The notes beneath the pieces are model-generated. The model did no database searches and was not told where the DNA came from. It saw nothing but the letters and a program-made list of their open reading frames with translations. The position numbers and the translations under genes are program-made. This document shows, piece by piece, positions 1 to 64,000 of a stretch of DNA of 64,000 bases (position 1 is the stretch's first letter; the number at the start of each line of letters is the position of its first letter). Location: assembly GCF_006345805.1 (NCBI RefSeq), contig NC_043007.1, positions 36,766,001-36,830,000 of the forward strand, in the 5' to 3' direction. The DNA comes from Octopus sinensis (lineage: Eukaryota).

Positions 1-212
1 CTCTCAAAGAATCTTACAAACCAAATCCAAAAACGATATATATATATATATATATATATGTACATATATGTACTATAGTAAACTGGCCTTTGTTCTCTAG
101 AATTCATAGGCACTCTTGTTTTAAATTGGCCATTGCTACCCAAAGATAATATATAAATATAAATATATCCAAATTTAGGGGATGGAGTGGATAAATTCTT
201 GTTTCAGTCGTT

Positions 213-390
213 TTATTGTGGCCATGCTGGAGCGCCACCTTTTAGTCGAAGAAAATAATCCCAAGACTTATTCTTTGTAAGCCTGGTGCTTATTGTATCA
301 GAGACTTTTGACAAACCACTAAGTCTCGGGGACAGAAACACACCAACATTGTCAAGCAATGGTGGAGGGAGGGGGAGAACAGGCACAAAG
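213..390 (-). mobile_element. SINE family A, 3' half (split from its 5' half at 743-902 by a nested SINE)
   Basis: Reverse-complement match to the tails of the copies at 5074-5440 and 31167-31543 (ctccagcatggcc...; cttacaaagaataagtc). Confidence 0.8.
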
Positions 391-415
391 TCACACACAT
401 AAATATATATATATA

Positions 416-714
416 TCACTGTGACCGACCAGGCTATCAGATGTTGCTACACATCGCTGGTCACAATGCGCTTTGCATTGTTTTAGCCTTCAAGTGACGG
501 CATCCCGCTGGCTAAGCGAGCAGATCAACAGAAGAAAGAATGAGATAAAGTTGTGGCGAAAGAGCACAGCAGGGATCGCCTCCATCCCCTGCCAGAGCCT
601 CGTAGAGCTTTAGGTGTTTTCGGTCAATAAACACTCACTACGCCCAGTCTGGGAATCGAAACCGCGATCCTACAACCGTGAGTCCGCTGCCCTAACCACT
701 GGGCCATTGCGCCT
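416..714 (-). mobile_element. tRNA-derived SINE family C
   Basis: Minus strand starts with tRNA-like head aggcgcaatggcccagtggttagggcagcggactcac...ggtttcgattcc (A/B box-like); near-identical copy at 43975-44277. Confidence 0.85.
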
Positions 715-742
715 TTACATATATATATATATGTGTGCATAT

Positions 743-902
743 ACGATGGGCTTCTTTTCAGTTTACATCCATCAAATCCACTCACAAGGCTTTTGTTGGC
801 CCAAGGCTATAGTGGAATACACTTGCCTATGGTGCCACGCAATACGACTGAACCCAGAAACATGTGGTTGGAAAGCAAGCTTCTTAACACACAGCCATGC
901 CT
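743..902 (-). mobile_element. SINE family A, 5' half
   Basis: Matches head of 31167-31543 copy in reverse complement. Confidence 0.8.
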
Positions 903-924
903 ATGTATGTATGTATGTATGTAT

Positions 925-1290
925 GTAAGGATAGCAGGATTCCTAAGCAGATGCTCTATGGAGAACTTGTGAATGGAAGGAGACTCCAGCAGAAACCAAG
1001 GCTGCGATTTAAGGACTGTGTCAAGTCCTCATTAAAGGCCTGTGATATGCAGGACACTGACTGGGAGAACAATGCCTGTCATCGCCACAGATGGAGGAAG
1101 CAGGTTAAGGAGGTGATCGACACTTTTGAGAGAGCACGTATCCAGCATGAAGAACTTAAGTGAGCTGCACGAAAGCACACGGCTCGTATAGTGAATGGGG
1201 AAAGCTTGGTCTGCAATATTTGCAGTCGTGTATGCTTGTCAAGAGCAGGGCTCATTAACCACCAATGGAGCCGCAAGTGCAAAATATAAG
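925..1290 (+). mobile_element. RTE-clade LINE ORF2 C-terminal remnant
   Basis: RIPKQMLYGEL...RPRLRFKD-like motif, W..NACHRHRWRK, terminal C2H2-like CNICSRVCLSRAGLINH; in-frame stop; related copy at 15490-15940. Confidence 0.85.
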
Positions 1291-2231
1291 GTAGTCCTAG
1301 AGTGCACAATGTTCCTGAAGGTCGGCAATGGTCTTCCTCGGTCACGAGTGGACAGCCATCATGTATGTTTGTATGCATGTATGTATTTATTGATTCCCTC
1401 CACCTCCCATGGAATGGACTGGAGCAACATGAAATAAAATGTCTTGCTCAATGGCACAATGCACAGCTGGAAATTGAACTCATAACCTCACAATCATGAG
1501 CCAAATATATATACATACACACAAACATATGCATCTAAGTATGTATACTCTTGAGCAAGACACTTTATTTCATGTTACTCCAGTTCACTTAGCTGTAGAA
1601 ATGAGGTTAGCATGCATGGATGACTGCTGGTCTTTCATAAACAACTTTGCCTGGACCTGTGCTTCTGTGGGTAACTCTACTCTCTAGGTGCAATCCCATG
1701 GTCATTCATGAGCAACGGGGGTCTTTATGCTTTTTACATCTACTCTTGGTTTTGTATGTTTATATTTATACATATCTATGCAGGTGTGTGAATGCATGAA
1801 ATTCCAAGTATGAGTAGATATGCTTGTATATTCATGTACACACTCTATTTACATGTATGTCTACATATTTGCAGGTACTTTCATTTATGTGTGAGTATGC
1901 ATGCATACATATTTTTTATTTATTATCAGTCAAATTATTTATTTATTTATTTATTTATTGAATGGTGTAACATGCCTGGCATTTGGAAAATATGCGTTAT
2001 CCACATGATATTGTAATTGTTTTCATCATTTGTTCTAGAACAATCCAGGGAAATACCATTATCACCAATAAACCCTGTTGATTTGAAACCAGTTAGATAA
2101 GTGCCAATGCATGAAATTCTTGGCCCTTGAGTCACTCTGTAACTTCTGCTGATTACAAAAAATATATACACAAACATACACACACATATATACAAATATA
2201 TACATATAAATAGATATATGTATATACATAT

Positions 2232-2278
<47 letters not shown>

Positions 2279-2703
2279 AAGATTGTCATGGCTAACTACC
2301 TTTGATCGTAGTTTTGTTGAACCAAAGTAAAACAACAAAAATACTAATTTAAAAAACGAAGGGAAAACTAAAAGAAAAAAGCAAAAAAAAATAACAAAAA
2401 AAAAACCCCAACAATATCTGAACTTCCATTTCCATCGCTACAAAGAAATATCTGCATTATGGAAAACAAACAAACAAACAAACAAAGATTGGACAGCAAT
2501 AAATATTATTGATGTATCAATTAACTCCACTCTTGGGGTTTTGATGTTTAACCTACACTTTTATTTCAATTGCTGTTGAAACAAAATGTTTGATTTATGT
2601 AAAAGAGATTTCAGTAGGAATAATTTATGTTTACCATAATTTCCCCACTTTTAACTGTTTTTTTTTTTTTAATAATATTTTGTTTTTCTGATACATTATT
2701 TAG

Positions 2704-2796
2704 GACATTACTGAGAATGTTAAGCTGAAAATATTACCTCTCTTATGTGGTGAAAATGAAGTTCCTAACTCTTACTTGTGCAAGCAGGTCTGCCAG
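2704..2796 (+). CDS. Candidate internal exon of an unidentified gene (DITENVKLKILPLLCGENEVPNSYLCKQVCQ)
   Basis: Long pyrimidine tract + tttag acceptor, single open frame, cag|gttaga donor, 93 nt phase 0-0. No homology recognised. Confidence 0.45.
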
Positions 2797-2886
2797 GTTA
2801 GAATTGACCAGGGAGCAAAGCAATAGTATGCATACATAATATAGATGTTGTATATGCATAACATGCACAGACATGCATGTATCTTA

Positions 2887-3235
2887 TTTCTTTATTGCCC
2901 ACAAGGGGCTAAACAAGGACACACAAAGAGTTTAAGTCGATTACATTGACCCCAGTGCGTAACTGGTACTTATTTAATCGACCCTGAAAGGATGAAAAGC
3001 TAAGTCGATCTCGGTGGAATTTGAACTCAGAATGTAAAGACAGACAAAATACCTATTTCTTTACTACCCACAAGGGGCTAAACACAGAGAAGACAAACAA
3101 GGAGAGTCAAACAGATTAAATCGATTATATCGACCCCAGTGCGTAACTGATACTTATTTAATTGACCCCGAAAGGATGAAAGGCTAAGTCAACCTTGGTG
3201 GAATTTGAACTCAGAATGTAAAGACAGACCATTAA
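2887..3235 (-). mobile_element. SINE family B, tandem dimer
   Basis: Two adjacent units with cccacaaggggctaaac...gatgaaaag...tttgaactcagaatg; same family at 17.5-20 kb, 28.9, 55.3, 58.3 kb. Confidence 0.85.
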
Positions 3236-3334
3236 GCATGTATCTTTGAAAACCTCCTTTATCATGGTTGTCTGTTCAGCCTTGGTGTTGCAAGCAGAGT
3301 AGTTGGTGTCTTTCTCAACCATGCCCCACACTCA

Positions 3335-3790
3335 GTAAATATCAAACTTCTTTACGAGTCCAAGACATTTTAAGTGATTTTCAATTGTGTGTGATACATT
3401 TAATCTCTCTGCTATCTCTTGCACAGTTATGTGACAATCAGATTTAATTATGGCTTTGATTCAGTCATCATCAACTTCAGTAGGTCGACCAGAACATTGG
3501 TCATCTTTCAGTGAAAAATCTCCACAACGGAATTTTTTAAACCATTTCTGATATGTGTGTTCTGTTAAGCAATCAACACCATAAACTTCACAAGTCTCTT
3601 TGTGAGTCACAGCAGCTTTCATGCCTTTACAGAAATAAAAAAGCAAAATATGGCGAAAATGTTCATTTTTGCACTCCATGATAAAATTGACACTGAACAG
3701 CTATAAACAAAATTATGTGCAATTTGCTTCTAAAGTAAGCTAAAAGTAATGGCTATCAATTGTCAAAAGGAAAAAATCATAACATTGACA
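3335..3790 (-). mobile_element. Mariner transposase N-terminal (HTH) remnant
   Basis: MECKNEHFRHILLFYF..KG.KAA....I CEVYG...QKWFKKFRCGDFSLKD..SGRPTEVDDD, continuing with stops/frameshifts to KCLGLVKKFDI; typical mariner/SETMAR-type HTH. Confidence 0.9.
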
Positions 3791-3872
3791 AAAGTAGCCT
3801 CCCAGTGTGCCACCCCAGTAAAAACATCCAACCCGTGCCAGCATGGACAATGGACATTTGATGATGATGATG

Positions 3873-3903
<31 letters not shown>

Positions 3904-3970
3904 TATTGTTGCCATCAGCAGAATTTCATAAACTTTTGAGAAAGCATGAAAAAAGTCTCTTTTTGAACAG

Positions 3971-4007
3971 TGGATCTTGAAGCACATAAAGCTAAAAATA
4001 ATAGCAG
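3971..4007 (+). CDS. Candidate 37-nt exon of the same unidentified gene
   Basis: ctctttttgaacag acceptor, strong gcag|gtaagt donor; two frames open (WILKHIKLKIIA or DLEAHKAKNNS). Confidence 0.4.
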
Positions 4008-4129
4008 GTAAGTGTTGGGTTAATAACAGCCTCTGACTTTTCTGTCCAAAATGGTTTTTCAACCTAGGATTTACATACTATTATTATATAGCTACGTGAG
4101 CCTTGAAATTCAGTTCCAATAACCATAAA

Positions 4130-4365
4130 AGCACACACTGCTACTAAAAGCATCCATGCTGATGCCATGTAAAAGTATCTGTGCTAGTGACATATAAAAA
4201 GCACCCAGTACACTCTGTAAAGTGGTTGGCATTAGGAAGGGCATCCAGCTGTAGGAACCAAGCCACAACAGAGAAATGAAGCCTGGTGTAGCTCTCCACC
4301 TGGCCAGCTCCTGTCAAACCATCGAACTCATACCAGCATCGAGAATGGATTTTAAATTATGATGA
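4130..4365 (+). mobile_element. RTE-type LINE 3' UTR fragment
   Basis: aaaagcacccagtacactctgtaaagtggttggcattaggaagggcatccagctgta ... (gat)n tail, shared with 6205-6805. Confidence 0.7.
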
Positions 4366-4815
4366 TGGTACACACTATATTAAACACACACATATGTATG
4401 AATATATTTGTCTCCATAGCATTACTTAACCTTTCTTTCTCTCTCTCACACACACAAACATATATAACACATTGCTTTTTGGAGGTTATCAACTTTTCTC
4501 TTACTGGCAGAAGTGATAAATGAACCTTATATACGGTTGACTAGTCCGATAATTCATTTTCTCCACAAGACATGTATTCACCTGGTGTCTAAGGAGGTAG
4601 ATAGGAAAACTAGAACAATGAGGTTAAGCTTCATCCATTGTCAAACTCTCACTCACAATTAACACTAAACTCAATGTGGTTCATATTACTAACAAATATG
4701 TGTTCAATGCCCAATGTTGTCACTGAACAGGTTGTGTATTCTACAGGTGTTCTTATATACAATCTTGTATACTTATTCTTTTTATTGTCCTTTTCTATCA
4801 TTTTACTTCAACTAG

Positions 4816-4873
4816 CCAGTCTCTATTCAATGATGTTGAGATGATGGTTTCAAGGATTTTAAATTTATCATAG
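4816..4873 (+). CDS. Candidate terminal exon of the unidentified gene
   Basis: Strong pyrimidine tract ending caactag; phase 1 gives ASLYSMMLR* (stop 4844), phase 2 gives SQSLFNDVEMMVSRILNLS* (stop 4873); both compatible with the 3971-4007 exon. Confidence 0.4.
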
Positions 4874-5073
4874 ATGCAGGAGTGGCTAGGTTCTACCCCG
4901 ATGGCTGGGTTCCTTGCCCTACTATGTAACATTAAATTTGTTAACTTTCATTGAAATTTTTACCTATCATATTGTTAATTTTTAAAACGTTTTAAGCTAC
5001 TTCGCTCTATATGTTTGTCTGTCCTTGTATGTCCCCTCTATGTAACGCCTTAATGGCGAATTTTCATGAAATA

Positions 5074-5440
5074 AAGTAACTTGCTTACCAACCACATGGT
5101 TCCGGGTTCAGTCCCACTACGTGGCATCTTGGGGAAGTGTCTTCTACTATAGCCTTGAGTTGACCAAAGTCTTGTGAGTGAATTTGGTAGACGGAAACTG
5201 AAAGTAGCCCGTTGATATATGTATATGTATATGTGTGTGTGTGTGTTTGTGTTTGTCCCCCCAACATCGCTTGACAACCGATGGTGGTATGTTTACGTCC
5301 CCGTAACTTAGCGGTTCAGCAAAAGAGACCAATAGAATAAGTACCAGGCTTACAAAGAATAAGTCCTGGGATCGATTTGTTCGACTAAAGGTGGTGCTCC
5401 AGCATGGCTGCAGTCAAATGACTGAAACAAGTAAAAGAGA
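5074..5440 (+). mobile_element. SINE family A, near full length
   Basis: Head ttgcttaccaaccacatggttccgggttcagtccc, central (TA)/(TG) microsatellite, tail aaacaagtaaaagag. Confidence 0.85.
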
Positions 5441-6204
5441 GGAAAAGAAAGAGATGGACCTGATAATTATTTTAGTCTGGTGCTTATTTCATTGATTTAT
5501 ATTTGTTGAACTACTAAGTTCTGCTAAGTCACGAGGGTTAAAGAAATAGAACAAAGTACATTGTTGTTTTTTTTTTAGACCAGTGTAAACAGATACACAA
5601 ACACACACATACATTTGACAGCTTCTGCACAGTTTCCATGTATTAAATTCATCATCATCGTCATCATCATTTAATGTCCGCTTTCCATGCTTGCATGGGT
5701 TGAACGATTTGACTGAGGACTGGCGAACCAGATGGCTGCGCCAGGCTCCAATCTGATCTGGCAGAGTTTCTACAGTTGGATGCCCTTCTTAATGCCAGTT
5801 CAACAAATTCACTCACTAAAAGTATTAGTCAATCTCTCGTTATAGTAGAATTTGCCAAAGTCTGGGCATAGTGGTACCAAACCAGAAATCAAGTAGTTGC
5901 TAAGCAAATTTCGTATAGACATAGCCATACAAATGCCTGCCTATGTATGTGTGTGTGTGTGTGTATTATCTAGCCAATCGTCCACTTTCTCTTTCTATAT
6001 ATATAAAGTGTAGAGACCCCTTTGGTCAAGAATGGCCGTGGGATTGCACTGAGAAAATTACCCTCTGAGGTACAAGTCCAGGCAAAGTTGTTTATGGAAG
6101 ACCAGCACTCCCCCATGCATACCAGCCTTCCCTCTCCATGCCACTGATGTTATCCAAGGCAAAGGCTGATACAGATTGGTGCTAGTGATGTTGCAACCCA
6201 TTTC

Positions 6205-6805
6205 TTACATGCTGTGCTTGAGAAGACTCGGCAAGCTCAAATGAGACAATAACCTTGTGGCCTATGCCAGGGGTGTAACCAGCCCATTTATGTGTAACTT
6301 TCTTTCATTGGACACTAAACTCTGCTTGCAAAGACCTGTTGAAGCAAGTGAAATCGAAATTGAAATCAAATTCAATGACTGGCATTCGTGCTAGTGGAGT
6401 ACTAAGAGTACCATATAAGTGTGATCGTTGCCAGAGCAACAAGCTGGCCTCCGTGCTGGTGGCACATAAAAAACATCATTCTAGCATGATCATTACGTGT
6501 GTCGCCTTACTGGTACTTATGCTGGTGGCACATGAAAAAACATTTGAGCGAGGTCGTTGCCAGTGCCGCTGGACTGGCTCCAGTGCAGGTGGCACATAAA
6601 AAGCACCATTTGAGCATGGCCGTTGCCAGTACCACCTGACTACACTCTCGGAGTGGTTGGCATTAAGAAGAGCATCCAGCTGTAGAAACTCTGCCAGATC
6701 AGATTGGAGTCTGGTGCAGCCATCTCGTTTGCCAGACCTCAGTCAAATTGTTCAACCCATGCTAGCATGGAAAGTGGGCGTTAAACGATGATGATAATGA
6801 TGATG
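6205..6805 (+). mobile_element. 5'-truncated RTE-type LINE end (ORF stop region + long 3' UTR with internal ggtggcac..aaaaagcacc subrepeats)
   Basis: Begins HAVLEKTRQ-like, matching the ORF end of the RTE fragment at 54.9-55.0 kb; ends (gat)n. Copies at 7996, 9150, 30165, 33290. Confidence 0.75.
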
Positions 6806-7791
6806 AGTGAACTGAAGCAACGTGAAATAAAGTGTCTTGCTCAAGAACACAACACACAGCCCAGTCCAGGAATCGAACTCACTACCTCATGATTGTAAGC
6901 CCGACGCTCTAACCACTGATCTATGCACCTTCACGTGTGTATGTGTACATATCATCATCATTTTAATGTTCATTTTTCCATGATTGCGTGGGTTGGACAG
7001 AATTCATTGAGGCAGATTCTTTATGACAGGATGCTTTTCTGGTCACCAACCATCACCTATTATCCCGTGGTTGGATATGTTTTCACAGAAAATTGAAAAT
7101 GAAGGACATCTCTTGAGTGATAGTGATGCTTGTTTACAATTATCACACAAAATCTAGACAGACACATACACACTCTCTCACACACACACATACACTCTCT
7201 CTCTTTCTCACACATACACAGCTTTTTTCAATTTCTACTAATCAAATCTACTCACAAGGAGCTTAGAGTAGAAGACATTTGCCCAAGGTGCCACTCAGTG
7301 GGACTGAACCTAAAATCATGTGGTTGAGAAGTAAATTTTTAAACCATACTGCCATGTCTAAGTCCATGTGTTTGTGTGTGTAAAAAGCTTCTTGTAAACT
7401 GAATCTGTGATCCAGTTTCATTTTCTATTGCAACCAATCTCATTCATTTCACTTACAACACCAATGCTCACTACACAGGCAAGGCATAAACATCACAACT
7501 TCTGTTTCTGTTCTACCAAATAACAGCCTGCCTGATTGTTTTATGAGAGAAACAAAAATTCCCAGCTCTCCTGCATAACCATGACCCTTTTTTTTTCTCT
7601 TCAGTGTCTCACAGAATGTACAAAAGAGCACAACATGGGGATAACTTGATACATCAGAGTTCAAAGAATATCAAATTATCCTTGACCTAACTTCTCACTT
7701 GTCTCTCATACTTAAAGCATTGCTATCAAAAGTTGACATGGATAATGTTGCAGTTTGGGAAACTTCAATTATTCAATCCTTGAAATGAGAA

Positions 7792-8927
7792 TTAACCCTT
7801 TTGATACCAACCCGCCTGACACACCACTTAGTCCTACAGCACGAACTTTCTGTTTTAAAGTTATCTAAATTCAAACTTTCTGTTAAAAATTTTATGTTAA
7901 TTTATGCCAAACATCAGCTTAACAGTGACAAAGTTATATCACTAAATTCTTTGTTATTTTTAAAATTAATTCAAGCAAATGCAGTGTATTTCAACTAGCA
8001 AGCCAAGTGAGACCATAACCTTGTGGCCTATGCCAGGGGTGTAATCAGCCCACTTATGCGTATTTTTCCTTTATTGGACATAAAACTCTGCTTGTTGAGG
8101 CAAGGGAAATCGAAATCAAATTCAATGACTGGCATCCGTGCTAGTGCAGTGCTAAGAGCACCATCCAAGTGTGATCATTGCCAGAGCAGCTAACTGGGTT
8201 CCGTGCTGGTGCACGTAAAAAGCACCATTCAAGCATGATCATTACTAGCGACGCCTTACTAGCACTTGTGCCAGTGGCACATGATAGAACATTTGAGCGA
8301 GGTCATTGTCAGTGCCGCTGAACTGGCTCCTGTGCAGGTGGCATGTAAAAAACACCATTTGAGCATAGCCGTTGCCAGTACCGCCCGACTGGCCCTTGTG
8401 CCGGTGACATGTAAAAGCACCCACTAAACTCTCGGAGTGGTTGGTGTTAGGAAAGGCATCCAGCTGTAGAAACTCCTGCCAGATCAGATTGGAGCCTGGT
8501 GCAGCCATCTAGTTCACCAGTCCTCAGTCAAATCGTCCAACCCATGCTAGCATGGAAAGCGGACATTAAACAATGATGATATGGTAACAAAAGTGTTAAA
8601 GTGATTTAAGTTATAAGCCTTTCATCAAAATTTCCTGACAAATTATGTTTCGAACCTCAGTTTAATAATGACCAAGTTATTTAATGACATTTTTCATTAT
8701 TTTCAAAATTAATAGACACAAAGACAGTGTATTTCAACAGAAATATGGTGATAAAAGGGTTAAAGTGATTTTAAGTAAAAACCTCCCATTGAAATTTCAT
8801 GTTAGTTTATGTCCCAAAACACCACATGAAAAATGACTATGTTATTTTGCCAACTTCTTCAATATTTTCAAAATTAATGAAAAAACAGGCATGTATTTCA
8901 ACAGAAATATGGTAACAAAAGGGTTAA
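7792..8927. mobile_element. piggyBac-like non-autonomous element with tandemly repeated 164-bp right end, interrupted by an RTE 3' UTR
   Basis: TTAA|CCCTTTTGATACC left end; right-end motif GGT(A/G)A(C/T)AAAAG(G/T)G|TTAA ending at 8599, 8763, 8927. Confidence 0.75.
7996..8580 (+). mobile_element. RTE-type LINE 3' UTR inserted in the MITE
   Basis: Closely matches 6230-6805; ends aacaatgatgat. Confidence 0.8.
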
Positions 8928-9149
8928 AGTGATCTAAATATTTTATCTGTTTTATGCAGTGCACCTGTTTCTGTCTTCATTCCTGATCTCTCTCTCTCTC
9001 TCTCTTTGGCTGGGTAATCTTATAACTCCTCTACAGCAAGCAAGACACCTGTTTCTGTCTTTCTCACTATAAGCTTTTCATCATCTGACACAAGAACGCC
9101 TCCTCCCCTCTTGAAAGTTTTTTTTTTTTGTTTTGCAAGTACTTGGGGA

Positions 9150-9450
9150 TCCTGTCAGTGAAGGTACCACTTAAAAAGCATCCAGTCCACACTGTAAAGT
9201 GGTTGGTGTTTGGAAGGGCATCCAGCTGTAAAAACCCTTGCCAAAACTGACTTCGCCTGTGCTTGTGCCACATAAAAAGTACTGAGTTGACTCTGCAGAA
9301 TGGTTGGTGTTAGGAAGAGCATTCAGCTGTAAAAATCCTGCCAAAACAGTTGCAGAAGTCTGGTGCAGGATTCTTCCTGGCCAGCTCTTGTCTAACTGTC
9401 CCACCCATGCCAACATGGAAAGCAGATGTTAAACAATGATGATGATGATA
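9150..9450 (+). mobile_element. RTE-type 3' UTR fragment (two subunits)
   Basis: Duplicated gtggttggtgtt(t/a)ggaag(g/a)gcat(c/t)cagctgtaaaaa; (gat)n tail. Confidence 0.7.
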
Positions 9451-9624
9451 AACATTATATTTGACAGAGTAATCTAAATGCTAAAGGATCAAAGTGATCT
9501 AAATTAAAATCTGCCAAAATGACTTTGCTTTCCCCCTTTTTTTCCTTGTCGTCCTGCGGGTATCTTTAAAGGAATCCTTGTGCTCATCTATCGCAGTGAC
9601 AAGAGAAGAGTCTGCCATACAGCA

Positions 9625-10210
9625 CAATCTTGGTAAGTCGATTCTCCACTTACCTAGAGTGCACCATTTCACTGGATTCCAAAATTGTCAAGGAAGTTGA
9701 TAACAGACTGACTAAGGCAAACGGTGCATTTGGCAGATTATACATAAGAGTCTGGAACAATAGTTATCTGAAGAAAGAGACCAAGAGCAGTGTATACAGA
9801 GCTGTTGTTCTGACCACTCTTTTATATGATTGATATGTAAATCAAGCAGGAATGGAAAAAGAATGAAATGATAACCTTAGCCTGGGAAAAGTTCAGAGAG
9901 CTCTTACCTCTGCCGGTGACAAAGGGCCTCTCGCCCAGAGTAAAAGGTGGACTGTATGATGCATGCATATGAACAGCCGTGCTACATGGTAGTGAAACAT
10001 AGGCCGTGACTGATGAGGACATGCGTAAGCTCGCAAGGAACAAAGCCAGTGTGATCTGATGGATGTGTAATGTCAGTGTGCATACTCAGCAGAGTGTAAG
10101 TACCTTGAGAGAAAAGTAGGACCTAAGAAGCATCAGATGTGGTGTGCAAGAGAGACGACTGCATGGGTATGGTTATGTGGTGAGAATGGATGAGGATAGC
10201 TGTGTGATAT
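9625..10210 (+). mobile_element. Two adjacent RTE-clade ORF2 fragments
   Basis: F.YL..TIS.D..I.KEVDNRL.KANGAFGRL...VW..........K..VYRAVVLTTLLY, then WEKFRELLPL...GLS.RVKG.LYDAC..AVLHGSET with stops. Confidence 0.85.
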
Positions 10211-10681
10211 AATATCCATTTTAGAAAGATAGTGAAAAATACCCTCAGAGTCCTCAACTGTTGGGGGTGAAAATAAGGAGTTAGGATGTTTACCTCAAAA
10301 GTCTATACGAATTTATGTAGTAAACAAAATAATTTTACTAAATTCTTTCTTGTTTTCCAAATGAATTGAAACAAAAGCAGTGCATTTCAATAGAAATTTA
10401 GTAATGAAAGGGTGAAATACATGCTAGAAACTATGTCACAGAGAGATTCACATGGACCTAGGCAGTACAATGTCAATTTGTTTTCACCACTAATAATATA
10501 ACTTTAATTAAAATTTCTTAACTTACTACTATCATGCATAACAGCATTCATCATCATCATTATTTAATGTCTGTTGTCCATGCTGGCATGGGTTGGACAC
10601 ATACATATACAATGTGTTTGGACTAAATTTAATTATTTTTTTATGACTCTTTTTGTTCAAGAACAGCTTGATGTATTAACT

Positions 10682-10866
10682 CTCTTTTACTTGTTTTAGT
10701 CATTTGACTGTGGCCATGCTGGAGCACCACCTTTAGTTGAGCACATCGACCCCAGGACTTATTCTTTGTAAACCTAGTACTTATTCTATCGGTCTCTTAT
10801 GCCGAACCGCTAAGTTACGGGGACGTAAACACACCAGCTTCAGTTGTCAAGTGGGAGGACAAACAG

Positions 10867-10917
<51 letters not shown>

Positions 10918-11040
10918 TACGACGGGCTTCTTTCAGTTTCTGTCTACCAAATCCACTCACAAGGCTCTGGTTTGCCCGAGGCTATAGTAGAAGACATTTG
11001 CCCATGGTCCATGCAATGGGACTGAACCCAGAACCATGTG
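10682..11040 (-). mobile_element. SINE family A
   Basis: Reverse complement of 5074-5440 family. Confidence 0.85.
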
Positions 11041-11327
11041 TATTCACACGCACACATGTCGATATATGTGCATGTATATATATATATATGCACATACATG
11101 TACATATTATGCACATACAATAAGCTCCAGCATAGTACTAAATCCAGCTACTAAATTCCACACTCAAGAGTTTGGTTAATCATAGGATACAGTAGTAAAA
11201 AAAATAATAAAAAAACACAAATAGCTGCACAGATGGATCAAATAAAATAGATCCATGTGATAGCAAAGTTACATTCTTGACCATACAGCTAGGTCTGTGT
11301 GAGTGCTTATTGTTTACGTTAGCACCT

Positions 11328-11764
11328 GTTACGGAAAGACTTCCTCCAGTCCTCCTCCCTCCCCCGCACCATTTCCTCGCAAATTAGTTTAAAAAAATTT
11401 TTTTGCTAAAAACCCACGTTTTCGGATACGGAGATTCCGGAACATTGCCAAAAATAGGAATTTTGAAATTTTTGGCCCACCCCCCACAAATTTCTTCCCT
11501 TTTCATTTTTTTCCGTAAACCTAACCTAAATAGAAATATTTTTGGAAATTTTTTTTCAGAATCATAATCTCCGTATTTTTCTGCATATTTTGAAAGAAAA
11601 ATTTCTGAAAAAAAGTTAAAAATGAAGAATTTTTTGTGGGGAGGGGGGTAATTTCAAAATGCCGATTTTTGCCAATTTATTTGCAGATTGTGTAGGGAAA
11701 AAAAAATTTGAAAGGTTGTTTTTGGTGGTAGTGGGGTTACAAAAAGAAGTCTTGCCCATGTTAC
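11328..11764. mobile_element. Fold-back/MITE-like element with long imperfect inverted arms
   Basis: gccaaaaataggaattttgaaatt..cccccacaaatttcttc vs its inverse gaagaattttttgtggga..aatttcaaaatgccgatttttgcc; outer aagacttc/gaagtctt. Confidence 0.55.
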
Positions 11765-12336
11765 TCCCAAGTTAAATTTAATTCAGCAAATCAAAGATGT
11801 CCCAGTCGTGTCCTTCCCAAGTAGAGCACCTTTTCGATGTTTAATTTTGGAAACTTAGTTACTATTCCTCACAACTGGAACGACCTCATACATTCGTACA
11901 TGCTCTCTCGTTGCCTCTGTTGCATAAAAATTTTACTTTTCGCAACATTTATGATACAAAACCACATTAAAACACAAATCTCAAACCGAAGAAAACACAA
12001 ACATGAGCGAAGAAAGAAAAAAAAAGAACTCTTTTGGGGGGGTTTGTATTTTAATGAGGTTTTGTGTTAGGTATATGTATGATATATATGTGTTAAATAT
12101 GTAATTATTATCTCTGTTGGTAAATAACAAGTGACATTTATCTGTGGGTAATTCAACGTGGACACTTGACCTCTTCTAGAAATAACAGCTAAATCTTCGC
12201 CATTTTACACCCATCTGAAAATACATTACAAAGTGTGGTGTTGAATATACAGGCGAACGGAATTGCTTTCGCTTATTCACGAGGGAAAGGGTACGGAATT
12301 ATGACCGGGAATATGATAAAAAATTTTAATTGGTAC

Positions 12337-12542
12337 TACTTAAGAAGAGTGGTCCCGGTGCGCGCACTCGCGTTGGCTAGTCGTGAATAGTCAATCCTAC
12401 AACGACTACCTAGTAAAGTAAATAAAACACAAAATAAATAATTTTTTAAAATAAAGTAAATAAAACAAAAATACAAAGTAAGGATCGACTATTCACGACT
12501 AGCTAGCTCGAGTACGCGCACCGGGACCACTCTTCTTAAGTA
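12337..12542. mobile_element. MITE with ~64-bp terminal inverted repeats
   Basis: tacttaagaagagtggtcccggtgcgcg..gctagtcgtgaatagtc at left and its reverse complement at right; A-rich spacer. Confidence 0.9.
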
Positions 12543-12719
12543 CTCTCTCTCTCTCTCTCTTACTCTTTTACTTGTTTCAGTCATTTGACTGCGGCCATGC
12601 TGGAGCACCGCCTTTAATCGAGCAACTCGACCCCGTTTGGAAAAAAATAACTTTCAGATTCGTAAAACCCCAACAATCCCTAGAAAGTTTCTTTCCCCAA
12701 GATGTGTAAGGAAAAGTTC

Positions 12720-12756
<37 letters not shown>

Positions 12757-13302
12757 AAATAGAATAAGTGTGGAGGTTTCGGCGTCAATGTAAGGTGCGT
12801 GTTCAAGTCTGACAGGCAGTTAAATAAAAATAATGGTTTGTTTATTGTCCTACTCGCCAGAGTTTCCTCTTAATATAAAATAAGAAGCAATAACAACCAC
12901 TATTTAGTGTGTGTATGCTCACCTTCAAACAGCAGATAGATTATAAACTCATAAAGTCGTCTCAATTCTATTTTGGTAAACAAATAAGTTATGATGCAAT
13001 TTAAATGGTTTTTCTTTTACTTTTGCGCGCCAAGCTGTAAGGGAGATAACTCTATAGGAAAACATTTCTCTAGACTGATGTAATAATTAATTTGTTTTTT
13101 TTTCAGTATGTTCTTGGAAGTAATTTAACTTGCAAAGACAGTTCGTTTAAACTGTGAAGATTTACTATGAAATGGATGGATCTACTCAAAGATTGTGATT
13201 GTTGTGCAAGATAAAAAGAATCTCCTTTGACTAAATCCATTGATAACATTCCCTCGAAATATTAAGCTCTATGCACGCACACACATACACATGTACATAA
13301 TG

Positions 13303-14168
13303 TATGAGTGGGGTATCAAAAAAAAAAACAGGAATTTTGCAATATTATTTTATTCACTTAGTTTTATATGTTTACACTTTTATCGCCTTCAAAGTATTCT
13401 CCATTTGAAACAATGCATCTGTCCAGACGCGTTTTCCACTGTTCGAAGCAGTGCTGGAACTCTTACGAAGTGATGCCTTTTCTGAGTCATTTTTTTCTTC
13501 ACCGCTTCCACATTTGCAAATTCCATAGCGCCAGCTTTCGTCACTAGTGATGACCTTCGAAAGAAGGTTCGGATTAATTTCCAACTGTCCTTTCCGTTCA
13601 CGACACGCATTCAGTCGTGACTGTGAGGCACAAGTGTATGCTGTAACCCTATTCATTCGCAATTCCTCATTCAGAATTCGTTGGCAGGAGCTTCAAGACA
13701 CACCAGTCATATCAACAAGTCCGTCAATTGTTCGGTGACGGTCCTCCTAGAACAGTTCATGAATTTTCACGATGTTTTCGTTTGTTCAGGAGGTTGACGG
13801 TCGTCCTGAACGAAGTTGGTGTTCAACAAGTGACCATTCCTAAAACGTGAAAACCACTCGTAAACTTGTGTTTTGCTCATGGCAGCATCCCTGTAAGCTG
13901 TTTGAAGCATGAGAACTGTTTCGGCCGCTGTTGTCCCCAGCAGAAAACAGAATTTCATGGAAGCACGCTGCTCCTTCGTTTCAGTCATCGCAAAAATCGA
14001 CGAACAGGAGAGAAGCACTATAAAACAAAGACACACGATGCGGCAGTATGAGAGTACCAGACTGATGCCTGAGGGTCGCATCAAGTGGCTTCTAGCGGTG
14101 GGAGCCTGAACCACAACGGGTTTGTCCCACGGACAACGTTTCCGGTTAATTTTCGGTACCCTCTCATA
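13303..14168 (-). mobile_element. Internally deleted mariner element
   Basis: TA-flanked imperfect TIRs (tatgagtggggtatc / ggtaccctctcata); MTETKEQRASMKFCFLLG.TAAET..ML.TAY...MSKTQVYEWFSRFRNG and LLSKVITSDESW (first catalytic D motif). Confidence 0.9.
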
Positions 14169-14399
14169 TTAGATACTTAGATAAGTTTCGCCAGATTTGG
14201 CCCAAGTCATGACTAACTTAATAGCACCACTTGGAAAAGACATTTAATGATGTTTCATGTTACAATCATTCTTTGGGCACCATAGCCCATTAGAGTAAAG
14301 AGTTATTGTTTGCAGAAATATATCCGAGTGTAAGTGGTTTATCTAGAATTTGTTGGAGATATTCATCCAAGAACCGTTTGAATGTTAGATCTTTATCTT

Positions 14400-15260
14400 C
14401 TCTTATGTATTTTGGCATGATGTTAAAGATAGCAGGGCCAGTTCAGGTGAAACAGGTCTGTCTTAGTGTTGTGATGTAATGCGAATTTGATTTTTGTTGA
14501 GGACGGATGGAAGGAGACTTAAGCTTGGAGTGAATTTTAAAGTTGATGTCAACATCATTTGGGCAATGTCGTTGAAATATTTTCCACATCATTCAAATAT
14601 TGCGTTCTCGGCAGAGTTGGAGGGAATAAAGTTTGAGCTTCTTGAGCCGCTCCCAATAATCAAGACCTATCATATCTATTTTTTGTGATTGATCTTCCGG
14701 TTGCTTCAATTTTTTATATTTTGTTTCATGTAGAGAGACCACAGCGGACAACAGTATCCAGAGTGAGGACAGACGAAAGTAGAAAAAAAAAAAGGTAATA
14801 ATAGGTGCGTCTCTTGACTGGAAATTCATGAGGTTCCATAAGCACACCCTACGGGCCATCTCGACATTTTCCTTTATGTGGGCACTCTAGCTTAAGTTAT
14901 TGTCGACAATTACTTCGAGGTGTCAAGCGATGTTTGGTGTCACGAGAACTTCACGGTAGTGCAACCTTTTTACCTCAGTGGGTTAAATTAAAATTTACCC
15001 TCGTTGAGCTGTATATTGTGTTTTGCCGCCCATTGAATTACAGCAAGCTGATGCGATTGGATAGTTTCCTGGCTCCTACCCTGTCGACGATTTTCAGAAG
15101 CTTATAATCATTAATGTAAATAAACAACACAGTACCTTTGTGGGATTTCACTGATAACAGTTGCTGAGCTTGATCGAACACCATCGATCACCACAAGCTG
15201 GGTTCTGTTCACCAGAAAACATTCGGTCCACTTTCATTGTTTCCCTCGGACTCCTAAGTT
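14400..15260 (-). mobile_element. Degenerate CR1/L2-like LINE RT/3' fragments
   Basis: KWTECFLVNRTQLVVIDGVRSSSATVISEIPQ (RT GVPQG region, decayed) and LDYWERLKKLKLYSLQ..RERNIIIY. Confidence 0.6.
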
Positions 15261-15489
15261 TGTCTACCTGGGTAGTACACTCAGCCGTTCTTGTTCCTTA
15301 GATGATGAAATATCTTTAAGGCTTCAGAAAAACTCTTGAATCTTGTGTCTGGTCCCAGCTTGGCATCACAAGGCGAACAAAAATTGCTGTGTACTGTGCA
15401 TGTATACAGACGTCGCTTCTTTACTCCTGTGAGACACGTACCCTTTATAGGTACCATGTAAGTGTCCTTGAACGCTTCCATCAAGGATG

Positions 15490-15940
15490 TCTGAATTTTG
15501 GCTGGTTGGTCCTTGCGGACTCCAGACACAAATCTTGAAGGGGGCCAATACTCTTAGCATTGAAGCCATGGTGCACAAGTACTGTTTACGTTGGACCGGA
15601 CACCTTATTCGGATAAATGATCGGAGGTTCCCTAAGCGGATGCTATATCGAGAATTTGTTTGTGGAAACCAAGACTACGATTTAAGGATTGTGTTAACTC
15701 ATTGGGCAGTTAATTGTGAAAGCAATGCTTGTCATCGCTGCCAGTGGAGGAAACATGTAAAGGAAAGAGGATCTATTTTCGAAAAAAACGCATTTTACAT
15801 GAAAAATTTAAGTGAGCTACTCCAAAACAACACACCATCTGTTCAGGGAATGGGGGACGCTTGGCAATATTTGCAGACGTGTGTGTTCATCTTATAGGCT
15901 TATTAGTAACCGGCGGAGCCACAAGTGTAAAGTATTTGCT
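15490..15940 (+). mobile_element. RTE-clade LINE C-terminal remnant
   Basis: SIEAMVHKYCLRWTGHLIRINDRRFPKRMLYREF...; same family as 925-1290. Confidence 0.85.
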
Positions 15941-15974
15941 TGAGTGCATAATGTTCTTAATGGTCTACGATTTA

Positions 15975-16170
15975 TTGAAGCAGAGATGGAGCGGATGGTG
16001 AAGTTGGCTTTTGTGACCGGTTTCCCCAACCATATCTCTGCACGTCAGCAGCAGATACCAGACATCGGAACGATGTCGGTAGGAGAGATGATCGCGTTAT
16101 CGCAGAGCGACACTCGCGATGTAGCGGTAACAGCAACAGCAGATACGAGAGGACGACGAGGCAGCCAAAC
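15975..16170 (+). mobile_element. Possible Gypsy gag fragment
   Basis: KLAFVTGFPNHISARQQQIPDIGTMSVGEMI resembles LAFVxGLP..VS..L..L.....MS..E.I segments of invertebrate Gypsy gags (recalled similarity only); CpG-rich. Confidence 0.35.
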
Positions 16171-16210
16171 CAACATCAAAGAGGGAAACTTTTCTCCTCA
16201 CTCGCCGACA

Positions 16211-16690
16211 TGACGTCACACCTCCACCTTCCGGTTTTCCTTCCTCCACAAAAATATACACACGTGCTGTGAACAAAGATGGAGTAATCAAAGAATATTA
16301 TACTATTCTGTAAAGGATAAGTGGAGGCGCGTGACTTAGTGGTTAGGGTTATGCACTCATGATCGTAAGATTGTGGTCTCAATTCGTGGACTGGGATATG
16401 CTTGTGTTCCTGAATGAAACACTTCATTTTAGTCCACTCAGCAGGCAAAAATAAGTGAATCCTGCAACGGACCAGCGTCCTGTTCAGTGGGCGGGAAATA
16501 TATACAGCAAAGAATCCGGTAAACCGGCCTTATCAGCCTATCGCTCGGAAAGGACGTTTGATTCCACTTTTGACAAAGGATATGACAGCCGGAGTTTCCC
16601 TCTTGCAAGACAATATCTCACAGTATATTTGCAGTATCACTACTGATTCCAACATTTAGAATACTTGACTGGGGAAAGCTCCTGACGTCA
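16211..16690. promoter_or_regulatory. Candidate promoter/enhancer: two perfect CRE sites, ETS and E-box
   Basis: TGACGTCA at 16211-16218 and 16683-16690, CTTCCGG at 16228-16234, CACGTG at 16261-16266, in a locally CpG-rich stretch. Confidence 0.4.
16322..16566 (+). mobile_element. tRNA-derived SINE family D
   Basis: ggaggcgcgtg(a/g)cttagtggttagggt..catgatcgtaagattgtgg head; copies at 43695-43945, 19620-19830(-), 40375-40690. Confidence 0.8.
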
Positions 16691-16824
16691 ACTGCAAACA
16701 TCCACAGAAATGGTGGTATTGATAGTCTACCTCAAAAGAAAAGCGGGATAAAGGGGCTTTGAGAGCTGTATGATATCACTGTGACAGCAGCGGTCAAACA
16801 AGGGCAGCGAAATAAATAAATAAA

Positions 16825-17289
<465 letters not shown>

Positions 17290-17489
17290 CAATTAAATGC
17301 TCACAATTAATGTGAATTACATCCTTCAAATCAGCCGTGAACTCTTCAAGAAACACTCATCTACTGGCAATGTCTCACGTGAACTCAAAAGTGCAGGACA
17401 AGCACATTTCAACAAAGTTTCGGGAGGTTATGAATGGGCACGTTTCCTGTACACATGAGGATGAAAATATTGGTTTCAAATTTTGGCAC

Positions 17490-17685
17490 AAGGCCACCAA
17501 GTTCGGAGAGTGGGGCAAATCGATTACATCGATCCAGTGCTCAACTGGTACTTATTTTATCGACCCAGAAAGGATGAAGGACAAAGTGGACCTCGGCAGA
17601 ATTTGAACTCAGAACGTAAAGACGGATGAAATGCCGCTAAGCATTTTGGCCGGCGCGTTAACGATTCTGTCAGCTCACCTGCCTT
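17490..17685 (-). mobile_element. SINE family B
   Basis: tcgattacatcga..ctggtacttattttatcgacc..tttgaactcagaacg..gccagctc. Confidence 0.85.
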
Positions 17686-18539
17686 ACGAGAAAGATGAAA
17701 ATATTAACATGATGTGTAGCCTTTCTTGGGTTCGTGACCGTTGCGTCATAACACATCCCGAAGGATACGCTTTTGCAGCCCAAAAGTAAGAGATAGCTAC
17801 GAAATATCTAATGAACAAACGAGACAGTAAACCCTTTAAACTGCCAAGATGGGGCTGCAAATGTCAATCGCGTAGCTCTTCTGTGGAGGACATAACACAT
17901 GTAATCAGCAGCGTTTCAAAATGTCGTCAAGGTACTACCTTCTACTGTGACATGATGTTAAAATAATATACAGTGTCATTCGCAGAAAAGGTTTGGGATA
18001 AGTATAAACATCAACTCTTTTACTGAAAACAGATATACAAATCAACAAAAGGAATACTGGTGGAACATTACTATCTAAATTTCTACCAAGTGCAAACATA
18101 ATAATTCTGACATAGTTACTTGAGCCAAAAAAGAAAATTTAATATAGTCGGAGAGAACAGTTGACATACAACTATGAACAGCTTAGAGAATATTTATGGC
18201 TAACTACTTCGAAACCCGTAGGTCGTTTACTCTAGTTATAAATTCACGTATATACCAAAATAATTTTAGTACGTTTGGTTATGTTAGTAGTAAATGTCTA
18301 AGTGACATTTAGGAAAAGCTAGGATTTTCAGGCAAAGAAAGAAACCAACTAACGCGCACTTTATAGCTACAATCTGTTAATGGATTAGTAAGAAATATGA
18401 AAAACTTTCCTAAAGTTCAATGTATAACAATTATCGTTGTTATTCAAATCCTAGTGACGGAGCTTTTGTTTGTTTGTCAGAAAGCATCTCCTTCCGTCTG
18501 AAGTGAATTCTAAGAATAATAATAGTTTAAAATTTTGGC

Positions 18540-20062
18540 AAAGAGCCAGTAGTTTGTAAGGATAGGGGAAAGTCGATTACATTGACCCCGAAAAGATGAA
18601 AGGCAAAGGCGACGTAGCGGAATTTGAACTCAGAAGTAAAGACGGGCGAAATGCCGCTACGTATTTTGCCGGCGTACTAACGATCTTGCCAGCTCGCCAC
18701 CTTAATAAGCCTTTCAACTATAGGCACAAGGCCTGAAATATACGGAGTCGGGGTAGTGGACAAGTTGATTACATCGACCTGTGCTCAACAGGTACTTATT
18801 TTATCGACCCTGAACAGACGAAAGACAAAGTCGACCGTAGTGACATTTGAAATCAGAACGTAAAGGCGGACAAAATACCTATTTCTTTACTACCCACAAG
18901 GGGCTAAACACAGAGGAGACAAACAAGGACAGCCAGACAGATTAAGTCGATTACATCGATCCCCAGTGCATAACTGGTACTTAATTTATCGACCCCGAAA
19001 TGATGAAAGGCAAAGTCGACTCCGGCGGTATTTGAACTCAGAATGTAAAGACGGACGAAATGCCACTAAGCATTTCGTCCGGCATGCTTACATTTCTGTA
19101 GAAATAATCCTTTCTACTCAAGGCACACAGTCTGAAATTTGGAAGGAGGGAATTAGTCAACTTCACTAACCCTTAGTTATTCACTGGTACTTAATTTATC
19201 GACCCCGAATGGATGAAAGGCAAAGCCGACCACGGTGGAATTTGAACTCAGAACATAAAGACGGACGAAATGCCGCTAAGCATTTCGCTCGGCGTGCTAA
19301 CGATTCTGTCAGCTCGACATCTTAATAAGACTCCTTTCTACCATAGGCACTAGGCCTGAAATTTAAGGGGAGGGGGAAAGTTAATCACATCGACCTCAAG
19401 ACTTGACTGGTACTTAATTTATCGACTCCGAAAAGATGAAAGGCAAAGCCGACCTTGGTGGAATTTGAACTCAGAACGTAGCAACGGGCTAACTACCGCT
19501 AGACATTTTGCCCGGCGTGCCAACGATTCTGCTATCTTGCCGCCTTGAAAAGAACGCAAAGAGGTTCCGGCGAGTTAATAATAATAATAATAATGATAAT
19601 AATAATGTTCCTTCTCGAGCCATGCCAGGCTCATAAGGGCCGGTTTCCCCACCAGGACGGGACGCCGGTCCGTCGCAGGATTACTCATTTTTGCCAGTTG
19701 AGTGGACTGGAACAACGTAAAATGAAATGTTTGGCTCAAGAACACAACGCATTGCCCGGTCCAGGAATCGAAACCACAACCTTATGATCATGAGTTTAAC
19801 ACTCTAACCACTAAGCCACGCGCCTCCACCATAACTAATAATAATGGTTTCAAATTTTGCCACAAGGGCAGCAATTTTTGGGGAGGAAATGAGTCGATTA
19901 CATCGACTTCCAGTGTTCAATTGGTACTTATTTTATCAACCCCTAAAGGATGAAAGGTAAAAATCGACCTCGGTGAAATTTGAACTCAGAACGTAGCGAC
20001 GAGTAAAAAACTGCTAAACATTTCGTCCGGCGCGCTAACGATTTTGCCAGCTTGCCGCCTTG
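18540..20062 (-). repeat. Head-to-tail pile-up of six SINE B units (plus one SINE D at 19620-19830)
   Basis: tttgaa(c/a)tcagaa core near 18622, 18846, 19031, 19240, 19464, 19980, all same orientation. Confidence 0.85.
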
Positions 20063-22158
20063 AACAGATCGACAAGAGGTTCCAGCGAGTTAATAATAAT
20101 AGTAATAATAATAATAATAATAAAAGTAAAAACGCATACAAGGGTGGTTACTAAACAGTAACTGAACATCATACACAAATATTGTTTTATAGTTTTTAGT
20201 TTACCATTGCCATCAAGCACACCGTGGTTGAGTCGATGAAATAAATACCAGTAATTATCTTCTGTGCATTTAGTTAATAAATAAAATGGTAGTATTGATT
20301 ATATTTCGTTGTCCGTCCATTAAGTTGGCTACAAAAACCAGCACATGGTCAACCAACGAGATGGGTGGGAGCTTTATTATCCCTTTTCCCAAAGAAACTA
20401 GGGGAAGCTAGCAAGTAACCATCCAGCTTGTTTCAGATGCTTTTAAAATGACAGAGGAAAGGAGATAGAAAGAAAAGATTATAGAATCCAAAGAATTGTG
20501 TTAACTAAAGCAAAAACGAGGGTTAAAAACATCAAAAGGAAACGAAGCAGAAGCTGAAATATTATTTATGACTTTATGGAATTACGGTAAGGTGTCTTTC
20601 ATAGATTCAAGTTTTGGTGTTGTTTTACTCCAGGTCAATCTCAATCAGGAGAATTCCATCCACGTTCATCCCATCTACTTAGGAATATCTGGACTTATTT
20701 TAACTAAACTATTCCAGTTTTCAATACGCTTGACTGTGATTTGAGAGAGATTTGGCTGCTATTTCTAGCAAATCGAACATTGCATGGAAAACTCTCCCTC
20801 TCTCTCATTCGTTGATTTGTTTTGTTTCCTGTATTTATTTAGTTAACGCCGTCTGGTACAAAGCGGATATCTAAAATGTTTCTAATTCTACTGTTTCAAT
20901 TAATTCTGTTTCTATTTTATTTTCTTTTGTTAAAACTTCCGTCAACAACCGCTTACGTTGTTCTACTTGTCTAGTCAGTCTCACGTTAGATCGGGTAGAC
21001 TAAGGAATGTAAACATTCTGTTGTGATCCCCACCTCTTTCTTTTCTTTTAATTTATTTTTATCAAACATAGTATTGTATCTACAACTAGATCATTTAAAC
21101 TCATTATTTAAACAATGGTATGAGATTTGAGGGTGATTTTGCTGTTATTTCTAGTATATGGGGAGACCATATAGAGGCTTCCTTGTTTCGACCGCTTACG
21201 TACACCATGTAAATATATTTTTGGCATTTCTCAGAAATTTCTTCGGGTGTTTGGTTTAATTAATCTAAAAATGTTGTTACTATCGTATTTTTCTCTGCCT
21301 TTCTAAATGTTATTTCCCAAATTTTGCGACAGTAAGACTAACAATATCAGAGAAAGGGTGCTTTCATGTGGTAATTCGACCCACTAGAAATAACAGCCAA
21401 ATCTCATTCATTATACTCCACCGCCTTAAAATGTCAGGGACTATACATCAGATAATCTATATTTCATTCACACTACATATGAATAAGTATGGTCGAGTTT
21501 GGTGCGTCACCGATCATAGTTTTGATCGATCAGTGCTGACCCTGGGTTAAATATGATGATAGCTAAATGGACATTTGAAGAACAAATTGTTTCCTTATAG
21601 TACTTCTGAAATTATCTTTTCCTCTGTGTCGGATTAACTAATACAGTTATTCACGTTGGGGCCTCACAGCCTGTAGGGACCTCAGATTAATTAAAAGTTG
21701 TTTTTAGTTTTTGTGAGACTTTCAAGCCTGATTTTTTTTAAAGAACTTGTAGCTTCCAAGTTTTATATAGCTTAGCGGGTGGTGGAATATCCGCCACTAC
21801 CACTTGGAGAAGGAAAAGGGAATGGAGTTAGGGCGCAAAAATATTTTAAAATTTGAAAAATTTTGAGAAAAAAAACATCTTCTGGAATCCTAATCTTCGT
21901 TGTATGAAACACCGGAATACTAAAAAATCAAGGGAAAAAATTTTCCAATTCCTTAGCCTTATGCTTCTCCATGTGCTATTAATAGCTCTTCCGAAAGTCG
22001 GTTACTTAGGGCACTGATTTTCCCTTACGAACTTAAACACCAATTTAATTACATGAGAAGTCGTAATTGCTTCGATTCGCCCGTATAGACAGATTTGTGC
22101 GCGTCTTATGACGAAGATAAAGCGACTAATGTTGATCATGGGTGAGTTTATAAGTTGG

Positions 22159-22559
22159 GGCGATCTTTCGTCTCTAGTAGACCTTTCCGTCGATTTCCGT
22201 AAAAATTTTTTTTTTTTTTTACATATGGGCTTGCAGGAACTTTTGAAGTAATATACATACATATACACATACACCGAGTAAAAAAATTCAGTTATCTCTT
22301 TCTTTCACACACACTAACAGAAGCACTTCACCTACACAACATACTGTCTGTCTCCCACACCCCATCAAACACACACATACATGTACATCAATGCTTCCCC
22401 TGGACGGTAACTTCAAAAGAACTTCCCTCGTCATACAATCGCTTTCTCTTAGTCTCTTTCGCTCTCATTACTTCAAAAGTTCCCGCAAGCCCATATGTAA
22501 AAAAGATAAATTTTTTTACGGAAATCGACGGAAAGGTCTACTAGAGACGAAAGATTGCC
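22159..22559. mobile_element. MITE-like element with ~94-bp inverted arms
   Basis: Arms 22159-22252 and 22467-22559 nearly perfect reverse complements; flanked both sides by TTGG. Confidence 0.8.
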
Positions 22560-22857
22560 TTGGATATGTCTTAGAGACACATGTAGACACAGGACATGGG
22601 GGGAGGGGAATGGAAAGAATGTAACAGTTATGATATTAACATTATTTCATTATGGAAATTATTCACGTCTTCATTACTTATTTCGTAATGAAAATTTTTT
22701 TCTTAATCATTCAAATGTGTTTTTCGAGCTACACTTGTTTTAAGTTAGGCTTCGAGCTTTACGATACTTAAGGATAGCTCGTAAGTGTTACGTACACACA
22801 TAACTTACCTCACCCATGTTCTGCTTCTCTTTCGGATTTAATATTTAATGGCGATAT

Positions 22858-22890
<33 letters not shown>

Positions 22891-22928
22891 TATATATAAT
22901 ATATATATATATATTATATATATATATA

Positions 22929-22999
<71 letters not shown>

Positions 23000-23002
<3 letters not shown>

Positions 23003-23345
23003 CCGGAGTAAGCACATAAATGTGAAACAAGATGAAAAAAAAAGAGTACTCAAATACCAGAGGTAGAGTAATATGCTTTATTAAAGGCAACAGAAATATC
23101 ACAAGACTCTGCCCTTCGATTTAAGGTTTTCTTCGATTTTACAACAATTTTGTTTTTTACATGCTTAAGACAGTTGAAAGGACCAATGAAACAAAACTAT
23201 TTTCAAAAGTGTATCATTTAATCTATGTTCGATTATATCGTAATTTCTGTACCATTCTGACAAAACTGTCCGACGAACGGGAACATGAAACTCTGAATAA
23301 CAGTTTTTGTGATATTTCTGCTGCTTTTAATAAAGTATGTTAGTT
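23000..23345. mobile_element. Penelope-like fragment with inverted arms and hammerhead-like motif
   Basis: Arms 23073-23108 / 23302-23338; ctgt CCGACGA acg ggaa cat GAAA ctctgaa TA acag at 23266-23303. Confidence 0.55.
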
Positions 23346-23394
23346 GGTTAATTTTTTAGCTCAAAACCCCAAAAAGCAAGGCCATGTAGGGGGA

Positions 23395-23654
23395 CATGGA
23401 GTTATGTACAGGGTGGTGTTCATGTAAAGAGTTCAGGCCACTTGTGGTCAAGGGAGACTTTGAACCGAGCGGTCGTCGGCATCTTCACCATCTCGTCCGG
23501 CAGCTTATTCCATGGATCCGCAACCCGGACGGAGAAAGCCCCTCTCCTTCGATTGAGATGAAATCGTCGCAGATAGAGCTTTTCGGAATGACCCCGCAGC
23601 TGACGCTCTGGAGCAGGAGTGAAGAACAGCTCCTTCGAGAGGTTACACTTTCCG

Positions 23655-23657
<3 letters not shown>
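23395..23657 (-). mobile_element. CR1/L2-like LINE 3' end
   Basis: Minus-strand translation ELFFTPAPERQLRGHSEKLYLRRFHLNRRRGAFSVRVADPWNKLPDEMV..PTTARFK.SLD (RGH..KL / F..RV...WNKLP motif). Confidence 0.85.
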
Positions 23658-23721
<64 letters not shown>

Positions 23722-23728
23722 AATATAT

Positions 23729-23767
<39 letters not shown>

Positions 23768-23796
23768 TGGAAGGTTTGGAGATGATGTACAGGTAT

Positions 23797-24104
23797 TATA
23801 TATTAGAAGAAATGAGGTAATCATAAGATCGGATGGTTCATATTTACAGATATTTATTTATATATTACATTTTTTACATATATATATCATATCATTCAGA
23901 TCATATCATTAGCGCTTTCTCCCATTCTAGTGGGGTTTTCAAATCAAAATAATTCCTTATTATTTTGATTTGAAAACCCCACTAGAATGGGAGAAAGCGC
24001 TAATGATATGATCTGAATGATATGATATATGTAAAAAATGTAATATATAAATAAATATCTGTAAATATGAACCATCCGATCTTCTGATTACCTCATTTCT
24101 TCTA

Positions 24105-24110
<6 letters not shown>
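23797..24110. repeat. Near-perfect ~314-bp palindrome (Penelope-like fold-back)
   Basis: Arms of ~157 bp around a 5-nt loop (23954-23958); one substitution and one AT-unit indel seen. Confidence 0.95.
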
Positions 24111-24137
<27 letters not shown>

Positions 24138-25323
24138 TATACTTTATATATATATATATATACTTTTTATATATATATATAGTATGTGCGTGTGTGTAGA
24201 GACGTGACAATAACAGGAAACTCAGAGTAACGATTGATTGAGGCCTCAGTCAGTTATCAAATAAATTTTCTCTCATTTAGTCAGTCATGCACACACACAT
24301 TTGTATGTGTATGTGTACCTCCCCTCACACATGTTTATGTGTGTGCGTGCGAGAGTGTGCGCATGCGGGGTGTGTATATTTGTGTCTGTGTTTGGTGTGT
24401 TTTTAAAACAATCACCTTGTTGAAATTGAAATTTGGGTCAATAATTCTGCAATTTTATTATATTTTAAATGAAGTCCAGTGATTTACTTACTTGTCATTA
24501 TTTAAAAGAGCTCTATTTCTACTTATATATAGTATTCTAAACTAAATTCGTTACCGTCACACTCCTATGACCTAGTTAACTGGTCTCTGCGCATCAATGA
24601 TTTTCAGACACATACCATACTGCCCTACTTAACATCACTAAAAGTTCAACTTTCCGAAGTTATTGCTGTTATTTAGCTCTAGTTCTGTACCATTGATCCT
24701 GCACGGCCAAGTGCATCTAAGACTGCATTATCCAATTTGTTTTACCTTAGCTTCTTTTTATTCATTTAATAAGGTGTGATATGAGGAACATTTATCTGCC
24801 CTCTCTAGCAGATCGTTAGCTTGATATCATTAGAATTTTCCTGATTTTTTTCTGTCTGTTGCCCTTCTGTTTCCAGTCCTTTAGGATTTCCCTCTAAACA
24901 TTACCCATACTTCGTCTTCATCAGGTCCTAAGGCTATACTCTGTTTATTTATTTCCTTTTTGTCCCTCGTCGTCCACCAACGGTCTCGTCTTGAATTACA
25001 TTTATTCATTTCGTATGTCGCTTGTTATCTATATATTGTTGTCTGTGTCATATTCGGTTTCATATTCCCTGCAGGTCTTGCAGATGTCACCAGCTGGGAA
25101 GTAATATTATCGTTAAAGGCACGAAATTGCGTTAGACTCCCTGACCAATAACTGATGAGGAGTTGGGGACCTTCTGTGTCTGTTTTGTGCTCGTCTGTGC
25201 ATATACTATATGTGTTTTAAATTGTCATTCTGTGTCTGTTTTACGTTTGTACATTTACTGTACACTCTTTAACTTATTAATTAACGGAATGCAACACACC
25301 CTCGGTTTTATTTACAGTAAGTT

Positions 25324-25355
<32 letters not shown>

Positions 25356-25776
25356 TTGAGATTGAGGGAGTGGAACGAGTAAAATCCAGGTGGTGAGTTA
25401 ACTTGGAAACTCCAAGCGACAATATAACTTTCATGTAATTAAAGTATTCTCGGCCTGATGATTAGCTAAGTTGAGTACCCCTCATTGAGTATTTATTACA
25501 TCAGAGGATCATCTAGCTAAGATACATATGTAACCTGGGTTTTACCCGTTTCACTTACTCAGTTTGGATTTCTATTCGCATTTGTAGTAACTCTAGTTGC
25601 AAACTGTGAGCTATAAAGAAAGTTTCATTCAGCTTGTTGAATTTCCCCATAACTTCAGTATGGGATAAAGTATGTAACCTTCAATGCCAATAAATTGTTA
25701 TTATTCCTGATTGTACTGTCCACTTTTTGTTTTCTATCTATACTTGCCATGCACTGCTTGAAGCTACACTTGTATA

Positions 25777-26083
25777 GCGTTGAGTGTTTATTGAGCGAAA
25801 ACACCTAAAGCTCCACGAGGCTCCAGCAGGGGATGGTGGTGATCCCTGCTGTACTTTTTCACCACAACTTTCTCTCACTCTTACTTCCTGTTTCTGTTGT
25901 ACCTGTATTTCAAAGGGCCGGCCTTGTCACTCTCTGTGTCACGCTGAATATCCTCGAGAACTACGTTAAGAGTACACGTGTCTGTGGAGTGCTCAGCCAC
26001 TTACACGTTAATTTCACGAGCAGGCTGTTCCGTTAATTTGGATCAACCGGAACCCTCGTCGTCGTAACCGACGGAGTGCTTCC
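25777..26083 (+). mobile_element. SINE family C variant, headless
   Basis: gagtgtttattgagcgaaaacacctaaagctccacgagg shared with 416-714 family but different 3' tail; copy at 51401-51695(-). Confidence 0.8.
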
Positions 26084-26102
26084 AATATATATACCACCAA
26101 GT

Positions 26103-26730
26103 AAGTTAGGGGTTGTGGATCCAACCCACTAAGGGATAATATTTATCCAATATACTGTTGGTATAATACCCTAATTATTAATACACAAGTGTTTTTAATT
26201 GCAATGCATTAAACTTACTTATTGTATTAAATGGGTGAAGGTAAAGAAATATTTTACCATTAATTTATATTACAAATAAGAAAATGGAGGAACACATTAG
26301 TTGGTTTATCAGCTTTAGGATATTAGAATGTTGTCTTATTTAATTATCAAAACTACAACCATAATAACATACATATATACAGTATAAAATTCAATATATT
26401 TAAGATAAGAATAGAAGTAATTAAAAAAAACATTAATATAAATTAAGAAAGTTAGAGGTTGTGAATTCAACCAACTAAGGGATAATATCTATGCAATATA
26501 CTGCTGGTAGAATACCCAATTATTAATGCACAAGTGTTTTTTCATTGCATGACAATTACATTACCGAGTGTAATAAATGGGTGAGGGTAAAGAGATATTT
26601 TACCATTAATTTATATAGGAATAAGAAAATGGAAGGGATCAGTAGGTGGTATTCAACAGCTTTTAGACATTATATTATGTCAATTTATTTATTTACTAAA
26701 AGGACAATTATAACAATATACATACATGTA
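26103..26730. repeat. Diverged ~350-bp direct duplication
   Basis: agttag(g/a)ggttgtg..actaagggataatat..aatgggtga(a/g)ggtaaaga at ~26103 and ~26450. Confidence 0.8.
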
Positions 26731-26875
26731 TAACATATTATGCTTTACATATATAAAATATAAAATATAAAAATATCAGTAATTATTAAAATATATAACA
26801 TATGGCAATAGAAATTGGGATAATATCTTACAGCTATTTCAGCCAAGAGGCAATAATACCCCATTCTACTTTTAT

Positions 26876-28091
26876 CCCTCCAGTGGGCTGAAGTAATTAG
26901 TAGATGAAATTGAGGTAGATGCATTGAGGTGTTTCTCTAGGCTTCATCAGAGATTTTAAAAAGTACATAAGGTTAAGTTATATATATAAATGCACACACA
27001 TATACATACTTTTACATATACATAAATACATATACCTGCACTTAAATGTACATGCAAATGTGTATGTATATGCAAACAAATGAATCAATTATTATTATTA
27101 TTATTATTATATGCATTATATTATTCATATTAGATAAAATATAAACAGAGGTATGAGAAAGTTATTATATTATATTATATAGTTATAATGATACAAACTG
27201 CTGGGATCTTTTCGGCTTGAACGGCAGTTTTTAACATAATTTCTAGGTAATTAAAAAATGTTAAACTTCGTATACTGGTAGAATGTGTTTATAAAACATC
27301 TTTTTCTCTTGGCTTTATTAAGAAAATTCTATAGTTTGTAAGATATTTGTTGTTTTTTTTTCTTCAATTTCTGCAATTTCAACCAATCACTGACGTCTAT
27401 TGAGGTAAAAAACATTCTGTGCCGTATGAATATGTCCCTCGTTTAAGAAACAGATTGGGTTTATTTACATTTGTGAAGAAAAAAAGACATCCCCCCACCC
27501 CTAATCCTAACTAACCCTAACCCTAAAACAGATTGAAATGCAATAGATCGATACTAGGGTCATAATTATGGGTGACAATTTCATATGACACCGCGTTCAA
27601 ACCGAAAAGATCCAACTGCTGCATTAATCCTCCTTCTAAACACATCTAATATGTATGTATGTACCTATGAGTATGTTTGTACGAAAATATGTATATATAT
27701 ATATATGTATGTATGTATATGTGTATTCCCCATGTATATTACATAACTAAAATAATCTTAAGATATATTGATTTTATAAATTACAATATTACTCCTCTTA
27801 TAATAACTTTTTCATACCTCTGTTCATATTTTATCTAATATGAATAATATAATGCATCTAATAATAATAATGATTGATTCATTTGTATGCATATACATAC
27901 ACATATGCATGTAAATTTAAGTGCAGGTATATGTATTTATGTATATGCATGTATATGTAAAAGTGTGTATATATGTTTGTGTATTTATATATATAACTTA
28001 ACCTTATGTACCTTTCTAAAATCTCTGATGAAGCCTAGAGAAATGCATCTACCTCAATTTCATCTTATAATTACTTCAGCCCACTGGAGGG
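26876..28091. repeat. Long inverted repeat (~290-bp arms), Penelope-like
   Basis: 26876-27167 is the reverse complement of 27801-28091; both arms contain tctCTGATGAagcctagaGAAA. Confidence 0.9.
27204..27613. mobile_element. 410-bp MITE with 8-bp TSD (Merlin-like by termini)
   Basis: TIR GGATCTTTTCGG(C/T)TTGAACG; perfect TSD AACTGCTG at 27196-27203 and 27614-27621. Confidence 0.85.
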
Positions 28092-28400
28092 TTAAATATA
28101 TAATGAGATATTACGCTTCCCATGTTCCTATATACTCAGTACATTTGCCATTTCCTTTTATGTCTTGCAGATGAATGATCTCAGGGACTTCATTATCGAA
28201 TTTTAGCGTGATTTTATTTCATAATCAATTCCTGTTCTGCGTTGTCAATTACCTATCTTTCACAATCTAATCTAATGTTAATTGTCACAGGTCCAAGAGA
28301 GGTAACTCTTACAGTAGTTGCTGACATCTTTTTTTTTAGTTTATTTTTGTTGTTATTTAACCCCAGTTCAACACTGATCGATTTAGAAGACCTATGATCC

Positions 28401-28704
28401 GAGTCATTCCAGCCATGACCATTCCGTCTATTTAGCAGGTTACAATGTCAGATGTGTTTTGTTTCTTTGTAAAATACTAAAGGTGTGATTTGAGGGAAAT
28501 TTGGCTGCTATTTCTAGCAGCTTGAGTGACAGCGAATTGTTCCTCTACAGCAGAGTCATTCCAGCCATGACCATTCCGTCTATTTAGCAGGTTACAATGT
28601 CAGATGTGTTTTGTTTCTTTGTAAAATACGAAAGGTGTGATTTGAGGGAAATTTGGCTGCTATTTCTAGCAGCTTGAGTGACAGCGAACTGTTCCTCCAC
28701 AGCA
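28401..28704. repeat. 152-bp tandem duplication within an interspersed repeat
   Basis: Units 28401-28552 and 28553-28704 differ at 3 positions; the gtgtgatttgagggaaatttggctgctatttctagc motif recurs at 20.7, 21.1, 37.9, 38.2, 47.3 kb. Confidence 0.9.
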
Positions 28705-28844
28705 GTCCTCTGCAACCGGTTTGCTGTTGCACACTAGTGTGCCACTAGATGCTAGGTGTGCCCCAGTGTAACCTGCATGCAATTTTTCCCCCCATACTTT
28801 TTGTTATATTTTTAGTTCAGGTGTGCTGCCGAATTTTGAAAAGA

Positions 28845-29062
28845 ATATATATTTCTTTACTACCCACAAGGGGCTAAACACAGAGAGGACAAACAAGGAT
28901 GGACAGACGGATTAAGTCGTTTACACTTACCCCAGTGCGTAAGTGCAATTTCTATTTAAGGATGAAAGGCAAGGTCGACCTCGGCAGAATTTGAACTCAG
29001 AACTCAGACGAAATACTGCTAAGCATTTCGCCCGGCATGCTAACGTTTCTGCCAGCTCACAG
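28845..29062 (-). mobile_element. SINE family B
   Basis: Same family as 2887-3235. Confidence 0.85.
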
Positions 29063-29446
29063 CCCTTTTGAAAAGAATATAAGTGTTCCGCAGGTGAGAA
29101 AAGGTTGCCGAGCACTTCTCTACAGCAGTGTACTTAACCATTTTTCATAGTACCCTCCTTTTAAGTAGTTATTATGCCTAGCGCCCACCTATGTGGCGAG
29201 TGAGGTATCCCAAATTTCAGACCTTGTGCCTATAGTAGAAGGTATTATTATTTTATTGTTATTGCTATTCTCATTATTAAGGTGACTGGATTCCTGCTTG
29301 AGCTGCTTTCCTCCTCCGCCTCCTCCAAGATGCAGTCAGTGTTTATTACCCTTTGTCTGCAGTTTAACATTTTCCCGCATCAGTTGTCATCTTGGAAGTT
29401 GATACCAGACAAAAGAAACTGAAGCACTCAGACACAGTTAAGGAAA

Positions 29447-29457
29447 ATGGCCAACTG
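29447..29457 (+). CDS. disp: Dispatched, putative first coding exon (ATG GCC AAC TG|)
   Basis: aaaATGG context, in-frame TGA upstream at 29420, gtaaaa donor, phase 2 matches next exon (M-A-N-C-Y-S-R). Short, so uncertain; acceptor possibly at 29363. Confidence 0.5.
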
Positions 29458-29499
29458 GTAAAAGCATAAATTTCTTATCTACACATGCACACACACATG

Positions 29500-29531
<32 letters not shown>

Positions 29532-29612
29532 CGTGCACATGTGCACATACACACTTAAAGGTGCCATGCATGGTTATGCACATACACACTTAAAGGTGCA
29601 TGCATGGTTGTA

Positions 29613-29975
29613 CACCATTCACTGTACATCACCGTGCCCCCTTCACTGTGATGGCCTCTGATAACATGATCACACACACACCCACGCACATGCACACACA
29701 CATGCACACACACATGCACACATACACACTCACACACACACACATGTGCACATGCACACTTAAAGGTGCAGGCATGGTTGTTATCTTCTATTGTTCATAC
29801 CTGCTCCCTTGTATATGATGTTATGGGTCTTGTCATTCTCTGTAAATCAACATGTTCTCTTCAATTTGATAGCATTAGGGGGTTTCACCATTCACTGTTC
29901 ATCACCGTGCCCCCTTCACTGTGATGGCCTCTGATAATATAATCACACACACACCCACGCACGCACGCACATGCA
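29613..29975. repeat. 273-bp-spaced direct duplication embedded in (CA)n
   Basis: caccattcactgt(a/t)catcaccgtgccccttcactgtgatggcctctgataa at 29613 and 29886. Confidence 0.85.
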
Positions 29976-30164
29976 CACAAACGCACACACACACTACTAT
30001 CATTTTTCTAACTTCAGGTGTGTTTATGTGTTTGTGTCTCTATATACTTGGATATATCTGCTGTATGTACTGCATATGTCTGCACATGTGTATTGCATAT
30101 ACTTGCATATGTGTATGTTGTATATGCCATGTGTGTGTGCTGTGTTTGTCTATCTTTGTCCATG

Positions 30165-30800
30165 TCCATCATCATCATCATCATCATCATCGTTTAACGT
30201 CCATTTTCCATGCTAGCATGGGTTGGACAGTTCGACCGGGGTCTGGGAAGCCAGGAGGCTGCACCAGGCTCCAGTCTGATCTGGCAGTGTTTCTATAGCT
30301 GGATGCCCTTCTTAACGCCAACCACTCCGTGAGTGTAGTGGGTGCTTTTTATGTGCCACCGGCACAGGTGCTAGGGGAGGCTGGCAGCAGCCACGATCGG
30401 TTGGTGCTTTTTATGTGCCACTGGCACGGAAGCCAGTCAAGGCGGCACTGGCATCACCCACGTTTGGATGGTGCTTTTTATGTGCCACCAGTACAGGTAT
30501 CACAACTGCAATTTCCATTTGATTTTTTGATGCTGATGTACTTGACTCAATAGGTCTCCTCAAGCACAGCAGGTCACATGCCACCGCCACAGAAGCCAGT
30601 CAAGGCGGCACTGGCATCGGCCACGTTCGGATAGTGCTTTTTACATTCCACTGGCACAGGTATCACACCTGCAATTTCTATTTGATTTTTTTATTTTGAT
30701 GTTGATATACTTGACTCAGTAGGTCTCCTCAAGCACAGCAGGTTGTCCTACGATCCAAGGTAAGCACAGCAGGCCATTCTGAGGTCCATATCCAAGGTTA
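30165..30800 (-). mobile_element. RTE-type LINE 3' UTR (intronic, antisense to disp)
   Basis: (cat)n then tttaacgtccattttccatgctagcatgggttggac; internal subrepeats. Confidence 0.75.
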
Positions 30801-30880
30801 AATGCGATTATTATGTGTAGGCATGTCTATGTACATATAAATCATGGTGATAACATAACTTCTCTCTCTTTCTCTCCTAG

Positions 30881-31004
30881 CTACTCCCGTCTGCTGGTGC
30901 ACCATCCTTATGCTGTGCTGACAATGATAACTGTATTTGGAACTGCAGCTTTACTGATCTCTTGTTTCTTCAGTAAAGGTTTTGACTTTGAGCAACCTCG
31001 AGCT
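30881..31004 (+). CDS. disp: Dispatched exon encoding TM1
   Basis: ctctcctag acceptor, gct|gtgagt donor; YSRLLVHHPYAVLTMITVFGTAALLISCFFSKGFDFEQPRA aligns by eye with DISP1 YSALIADWPVVVL...PDFSDPLL. Confidence 0.85.
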
Positions 31005-31166
31005 GTGAGTACTTCTCTTAAGACATTCTGTGTGTGGTTAGATGTTTGTGTGTGTGTGTGTGTGATTTCATGAATATGCATATATGTTTACCAGCATGTG
31101 CATAAGTGTGTGTGTGGTTAAATGTTGCTGTATTTGTGTGTGTGATTTTTTTAAATATTAGTATAT

Positions 31167-31543
31167 AGGCGCAGGAGTGGCTGTATGGTAAGTAGCTTGC
31201 TTACCAACCACATGGTTCCAGGTTCAATCCCACTGTGTGGCACGTTGGGCAAGTGTCTTCTGCTATAGCCTTGGGCCGACCAAAGCCTTGTGAGTGGATT
31301 TGGTAGACAGAAACTGGAAGAAGCCCATCGTGTATATGTATATATGTGTGTGTGTGTTTGTTCCCGCAACATCGCTTGACAAGCAATGCTGGTGTGTTTA
31401 CGTCCCTATAACTTAGCAGTTCAGCAAAAGTGCCGATAGAATAAGTACTAGGCTTCCAAAGAATAAGTCCTGGGGTCGATTTGCTTGATTAAAGGTGGTG
31501 CTCCAGCATGGCTGCAGTCAAATGACTGAAACAAGTAAAAGAG
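31167..31543 (+). mobile_element. SINE family A, full length (intronic)
   Basis: aggcgcaggagtggctg head to aaacaagtaaaagag tail. Confidence 0.9.
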
Positions 31544-32593
31544 TATGTAAGAGTAACTAGATCTTAGTATTCTGTGTGTGATTAAATGTTTGCGTGTGTG
31601 AGTGCGATATTAAATGATGGCATTTGAGTGTGTGTATGTGTGTATGCATATGCATATGTATGCTTCATCAATAGTTGGTGTACATATGTGTCTATGTGTG
31701 TCTGTATGAGAATGTATGAGGCTAAATGTTTGCATGTGTGTGTGTGTGTGTTTTCTTGATGTAAAATTTATTGATGTTGTTGTTATTTAGCCCCAGGCAA
31801 GCCCTAATTAAGCAGGCATTCAATTCATAAACATTCCTCTCTTGTAAGAATAGAAGAGTGTGTTTTGATATAGATTTGCTTGCTGTTTCTAACTAATTTG
31901 AGTGACCTCATAGGGGTAGATTTGTTACAGAGGTGTAAGTGAAACTTCTTGTTGGTGAGTAAAGCATAGCCAACATAGTTGATCCTCATATATTACTGGT
32001 ACCCATTACCAGTGAAGGAATTTCTACCTGTTCTCTTCACCCATAAGAAATAGCAGCCAAATTCCCCTCAACTGAGCTTTAGTGTCTTGTGATCCGCGGA
32101 CTCCCAGCAAGGCTTCCCTCATATAATCCCTCATCTTTTAAAAATATGAAAAGATGTATGGGACAATGTAGACCTTGATGCATTATACTTGGAAATATGA
32201 AGGGATGGTCATGGAGAGAATACTTTTGGTCATAGATCAATCCGTGTATACTGTATATTAATGGTACTTATTGCCAGTGAGGGAACCTTGCTTTACCTGT
32301 TAGAAATAACAGCTAAATCTCACTCAAATTAATCCTTCTATCTTAAAAAACAGAAAACTACATAGAATAATGTTGTCCTAGATAAACTATGCTTGAAAAT
32401 TAGGTGGTCATGGCTGGAATGCTTTTGATCTTATGTCTTCTTGATCAGGGCCAGTCTTGGGTTAAACAACAGCAGGATTTTATTTTAAAACAATTCTTTT
32501 TAAATTATGAAATTTTTCTATTTTATCTATTTTTTTCTATTTATTTCTTTTATTTTTTTTCAACTTGCATCACCTCCTGCCTTGCTTGCCCAG

Positions 32594-33065
32594 GGATTTG
32601 AAACTCGAGGGACAGAAATAAGCAACAGAGTCATTGCCTTTGGTAATCTGCAGACTGCTAGTGAGACTTCCCTGTCACTGGCACCTTCTTTGGACAGGGA
32701 CAAATTCAGATTTGGTGTACAGAGCAAACCTTCGAGAAAGAAGAACAGCAAGGCCAAAAAGCATCGGAAGAATAACAAAAGCAAGAAGAAGAAGAAGAAG
32801 AGGAAAAAGAAGAAAAAGAAGAAAAAACGGAACAGAAACAAGAAGAGGAAGAGGAAGAAGAAAAAGAACAGCATGAATAACAGCAGCAGCAGCAGCAGCA
32901 ACAATAACAACAAGAAAATGAAGAGGAAAAGAATGAGAAAAAACAAAGGCAAAAGTGAAAAAGCAAGGATGAGAAAGCAGAGCAGGAAACAGCAAAAGAG
33001 AAGGAGAAATAAAATACGTCAACAGCTTCAGAATGTTACAACTGGTTACTTCTGTGATGATCTTG
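32594..33065 (+). CDS. disp: Dispatched exon: start of ECD1 with polybasic insertion
   Basis: Pyrimidine tract + cag acceptor (phase 0), cttg|gtaagt donor (phase 1); GFETRGTEISNRVIAFGNL (cf. GFEPRGTAIGQRL..W) and GYFCDDL (cf. FFCDVP). Confidence 0.9.
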
Positions 33066-33289
33066 GTAAGTTGCTGCACTTTTGTTGTCGGGGAGGACAG
33101 GGGTCACCTTCAGTTCCAACTTCAAGTTTAGGTGTGGTTTCCTTGACCATTGCAATGTATCCCAAATCCTCCTCCTCCTCCTCCTCCTCATCATCATCAT
33201 CATTATCATCATCATCATCATCACCATCATCATCACCCCCCTCTTCCTCATCATCCTCCCTCCTCCTCCTCATCGTCACCACCACCACC

Positions 33290-33765
33290 ATCATTTAATG
33301 TCCGCTTTCCATGCTAGCATGGGTTGGACGATTTGAACTGAGGGCTGGCGAACCAGATGGCTGCACCAGGCTCCAATCTTGATCTGGCAGGAGTTTCTAC
33401 AGCTGGATGCCCTTCCTAACGTCAACCACTCCGAGAGTGTAGTGGATGCTTTTACGTGCCACCGGCACGAGGGCCAGTCAGGTGGTATTGGCAACGGCCA
33501 CGCTGAAATGGTGTTTTTTATGTGCCACCTGCACAGGAGCCAATCCAGCGGCACTGGCAATGACCTAGCTCGAATGTTTTTTCACATGCCACCAGCACAA
33601 GTGCCAGTAAAGTGATGCAGGTAACGATCACGCTCGAATGGTGTTTTTTACGTGACAGCGGCACGGAGGTCAGCTTGTTGCTCTGGCAACAATCATGCTT
33701 GTATGGTAGTCTTAGCGCTCCACTAGCACGGATGCCAGTCATTGAATTTGATTTCAATTTCGATT
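33290..33765 (-). mobile_element. RTE-type LINE 3' UTR (intronic)
   Basis: Reverse complement of 6330-6800 family. Confidence 0.8.
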
Positions 33766-33984
33766 TTGCATTGTATCTTCTTCATACAAATTTTTTGGGA
33801 TAGACCTAATTTGTCCTCTGGTTTAACCTTTTCAATAGCAACCTGCCTGAAACCACCCTTGACTCTTTGAGACAAATTTCTTGTTTTAAAGTGATAAAAT
33901 AAAAACCTTCCATCAAAATTTAATACCAATTTATGTTCCAAACACCATCTTACTGATTACTAAATAGTTAGTTATTTCTCTCCA

Positions 33985-34240
33985 TGTCATGAGGCACATA
34001 AAACTGCAACACAACCTCTCTGACCAGCTCTGTTTTCTGACACTGTTCTGGTCTCATTCCAACTTCTCCACCCTTCACGCCTCCTTTCCTTATCAATGGT
34101 CCTTTGCCATGTGGTTTTAGGGCACCCTGCTGCTCTTTTCCCCTCAGGCTTCCACCTTAGTGCCATCATACAATCGTTTTCTTGATCTTGTCCGAGAATA
34201 TGTCCAATCCAGTTCAGCATCTGTATCTTGTACTTCATTA
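33985..34240 (-). mobile_element. RTE-like LINE C-terminal fragment
   Basis: WIGHIL......CMMALRWKPEGKR..G.PKTTWQRTI.KE. Confidence 0.8.
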
Positions 34241-34903
34241 CTTCAAAAATTGATTAGAATAAAAACAGAAGTATGCTAAAAAAGGGTTGATACTACAATA
34301 TCACTCTCCTTTGTCAACTCCTCTATTACGCTCAGAGCCCTAAGGTCAGCTTTCACTACTTCATCCCATGTCTTCTTAGGTTTCTCCCTTTCACAAGTAC
34401 CAGTTACATAAAGCAAGTGGCACTTTTTCATTACCGCTGTCCTCACCCATACACATCACCAGATTTTTTTATGGTTCTTGTTGCCAACCCTCACCTGTTA
34501 CCAAGCAAGGTAATATCTCCTCGTGTCCAAGTATGTTTTTCTTGGCAGACTGGAAACAAACAAATATTGCTTGTATGATGATGAAGCTTGTTTACAGCCA
34601 TCATGTGATGACAAGGCAAGGACACACACATATGATGGCCCTCTTTCAGTTTCTCTCTTTCAAAGCTTTGGTTGGTCTGGGGCTTTAGTAGAAGACACTT
34701 GCCCAAGGTGCCATGCAGTGAGACTGAACATGAAACCACATTGTTGGGAAGCAAGTTTCTTAACCACACAGCTACACCTGTACCTATAATTCATTTTTGA
34801 AAGTATGTTCTTGAACCATTTATTCTGTAAAGATGATTCTTCTACTAAGAACTTAAATTATATTTTTATTAAAACTTTTCTCTTTTCTGCTTTATTGTTC
34901 CAG

Positions 34904-37518
34904 ATGAAAAATATGCCCGTATAGTTTTTGAGACATGTGAAGGTTGCACCTTATTTTCCTTGGAGAATATCCAAGCAATGTGCCGATTGGAGGAAAGAGT
35001 TATCTATTCAACTCCTTTATTTAAATACCTTTCCATTGATGATTCCAGAGAGTGTCGAAGCTGGTCAATTGGTAACTACATAAGCCTATTGAGCAACAAA
35101 TCTTCCTGCAACACTTTGGAATCACAAGATGTAACTCTTGTTTTGGATATGCTGCAAGAATGTGCTGAGTTTTATCGTAATTATTCCTTGAGTTCATACT
35201 GTTACGACTGTGTTGGTGTTCCTGATTTCTGTAAGCAACACGATGCTGTTTACCACATTCTTCATTACCTCACAGACATTGAGTTTACATCTATTAATCC
35301 AGAATATCTACCATCTTTGAAATACGCCGTTTCTTTTCTACCAATCATCCGTAATCCTGCAACTGATGTTTTCTTTGAGCACATTGAGCGACAAAACCTC
35401 CAAGAAGACAATGTAGAATTGATAGGAGCTAATTTTGGAATCAAAGAGATTCTATTTAGAAAATATCTTTGGTCTGATAGTGTTTGGCTTATCATAACAG
35501 CTGTTAGCATTTTTCTGGCAATATGGTTCTATTCGTTGTCCCTTTTCATCACATTTATGACGTTCCTGGCAATATTCTGGTCGCTTGTTTTTGCGTACTT
35601 TTTCTACATATTTGTTCTTGGAATCGAGTTCTTCCCATATATGAATATGGTCACCATCATGATAATGGTTGGAATCGGTGCTGATGATACATTCATCTAC
35701 TGCAGAATTTGGAATCGAACAAAAGCTGAGAAGACTGCCAAAGATCTTGAGGAAATGGTTATCACTACTCTCAGACATGCCGTTATGTCAATGCTCGTAT
35801 CAAGCTTAACAACTGCCGCTGCTTTCCTTGCCAACGCCATTAGTGACATCATTGCAATTCGTTGTTTTAGTATTTATGTTGGAATATCAGTGATGTGTAA
35901 TTTCTTTTTCATGGTTACTTGGATGCCTGCGACTATTGTTCTCCATGAGAACCATTGCTCAAAAGTTCATTGTACAGGAATCATTACCAAAATGCATTTC
36001 TTCTCATGCAAACGACTGACTAAAGGATGTAAATTCGTATCAATCATTTCTCAAAAATTTTTTAAAGAATTTCTACCAAATCAAATTGTCAAGCATCCTT
36101 ATATTTTGTTGCTTTTTTTTGGAATGGTTGGCATAGCCTCAGCTGTTATTGTTTTCATCTACCCTGGAGTAAAATTACCAACCAAAGAAAAATTCCAGTA
36201 CTTTTCTTCCAACCACCTCCTGGAAGTTTATGACATCAAACTGTGGAATCATTTTTGGTTTGAGAAAGCAGAAATAGATGCATTTCCTCTCATGCCCATC
36301 ACTGTCGTTTGGGGAATAATGCCCAAAGACAATGGTCATATCTTGAACCCTTATGACCATGGAACATTAGAATTCGACAATGAGTTCAGTTTAGAATCAG
36401 CAGCTGCCCAAACTTGGTTGATGGATTTCTGTAGTAGAGTACGTCAGCAACCATTTTACCAGAATATTCCTGGTTATGCCATAACTAATTGCTTCTTTGA
36501 AAACTTCCGACATTATATGAGTACACCATGTATTGGTAAACATCGCAAACTGCAAGGCTGTTGTAATATCACTGAATTCCCTTACAGTGCTGAACTCCTG
36601 AAGAGATGCTTAGAAATCTACATCCCCATACTGATGGATACCCCTTATATTGGCCCCTATTATACCAGTTATCATCTTCCGGGACCAAGGTTTCAGGACA
36701 AACGCATGCGTGCTTTTTTTGTGGAGTTTAGTAGCACGACTCCTTTTACATATGCTTATGAAAACCTTTATGCCTTTTACAATGAAATTAATGAATGGGT
36801 GCAGAACGAGATAAAAGCTGCCCCACCTGAACTCTCCCGGGGTTGGTTTGTCAGTTACTTACAGTTCTTTGATCTACAAGGTAGCATCCTGCATGGCCTA
36901 CCGATTGCTATGGCCCTGTCCCTAAGTGTAGCTGGAGCTGTGATATTTCTGACAACCCTTAATGTACTTCTGAGTATATATGCCATGTTTTCAGTCATTT
37001 TCACCATTCTCACTACTGTTGCTCTTCTCATTCTTCTCGGCTGGGAGCTGAACATTCTAGAGTCTGTAGTCATCACCGTGGCTATTGGTATGTCAATTGA
37101 CTTCACCCTTCATTACAGTGTAGCTTATCGACTGTCAGCTCACAGCGAGAGGAGCGCTCGTGTCATCTCATCCATCAGCTCCATTGGATCTGCCGTTGCT
37201 ATGGCATCCTTCACAACATTTATTGCTGGTTTGCTTATGCTCCCGGCAACCGTTTTGGTCTTTAGACAGTTTGGAATCTTTCTCATGATCATCATATCTA
37301 GCAGTTGGTTATATGCCACTTTCTTTTTTCAGCCATTATTATGTGTACTCGGACCAACTGGAGATTTCGGTCAATTTTATTGGCCCAAGTTTAGATGCTG
37401 CTTAAAATCCTCTCCGGAATCAGAACCTTCATCTTTGAATGAAAAGCAAGATGACAGAAACATTGAATTAAATGTTCTCAAAGATAATGGTGATAACACA
37501 GACAATCCTGAATTGTAA
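34904..37518 (+). CDS. disp: Dispatched terminal exon (rest of ECD1, SSD TM2-6, ECD2, TM7-12)
   Basis: ttccag acceptor phase 1 (D-EKYARIVF cf. DRYSRVVF); SWSIGNYISLL, GANFGIK, FFPYMN, GIGADD (35671-35688), TLRHAVMSMLVSSLTTAAAF, GMSIDFTLHY (37087-), FRQFGIF; TAA at 37516-37518. Confidence 0.97.
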
Positions 37519-37634
37519 TATATTTTGTAATATAGAAGAGAGAGGTGGGATTTTATGGGGTTAATCTGGCCCCCTGTGTGTTCTGGGTTTAAAATTCTAC
37601 CAAAGTTGATTTTCATTATCATTCTTCAAATGTA

Positions 37635-37640
37635 AATAAA
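37635..37640 (+). terminator. Candidate polyadenylation signal of disp
   Basis: AATAAA ~120 nt after stop; unverified. Confidence 0.35.
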
Positions 37641-38297
37641 TTAAATACCAGTAATTTACTGAGGTCAGTTCAGTCAATCATACAATGTCTTCTTTTTACA
37701 GAAGTTTATTTCTTATGTCCTATCAAAAAGAAATTCATACTTTGTTGCTGTTAATATTATTATTGTTATTGTTGTTTAACTTCAGACCAACCCTGATTAA
37801 GCAGACTAATGGAAAGTCATTCCAGCCATGAACATTCTGTCTTTTATTCAGACATAATGTATCCAGTGTTTTCTTGTTTTCTTTTGTAAGATGATATGGT
37901 GTGACTTGATGGGTATTTGGTAGCTATTTCTAGCAGATCAAGTAACCACACAAAAGCTCCCTCATTGGCAACTTTGATGTTATTTAGCCTTAGGTCAACT
38001 CTGGTTAAATAGGTCTTAGATGAAAGGCATTCCAGCCATGACTATCTCATCTTTTTGTTCGGATAGGGTGACTAAACAGACCTTTGAGATAAGGTGTTTT
38101 AACAACGTACAGGTTTCTTTTGCTTTAGATATAGTGTATATAGAACTACATAATTCAATGTGTCCTTCTTGTATTAAGGGATGTTAAAGTGTGATTTGAC
38201 GGAGATTTGGCTGTCTTTTCTAGCATGTGGAACAGCAATCTCAAAATTTTATTGTCCACTCATATTACTATGTATATATATATATATATATATATAC

Positions 38298-38545
38298 ACA
38301 AATAAATGAAAGAATGGAGTTGAATGACGAATTAACAAAATTCCTTTAGGAATTTTGTTAATTCGTCGTTCAACTCCATTCTTTCATTTATTTGTATTAA
38401 AAAAACACACAAATTTCCACACGAAAGCACGTCATCTCTGCCCTTGGCATGTAGCTTCAACCGTGTTTTTCTGACGTGAATTTGCTACCCAGGTATCGGT
38501 TAACCGAATTATCCTTAATAAAATAATTCATTCAACTACTCAAAT
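38298..38545. mobile_element. Penelope-like fold-back element, copy 1
   Basis: 98-bp palindrome 38298-38395 followed by ~150-bp body shared with 48821-49172; flanked by (TA)n. Confidence 0.75.
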
Positions 38546-39371
38546 ATATATATATATATATATATACAATAAGGCAGTAAGCTGGCAAAATTGTTAGCAT
38601 GCCAGCCAAAATGACTGAGACAAGTAAAAGAATAAATGACTATCAAACGTTTGTTTAGTCATTATATCTGAATAAATGATGAGATGGTCATAGCCCCATA
38701 AAATTGTTGAGACTATCAAAGTTTTTGTGAGAGGGGCTAAATTGCCTCAATTTTTTAGATTTAGTGCTTTTCCCATGTGGTTTAACTTGAGATCAATTGG
38801 TCATCACTCAGATATTCAACTCTCACTTTGTTGGTCAGTTGATTGTTTAGTGACGAGAAATACAAGCAAATGACAGAGCGTAGAGGGAGGTATTGATAGA
38901 TGGAGAGAGGAAGGCAAAGAGAAAATGCTACATGCATTTGTAAAGATGCATGTCTTTTGAAAGTAACGTTTGGAAATGTTTTCTATAATCCAACCAATGC
39001 AATATTTTTTTCCATTTGAAAGTTTTTATGTCTTCTCTCAATCAAATTAACTATTTTAATTTTCAATGATTCTGACATATATATAATTTAATGTACACTG
39101 TATTAGAATAAGTGCTACTAATAATTTCTTGCCATTGAGACATGTGGTCAGGCAGATTTTTATAACATGTCTTGTGTCTCCAAGCAATCTGCAGGCTTTG
39201 GGCATGTAGTTTTTACTATTTCTTGTGTTTTCTTATGTGCCAGAATGAGAAAAAACCCAGAAGTTTGATGCAAAAATTAGATTAAGACAAAGTATAAATA
39301 AAAATGGAAAAAGAAGGAAAGAAAAGAGATTTGAAGCTACATTCCCTTTAGCCATAGAAATCATTATTAAA

Positions 39372-39491
39372 CTAGCTGGTGTTGAATAATTCATTGGAGA
39401 GGAATCCGAAGTCTGTGAGATAGCTGCTGAATCCAGGGAGAGTGATGTCTTCCAGTTTGCCAAAAGAAATTTGTCCATATGCTTGCATTTG
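39372..39491 (-). CDS. Candidate terminal exon of an unidentified convergent gene
   Basis: aaattttcag acceptor; phase 0 reads QMQAYGQISFGKLEDITLPGFSSYLTDFGFLSNELFNTS*; the other two frames are also open for >30 codons, so frame is uncertain. Confidence 0.35.
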   Translation of the reverse strand, partial: QMQAYGQISFGKLEDITLPGFSSYLTDFGFLSNELFNTS

Positions 39492-41499
39492 CTGAAAATT
39501 TCAGATCTAGAATTTAAGTAGTGTGGCGGAATTCTTGAATCTAAAAAGAATGTGTGATCTGGTTCCTTCTTTTTATTTCATTTTTATTTACCCTTTGTTT
39601 TCTTATTCCACTTTTTGCATCAACATTCTCATTTTTTCTCATGTATCAGCATTCTGATTTTCAAATAGAACAAACCGTGTGCCCAAATTGGTCCCAGTAC
39701 TTATATATATATATTTGTAATATATTCTTTAGTCTCTGCCTACTGCCCTCCCCACTCTCTCTCAAACACACACCATACACAAAAATACACATAAAATATA
39801 TTTGAGAAATCAATTAAAAATAAGACAAAGAAAATATATCTAAGTTTAAAAAGTTTTATTTGTATAATTTCAAGTTTCTTCTACTAATGTAATTTTTTTA
39901 AAGCTAAAGTGGTCAAATCATAAAAAAAAAAAATCAATTAATATTATAATTGTTATAACAATCAAATGTTGTCCATCAGCCTCAGGAACATGTCTTAACA
40001 ATGTTTACCAGTTCTAATAAATAATCTATTAATCATCATATAAACTTCAAAACTTTTGATAACAGATTTAATTTTCTTTACAACCATGGCCAATATTTTT
40101 CCCTTTTGTTTATTGATTAAAATTTTTCTTCCATAATTATTAAAAGTTTTTTATTGCAAAAAAAAAAGGTTAATAATGGTTTCTAACATAAATATAAGGC
40201 CACAATTTTTGTGGGGATGGGCAAGGTCAATTAAATTGACCTCTGGCATTGGACCGGTACATATTTTATCAACCCACTTTCCAAAAGGACATGAAGTGGA
40301 TTTCAAACAAAGAACATAAAAGAATGTTGCTAAAAAAAAAAACGAGGGATGAGGCACGTTTTGTCTGCACCTATATCAGTGGTTAGAGCATCAGGCTCAC
40401 AATCATGAGATTGTGAGTTCAATTCCTGGACCAGGCTGTGTGTTGTGTTCTTGAGCAAGATGCTTTATTTCACATTGCTCCAGTGCACTGTAGAAATGAG
40501 TTGCAATGTCATTGGTACCAAGTTGTATTGGCTTTTGCTTTTCCTTAGACAACATTGGTGGCATGGTGAGGGGAAACTGCTATGCATGGGTGACTGCTGG
40601 TCTTCCACAAACAACCTCACCTGGACTTGTGCCTTGGAGGGTAACTTTCTAGGTGTAATCCCATAGTCATTCATGATTGTAGGGGTTTCTTTACCCTTTT
40701 TTTTAATATCCAGTTATCCATTCATTGCTCTTGCATTAATGAAATAATTGCATTTAAATGAGTGGAGAAAATTGCAAAGTGGAGTGGAGGAAAATGAAGA
40801 CGAAAAGTCAGCAGTAAAAGGCTGTGTATGTTAAAATTCTTAGTCATTTCATTATTTTTAGCTTTTATTTCTTTTTCTTTTATGTTTTATTTGCTTTAAT
40901 CAATGGACTGCAGCCATGTTGGAGTACTGCATTCATTAAAAAAAAAACCCATCGAAATCAGAAACAGAAAAGAAAAAATTAAAAGATTCTTTTGTTATTA
41001 GTAATTTGTTTTTGTTTTTGTCATCAATATCCCCAAACTGTGAAGTTGTTTTCACTTGAGAGTAATAGCTGAATGTGTGTTTAACCGTTTTTCATACATG
41101 AAACTATTGTATTTGGCCCATGTTTATGTGTGTGTGTGTGTATATATATATATACATACACTCACACATACATGTGCACACACACACACAGGGGTTGTGT
41201 GAGGTTTTTGAGGTATCTTAAGTATCACCAATTAAAAGGCTTTTATTTCTTTCAGATATTCTGTGGCAGATAAAATGTTAAAACAAGAAATGGAAAGAGA
41301 GAAGAGTCATTCTTGCCGTATGTGCAGATCACAGTAATTTAGAAATTGCCAACCTCTAAGTGTTGCAAGATCTTTTGTTTGGATAGAATTGGAAGCCTCT
41401 GATGGGAATATTTCAATGGTATCAACAAAGTAGAAAACATTCTGTGTATTTAGATACTACAATTCATCCATTAGATTCAAAACATTATCGATTGTGACC

Positions 41500-41910
41500 C
41501 CAGAAAATCAATGAGAGCTGTCATCTAAGAACTTTAGGTGTTGGAGTGGATTATCAGAACTGTGTTGTGCAAAGGGATTTGATACAAGTCATGACTACTG
41601 AGTGGAGGCCCATGCATGCCTACAAAGACACAACAAAACTGTATGATCCATGCCAAGTGGTTTACTTAACAAGGTTAAGAACCCTCACAAACATAGCAGG
41701 TTTTGGTTCTTCTCAGATGAGAAAAAGTTTGACAATAGACAAAAGTCTAGCAGAGGAGATATGACATGGTTATGTGGAGATAGTTCCGATGTCACAACTT
41801 GATACACAATGTGAGGCATAGTTTCCGGCGATTGTGCTGGATTTATGAGTGGTGAGTAACAATGGTCATGTCATGCTGCCTGCATCCTTCCACAGGATCT
41901 TAGAGTTTAC
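41500..41910 (+). mobile_element. Tc1/mariner (maT/DD37D-like) transposase remnant
   Basis: NPHKHSRFWFFSDEKKFD...WLCGDSSDV...FPAIVLDL*VVSNNGHVMLP, multiple stops/frameshifts. Confidence 0.7.
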
Positions 41911-43694
41911 ATTTTTATCACTTGGATGGGAAGAAAAGCAGTGAGCATGACTCTTTACAGGACCTCCAACCCCAAGACAGGAAAGAGCAAAAGAAGAAGG
42001 TACCTTAAACTGGAGACCCAGTTCAAATGCATGTAAGTTAATGGCACATAAAGACAATGTTGTGATGTTAAACAGGGCAGGAAATAAGGTCTGCCACTTA
42101 AGCAGCTTATGGCACAATTTGAACCCAAAGGCTTATGGCACGATTTGAGCTCAAAGGGCTGGAACAAACACTAATATGTTTATCTTATTGTCTTTGCCAA
42201 TTAACCCCAACATATGATTAATTTAGCAACTCTAGAAGAATGATTGATTTTTTTCATTCTGCCTTTTTCTGCTGACTTTTCGTCTTCAATTTCCTCCACT
42301 CCACTTTGCAATTTCCTTCACTCATTTACACTTGTCTTCCCTTGTTCTACACTTGATTTCTCTGTCTTTCTGCATGTACTCAATGTGTTAGAGTACCTTT
42401 GATGCATTCTGAGCGAGTGCTATGAATCTTGTCATTAATTTTTCTTCTCTGCTCTATTGCTTTCTATGTATCTCTCTCAACCACTTTTTGCTGCAGAGCG
42501 ATTTATATGGTGGCACCAAAGCAGCATCCTGAGGGGAAAAGAGCAACAAGGTGTCCTAAAACCACATGGTAAAGGACCATTGATAAAGAAAGGAGATGAG
42601 AAGGGTGAAGGAGCTGGAATGAGACCAGAACAGTGTCAGAAAACAGAACTGGTTGGAGAGATCATGTTGCAGCCACCTCATGGCACAGAGTGAACTAACA
42701 AACTAAGAGTAATGAAAAAGATGATGAATTTGTCAGGGACAGGATTTAAACTCAGAATGAAAAAGTTGTAACAAGGAACTAAAATTGACGATGCTGGTGG
42801 TTTTGCAGTAGAAGTATATGGCTAATTGAATTGTTACTTATTTTATCAAATTTGGAGAGATGAAAAGTGAAGATCACCCTGACAAAGGGTAAACTCAAAA
42901 TATTAAGGGATGTGACTAAATATAAAAATTTGTTTATTTCAATGCTTCACTAGTTCTGGTTCAGAGGAAATCATTTGTGAATAAACTCAAAGGTGATAAC
43001 TCCCTTAATGGTTGACATGTTGACTCAAATAAATTTGGTTATTTTTTTTAAAGAACAAAAAGCAAGATTGTAAGTTAAGAGATAAAGAACAAAATAGAAG
43101 AATAAAAGAGGTATATCTAGAGTTCAGACTGATAAATAGAGTCTCAGTTGTAAAAAGTAGAAAAAAAGAAGACAAAAATTTTTAAGTGGAATTTTATTGA
43201 AGATTGCTTCCCATCCACATGGTTTCAGGTTCAATCCCACTGAGTCTTCTACAATAGCTCCAGGCTGGCCGAAACTTTGAATGGATTTGGTAGAATGAAA
43301 CTGAAAGAAGGCAGCGAGCTAATATAGATATCTTACTTAATAGAGGTTATTTCTCTTAATTATACACACACACACACACATATACATAGATATACATATA
43401 TATTAGAAACAAGTTAAAAATAATGCTCATTACATATTTTGTCTTTATTGGAGCAATAAAAGAATATGTAATGGCCATTATTTTTAACTTCTTTGTGTAA
43501 AAACCAGTTTGTCTGGAGCCCACCCACAGATTTACAATACACAATTATGATGAACCATAACCTTGGACCCTACCACAAGATTATCTGAAGTTCTTCACTA
43601 ATCTAAATAATATTGTTAGCTTGGTGTGCCAATAGAGAGCTTATGAAGTACCTTGCCTGGATTGATAATAATCCTTAACTATTTGATATATATG

Positions 43695-43945
43695 TGGTGG
43701 CGCGTGGCTTAGTGGTTAGGTAGTCAGCATCATGATCATAAGATTGTGGTTTCAATTCCTGGACCGGGCGATGCAATGTGTTCTTGAGCAAAACACTTCA
43801 TTTCACGTTGCTCCAGTTCACTCAGCTGGCAAAAATGAGTAACACTGCGATGGACTGGCTTCCCCGTCCAGCTGGGGAACACATACGCCATAGAAACCGG
43901 GGAAACTGGGCCCATGAGCCTGGCTAGGCTTTAAAAGGGCACATT
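43695..43945 (+). mobile_element. SINE family D
   Basis: Same head as 16322. Confidence 0.85.
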
Positions 43946-43974
43946 TTTAAACCTTTTTATTTGATATATATGTG

Positions 43975-44277
43975 ATCACCATGACCGACCGGACTATCAG
44001 ATGTTGCTACACATCGCTGGTCACAATGCGCTTTGCATTGTTTTAGCCTTCAAATGACACCACCCCGCTGGCTAAGCGAGCAGGCCAACAGAAGAAAGAA
44101 TGAGAGAAAGTTGTGGCGAAAGAGTACAGCAGGGACCGCCACCAACCCCTGTCGGAGCCTCATGGAGCTTTAGGTGTTTTCGCTCAATAAACACACACAA
44201 CGCCCGGTCTGGGAATTGAAACCGCGATCCTACGACCGTGAGTCCGCTGCCCTAACCACTGGGACATTGCGCCTCCA
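43975..44277 (-). mobile_element. SINE family C
   Basis: Near-identical to 416-714. Confidence 0.85.
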
Positions 44278-44288
44278 CATATATGTAT

Positions 44289-44334
<46 letters not shown>

Positions 44335-44658
44335 ATATATATATATTATTATATATATATATATATATACATACACACATGCACACACATATATGTATAT
44401 ATATATATACACACACACACACATGTATATGTGTGTGTGTGTTACTGTCTCCTTGCCTTGAATTTGTGTGATAGTTGTAAACGAGTGTCACCTTCATGCA
44501 AGTGTCGTCTTTTGTTTCCAATTGTCTGTAAAAAACATGTCTGGTCAAAGGGAAGTATTACCATACTCGGAAACAGACAAGAGTTGGCAACAGGAAGGGC
44601 TTCTGACTGCAGAAAAATCTGCCTCAGCAAATTCTCTACAAGCCATGTGAGCATTAAC

Positions 44659-44733
44659 CCTCTTGCAACACCTAGGCCAAATGATTGGCCCAAGTGATAT
44701 AAGCTGAAAGGACTTTGAGGCCAATCCATCAGC
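44659..44733 (-). CDS. Candidate exon of the convergent gene
   Basis: Strong tgtttctttcatcag acceptor, agg|gttaat donor; two open frames (ADGLASKSFQLISLGPIIWPRCCKR or LMDWPQSPFSLYHLGQSFGLGVAR). Confidence 0.35.
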
Positions 44734-45369
44734 CTGATGAAAGAAACATTTTGAAGTGTAATAGCCAGTCAGTAGATATAATATAAAGCCCTAATATATA
44801 TAATATAAAAACCATAATATATATATATATATATATATATAGTTTTACATACAAATAAAGTAGTTTTAGGCACTTTATCCTTTGTTTTCTACATGCACCC
44901 ATCACTTTCAATCTCAACAGTAAAAAAAAGGTCTTTTTGGCTACACATACCAAAACACCATGTGTCTCAAAAGGGTTAAAACAATGATGATGATGATGGT
45001 GTGATTATGCACATTATACAGGCCTCATTTGAGCTGGTATAATTGGTATAGCAACTGAAAAAAACCCCAGTTTTGTGGTTATTTCATCCGATTCTTTATG
45101 TTCTGAGTTCAAATCTCACAGAAGTCAACTTTGGTTTTCATCCCTACATGGTTGATAAATTAAATACCAGTCAAGTGCCAGGGTCAATAGTAACACCCTC
45201 CCCACATAACTACTGGCTTTCTGTCTAAATTTTTAATGTGCCTTTTAATCCTTTAAATGAAATCTTCAAATTATAAAAAAAATATTATGTAAGTCTACAG
45301 GTCAACTAGCAAGGAAATTAACTACTATTGACATATACGTAAATGATCTCACTTAACCACCTCAGTGGT

Positions 45370-45598
45370 TTAACCCTTTAGTATTTAAACCGGCCATATC
45401 CGGCCAAAAGTACTCTGCCTGTTTTATGTTCAAACTGGCCATATCTGGTCTCTCACACCAACCCTACAATATCATCTTAAAAATTAACAACTACCTCATC
45501 AAAATCTCAAAGCTAGAAGATAAGGCATGATTAGTTCAAAACAATGTGGATAAAAAAGGATTAATTTTGGCAGAATAATGTGAACACTAAAGGGTTAA
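45370..45598. mobile_element. piggyBac-like MITE
   Basis: TTAA|CCCTTTAGTATT ... AACACTAAAGGG|TTAA. Confidence 0.85.
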
Positions 45599-45759
45599 GA
45601 TTTAGAAAACAAATGGGAAAAATCTTTTTCTGCAATGCTCAAAGCACCAACAGAAGTTAAGGCTACTTCCTTTGTACTGTAAAACATCTGTTTGTTGAGA
45701 AACTCAGACTGTGTCAGTCAACTGACTTCTAGTAATAAATATTCAGCCGCTTTGATTAC

Positions 45760-45794
45760 CTTGGAAACTATCAGTAACATAGATTGATAGGTTT
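45760..45794 (-). CDS. Candidate 35-nt exon of the convergent gene
   Basis: ttttatacaattacag acceptor, caag|gtaatc donor; [11 protein letters not shown] ends phase 0. Confidence 0.3.
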
Positions 45795-45892
45795 CTGTAA
45801 TTGTATAAAATATATAAATTAATTCCATATTCATTATATTGAGTATTTCTCCCAGTGATATATGGAATTTACTTGATCCCTCTCCCTCTCTC

Positions 45893-46917
<1,025 letters not shown>

Positions 46918-47699
46918 AACAATAAACTTTGTAGCTCCCTCAAAGTTTCTAGACCTTCATAGTCTTATTTCTATATGTAGTTGTTACTGTCATTCTTGTT
47001 GTTGTTGCTCAACTCCAGTCCAAACATGACTAACCCGACCTACAGTCAGAGCTAATTCAGCTGTGATCTACCTCATCATTTTGCATATTTATAAAATCTT
47101 TGTCCAATCTACCCTTCCAGTGGGGGGTGTTTTGAGAGATTTACTGTTATAGTTAACAATTCCAGCGACATATTTTGGCTCCTTCAGCTATTATTGTTTA
47201 GCTCCAAGGCAGCCCTAAGAGACCAGAACTGTGTACAAATGCATGTAAAACCAGTTTTTCTATGTGTACAGAACCTAGGACCATATTATTGAAGTTGTCC
47301 TTTTGTGTGATTTGAGGGAGATTTAATTGCTATGTGTAGCAAGTCAAGCAAATGCACAAAAGCTCCCCTTGCTTGCTCAGTAACCCTAAGTATTTATTTG
47401 TGGCATTAATATTTTCTGGTGTCTTTTTGGCAAGAATCACGAGCTTGAATGTTGTATTTATGACGTTTGCATTAATTTTGTTTTATGTTTTACCTTTTTT
47501 TGTAACAGAGCATAATTAAAATCTGTATTTCTTGACAACTATAAGAATGCAGCTATGACACATATCACCAATACCTACACCATCCAGAAGATGAGACCAT
47601 GATGGACCAGAACTATAGATTGGCTGAGAGACTTAATTGTTCCACAGAAAATGCATAGGGCTCATAAGGAAATTTAAAGAAAATGATTAACTTCTCAGA

Positions 47700-47926
47700 A
47701 TAAACATGTTTTACTAGTACACACACACACATATGCACACATGTACATACACACCATTCATGCGTATGCATGTGTATATTTTATATATATTTATGCATGT
47801 GTCTTTATATACATATACCTCTACATCTATATGTATATATATACATGTGTGTATGTGTATACATTATAAATATATCTGTGTTTAAGTGTGTGTTTATGTA
47901 GGTATATATATGTAAATATACATACA

Positions 47927-47985
<59 letters not shown>

Positions 47986-48071
47986 ATAATATATATGTAT
48001 GTATATATATATGTATATGTATGTATATATATATATGTATATGTATGTATATATATATGTATATATATATG

Positions 48072-48110
<39 letters not shown>

Positions 48111-48165
48111 TATATATATATAATATATATATATATATCTACGAGAGATTTAGAAATTTAGTATT

Positions 48166-48212
<47 letters not shown>

Positions 48213-48215
48213 CAC
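47700..48215. repeat. Compound (TA)n/(TATG)n microsatellite
   Basis: Directly visible. Confidence 0.95.
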
Positions 48216-48791
48216 ACAAACACTGATGATGAACAAAGTAGGACTAATAACAAAATAAAAAAAAGGGATAGACAGTCCTGCCTCACCCTACCAAAGATAA
48301 TTCAAGAGGAAAAAAATCTCTTCCAAAATGGCTGGACGATAGACAGGCAGGATGGCAAGATGACAAAGAGAAAAAAAATGTCTGAAACTCCCAAAAAATG
48401 TGGGGATGTGGGGGTCAGCGGTGTCAGTTATCTTCAAATATTCGGTAGATGATCAAATTTCCCTTTTAACTTGGACTGGTATGTGGTTTTGGTCGGCACT
48501 GGTGAGGTAGTCTGCATTGTTATGATGGATGGTAAATTACTGAAGGCAAACTGAAAGAAGAAAATATTACTATTAATGCAATAAGTTAATCAATTAATTT
48601 AATATATAATGTATATATTTGGACATTCAATATATATATATATATATATATATACCAGTTGAGTTGAGTTAAGCAAGCGCTATATGAGAGAGATTTTCTT
48701 TAAGTATTAGAAATAGCTTTAAAAAAGTTTCTTAGCTGCTATTTCTAATGAGTTCATATGCGGCAAAGTAATTTATTTTACTAAGCCCTTT

Positions 48792-48820
<29 letters not shown>

Positions 48821-48823
<3 letters not shown>

Positions 48824-49171
48824 GAATAAATGAAAAGAATGGAGTCGAACGAAGATTTTAACAAAATTCCTTTACTTTCGACATATGTTTCGAAGACCGC
48901 ACACTCTTAATTCTGAAGGAATGAAGGTTGCTTCAGAATTAAGAGTGTGCGGTCTTCGAAACATATGTCGAAAGTAAAGCAATTTTGTTAAAATCTTCGT
49001 CCGACTCCATTCTTTTCATTTATTCATATAAAAAAATCACACAAATTCCCACACACAAACACAGGGTTCTGCCCTTGGCATGTAGCTTCAACCGTGTTTT
49101 ACTGACGTGAATTTGCTACTCAGGTATCGATTAACCGAATTATCCATACTAGGATAATTCATTCACCTACT

Positions 49172-49172
<1 letters not shown>
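48821..49172. mobile_element. Penelope-like fold-back element, copy 2
   Basis: 208-bp palindrome 48821-49028 (loop 48919-48930) plus shared body; each arm has cGAAA catatg TC gaaag. Confidence 0.8.
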
Positions 49173-49226
<54 letters not shown>

Positions 49227-49261
49227 ATATATATACATATATATATATATATATACATATA

Positions 49262-50538
49262 ATAATAATAATGAAATTATTGTATACAGTGCACAGGTGC
49301 ACCACAACTTATCAGAGAGTGCGTATAAAGTGTATGCAGTAATGTACAAATGTCTGGAAAGTGAATAGTGTATGAGTCAGATACATGCTTGTGTGTGTAT
49401 GGAGGGAAGGAAATCAGGTGTAGTGTTGGTGAATCTCAGAAAGCATGGAAGTTTTGAAGGATGCAGTGCTCCGACAACTAACAACCGATGCCGGCAGTTT
49501 GTTCCATGCTTCAGCAACTCTCAGCATGAAAAAGTGTTTCCTAAAGTCATGGGAGCTGTGCTGTTTTCTGACTTTGTAAATATGTCCACAGGTTCTAGAT
49601 GGGTGGAGTTTGAAAATGTGCTCAGAGTTATTGTTTGTAAGATGGTTGATAATTTTATGGGTGTCTGTCAAGTCAGCTGCCAGACGTTGGAGTTTCAGTG
49701 TGTCCATGCCCAGGGAAGTAAGGTGTTCAGGATATGGCAAATGCCTGATGGAGGGTATTCTTTTGGTTGCACATCACTGAACGGCTTCCAGACGATTGAT
49801 ATCCTGGGCAAGATAGGGGTTCCAGACCTATGATGCAAATTCCAGGTGAGGTCTTACCATAGCTATATAAAGCCACAGATAGATAGTCGGAGAGTGGCTC
49901 ACAAAGGATTTGGTGAGTGATGCCAAGACACCCTCAGCCTTCTTGACAATTTTAGCGATGTGTTTTGTCCAACGCAAATCACTGTCGACAATAACACCCA
50001 GGTCACGTTCACACGAAGACTTTTTGAGATTAGTGTTGTGGAGGGAATGGGTGGACGCTGGGTTTCTCCTCCCAAAATGCATGGTGGTACATTTGTCCAC
50101 AGCCAGCTTGAGTTGCCAGTCCATGATCCACTGCTGCATTGTGTCCAGGTCTGCTTGCAATAGAGATCTATAGTGTACAGGATCTGACCTCTTTATTTCG
50201 AGGTACAGCTTGATGTCATCTGCATATTTCAGCACTGTGGCATTCTTTAAGTTGGCATCTATGTCATTAATATAAGCAACAAATAAAAGGGGGCCAAGAA
50301 CATATCCCTGCGGTACACCAGATGTCATCTCATAGGGTGAAGAGTGCTGTCCAAGAACTGTGACAACCTCTTTTCAGCCGAAAATAAAGGACTTCAACCA
50401 GTTATAGAGTTTGTCTCTTACGCCCAACGCAGAGAGCTTCACCATAAGTCTTTTGTGTGGCACAGACTTAGCAAAGTCCAGGTAAACAACATCCACCCAG
50501 GATCCGCGATCAGTGATTTGGGTAACGTCCTCAAGAAA
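49262..50538 (-). mobile_element. 5'-truncated CR1/L2-like LINE (RT C-terminal half)
   Basis: VDVVYLDFAK, TSGVPQGYVLGPLLFVAYIND, KYADD, ERDLGVIVDSDL, VRPHLEFA, FFMLRVAEAWNKLP; (aat)n tail; few stops/frameshifts. Confidence 0.95.
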
Positions 50539-50541
50539 CAC

Positions 50542-50586
<45 letters not shown>

Positions 50587-50699
50587 ATATATACATATAT
50601 ACATATATATACATATATATGTATATATATATATATATTATATGTATGTGTGTGTATATATATATACATATATATATATCACTTGACCATTTAAAACTA

Positions 50700-52123
50700 T
50701 AATAATGTTTTTACAATTACTTTTTCAATTTTGTTCTGTTCCTAATGTAATTCTTGGAAAATAAACATAGAAAAATTCATGACTGAGCAACAAGTAAAAG
50801 CAATGAAATTTTATCTACAAAAATCAACAATGAATTGTGCAAACCCAAAGAGCTTACATTTGTCATTTTCAGACTGGACTGCTACCATCTAAACAAAGAT
50901 TACTTAACATATTTCAACTGTTTGAACACCAAGGAGTTGTGATTGATTTACCATGTTTGGGAAGGCCATATTCAGGAAGGTTTCAGGACAACATTCAGTG
51001 TGTACAGAGGAGCATTGAAGAAGAGCCTCCAACATGAACCTGAAGGTGATCCCACCAGCAGGGTATATACTGAAGGTGGTCCCACCAGCAGGGTATATAC
51101 TGAAGGTGGTCCCACCAGCAGGGTATATCCTGAAGGTGGTCCCAACAGCTGGGCGTATCTTGAAGCTCACAACAGAGGATTTAAAGGCTGGTGAATATTG
51201 TGTGTGACCCCCTTCGGTCATGAATGACCATGGGATTGCACCTAGAAAGTTACCCTCTGAGGCACAAATCTGGGCAAGGTTGTTTATGGAAGACCAGCTG
51301 TCGCCCATGCATACTGGCCTCCCCTCTCCACATCACCGATGTTATCCAAGGGAAAGGCAAAGGCCGATACATCTTGGCACCTGTGACGTCGCAGCTCATT
51401 TATTAACATGCAAGTGGCTGAGCACTCCACAGACACGTGTACCTTAACTCAGCGTGACACAGAGTGTGACAAGGCTGGTCCTTTGAAATACAGGTACAAC
51501 AGAAACAGGAAGAAAGATTGAGAGACAGTTGTGTTGAAAGAGTACAGCAGGGTTCACCACCACCCCCTGCTAGAGCCTTGTGGAGCATTAGGTGTTTTTG
51601 CTCAATAAACACTCACAATGCCTTGTCTGGGAATCGAAACTGCGATCCTATGACCGCAAGCCTGCTGCCCTAACCACTGGGCCACTGTGCCTCCACAATG
51701 CTGAATATATTCCAACATAAAGTGTATCTAGTGCAGGAACCAAAACCAGCAGATTATTGGGTACAATTAGTGTATGTTGCCCAGATCAAGAAGCTCTGAA
51801 TACAATTGGCCCGCATGCTCACCTGATTTATGGCTTCAGACTTTTTCTTGTGGGAATATCTGAAAGAGTATCCCACAACAAATTTTGGACCAGCTAGCAA
51901 TTTAAGGATAAGAAATTGAAGGAGCAAGTCAAGAAACATTACAAATAGTGATGGAACATTCCTTAGAAAGAGTTCACCATTGTCAAGAATGAAATGATAG
52001 CCATTTGGAGGAACAATTTTCAAAACTAATTAAAAATGTTTTCCAAGAATAAATGTGAATATTCAATAAACAAAAGGGTCGTTATGTTTTGAAAAGGATT
52101 AGCGACTTTTGGACCACCCTGTA
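50700..52123 (+). mobile_element. Decayed Tc1/mariner (DUF4817-type HTH) element with nested SINEs and minisatellite
   Basis: VQTQRAYICHFQ..LPSKQRLL....FEHQGVV.D....GRP; WPACSPDL (third-D region) near 51810; right TIR ggaccaccctg|ta. Confidence 0.8.
51040..51165 (+). repeat. 30-bp minisatellite, ~4.2 units
   Basis: ctgaaggtggtcccaccagcagggtatata repeats at 51040, 51070, 51100, 51130. Confidence 0.95.
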
Positions 52124-52532
52124 TATATTATATATATATGCAAGACATACATATTATAGTTGTATGGTTGAGAAGCTTGCTTTCAAACCATGTGGTCTCA
52201 GGTTCAGTCCCACTGCACAATACCTTCAGCATGTGTCTTCTACTATAGCCCTGGCCCAGCCAAAATCTTGTGAGTGCATTTGGTTGACAGAAATCCTTTG
52301 TGTGTGTGTGTGTGTGTATACCCTTGTGCACCTTACCTTGACATCATGAGAGTTAGTTAATATCCAGCCTCGCATAAAAAAAGTGCCTGACCATAGTAAA
52401 CTTTACCTTACTTGGAAAGGGTTGGCAATAGGAAGGGCTTCCAACCATAGAAGACTGCCTCAAAAATTCCATCTGATACATGCAAGCATGGAAAAGTGGA
52501 TGTTAGATGATGATGATGATGATGGCTATATA

Positions 52533-52563
<31 letters not shown>

Positions 52564-52849
52564 GAATTAAAAGATAGAACCTCCATAAAGTAATTCAATA
52601 AATATTGAAAGATATATAGATTTAAATATATTATTAACATTTTACTAAAAATTTCTATACTAAATAATATACATTAAAAAAATACACAAAACGACTTTAT
52701 TATTAATATTGTGCTAAAATTTCTATATTAAATAATATACATACATTAAAAAAATACACCTTAAAACGACGACGCGCATTTATATTAGACCAAATGAGAT
52801 AACAAACCCAAGGCTGAGAGGAGTTTTCAAGACATTTATAATGAAATAG

Positions 52850-52895
52850 TCTTACAGCTGTTTCTGGGATATTATGGATATCCCTTCATCAGAGA
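52850..52895 (-). ncRNA. Candidate minimal type I hammerhead ribozyme
   Basis: UCU CUGAUGA A GGGAUAU ccaua AUAUCCC A GAAA CAGCUG UA AGA: intact core, 7-bp stem II, palindromic stem III, GUA triplet, 3-bp stem I. Confidence 0.7.
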
Positions 52896-53011
52896 TGGTG
52901 TGAGAAAATATTTGAGTTTGAATTATTGTGGAAAAGATTAGGAATATAGAGGGGAATAAGAGAATGAAAGTAGAAATAAGATATATAAAGATATGTAAAG
53001 ATATTGTACAT

Positions 53012-53225
<214 letters not shown>

Positions 53226-53559
53226 ATGTGCATGGTAGAAGTCGTTTATTGTTGCCACTTTGAGATGAAAACTTCTAGATAGCATTAATTGGCTGATAAC
53301 CTTAAGCAGGGGATGAAAATACTTGTGCAGTCAATATATTGATACATTTATCTCTAACTACCCTTCTTCCTATTTTTATGTGTTTGTGTGTGTGTGTGTG
53401 TGTGTGTATGAGGGAGAGAGAAAGAGAAGATTTGTGGTTAGAGTAAAGTCTTTGTCAAAAAGAGGGCGATGTGGGGAAGAGGATGGCAGAGTTCTCTAGA
53501 AGAAAACTAGTAGAGGGGTAGCAGCAAAGAGCAGAATCAAATAAAAAGAAGAGAAGCTA

Positions 53560-55030
53560 GAGGTCAGGTTCACTTAGCAATGGGAGAAACCAAAAGCGGG
53601 ACATTTACTAATGTTCTACATTGTGATGATATGAAGTGTGAAGCATTTTGGCTTGTGGTGCAGTATACCACAAGTAGATTATATTGAAACATCATTAGGA
53701 AAGCTGTATTCAGAATGATAGTGGTACACTTGCACTTACCAATGCCAAAAAGAAAGAAGCTGTTATGAGATACCTTTGAATGAGGAATATTCAAGGATGA
53801 GACAGAGTCTATCCAAAGTGGACCCAATTGAGGGATTAGCTGTCCAAGTTGACAGCAGTATGGTAAATAGAGCAATTAAGAATATGGAGACAGGGAAGGG
53901 AGTTGATCCATCAAAGATAGTCATTGAAATGATTGAAATATCAAGCAGAGTAGGGCATGTGCTTGTCCCTTGAAACAGTAACACAGATAAGATTGAGACT
54001 CAATCACCATTGAAGTAGTATTATCATCAACTGTTCTTTTGGTGAAGGTGATGCACAGGAAAGAGGCTATTACAAGGGCATCAAATTGTTGAGTCAAGTT
54101 ATGAAAGTTACAGAAAGAGTTGTCGGCGAATTGATTAGGAAGAGTATTAACCTAGATTAAATGCAGTTTGAATTTTGTACCAGCAATAGTAACTATTTTC
54201 ATCATTTTCATAGGGAGGCAACTGCAGGTGAAATAATTAGATAGCATCAAGCCCCTATATTTGGCATTTATTGTTCCAAGAGAAGGTTTTTGACACTGTT
54301 TCCTGTTCAGTAATCTGGAGGTTACCAAGAAAGCTAGGAGTAGATACATGGTTTTGAGCACCATACAAGCTACGTAAAGATGCACAGGGATGTAGTGGGA
54401 TCATTGGCAAGCTAACTGGGAAATAAATTCTCTTAAATGACTGGAAGGATCCTTAGTAATAGTTGATAGTTCTTGTTATCTAGTTGACCAAGTAAATAAT
54501 GGGAGTGGATGTCCTGCAAACGTAATAGCTAGAATAAAATTGGGCTGATACATAGTTCAAGGAGTTATGATTTCCACTGGTAATAAAGGGATTCCTCCAA
54601 GTGACGGATAGATTTGATAAGGTTTCTGTTTGAAGTACTATGCTGTATGGTAGTTAATTATGGGTCTTGAATGCGAAGGATGTGCAAAGTTTAGAAAGAG
54701 ATGAGGTGAGCATGCTTCAATGGATGTAAAATGAATGGCAGAATACAAATGATTTAAGAGAAAAAACAATATAAAAATGAATCATATGTGGTGTGCAACA
54801 GAGAAGGCTGTGCTGGTATGAGCATGTGATGTGTATGAAAGATGAGAGGTATATAAAGAAAGCTGAGTGCTGAAAGTGAATGGAGCTTGTGGAAGAGGGA
54901 AACTGAGAAAAACTTGGGACAAAATGGTGAAAACTGATCTCAAAATGTTGCATGTCACAGAGGAAATGATGAAAGACTGTGATGATTGGTGACACACAGT
55001 GCTGGAGAAAACCTGACCACTCGTGCAAGT
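53560..55030 (+). mobile_element. Degenerate RTE-clade LINE ORF2 (RT to C-terminus)
   Basis: AIKNMETGKG.DPS.I..EMI, GDAQERGYYKGIKLLSQVMKVTERVV, MQFEF, GRGKLRKTWDKMVKTDL; many stops. Confidence 0.85.
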
Positions 55031-55244
55031 ATGATGAAGCATATGTTAAAATGGAGATGGTGATGGTGGCAGGCATAGCTATTATATCTGCATCTAAGGC
55101 TTTTACTCATTATGTCTCAGCTATCTTCCTTGTGCCACCTGTTTTGCCTTTTAAATAATCTTTACTTTCTCTTTTCCTCTCTATTCACTGTATCCTGCCA
55201 CTTGTGTAATGAGTGAAAACACTGGACCTGTCCATATTCAATTT

Positions 55245-55665
55245 CCCATACCTATTTCTTTACTACCCACAAGGGGCTAAACACAGAAGGGACAAACAAG
55301 GACAGACAAACGAATTAAGTCGATTACATCGACCCCAGTGCGTAACTGGTACTTATTTAATCGACCCCGAAAGGATGAAAGGCAAAGTCAACCATGGCGG
55401 AATTTGAACTCAGAATGTAGCGGCAGGCGAAATACCTATTTCTTTACTACCCACAAGGGGCTAAACACAGAAGGGACAAACAAGGACAGACAAACGAATT
55501 AAGTCGATTATATCGACCCCAGTGCATAACTGGTACTTATTTAATCGACCCCGAAAAGATGAAAGGCAAAGTCGACCTCGGTGGAAATTGAACACAGGAC
55601 GGAGCAGCAGACGAAATACCGCTAAGCACTTCGCCCGGCGTGCTAACGGTTCTGCCAGCTTGCCT
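55245..55665 (-). mobile_element. SINE family B tandem dimer
   Basis: Two near-identical units (atacctatttctttactacccacaaggggctaaacacagaagggac). Confidence 0.9.
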
Positions 55666-56610
55666 CAATTTCCCATACCATCATCTATATCACTTCATGC
55701 ATCTCTCTCTCCCTGCATGATGCCCAAGTAATGAGGAATTTTTTGTATCTGTTACATCTCTCCATTTATAATCCTGTAATACTTTTATTAACATCCGTCA
55801 CTCTCTTGCTTTTGCCATCAAGATTATTCCTCATCCAATCTCTCTCTAGTGACACCTATCATTATCCTTCTATACACCTAGTCATCACCAACCAATTCTA
55901 TGATTAACCATTACTTACACTACCTTACCAGCAAACATAAAACTGTCATCAGTGTCTCTCTCCCATTACCTTCTGCCATTACTACCTCTCTCATTACTCA
56001 TTTCTTTTATTTTCCTTAAATCCTAATAGTATTGTCTCCTTCATTTTCCACATTGTCACTCAAATATCCCTGTTCCCCACCTCATAGTACAACTTTTTCC
56101 ATCATCTCATCAATTGCTTTTTCTTCAGATGATTTCATTGCCTTGAAGAGAGACAACATGAAGTAGTGCAGTCTCTTTTATCATGCAGAATACAAGGAAA
56201 CCTCATTAATGCCACCGCCTTGATAAAATGTATCCAGTACACTCACCAAAGGGGTTTATGAATGAGCAGAGACATAGGGTCAAGAGGACACTCCAGTCAT
56301 GTTTTGTTGAGAACATGACAATGTTTCTAGTATTGATGCTATGATAGAATGCACCCAGTACACTCTGTATAGTGGTTGATGTTAGTAAGGGTGTTCAGCT
56401 GAAGAAATCATTCCAAAATAGAACATGACAGTGGAATATCATTCACCAATTTGTCTAGGATAGTAATGACTCTGACTAATAGCCACTTCAAACCATGATG
56501 ATCCATCCAACCCATACCTGCTTGGAAACTGGACAAAAAGCTCTGATGATGATTATGATGATGACATTTATATACACACTAGCATGCACACTAGACATTT
56601 ATATACACAC

Positions 56611-56912
56611 TATGCATGCACTAGCATATAAAGGTGTGTGCATCGCACATACACGTGAGTACTGTCCAAATCTCCGACCAATCACATACAGCTAGCTGGC
56701 ATTCAATTGGCGTATCAAGTTTTGGGCATTTTGGTTGGGTTTTGGATAGAAAATTCACAAAAAAGTCACTTCTATTGATTTTTTAATGTCTTTGTTGTGT
56801 GACGACCACCCTTGGACGGTTTTGAATGACCATAGAAAGTGCGAACCCTCTAACTGAAAAAATTTTGTATAAAGGACACACATGCAGACATTTTGCTGTT
56901 TATATATATAGA
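56611..56912 (-). mobile_element. Helitron-like copy 2
   Basis: Reverse complement of 16825-17135; 5' TC-tatatataaacagc present; ends tatatgCTAG|T without the hairpin. Confidence 0.7.
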
Positions 56913-57333
56913 GATACATATACATACATCATACACACACATATATACATAAAATTAATATAGACAGCAGTATATTATGTTTTACCAAAAAGGAAAACTA
57001 TAATTGTTATTATATCACTAGGGTTGTTAGAAACCTTACATTGCTAGAAATAAGAACTAAAATACTCTAATGCTGTAGTCAAAGCACCTAATTGTATGCA
57101 TATATATTGACAGGGACAATAATTGCCTGAAAATACCGATCAATATGTATATATATATATATATATATAGATATATATATATATAACACATGACCATACA
57201 CACACACATACTTCATACACACACACAAGGACACATATGGAGACACATATTCATACATAGTAGATGCACATGCATAGTCACACAAACCCATACACATAGA
57301 CACACTCAAACATACACACATACAAACACACAC

Positions 57334-57367
<34 letters not shown>

Positions 57368-57667
57368 GCGCGCGCACACACACACATACAAACACGAAAA
57401 CGCAAACACATGAATATGCAGAATACATACATGCATATATACATACATATATATATACACATGCACACTGATGCACACACATGCACACAATCAAACAAAC
57501 AAAAAGAACGCAGCTCTGATAACAGACAGAGTCAACAACTATTGAAAAGGTTGCAAACGCAGCAAACATTTTAGAGAAAATAAATAAGTAAATGAGTGGA
57601 AATTGAACCAGTGAGTGTGTTAAATAATAAGGCACTAAAAGAGAATGACTCTCCCCAGACACAATTA

Positions 57668-57722
57668 TATATAAATAAATATATATATATATATTTTTAT
57701 ATATATATATATATATATATAC

Positions 57723-57809
<87 letters not shown>

Positions 57810-57810
57810 C
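57668..57810. repeat. (TA)n microsatellite
   Basis: Directly visible. Confidence 0.95.
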
Positions 57811-58267
57811 ACATATACATAAGGACTATACAGTATTGTTAGCCACACTGACCAACTTAACATACCAGTACCTCTGCACCTCTGCTCCTAGCACCAGTAT
57901 ATATGATTCCACCACCACCACCACCATCACCACCACCACCACAAGTGCTATCCACCGACATCACAATATACCTACCACATCTCCATAGCTAGCGCGCCTG
58001 CTGGATTGATCTTGCCTCTGTCTCTGTAGGGAGCATAAGCAATAGATAATTAGAAGCAGTAGTAAAGGTAGTAGTAGTTTTTGTTGTAGTAATAGCGGTA
58101 GTAGTTGATGTAATTAATTAGTATTGATTAGTGCAGTTGGGAGTGATGGTGAAGGTGAGAGTGAATGGGGAGTGTTGTTGGGAAAGTGAATTCAGTAGTG
58201 TTGTTGTTGTTGTTGTTTGTTGTTGTGACAGTGGAGATGGTGGTGGCTGTGGTGATAGTGGTATGGG

Positions 58268-58495
58268 GAAAAGGCAGTGAGCTGGCAGAAACGTTAGCGC
58301 GCCGGGCGAAATGCTTAGTGGTATTTCATCTGCCGCTACGTTCTGAGTTCGAATTCCGCCGAGGTCGACTTTGCCTTTCATCCTTTCGGAGTTGATTAAA
58401 TAAGTACCAGTTATGCACTGGAGTCGATATAATCGACTTAATCCGTTTGTCCTCTCTGTGTTTAGCCCCTTGTAGGTAGTAAAGAAATAGGTATG
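58268..58495 (+). mobile_element. SINE family B
   Basis: aggcagtgagctggcagaaacgttagc head to aaagaaataggt tail. Confidence 0.9.
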
Positions 58496-58559
58496 GGGAA
58501 AAGCACATATAGTAGGGGGTGATAGTAAAGTTAGCATACTGGGATTCACTAATTATTAC

Positions 58560-59160
58560 AAGGGCAGATTTAGCATGCAAGTGGGCATCCATCAAGACTC
58601 AGTTTTCAGCCCACTTCTGTTCACCTATGTCATGCAGGCTACAACAGAGGAGTCTAAGAATGGCTGTCCATTGGTACTCCTGTGTACTGATTATTTAGTT
58701 CTTATAGCTGAATCAATGAAAGATTTAGAAAAAAATATTCCCAACTTGGAAGCAAAACCTGGAAAAGTAAACTTAACAAAGACTACAGTTATAGTAAATA
58801 AGAAGACAAGACCGTGTTACCATCAGGGAAATGGCTCTACTAAATATGCAGAAAAGTAGGTAGAAACTCCATAGAGTGTACCCTGTGTAAACCTACAGGC
58901 ATACAAGAGGTGTAGAAGGATATGAGGTAGGCTAATGGAGAAGATACACTTCATATGCCAAAGATGCACAGGGATAATAAGCATGAATAGAACACAGGAA
59001 ATAGAATCTCTCAAATGCTTAGATGGTTCCTTAGATATAGATGATAGCTTTAATTACCTAAATGATTTAATTACCTTGGTGATATAATTAGCAGTATGGT
59101 GAATATTCTGAAACTGTAGTAGCCAGAAAGAAATTTTAGTCACTATTACATAGGTTGTAA
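58560..59160 (+). mobile_element. Degenerate RTE RT fragment
   Basis: QVGIHQDSVFSPLLFTYVMQA.TEE.K.GCP..LLC TDYLVLIAES (GVHQGSVLSPLLF/YADD region decayed). Confidence 0.8.
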
Positions 59161-60130
59161 TAAAAGGTGGCCCTCTCAGAATAAAGGGCAGGTTTTATGA
59201 TGCATATGTATATGAATAGCAAGACATAAGCCTTGAATGCAGAGGATATGTGAAGGCTGGAAAGAAATAGAGTAAGGCTGAGCCAAGTGATGTGCAAGAG
59301 TGATAGATAGAACATAAATGAATGGAGTAAAAGAGGAATCAGATGTAGTGTACAAGAAAGAAGGCTGCACTGGTACAAGGTTGTAAAGTATATGGAGGAA
59401 GACAGCTTTATAAATCATTACAAGCCATTTAAAGTGGACAGAAACTGTGAAAAGAAGGAAGAAAGAAAGAGAGAAATAGAGAGAGGGAAAGGGAATCAGA
59501 CAGAGAGACAGAGACGAGAGAGAAGCCAGGGAATACATGTGATGAAGTTGTGGAGACCAACTTTAGGAAGTTAAGCCTCACAAAGATGACAAAGGACACC
59601 AAAGGTTGCTCACAGACTGTGGCAAAAACTGTAACCATGGCAAAACAAGCACCAAAATAATTGATGGTAGCAATGAAGACTGGGATACATACATGTTTGT
59701 ATGCATGCACATATACATATACATATGTATGTATGCATATACACACACATATATACACATACAAGATATGAAGATTATTCCATCTTGATAGATGGTAGCC
59801 ATCTTAATCTCCATCATCCCAATAATCTTCATTACATATGTGTTCTGAGATAACTTGTGGAGATTCACAGCTGTGCGCCTTCACATTGTTAAGCCTGCAC
59901 ATATCATCATATCTCTACCACTGCAAGACTATCTACTAAAGGATACCTAAAAATCAGCAGAGATTTGAAAGAAGCATATTTGCACAACTAGATGACTATT
60001 GATTTACATGAATTCATTTGCTCTTTAATGGATCTTGGTTTTTTTTATATCCCACAGGATGTCCAAAAATGACCCTCCTCACCAGGCAGGCAAGCTTGGT
60101 GGAGTTGTCAGATCAGTCACTGACACATAT

Positions 60131-60169
<39 letters not shown>

Positions 60170-60438
60170 CGTGCACACACACACACACACACATGTACGT
60201 ATGCATGCACGTACGCACAGACAGAGAGCAGATAAGTGAGTAAATGCATACATAAATGTACACATGTAAGTAAAGTGAGAATCTGGATAAGCTAAGGTTT
60301 TCAGAAAAAGAGATCAACCAGTTAACTTGTACATTACAAATGCAATCTGTAAGTGGAACAGAAAAATATGCAAGACTTTTCTCAAGTTTAAAATGTGAAA
60401 TTGTCTTTGTTATCTACATTTCAATGTTTTTTTGTATC

Positions 60439-63400
60439 TGTTGTGCTAAGAGTCACGACACCCCCTGTGAGAATAGACTTATCCAAACGATTATAAATAA
60501 TATAGGGAAAGTTTACGAAATAAACAAAAGATGAAGACAGCTGGTGTACGTAACAAACAGATGTATTAGTATAACACTCAGGAAAAGAAAAAGTCTTTTA
60601 CATTTCGAGCCTGCACTCTTCTTCTGAAAGGTACACAGAAAAAACAAGGAGAGAGATATTATAAATAATAGCAGTCTGAGTGAGGGACCGAGAGTAGGAG
60701 TTAATTACAGAAGTAGCATTTTGGTAGTTTGTTGGAATATAGTTTGTTGGTTTGCATATAATTTGTGGATTGTTACATTGTTGTTACCTTGCTTCATTAT
60801 ATGTTTTATTGTTACTACATGGTTATAGTGTAAAAAGGTATTGTTATAACAATTGGCAGTACAAAAATATTGGTGATGAGGATTCGAAGCTCATGCAGGT
60901 CAGTTAACAAATCTTCGTGATACTAAGTTGTAAATGATGGAAGAAAAACAAGAAGTTAATGGAGCTATATCTTAAGAAGCCTGGAAACACTATAAGTTTG
61001 TTTTTGCCAGGTGCTGTATTGAACTCTATAACAGGATTCAGTTATGACCCAGAGGAGGGCATAACATTTGTAGTGTACTTTAGAAGGTACAAAGAAATCT
61101 TCAGGGAAGACTGTAAGTCATGGATGGACAATTTCAAGTCGTGGACAGACAATGAAAAAATAAGACTATTATTACGTAAATTAGTACCAGCTGAACATGA
61201 AAAAGATTGTAATTTCATATTACCTACAAAAAAAACTAGTGAAGTTTGTTTCCAGGAAACAGTTAAACTATTATCAAAAATATATATTCAGTGATAAGAG
61301 TTCCCTACTTAACACTCAATGAGAGTGTTGGAGTCTAGTAAAAAAAGAGGATGAAGACTTTGTCACATATGCTGGGACCATAAACTGAATGTGTGAAAGG
61401 TTTAAACTGAAGGAACTAACTCCTGATATGTTTAAGTGCCTCATTTTTGTACAAGGGCTAATGGAAAACAAAGATGCAGACATATGTGCAAGAATTCTCA
61501 CAAAACTTGAATAAGTGGACCAAAGTTTAACCCTGCAGACAGTTGCAGAGGAGTGTCAAAGAATGGTAAACTTATGTCAGGATGTACAGAAAATTGAAGA
61601 GAAGGAGTCCTCACAAGTACAAGCGTGTCAACCAAGAAGGTATAAACAAAAAACAAATGTTAAGACCAAACCCATGCTATGGATGTGGAGCCCTACATTT
61701 CAGAAAGGATTGTCCTTTCAAAACACAAAAATGTTTCAGTTGCCAAAAAGTAGGATACAAGAGCTCACATTGCAGAGCAAAGTTAGGAAGGTCGAACATA
61801 AAAAATTCTTAAGTTTTCTCAATGGAAAGCAGAAGTGACATCAAAAAGAGGAAATTTGTACCTACAAAAAAGTAAACAAAGTGAATATTAAATTACAACT
61901 AGATAATGGTAGTGACATCTAGATTATTAATATCAACATGTGGAAAAGAATTGGGAAACCTGCATTTAGAAAAACATCAAAGATTGCATGAGGCATGACA
62001 GTTGAAAAACTACACTTCATAGGCAAAATGTGGAGTGATATCACATTTCAGGGAAAAAACCTGTAGAGGAGAAGTTTTCATGGTAAACAATGCAACCAGT
62101 ATGTTCGGTACAGACTGGTTAGAGTTGTTGTTTGACTTATGGGACCTCTCCATAAATCTGTTCAGTAAAAAATAAGTGCCTGTCCCATCAGTGACAATAA
62201 TTCAGCAGCTGAATTAAAGAAAAAATAAAAAGAACTTGTTTCCTGAAGTGCTGTCAGATAAATGAGGCTTCTGTTCTAAGACTGAGGTCTGTTTTTAAAT
62301 AAAGGAAAATGTTGTACTTGTATTCAAACCTAAGAGAAAGGTACCATTTGCTGTGGTAAAGCAGGTAGAGGAAGAATTGGACAGACTGGAGAAAATGGGA
62401 ATTATTAAAAAAGTAAACTATTCTATGTGGGCAGCACCAACTGTGTGTATTAAAAGAAAAACAAAATCAAGGTGTGTATTGATTTTTCTACTGGTTTTAA
62501 TGACTGTCAGAAATTGTGTCACTATCCACTACCTTCTCTAGAGGATGTTTTTGAAAAATTAAATGGCGGCAAAATATTTTTGAAACTGGATCTGTCTGAT
62601 GCATATCTACAAATCAAAATAGACGAGGAATACTCGAAGCTTCCAACAGTGAATACACACAGAGCACTATACAAATATGATAGATTGCCATTTGGTCTGA
62701 AGGTTGCACCTGCAATATTTCAACAGGTTATGGATGCGATGTTGGTGGACTGTCAGTTTGCAAGTCCATACCTTGATGATGTATTCATTAAAAGTGAATC
62801 TCATGATTAGCATATTGAACATGTGAAGTGTGTTTTTTAAAAAATATGAGACAATGGAACATAATTCACAAGATACGAGTTCAAGAAATTCTGCAAAATG
62901 CATGCAATCAAGCACATGTTTACCCTGCCCTACCACCCAAGCTCAAATGGGAAAGCAGAAAGATTTCTAGATACTTTCAAGCGAGCGCTACAAAAAACAA
63001 GGAATGAGTTAGGAAATGACAAAGTGCTAATTAAATTCTTATTGGGTGTATAGAATAATTCCCATTCTGAATCCCAGTTCAGATAAGTCACTTGCAGAGC
63101 TAAGGTTTGCTTGAAAGATTAAATTGATCTTCAACAAATTGTTGCCAAAGTAAAAAATGTATAGAGAAAATACAAAAAATTCAACTGAACATTTTGATGT
63201 TGGAGACAAAGTCCATTTCAAAGTATACAAGAACGGTAAAGAGAGTTGGCAGAATGGTGTAGTGATTAAAAGAATTGGCAATATGATGTATTTAATAAAA
63301 GTTCAACAATAGGAGTATAAATACCTAAATCAATTAAAAACCAGACATACAGAAGAAAGGAAGAAAATTCCAATAGAAGTGTTTTACGACATGTTTGATG

Positions 63401-63749
63401 TGCCAACACTGAAGGAGCAGTAACAGGAAATGAAAACAGACTGAACATTTAGAAACAATTCGTAAGTAGAAAAGGTATGAACTCCCTAGGGAAGCAAAAT
63501 TTTAAAAAGGGAGAGGTGTTGAAAGAAAAAAAGAAAAAATAATAATAAAATATTATTTTGTTTCCTACGGAAGTTGAAACTTCAAAAGGGGAAATGTTGT
63601 GGTGAGAGTCATAACACCCCCTGCAATAAGAGACTTAACTGAACAACTATAAATAGTAGTGGTCTGAGTGAGGGACCAAGAGTAGGTGTTAATTACAGGA
63701 AGTTGTAAGGTGTCATTTCGGTAGTTTGTCGGAATATCATTTGTTGGTT
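60439..63749 (+). mobile_element. Decayed, internally deleted Ty3/Gypsy LTR retrotransposon
   Basis: 5' LTR from TGTTG 60439 to ~60851, PBS-like tggtgatgagga 60871; gag SITGFSYDPEEGITF..YFRRY, zinc knuckle CYGCGALHFRKDC; RT KLDLSDAYLQ..LPFG..APAIFQ..YLDD; integrase PYHPSSNGKAERF; PPT 63584-63594 and 3' LTR from 63595. Confidence 0.92.
60500..60660 (-). mobile_element. Penelope-like fragment inserted in the 5' LTR, with degenerate hammerhead-like motif
   Basis: Absent from the 3' LTR, bracketed by tataaataata; minus strand 60630-60595 reads cttt CAGAAGA a gagt gcag gctc GAAA tg TA aaag. Confidence 0.55.
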
Positions 63750-63756
63750 CAGGTAT

Positions 63757-64000
63757 ACTTTACTCTTTTACTTGTTTCAATCATTTGACTGTGGCCATGC
63801 TGGAGCACTGCCTTTAGTCGAGCAAGTCGACCCCAGGACTTATTCTTTGTAAGCCTAGTACTTATTCTATCGGTCTATTTTGCCGAACTGCTAAGTTACG
63901 AGGACATAACCAAACCAGTATCGATTGTCAAGCGATGTTGGGGGAACAAACACAGACACACAAACATATACACACACACATATATATATACATACATATA
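63757..64000 (-). mobile_element. SINE family A 3' half truncating the 3' LTR
   Basis: tactcttttacttgtttcaatcatttgactgtggccatgctggagc... Confidence 0.85.

What the first reader, a model, noticed from the sequence alone, without database searches (positions are those of the whole stretch)
32726..33019. Highly polybasic ~98-aa insertion in the furin-cleavage loop of Dispatched
Between conserved GFETRGT..NL and YFCD, where vertebrate DISP1 has a much shorter loop with an R-x-K-R furin site whose cleavage is needed for Hedgehog release, this exon encodes 58 K/R and a single acidic residue in 98 aa, split by an S/N linker. I find no strict R-x-x-R, only KRKR/KRRR clusters. The triplet-repeat-rich DNA stays in frame across 472 nt, which argues for selection. 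Inference: an extracellular polycation that could bind heparan sulfate or anionic lipid, compete with Hedgehog's own basic patch, or be released by convertases as a cationic peptide, i.e. a lineage-specific control of Hedgehog export.
Basis: partly seen in the sequence, partly recalled or inferred. Interest (0 to 1): 0.75.

Follow-up and report, generated by a model that had tools for sequence, protein, structure and literature searches.

The report
Expanded polybasic cleavage loop in octopus Dispatched
The octopus version of Dispatched, the membrane protein that releases the Hedgehog signal, carries a real but probably unstructured 98-residue lysine/arginine-rich stretch in the outside loop where proteases cut the vertebrate and fly proteins. 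It is a repeat-driven, lineage-variable enlargement of a basic loop shared by all sampled cephalopods, and similar basic patches occur in other invertebrates.

Summary
Window 32726-33019 encodes 98 aa with 41 K, 17 R, one E and no R-x-x-R. It lies inside a 472-nt exon (32594-33065) of a Dispatched gene. The joined exons match Octopus sinensis XP_029643031.2 exactly, so the gene and this exon are already annotated.

The tract sits in the "C-loop" of extracellular domain 1. Mouse and fly Disp are cut there by furin-type convertases.

It is not a free-standing octopus invention:
- All sampled cephalopods have a strongly basic C-loop (net +29 to +59).
- Spliced cuttlefish mRNAs retain it.
- Two decapodiform lineages keep its length and about 72% of its sequence.
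- Dense K/R patches also occur at a similar place in limpet, abalone, dipteran and tick Disp.

What is specific to octopods is length instability driven by (AAG)n and (CAG)n slippage. O. vulgaris differs by +9 and -3 nt, the O. bimaculoides model is 44 aa shorter, and the Argonauta loop is about 373 aa.

My best reading is a disordered polycationic linker (pLDDT <50) holding many redundant convertase motifs. Its last motif, KRRR, lies where the mouse and fly sites lie. Heparan-sulfate binding is plausible but untested. I obtained no octopus transcript evidence. This is a new variant of a known kind, of moderate-to-low interest.

The parts
29447..29457 (+). End of exon 1 of the Dispatched gene: start codon plus MAN and two bases of Cys (ATGGCCAACTG|gtaaaa).
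   Evidence: The pattern was found. With it the joined exons give MANCYSRLL..., the N-terminus of P0093/XP_029643031.2.
30881..31004 (+). Exon 2 (124 nt), encoding TM1 and the start of extracellular domain 1 (YSRLLVHHPYAVLTMITVFGTAALLISCFFSKGFDFEQPRA).
   Evidence: Splice sites were read. The segment aligns to DISP1 TM1 in PDB chains. The AlphaFold model has a helix at residues 9-30.
32594..33065 (+). Exon 3 (472 nt), running from GFETRGT through the C-loop to YFCDDL. It contains the whole finding.
   Evidence: The homologous exon is a single block in Sepia pharaonis genomic DNA versus mRNA (322 nt). It is a single open frame in Argonauta.
32726..32866 (+). Basic block I (47 aa, KPSRKK...KRKRKKKK), including a run of 16 consecutive K/R. 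It is encoded largely by an imperfect (GAA/AAG)n microsatellite.
   Evidence: TRF reports period 3, 34 copies, at 32767-32868. O. vulgaris has three extra AAG here.
32867..32911 (+). S/N linker (NSMNNSSSSSSNNNN) encoded by (CAG/AGC)n and AAC/AAT. It contains two N-x-S sequons.
   Evidence: TRF reports (CAG)6.7 at 32881-32900. Sequons are listed. O. vulgaris has one CAG fewer.
32912..33019 (+). Basic block II (36 aa, KKMKRKRMRKNKGKSEKARMRKQSRKQQKRRRNKIR). This is the less repetitive part and it is shared with the O. bimaculoides model.
   Evidence: AlphaFold predicts a low-confidence helix from partial-protein residue 162 onward (pLDDT 54-65).
32996..33007 (+). KRRR, the most C-terminal basic cluster, 13 residues before YFCD. 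It is the best candidate for the counterpart of the mouse R279|E280 and fly R237 convertase sites.
   Evidence: HMMER aligns QKRRRN with mouse ERERRE. Fly HRR lies six residues before FFCD. KRRR is conserved in O. vulgaris and O. bimaculoides. Cleavage itself is inferred, not shown.
34904..37518 (+). Last exon (2615 nt including the stop): the rest of ECD1, the sterol-sensing domain, ECD2, TM7-12 and the C-terminal tail.
   Evidence: Pfam Sterol-sensing and Patched hits. The region is 1.19% diverged from O. vulgaris with no indels.

Best explanation
The tract is the translated, intrinsically disordered middle of the Dispatched 'C-loop'. This is the extracellular linker between the first strand of ECD1 and the rest of ECD1, which convertases cut in mouse and fly.

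Cephalopods as a group have a strongly polybasic version of this linker. In octopods its core has become an (AAG)n/(CAG)n microsatellite that expands and contracts in units of three. That gives 98 aa here, 100 aa in O. vulgaris, about 54 aa in the O. bimaculoides model, and a far larger N/S/T-rich loop in Argonauta.

Proposed mechanism (inferred):
1. The tract offers many redundant (K/R)-x-(K/R)-R and dibasic convertase motifs.
2. The last of these, QQKRRR|N, sits at the position of the mouse and fly sites.
3. Disp is therefore clipped in this loop, which in vertebrates removes a steric block and lets the two ectodomain halves open for Hedgehog.
4. Because the linker is disordered and is severed anyway, its exact length is nearly neutral, which is why slippage is tolerated.
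5. Its basic character is kept, most likely for cleavage and possibly for binding polyanions such as heparan-sulfate chains of glypicans.
For: Shown:
- Gene identity and loop position.
- Exact identity to the annotated O. sinensis protein.
- Canonical splice sites, with conserved flanks in one frame.
- No internal in-frame GT..AG pair with a pyrimidine tract. Candidates score 0.5 or less, against 0.80-0.85 at the real acceptors.
- The exon stays open in O. vulgaris and Argonauta.
- Tract indels between O. sinensis and O. vulgaris are +9 and -3 nt, located at the microsatellites. Substitution divergence is 2.06%, against 1.19% in the last exon and 3.3-5.0% in introns, whose indels are mostly not multiples of three.
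- Cuttlefish mRNA contigs from three sequencing runs are spliced and retain the whole homologous exon.
- In the cuttlefish loop 8 of 15 Arg codons are CGN, so the loop is not just a repeat there.
- Two decapodiform proteins that are 80% identical overall keep the loop gap-free and about 72% identical.
- Net loop charge is +29 to +59 in cephalopods and about 0 in vertebrates.
- AlphaFold gives pLDDT <50 and no secondary structure for residues 81-161 of an otherwise confident model (mean 81.6, pTM 0.79).

From the literature:
- Mouse Disp is cut at R279|E280 by furin. Fly Disp has three redundant motifs, and only deleting 206-238 blocks cleavage (PMC5811216).
- The uncleaved human C-loop is unstructured and sterically blocks Shh, and the fly C-loop is 'greatly expanded' (PMC8630017).
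- The fly loop E90-S247 is unresolved in cryo-EM (PMC7159904).
Against: - No strict furin consensus (R-x-x-R or R-x-K/R-R) exists anywhere in the tract. P4 is always Lys, which furin disfavours (established knowledge of convertase specificity). Cleavage may therefore be inefficient, or done by another convertase.
- In fly, the polybasic patch (about residues 103-123) lies roughly 100 residues upstream of the mapped cleavage region 206-238. Basic patch and cleavage site need not be the same thing.
- I obtained no octopus transcript or protein evidence. Both extra homologue searches returned nothing, and the Logan octopod contig I checked is genomic.
- Near-neutrality of length is inferred from variation among only three or four species. 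One of these (O. bimaculoides) is a gene model I could not check against DNA.
Confidence: 0.62

Rival explanations
1. The polycation is a functional polyanion-binding arm. After or without cleavage, it stays tethered next to the Hedgehog-binding cleft and binds heparan-sulfate chains (for example of a glypican) or anionic lipid. It thereby recruits HS-bound Hedgehog or displaces HS from it.
For: - In the mouse ShhN:DISP1 complex, the linker arm just before the furin site wraps ShhN at its polybasic GAG-binding region. R276 shares a sulfate ion with Shh basic residues (bioRxiv 10.1101/2020.09.05.284026). The homologous segment is therefore at the right place.
- Fly Disp co-immunoprecipitates with the glypican Dlp (reviewed in PMC10930589).
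- Basic character is conserved across cephalopods with non-repeat codons in cuttlefish.
- Dense K/R patches recur in gastropod, dipteran and tick Disp.
- Net charge is +57 with one acidic residue.
Against: - There is no binding data for any Disp C-loop.
- Strict Cardin-Weintraub patterns occur only once each, although any polycation of this density binds heparin non-specifically.
- Large length differences between close relatives argue against a tuned binding module.
- Many molluscs (bivalves, caenogastropods, several heterobranchs) lack a basic patch.
Confidence: 0.3
2. The octopod-specific extra length is selectively neutral low-complexity drift. A microsatellite happens to sit in a tolerant disordered loop, and its K/R reading is simply what the AAG/AGA frame encodes.
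For: - Imperfect (GAA)34 and (CAG)6.7 arrays.
- Indels fall exactly at the arrays.
- Three nonsynonymous and three synonymous differences in the tract between two sister species, read off the alignment, with a higher substitution rate than the rest of the CDS.
- Argonauta filled the same loop with roughly 250 aa of N/S/T/I repeats.
- Neighbouring intron DNA is full of triplet microsatellites.
Against: - It does not explain why the ancestral loop is basic in all cephalopods, nor why it is length- and sequence-conserved in decapodiforms.
- The tract diverges more slowly than the introns.
- The other two frames have four to five stops within the tract, by my count on the translations, so the K/R frame is the maintained one.
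Confidence: 0.45
3. The tract acts on translation rather than on the mature protein. A run of 16 to about 30 consecutive basic residues slows or stalls ribosomes and lowers Disp output.
For: There are 16 consecutive K/R, and 29 of 31 basic residues in the core. Polybasic nascent chains are known to slow elongation (established knowledge of ribosome quality control).
Against: - There is no poly(A) track (11 or more A in 12 nt). The longest A run is 6, and AAG is preferred over AAA by 25 to 16.
- There is no expression data.
- The loop is basic but non-repetitive in decapodiforms.
Confidence: 0.07
4. The tract, or most of it, is not in the mature mRNA. It would be an internal intron ('exitron') or an annotation read-through.
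For: The O. bimaculoides RefSeq model lacks exactly 44 aa of the core. I obtained no octopus transcript.
Against: - The boundaries of the 44-aa difference are AAG|AGG...AGA|ATG, not GT..AG.
- No internal in-frame GT..AG pair has a pyrimidine tract.
- Independent O. sinensis and O. vulgaris annotations both include the tract.
- Cuttlefish mRNAs retain the homologous exon whole.
Confidence: 0.06

Closest known systems
Vertebrate DISP1 C-loop / furin-cleaved linker (mouse RERR 276-279, cut at R279|E280)
   Same: Both occupy the same position: after TM1 and the GFE.RGT strand, and before FFCD/YFCD in ECD1. Both are unstructured. Both have a basic cluster 10-13 residues before the conserved Cys (PMC5811216, PMC8630017).
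   Different: The vertebrate loop is 63-64 aa, has net charge about 0 and carries one strict R-x-K/R-R. The octopus loop is 146 aa, has net charge +57, no R-x-x-R and many K-x-K/R-R motifs. The vertebrate arm before the site is mixed or acidic and contacts Shh's basic patch. The octopus arm is itself polybasic.
Drosophila Dispatched expanded C-loop (E90-S247) with three redundant convertase motifs
   Same: Both are expanded, unresolved or disordered loops with multiple basic motifs. The fly loop also has a dense K/R patch, HRRRKNKHKNRNKNKRRK (PMC5811216, PMC7159904, PMC8630017).
   Different: The fly loop has about as many acidic as basic residues; related Diptera are net +4 to +12. Its K/R patch is about 20 aa and lies roughly 100 residues upstream of the mapped cleavage region. 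The octopus tract is continuous up to the presumed site and is microsatellite-encoded.
Decapodiform cephalopod Dispatched loop (Sepia pharaonis CAE1268962.1 and Logan mRNA contigs)
   Same: It is orthologous, with the same four-exon structure, and strongly basic (net about +30). It is shown to be in mature mRNA.
   Different: It is 50 aa shorter, has no S/N linker, uses mixed codons rather than a microsatellite, contains R-x-x-R motifs, and is stable in length between lineages.
Coding trinucleotide-repeat (homopolymer/low-complexity) expansions in disordered protein regions
   Same: Both show period-3 arrays, in-frame slippage indels between sister species, and a faster substitution rate than the flanking CDS.
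   Different: Here the expansion sits in a loop with a known regulatory cleavage function. It amplifies a pre-existing, conserved charge property rather than creating a new one.

Membership tests
Dispatched (Patched/NPC1-related RND-type SSD transporters) | Full-length similarity to Dispatched that is stronger than to Patched or NPC1. | tested here: met
   PDB DISP1 chains score E 1e-220 to 1e-212, fly Disp 5e-183, and PTCH1/NPC1L1 only 1e-12 to 1e-7. Top database hits are all named dispatched.
Dispatched (Patched/NPC1-related RND-type SSD transporters) | A sterol-sensing domain and two large extracellular domains after TM1 and TM7. | tested here: met
   Pfam Sterol-sensing 2.7e-16 and Patched SSD 7.8e-16. 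The AlphaFold model has pTM 0.79 with TM helices and two ectodomains.
Dispatched (Patched/NPC1-related RND-type SSD transporters) | Conserved acidic residues of the TM4 and TM10 cation sites (GxxxDD / GxxxD). | tested here: met
   VGIGADDTFIY and AIGMSIDFTLHY are present in the translation. D459 and D931 are invariant, and D460 is conserved in 90% or more, of 42 Disp sequences. The role of these residues is taken from bioRxiv 10.1101/2020.09.05.284026.
Convertase-cleaved Disp C-loop | Flexible linker in ECD1 between the GFE.RGT strand and the FFCD motif. | tested here: met
   Alignment to mouse and human DISP1 and fly Disp. pLDDT is below 50 for residues 81-161.
Convertase-cleaved Disp C-loop | Strict furin consensus R-x-K/R-R (or minimal R-x-x-R) in the loop. 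| tested here: not met
   There are zero R..R matches in the tract and in the whole loop. Only K-x-K/R-R (six) and dibasic [KR]R (nine) motifs are present.
Convertase-cleaved Disp C-loop | General proprotein-convertase motif (K/R)-Xn-(K/R)|, with n = 0, 2, 4 or 6, near the position of the mouse and fly sites. | tested here: met
   QQKRRR|N lies 13 residues before YFCD and aligns with mouse ERERR|E and with fly HRR|Q. The motif definition comes from established knowledge.
Convertase-cleaved Disp C-loop | Actual proteolytic processing into N- and C-terminal fragments. | not testable with these tools
   This needs western blotting or Edman sequencing of tagged octopus Disp.
Heparin/HS-binding basic motifs (Cardin-Weintraub) | XBBXBX or XBBBXXBX patterns. 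| tested here: inconclusive
   With strict non-basic X there is one match each (MRKNKG, SRKKNSKA). With any residue as X there are 28 and 21. The charge density is ample, but the pattern has no discriminating power in a polycation.
Poly(A)-track translational attenuators | At least 11 A in any 12-nt window. | tested here: not met
   No such window exists. The longest A run is 6.

The most novel reading that the evidence does not exclude
Cephalopods may have inverted the electrostatics of the Disp 'linker arm'. In vertebrates a mixed or acidic arm embraces Hedgehog's basic GAG-binding face and displaces heparan sulfate. In cephalopods a +30 to +57 arm would instead capture heparan-sulfate chains itself, or bridge to Hedgehog through them. 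Glypican/HS would then be an obligate partner of Hedgehog release. In octopods the arm's microsatellite core would give heritable, rapidly evolving variation in release efficiency.
Probability: 0.12. Interest if true: 0.7.

Novelty: new variant of a known kind. Interest (0 to 1): 0.35.

Why it matters
Disp cleavage in this loop is an essential activation step in mouse and fly. The segment just before the cut touches Hedgehog in the mouse complex. Three questions remain open: why invertebrate Disp loops are expanded, which acceptor or co-factor they use in the absence of Scube2, and whether heparan-sulfate proteoglycans act directly on Disp.

A natural series of orthologous loops now exists. 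It runs from neutral (vertebrates), through a 20-aa K/R patch (flies, limpets), to +30 (squid and cuttlefish), +57 (octopus), and a loop of about 370 aa (Argonauta). This series offers ready-made variants for testing what charge and length do to cleavage and release.

Taken alone, the octopus tract is an annotated low-complexity expansion, so the immediate significance is modest.

Tried and rejected
1. Two further protein-database searches were meant to find octopus transcript-derived fragments spanning the loop. One used the N-terminal 327 aa with the tract, the other 236 aa with the tract deleted. Both returned no hit, not even the known orthologues. This route to RNA evidence failed for technical reasons and says nothing about expression.

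2. Logan octopod contigs from the same 90% cluster (P0094-P0097) were candidate transcripts. I checked only P0094: its contig L010 has intron sequence upstream of the last exon, so it is genomic.

3. I tried to fetch O. bimaculoides DNA to decide whether its 44-aa-shorter loop is real. The protein is not on record in the contig index, so this remains unresolved.

4. An internal intron that removes the tract was considered and rejected as unlikely. No in-frame GT..AG pair has a pyrimidine tract.

5. A poly(A)-track attenuator was rejected.

6. I considered a fold search of the model and dropped it, because the sequence matches to solved DISP1 structures are already unambiguous.

7. I could not check whether cephalopod Hedgehog keeps its basic GAG-binding patch.

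Full report
**What is there**

The window is octopus genomic DNA. On the + strand it carries a four-exon Dispatched gene:
- the start codon at 29447 (ATGGCCAACTG|gt);
- exon 2 at 30881-31004;
- exon 3 at 32594-33065;
- a last exon at 34904-37518.

The joined translation of exons 2-4 (1069 aa) is an exact substring of Octopus sinensis XP_029643031.2, 'protein dispatched homolog 1-like', 1073 aa. The window is therefore O. sinensis, and the gene and this exon are already in RefSeq.

Identity as Dispatched is unambiguous. Solved DISP1 structures match at E 1e-220, fly Disp at 5e-183, and PTCH1/NPC1L1 only at 1e-12 to 1e-7. Pfam finds the sterol-sensing and Patched SSD domains. The TM4 GIGADD and TM10 GMSID acidic residues are present, with D459 and D931 invariant among 42 homologues.

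**The observation**

- 32726-33019 encodes 98 aa with 41 K, 17 R, one E and no D.
- Two basic blocks are separated by NSMNNSSSSSSNNNN.
- There is no R-x-x-R, but there are six (K/R)-x-(K/R)-R motifs and nine (K/R)-R motifs.
- The exon is 472 nt with canonical splice sites.
- K+R is 59% in the tract against 7.2% in the rest of the protein.

The DNA is an imperfect (GAA/AAG)34 array at 32767-32868, followed by (CAG)6.7 at 32881-32900. Lys is AAG 25 and AAA 16. Arg is AGA/AGG 14 and CGN 3.

**Where it sits in the protein**

The tract lies between the GFETRGT strand that follows TM1 and the conserved YFCD of extracellular domain 1. HMMER aligns ...QQKRRRNKIRQQLQNVTTGYFCD with mouse ...HHERERREVDWNFQ--KDSFFCD.

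This is the linker that holds the essential furin site of mouse Disp: RERR 276-279, cut at R279|E280 (PMC5811216; bioRxiv 10.1101/2020.09.05.284026). In human DISP1 it is the unstructured 'C-loop' 263-285, and its uncleaved form sterically blocks Shh binding (PMC8630017).

An AlphaFold model built on 42 homologues is confident overall (mean pLDDT 81.6, pTM 0.79). It gives pLDDT <50 and no secondary structure for residues 81-161, which covers most of the tract (residues 86-183). Residues 162-193 form only a low-confidence helix.

The vertebrate loop is indeed much shorter: 63-64 aa against 146 aa between the invariant T and C.

**Is it an octopus-specific insertion? No; only its size is.**

Cephalopods:
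- O. vulgaris has the same tract with +9 nt, (AAG)3, and -3 nt, (CAG)1.
- The O. bimaculoides model lacks 44 aa of the repeat core. The boundaries are not GT..AG, and I could not fetch its DNA.
- Argonauta hians has a loop of about 373 aa in one open exon. It contains basic clusters plus roughly 250 aa of N/S/T/I repeats.
- Decapodiforms have a 96-aa loop with net charge about +30.

Cuttlefish transcript evidence. For Sepia pharaonis, the genomic locus has four blocks separated by introns. Contigs assembled from three independent sequencing runs carry the uninterrupted 1116-aa ORF, so they are spliced mRNAs. They retain the whole 322-nt homologue of exon 3.

Evidence of selection in decapodiforms. 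In the cuttlefish loop 8 of 15 Arg codons are CGN, so the basic residues are not a by-product of a purine repeat. Two decapodiform proteins that are 80% identical overall align through the loop without a gap, at about 72% identity. The basic loop is therefore an old cephalopod character under selection.

Outside cephalopods, dense K/R patches (11-14 of 20 residues) occur shortly after the conserved L.P motif in:
- Haliotis, Lottia and Patella;
- mosquitoes and other Diptera;
- a bee and a tick.

Bivalves, caenogastropods, nemerteans, hemichordates, crustaceans and vertebrates lack them.

D. melanogaster Disp has HRRRKNKHKNRNKNKRRK at about residues 103-123. This lies inside the E90-S247 loop that is unresolved by cryo-EM (PMC7159904). 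Others have already called that loop 'greatly expanded' (PMC8630017).

**How it evolves**

Between O. sinensis and O. vulgaris:

| Region | Substitution divergence | Indels |
|---|---|---|
| Tract | 2.06% | two, +9 and -3 nt, both in frame |
| Last exon | 1.19% | none |
| 5' part of exon 3 | 0.76% | none |
| Flanking introns | 3.3-5.0% | mostly not multiples of three |

Reading the alignment, three of the six tract substitutions are nonsynonymous (K>R, N>D, M>T).

This pattern fits weak sequence constraint with retained composition, and length change by replication slippage. The better arguments are:
- conserved flanks in the same exon and frame;
- the other two frames are closed by 4-5 stops within the tract (my count on the translations);
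- the cross-species and mRNA evidence above.

**Most likely mechanism**

Shown:
- The tract is a coding, disordered, extracellular polycation in the loop that convertases cut in mouse and fly.
- Its last cluster, KRRR (32996-33007), lies 13 residues before YFCD. The mouse site lies 10 residues, and the fly R237 site 6 residues, before the same Cys motif.

Inferred:
- The loop is clipped by a furin-type convertase at one or several of its many (K/R)-x-(K/R)-R motifs. This parallels the fly protein, where three redundant motifs had to be deleted together to stop cleavage (PMC5811216).
- Cleavage relieves the steric and topological block described for human DISP1 (PMC8630017).
- Because the linker is disordered and severed, its length is nearly free to drift, while its basic character is kept.

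The main weakness is the complete absence of Arg at P4. A second weakness is that in fly the K/R patch lies about 100 residues from the mapped cleavage region. The patch may therefore have a separate role.

The most attractive separate role is polyanion binding. In the mouse ShhN:DISP1 complex, the arm just upstream of the cut embraces ShhN at its heparan-sulfate-binding face, and R276 shares a sulfate with Shh (bioRxiv 10.1101/2020.09.05.284026). Fly Disp also co-precipitates with the glypican Dlp (PMC10930589). A +57 arm cannot hug a basic surface directly, but it could hold or bridge through HS chains. Nothing here tests that.

**Novelty and score**

The gene model is known. An expanded, unstructured invertebrate C-loop with multiple convertase motifs is known from fly. 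I found no paper on cephalopod Dispatched.

What is new:
- the polybasic character of the loop is a conserved cephalopod trait, with scattered counterparts in other protostomes;
- octopods have turned its core into an unstable coding microsatellite.

This is a new variant of a known kind. It is a useful natural series for testing what loop charge and length do, but it does not overturn current understanding. No octopus RNA or protein evidence was obtained, and every functional statement beyond location and composition is inference.

Noticed in passing
window 42439-42690 (+): This ORF (…ERFIWWHQSSILRGKEQQGVLKPHGK…LQPPHGTE) nearly matches (one residue differs) the C-terminal tail of an annotated O. 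vulgaris Disp isoform (CAI9730477.1, 997 aa). That isoform leaves the last exon after ...VITVAI and so loses TM11-12. The isoform is probably a non-functional or artefactual splice into repeat-derived sequence about 5 kb downstream of the gene.
   Followed up: partly
window 33167-33271 (+), intron just after the exon: (TCC)n, (TCA)n and (CCT)n triplet microsatellites start about 100 nt after the donor site. They differ by 12- and 40-nt indels from O. vulgaris. Triplet-repeat instability is thus a local property of this region, not only of the exon.
   Followed up: partly
window 3464-3700 (-) and 13770-14168 (-): Two fragments carry the Mos1/mariner transposase HTH_48 domain (E 5e-18 and 3e-11). 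They are decayed mariner-type DNA transposons upstream of the gene.
   Followed up: partly
window 49831-50373 (-); 60938-61291, 61570-61809 and 62454-62807 (+): Two reverse-transcriptase fragments were found (RVT_1, E about 1e-16 each). Upstream of the second lie a DUF7083 ORF and a CCHC-like ORF. Together these look like remains of an LTR-type retroelement downstream of the gene.
   Followed up: partly
many sites, e.g. window 4147-4356, 6479-6742, 8248-8508, 9070-9428, 30299-30550, 33337-33612: A short interspersed repeat recurs on both strands, including in the introns flanking the exon. Its translation reads ...FLQLDALPNANHSE.... Very abundant (TA)n/(TG)n-type dinucleotide arrays are also present ([12 protein letters not shown] ORFs).
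   Followed up: no
(tool behaviour): Two protein-database searches with N-terminal fragments of the same protein found nothing, not even the orthologues recovered with the full-length query. Negative results from that tool with short or low-complexity queries should not be read as absence.
   Followed up: no
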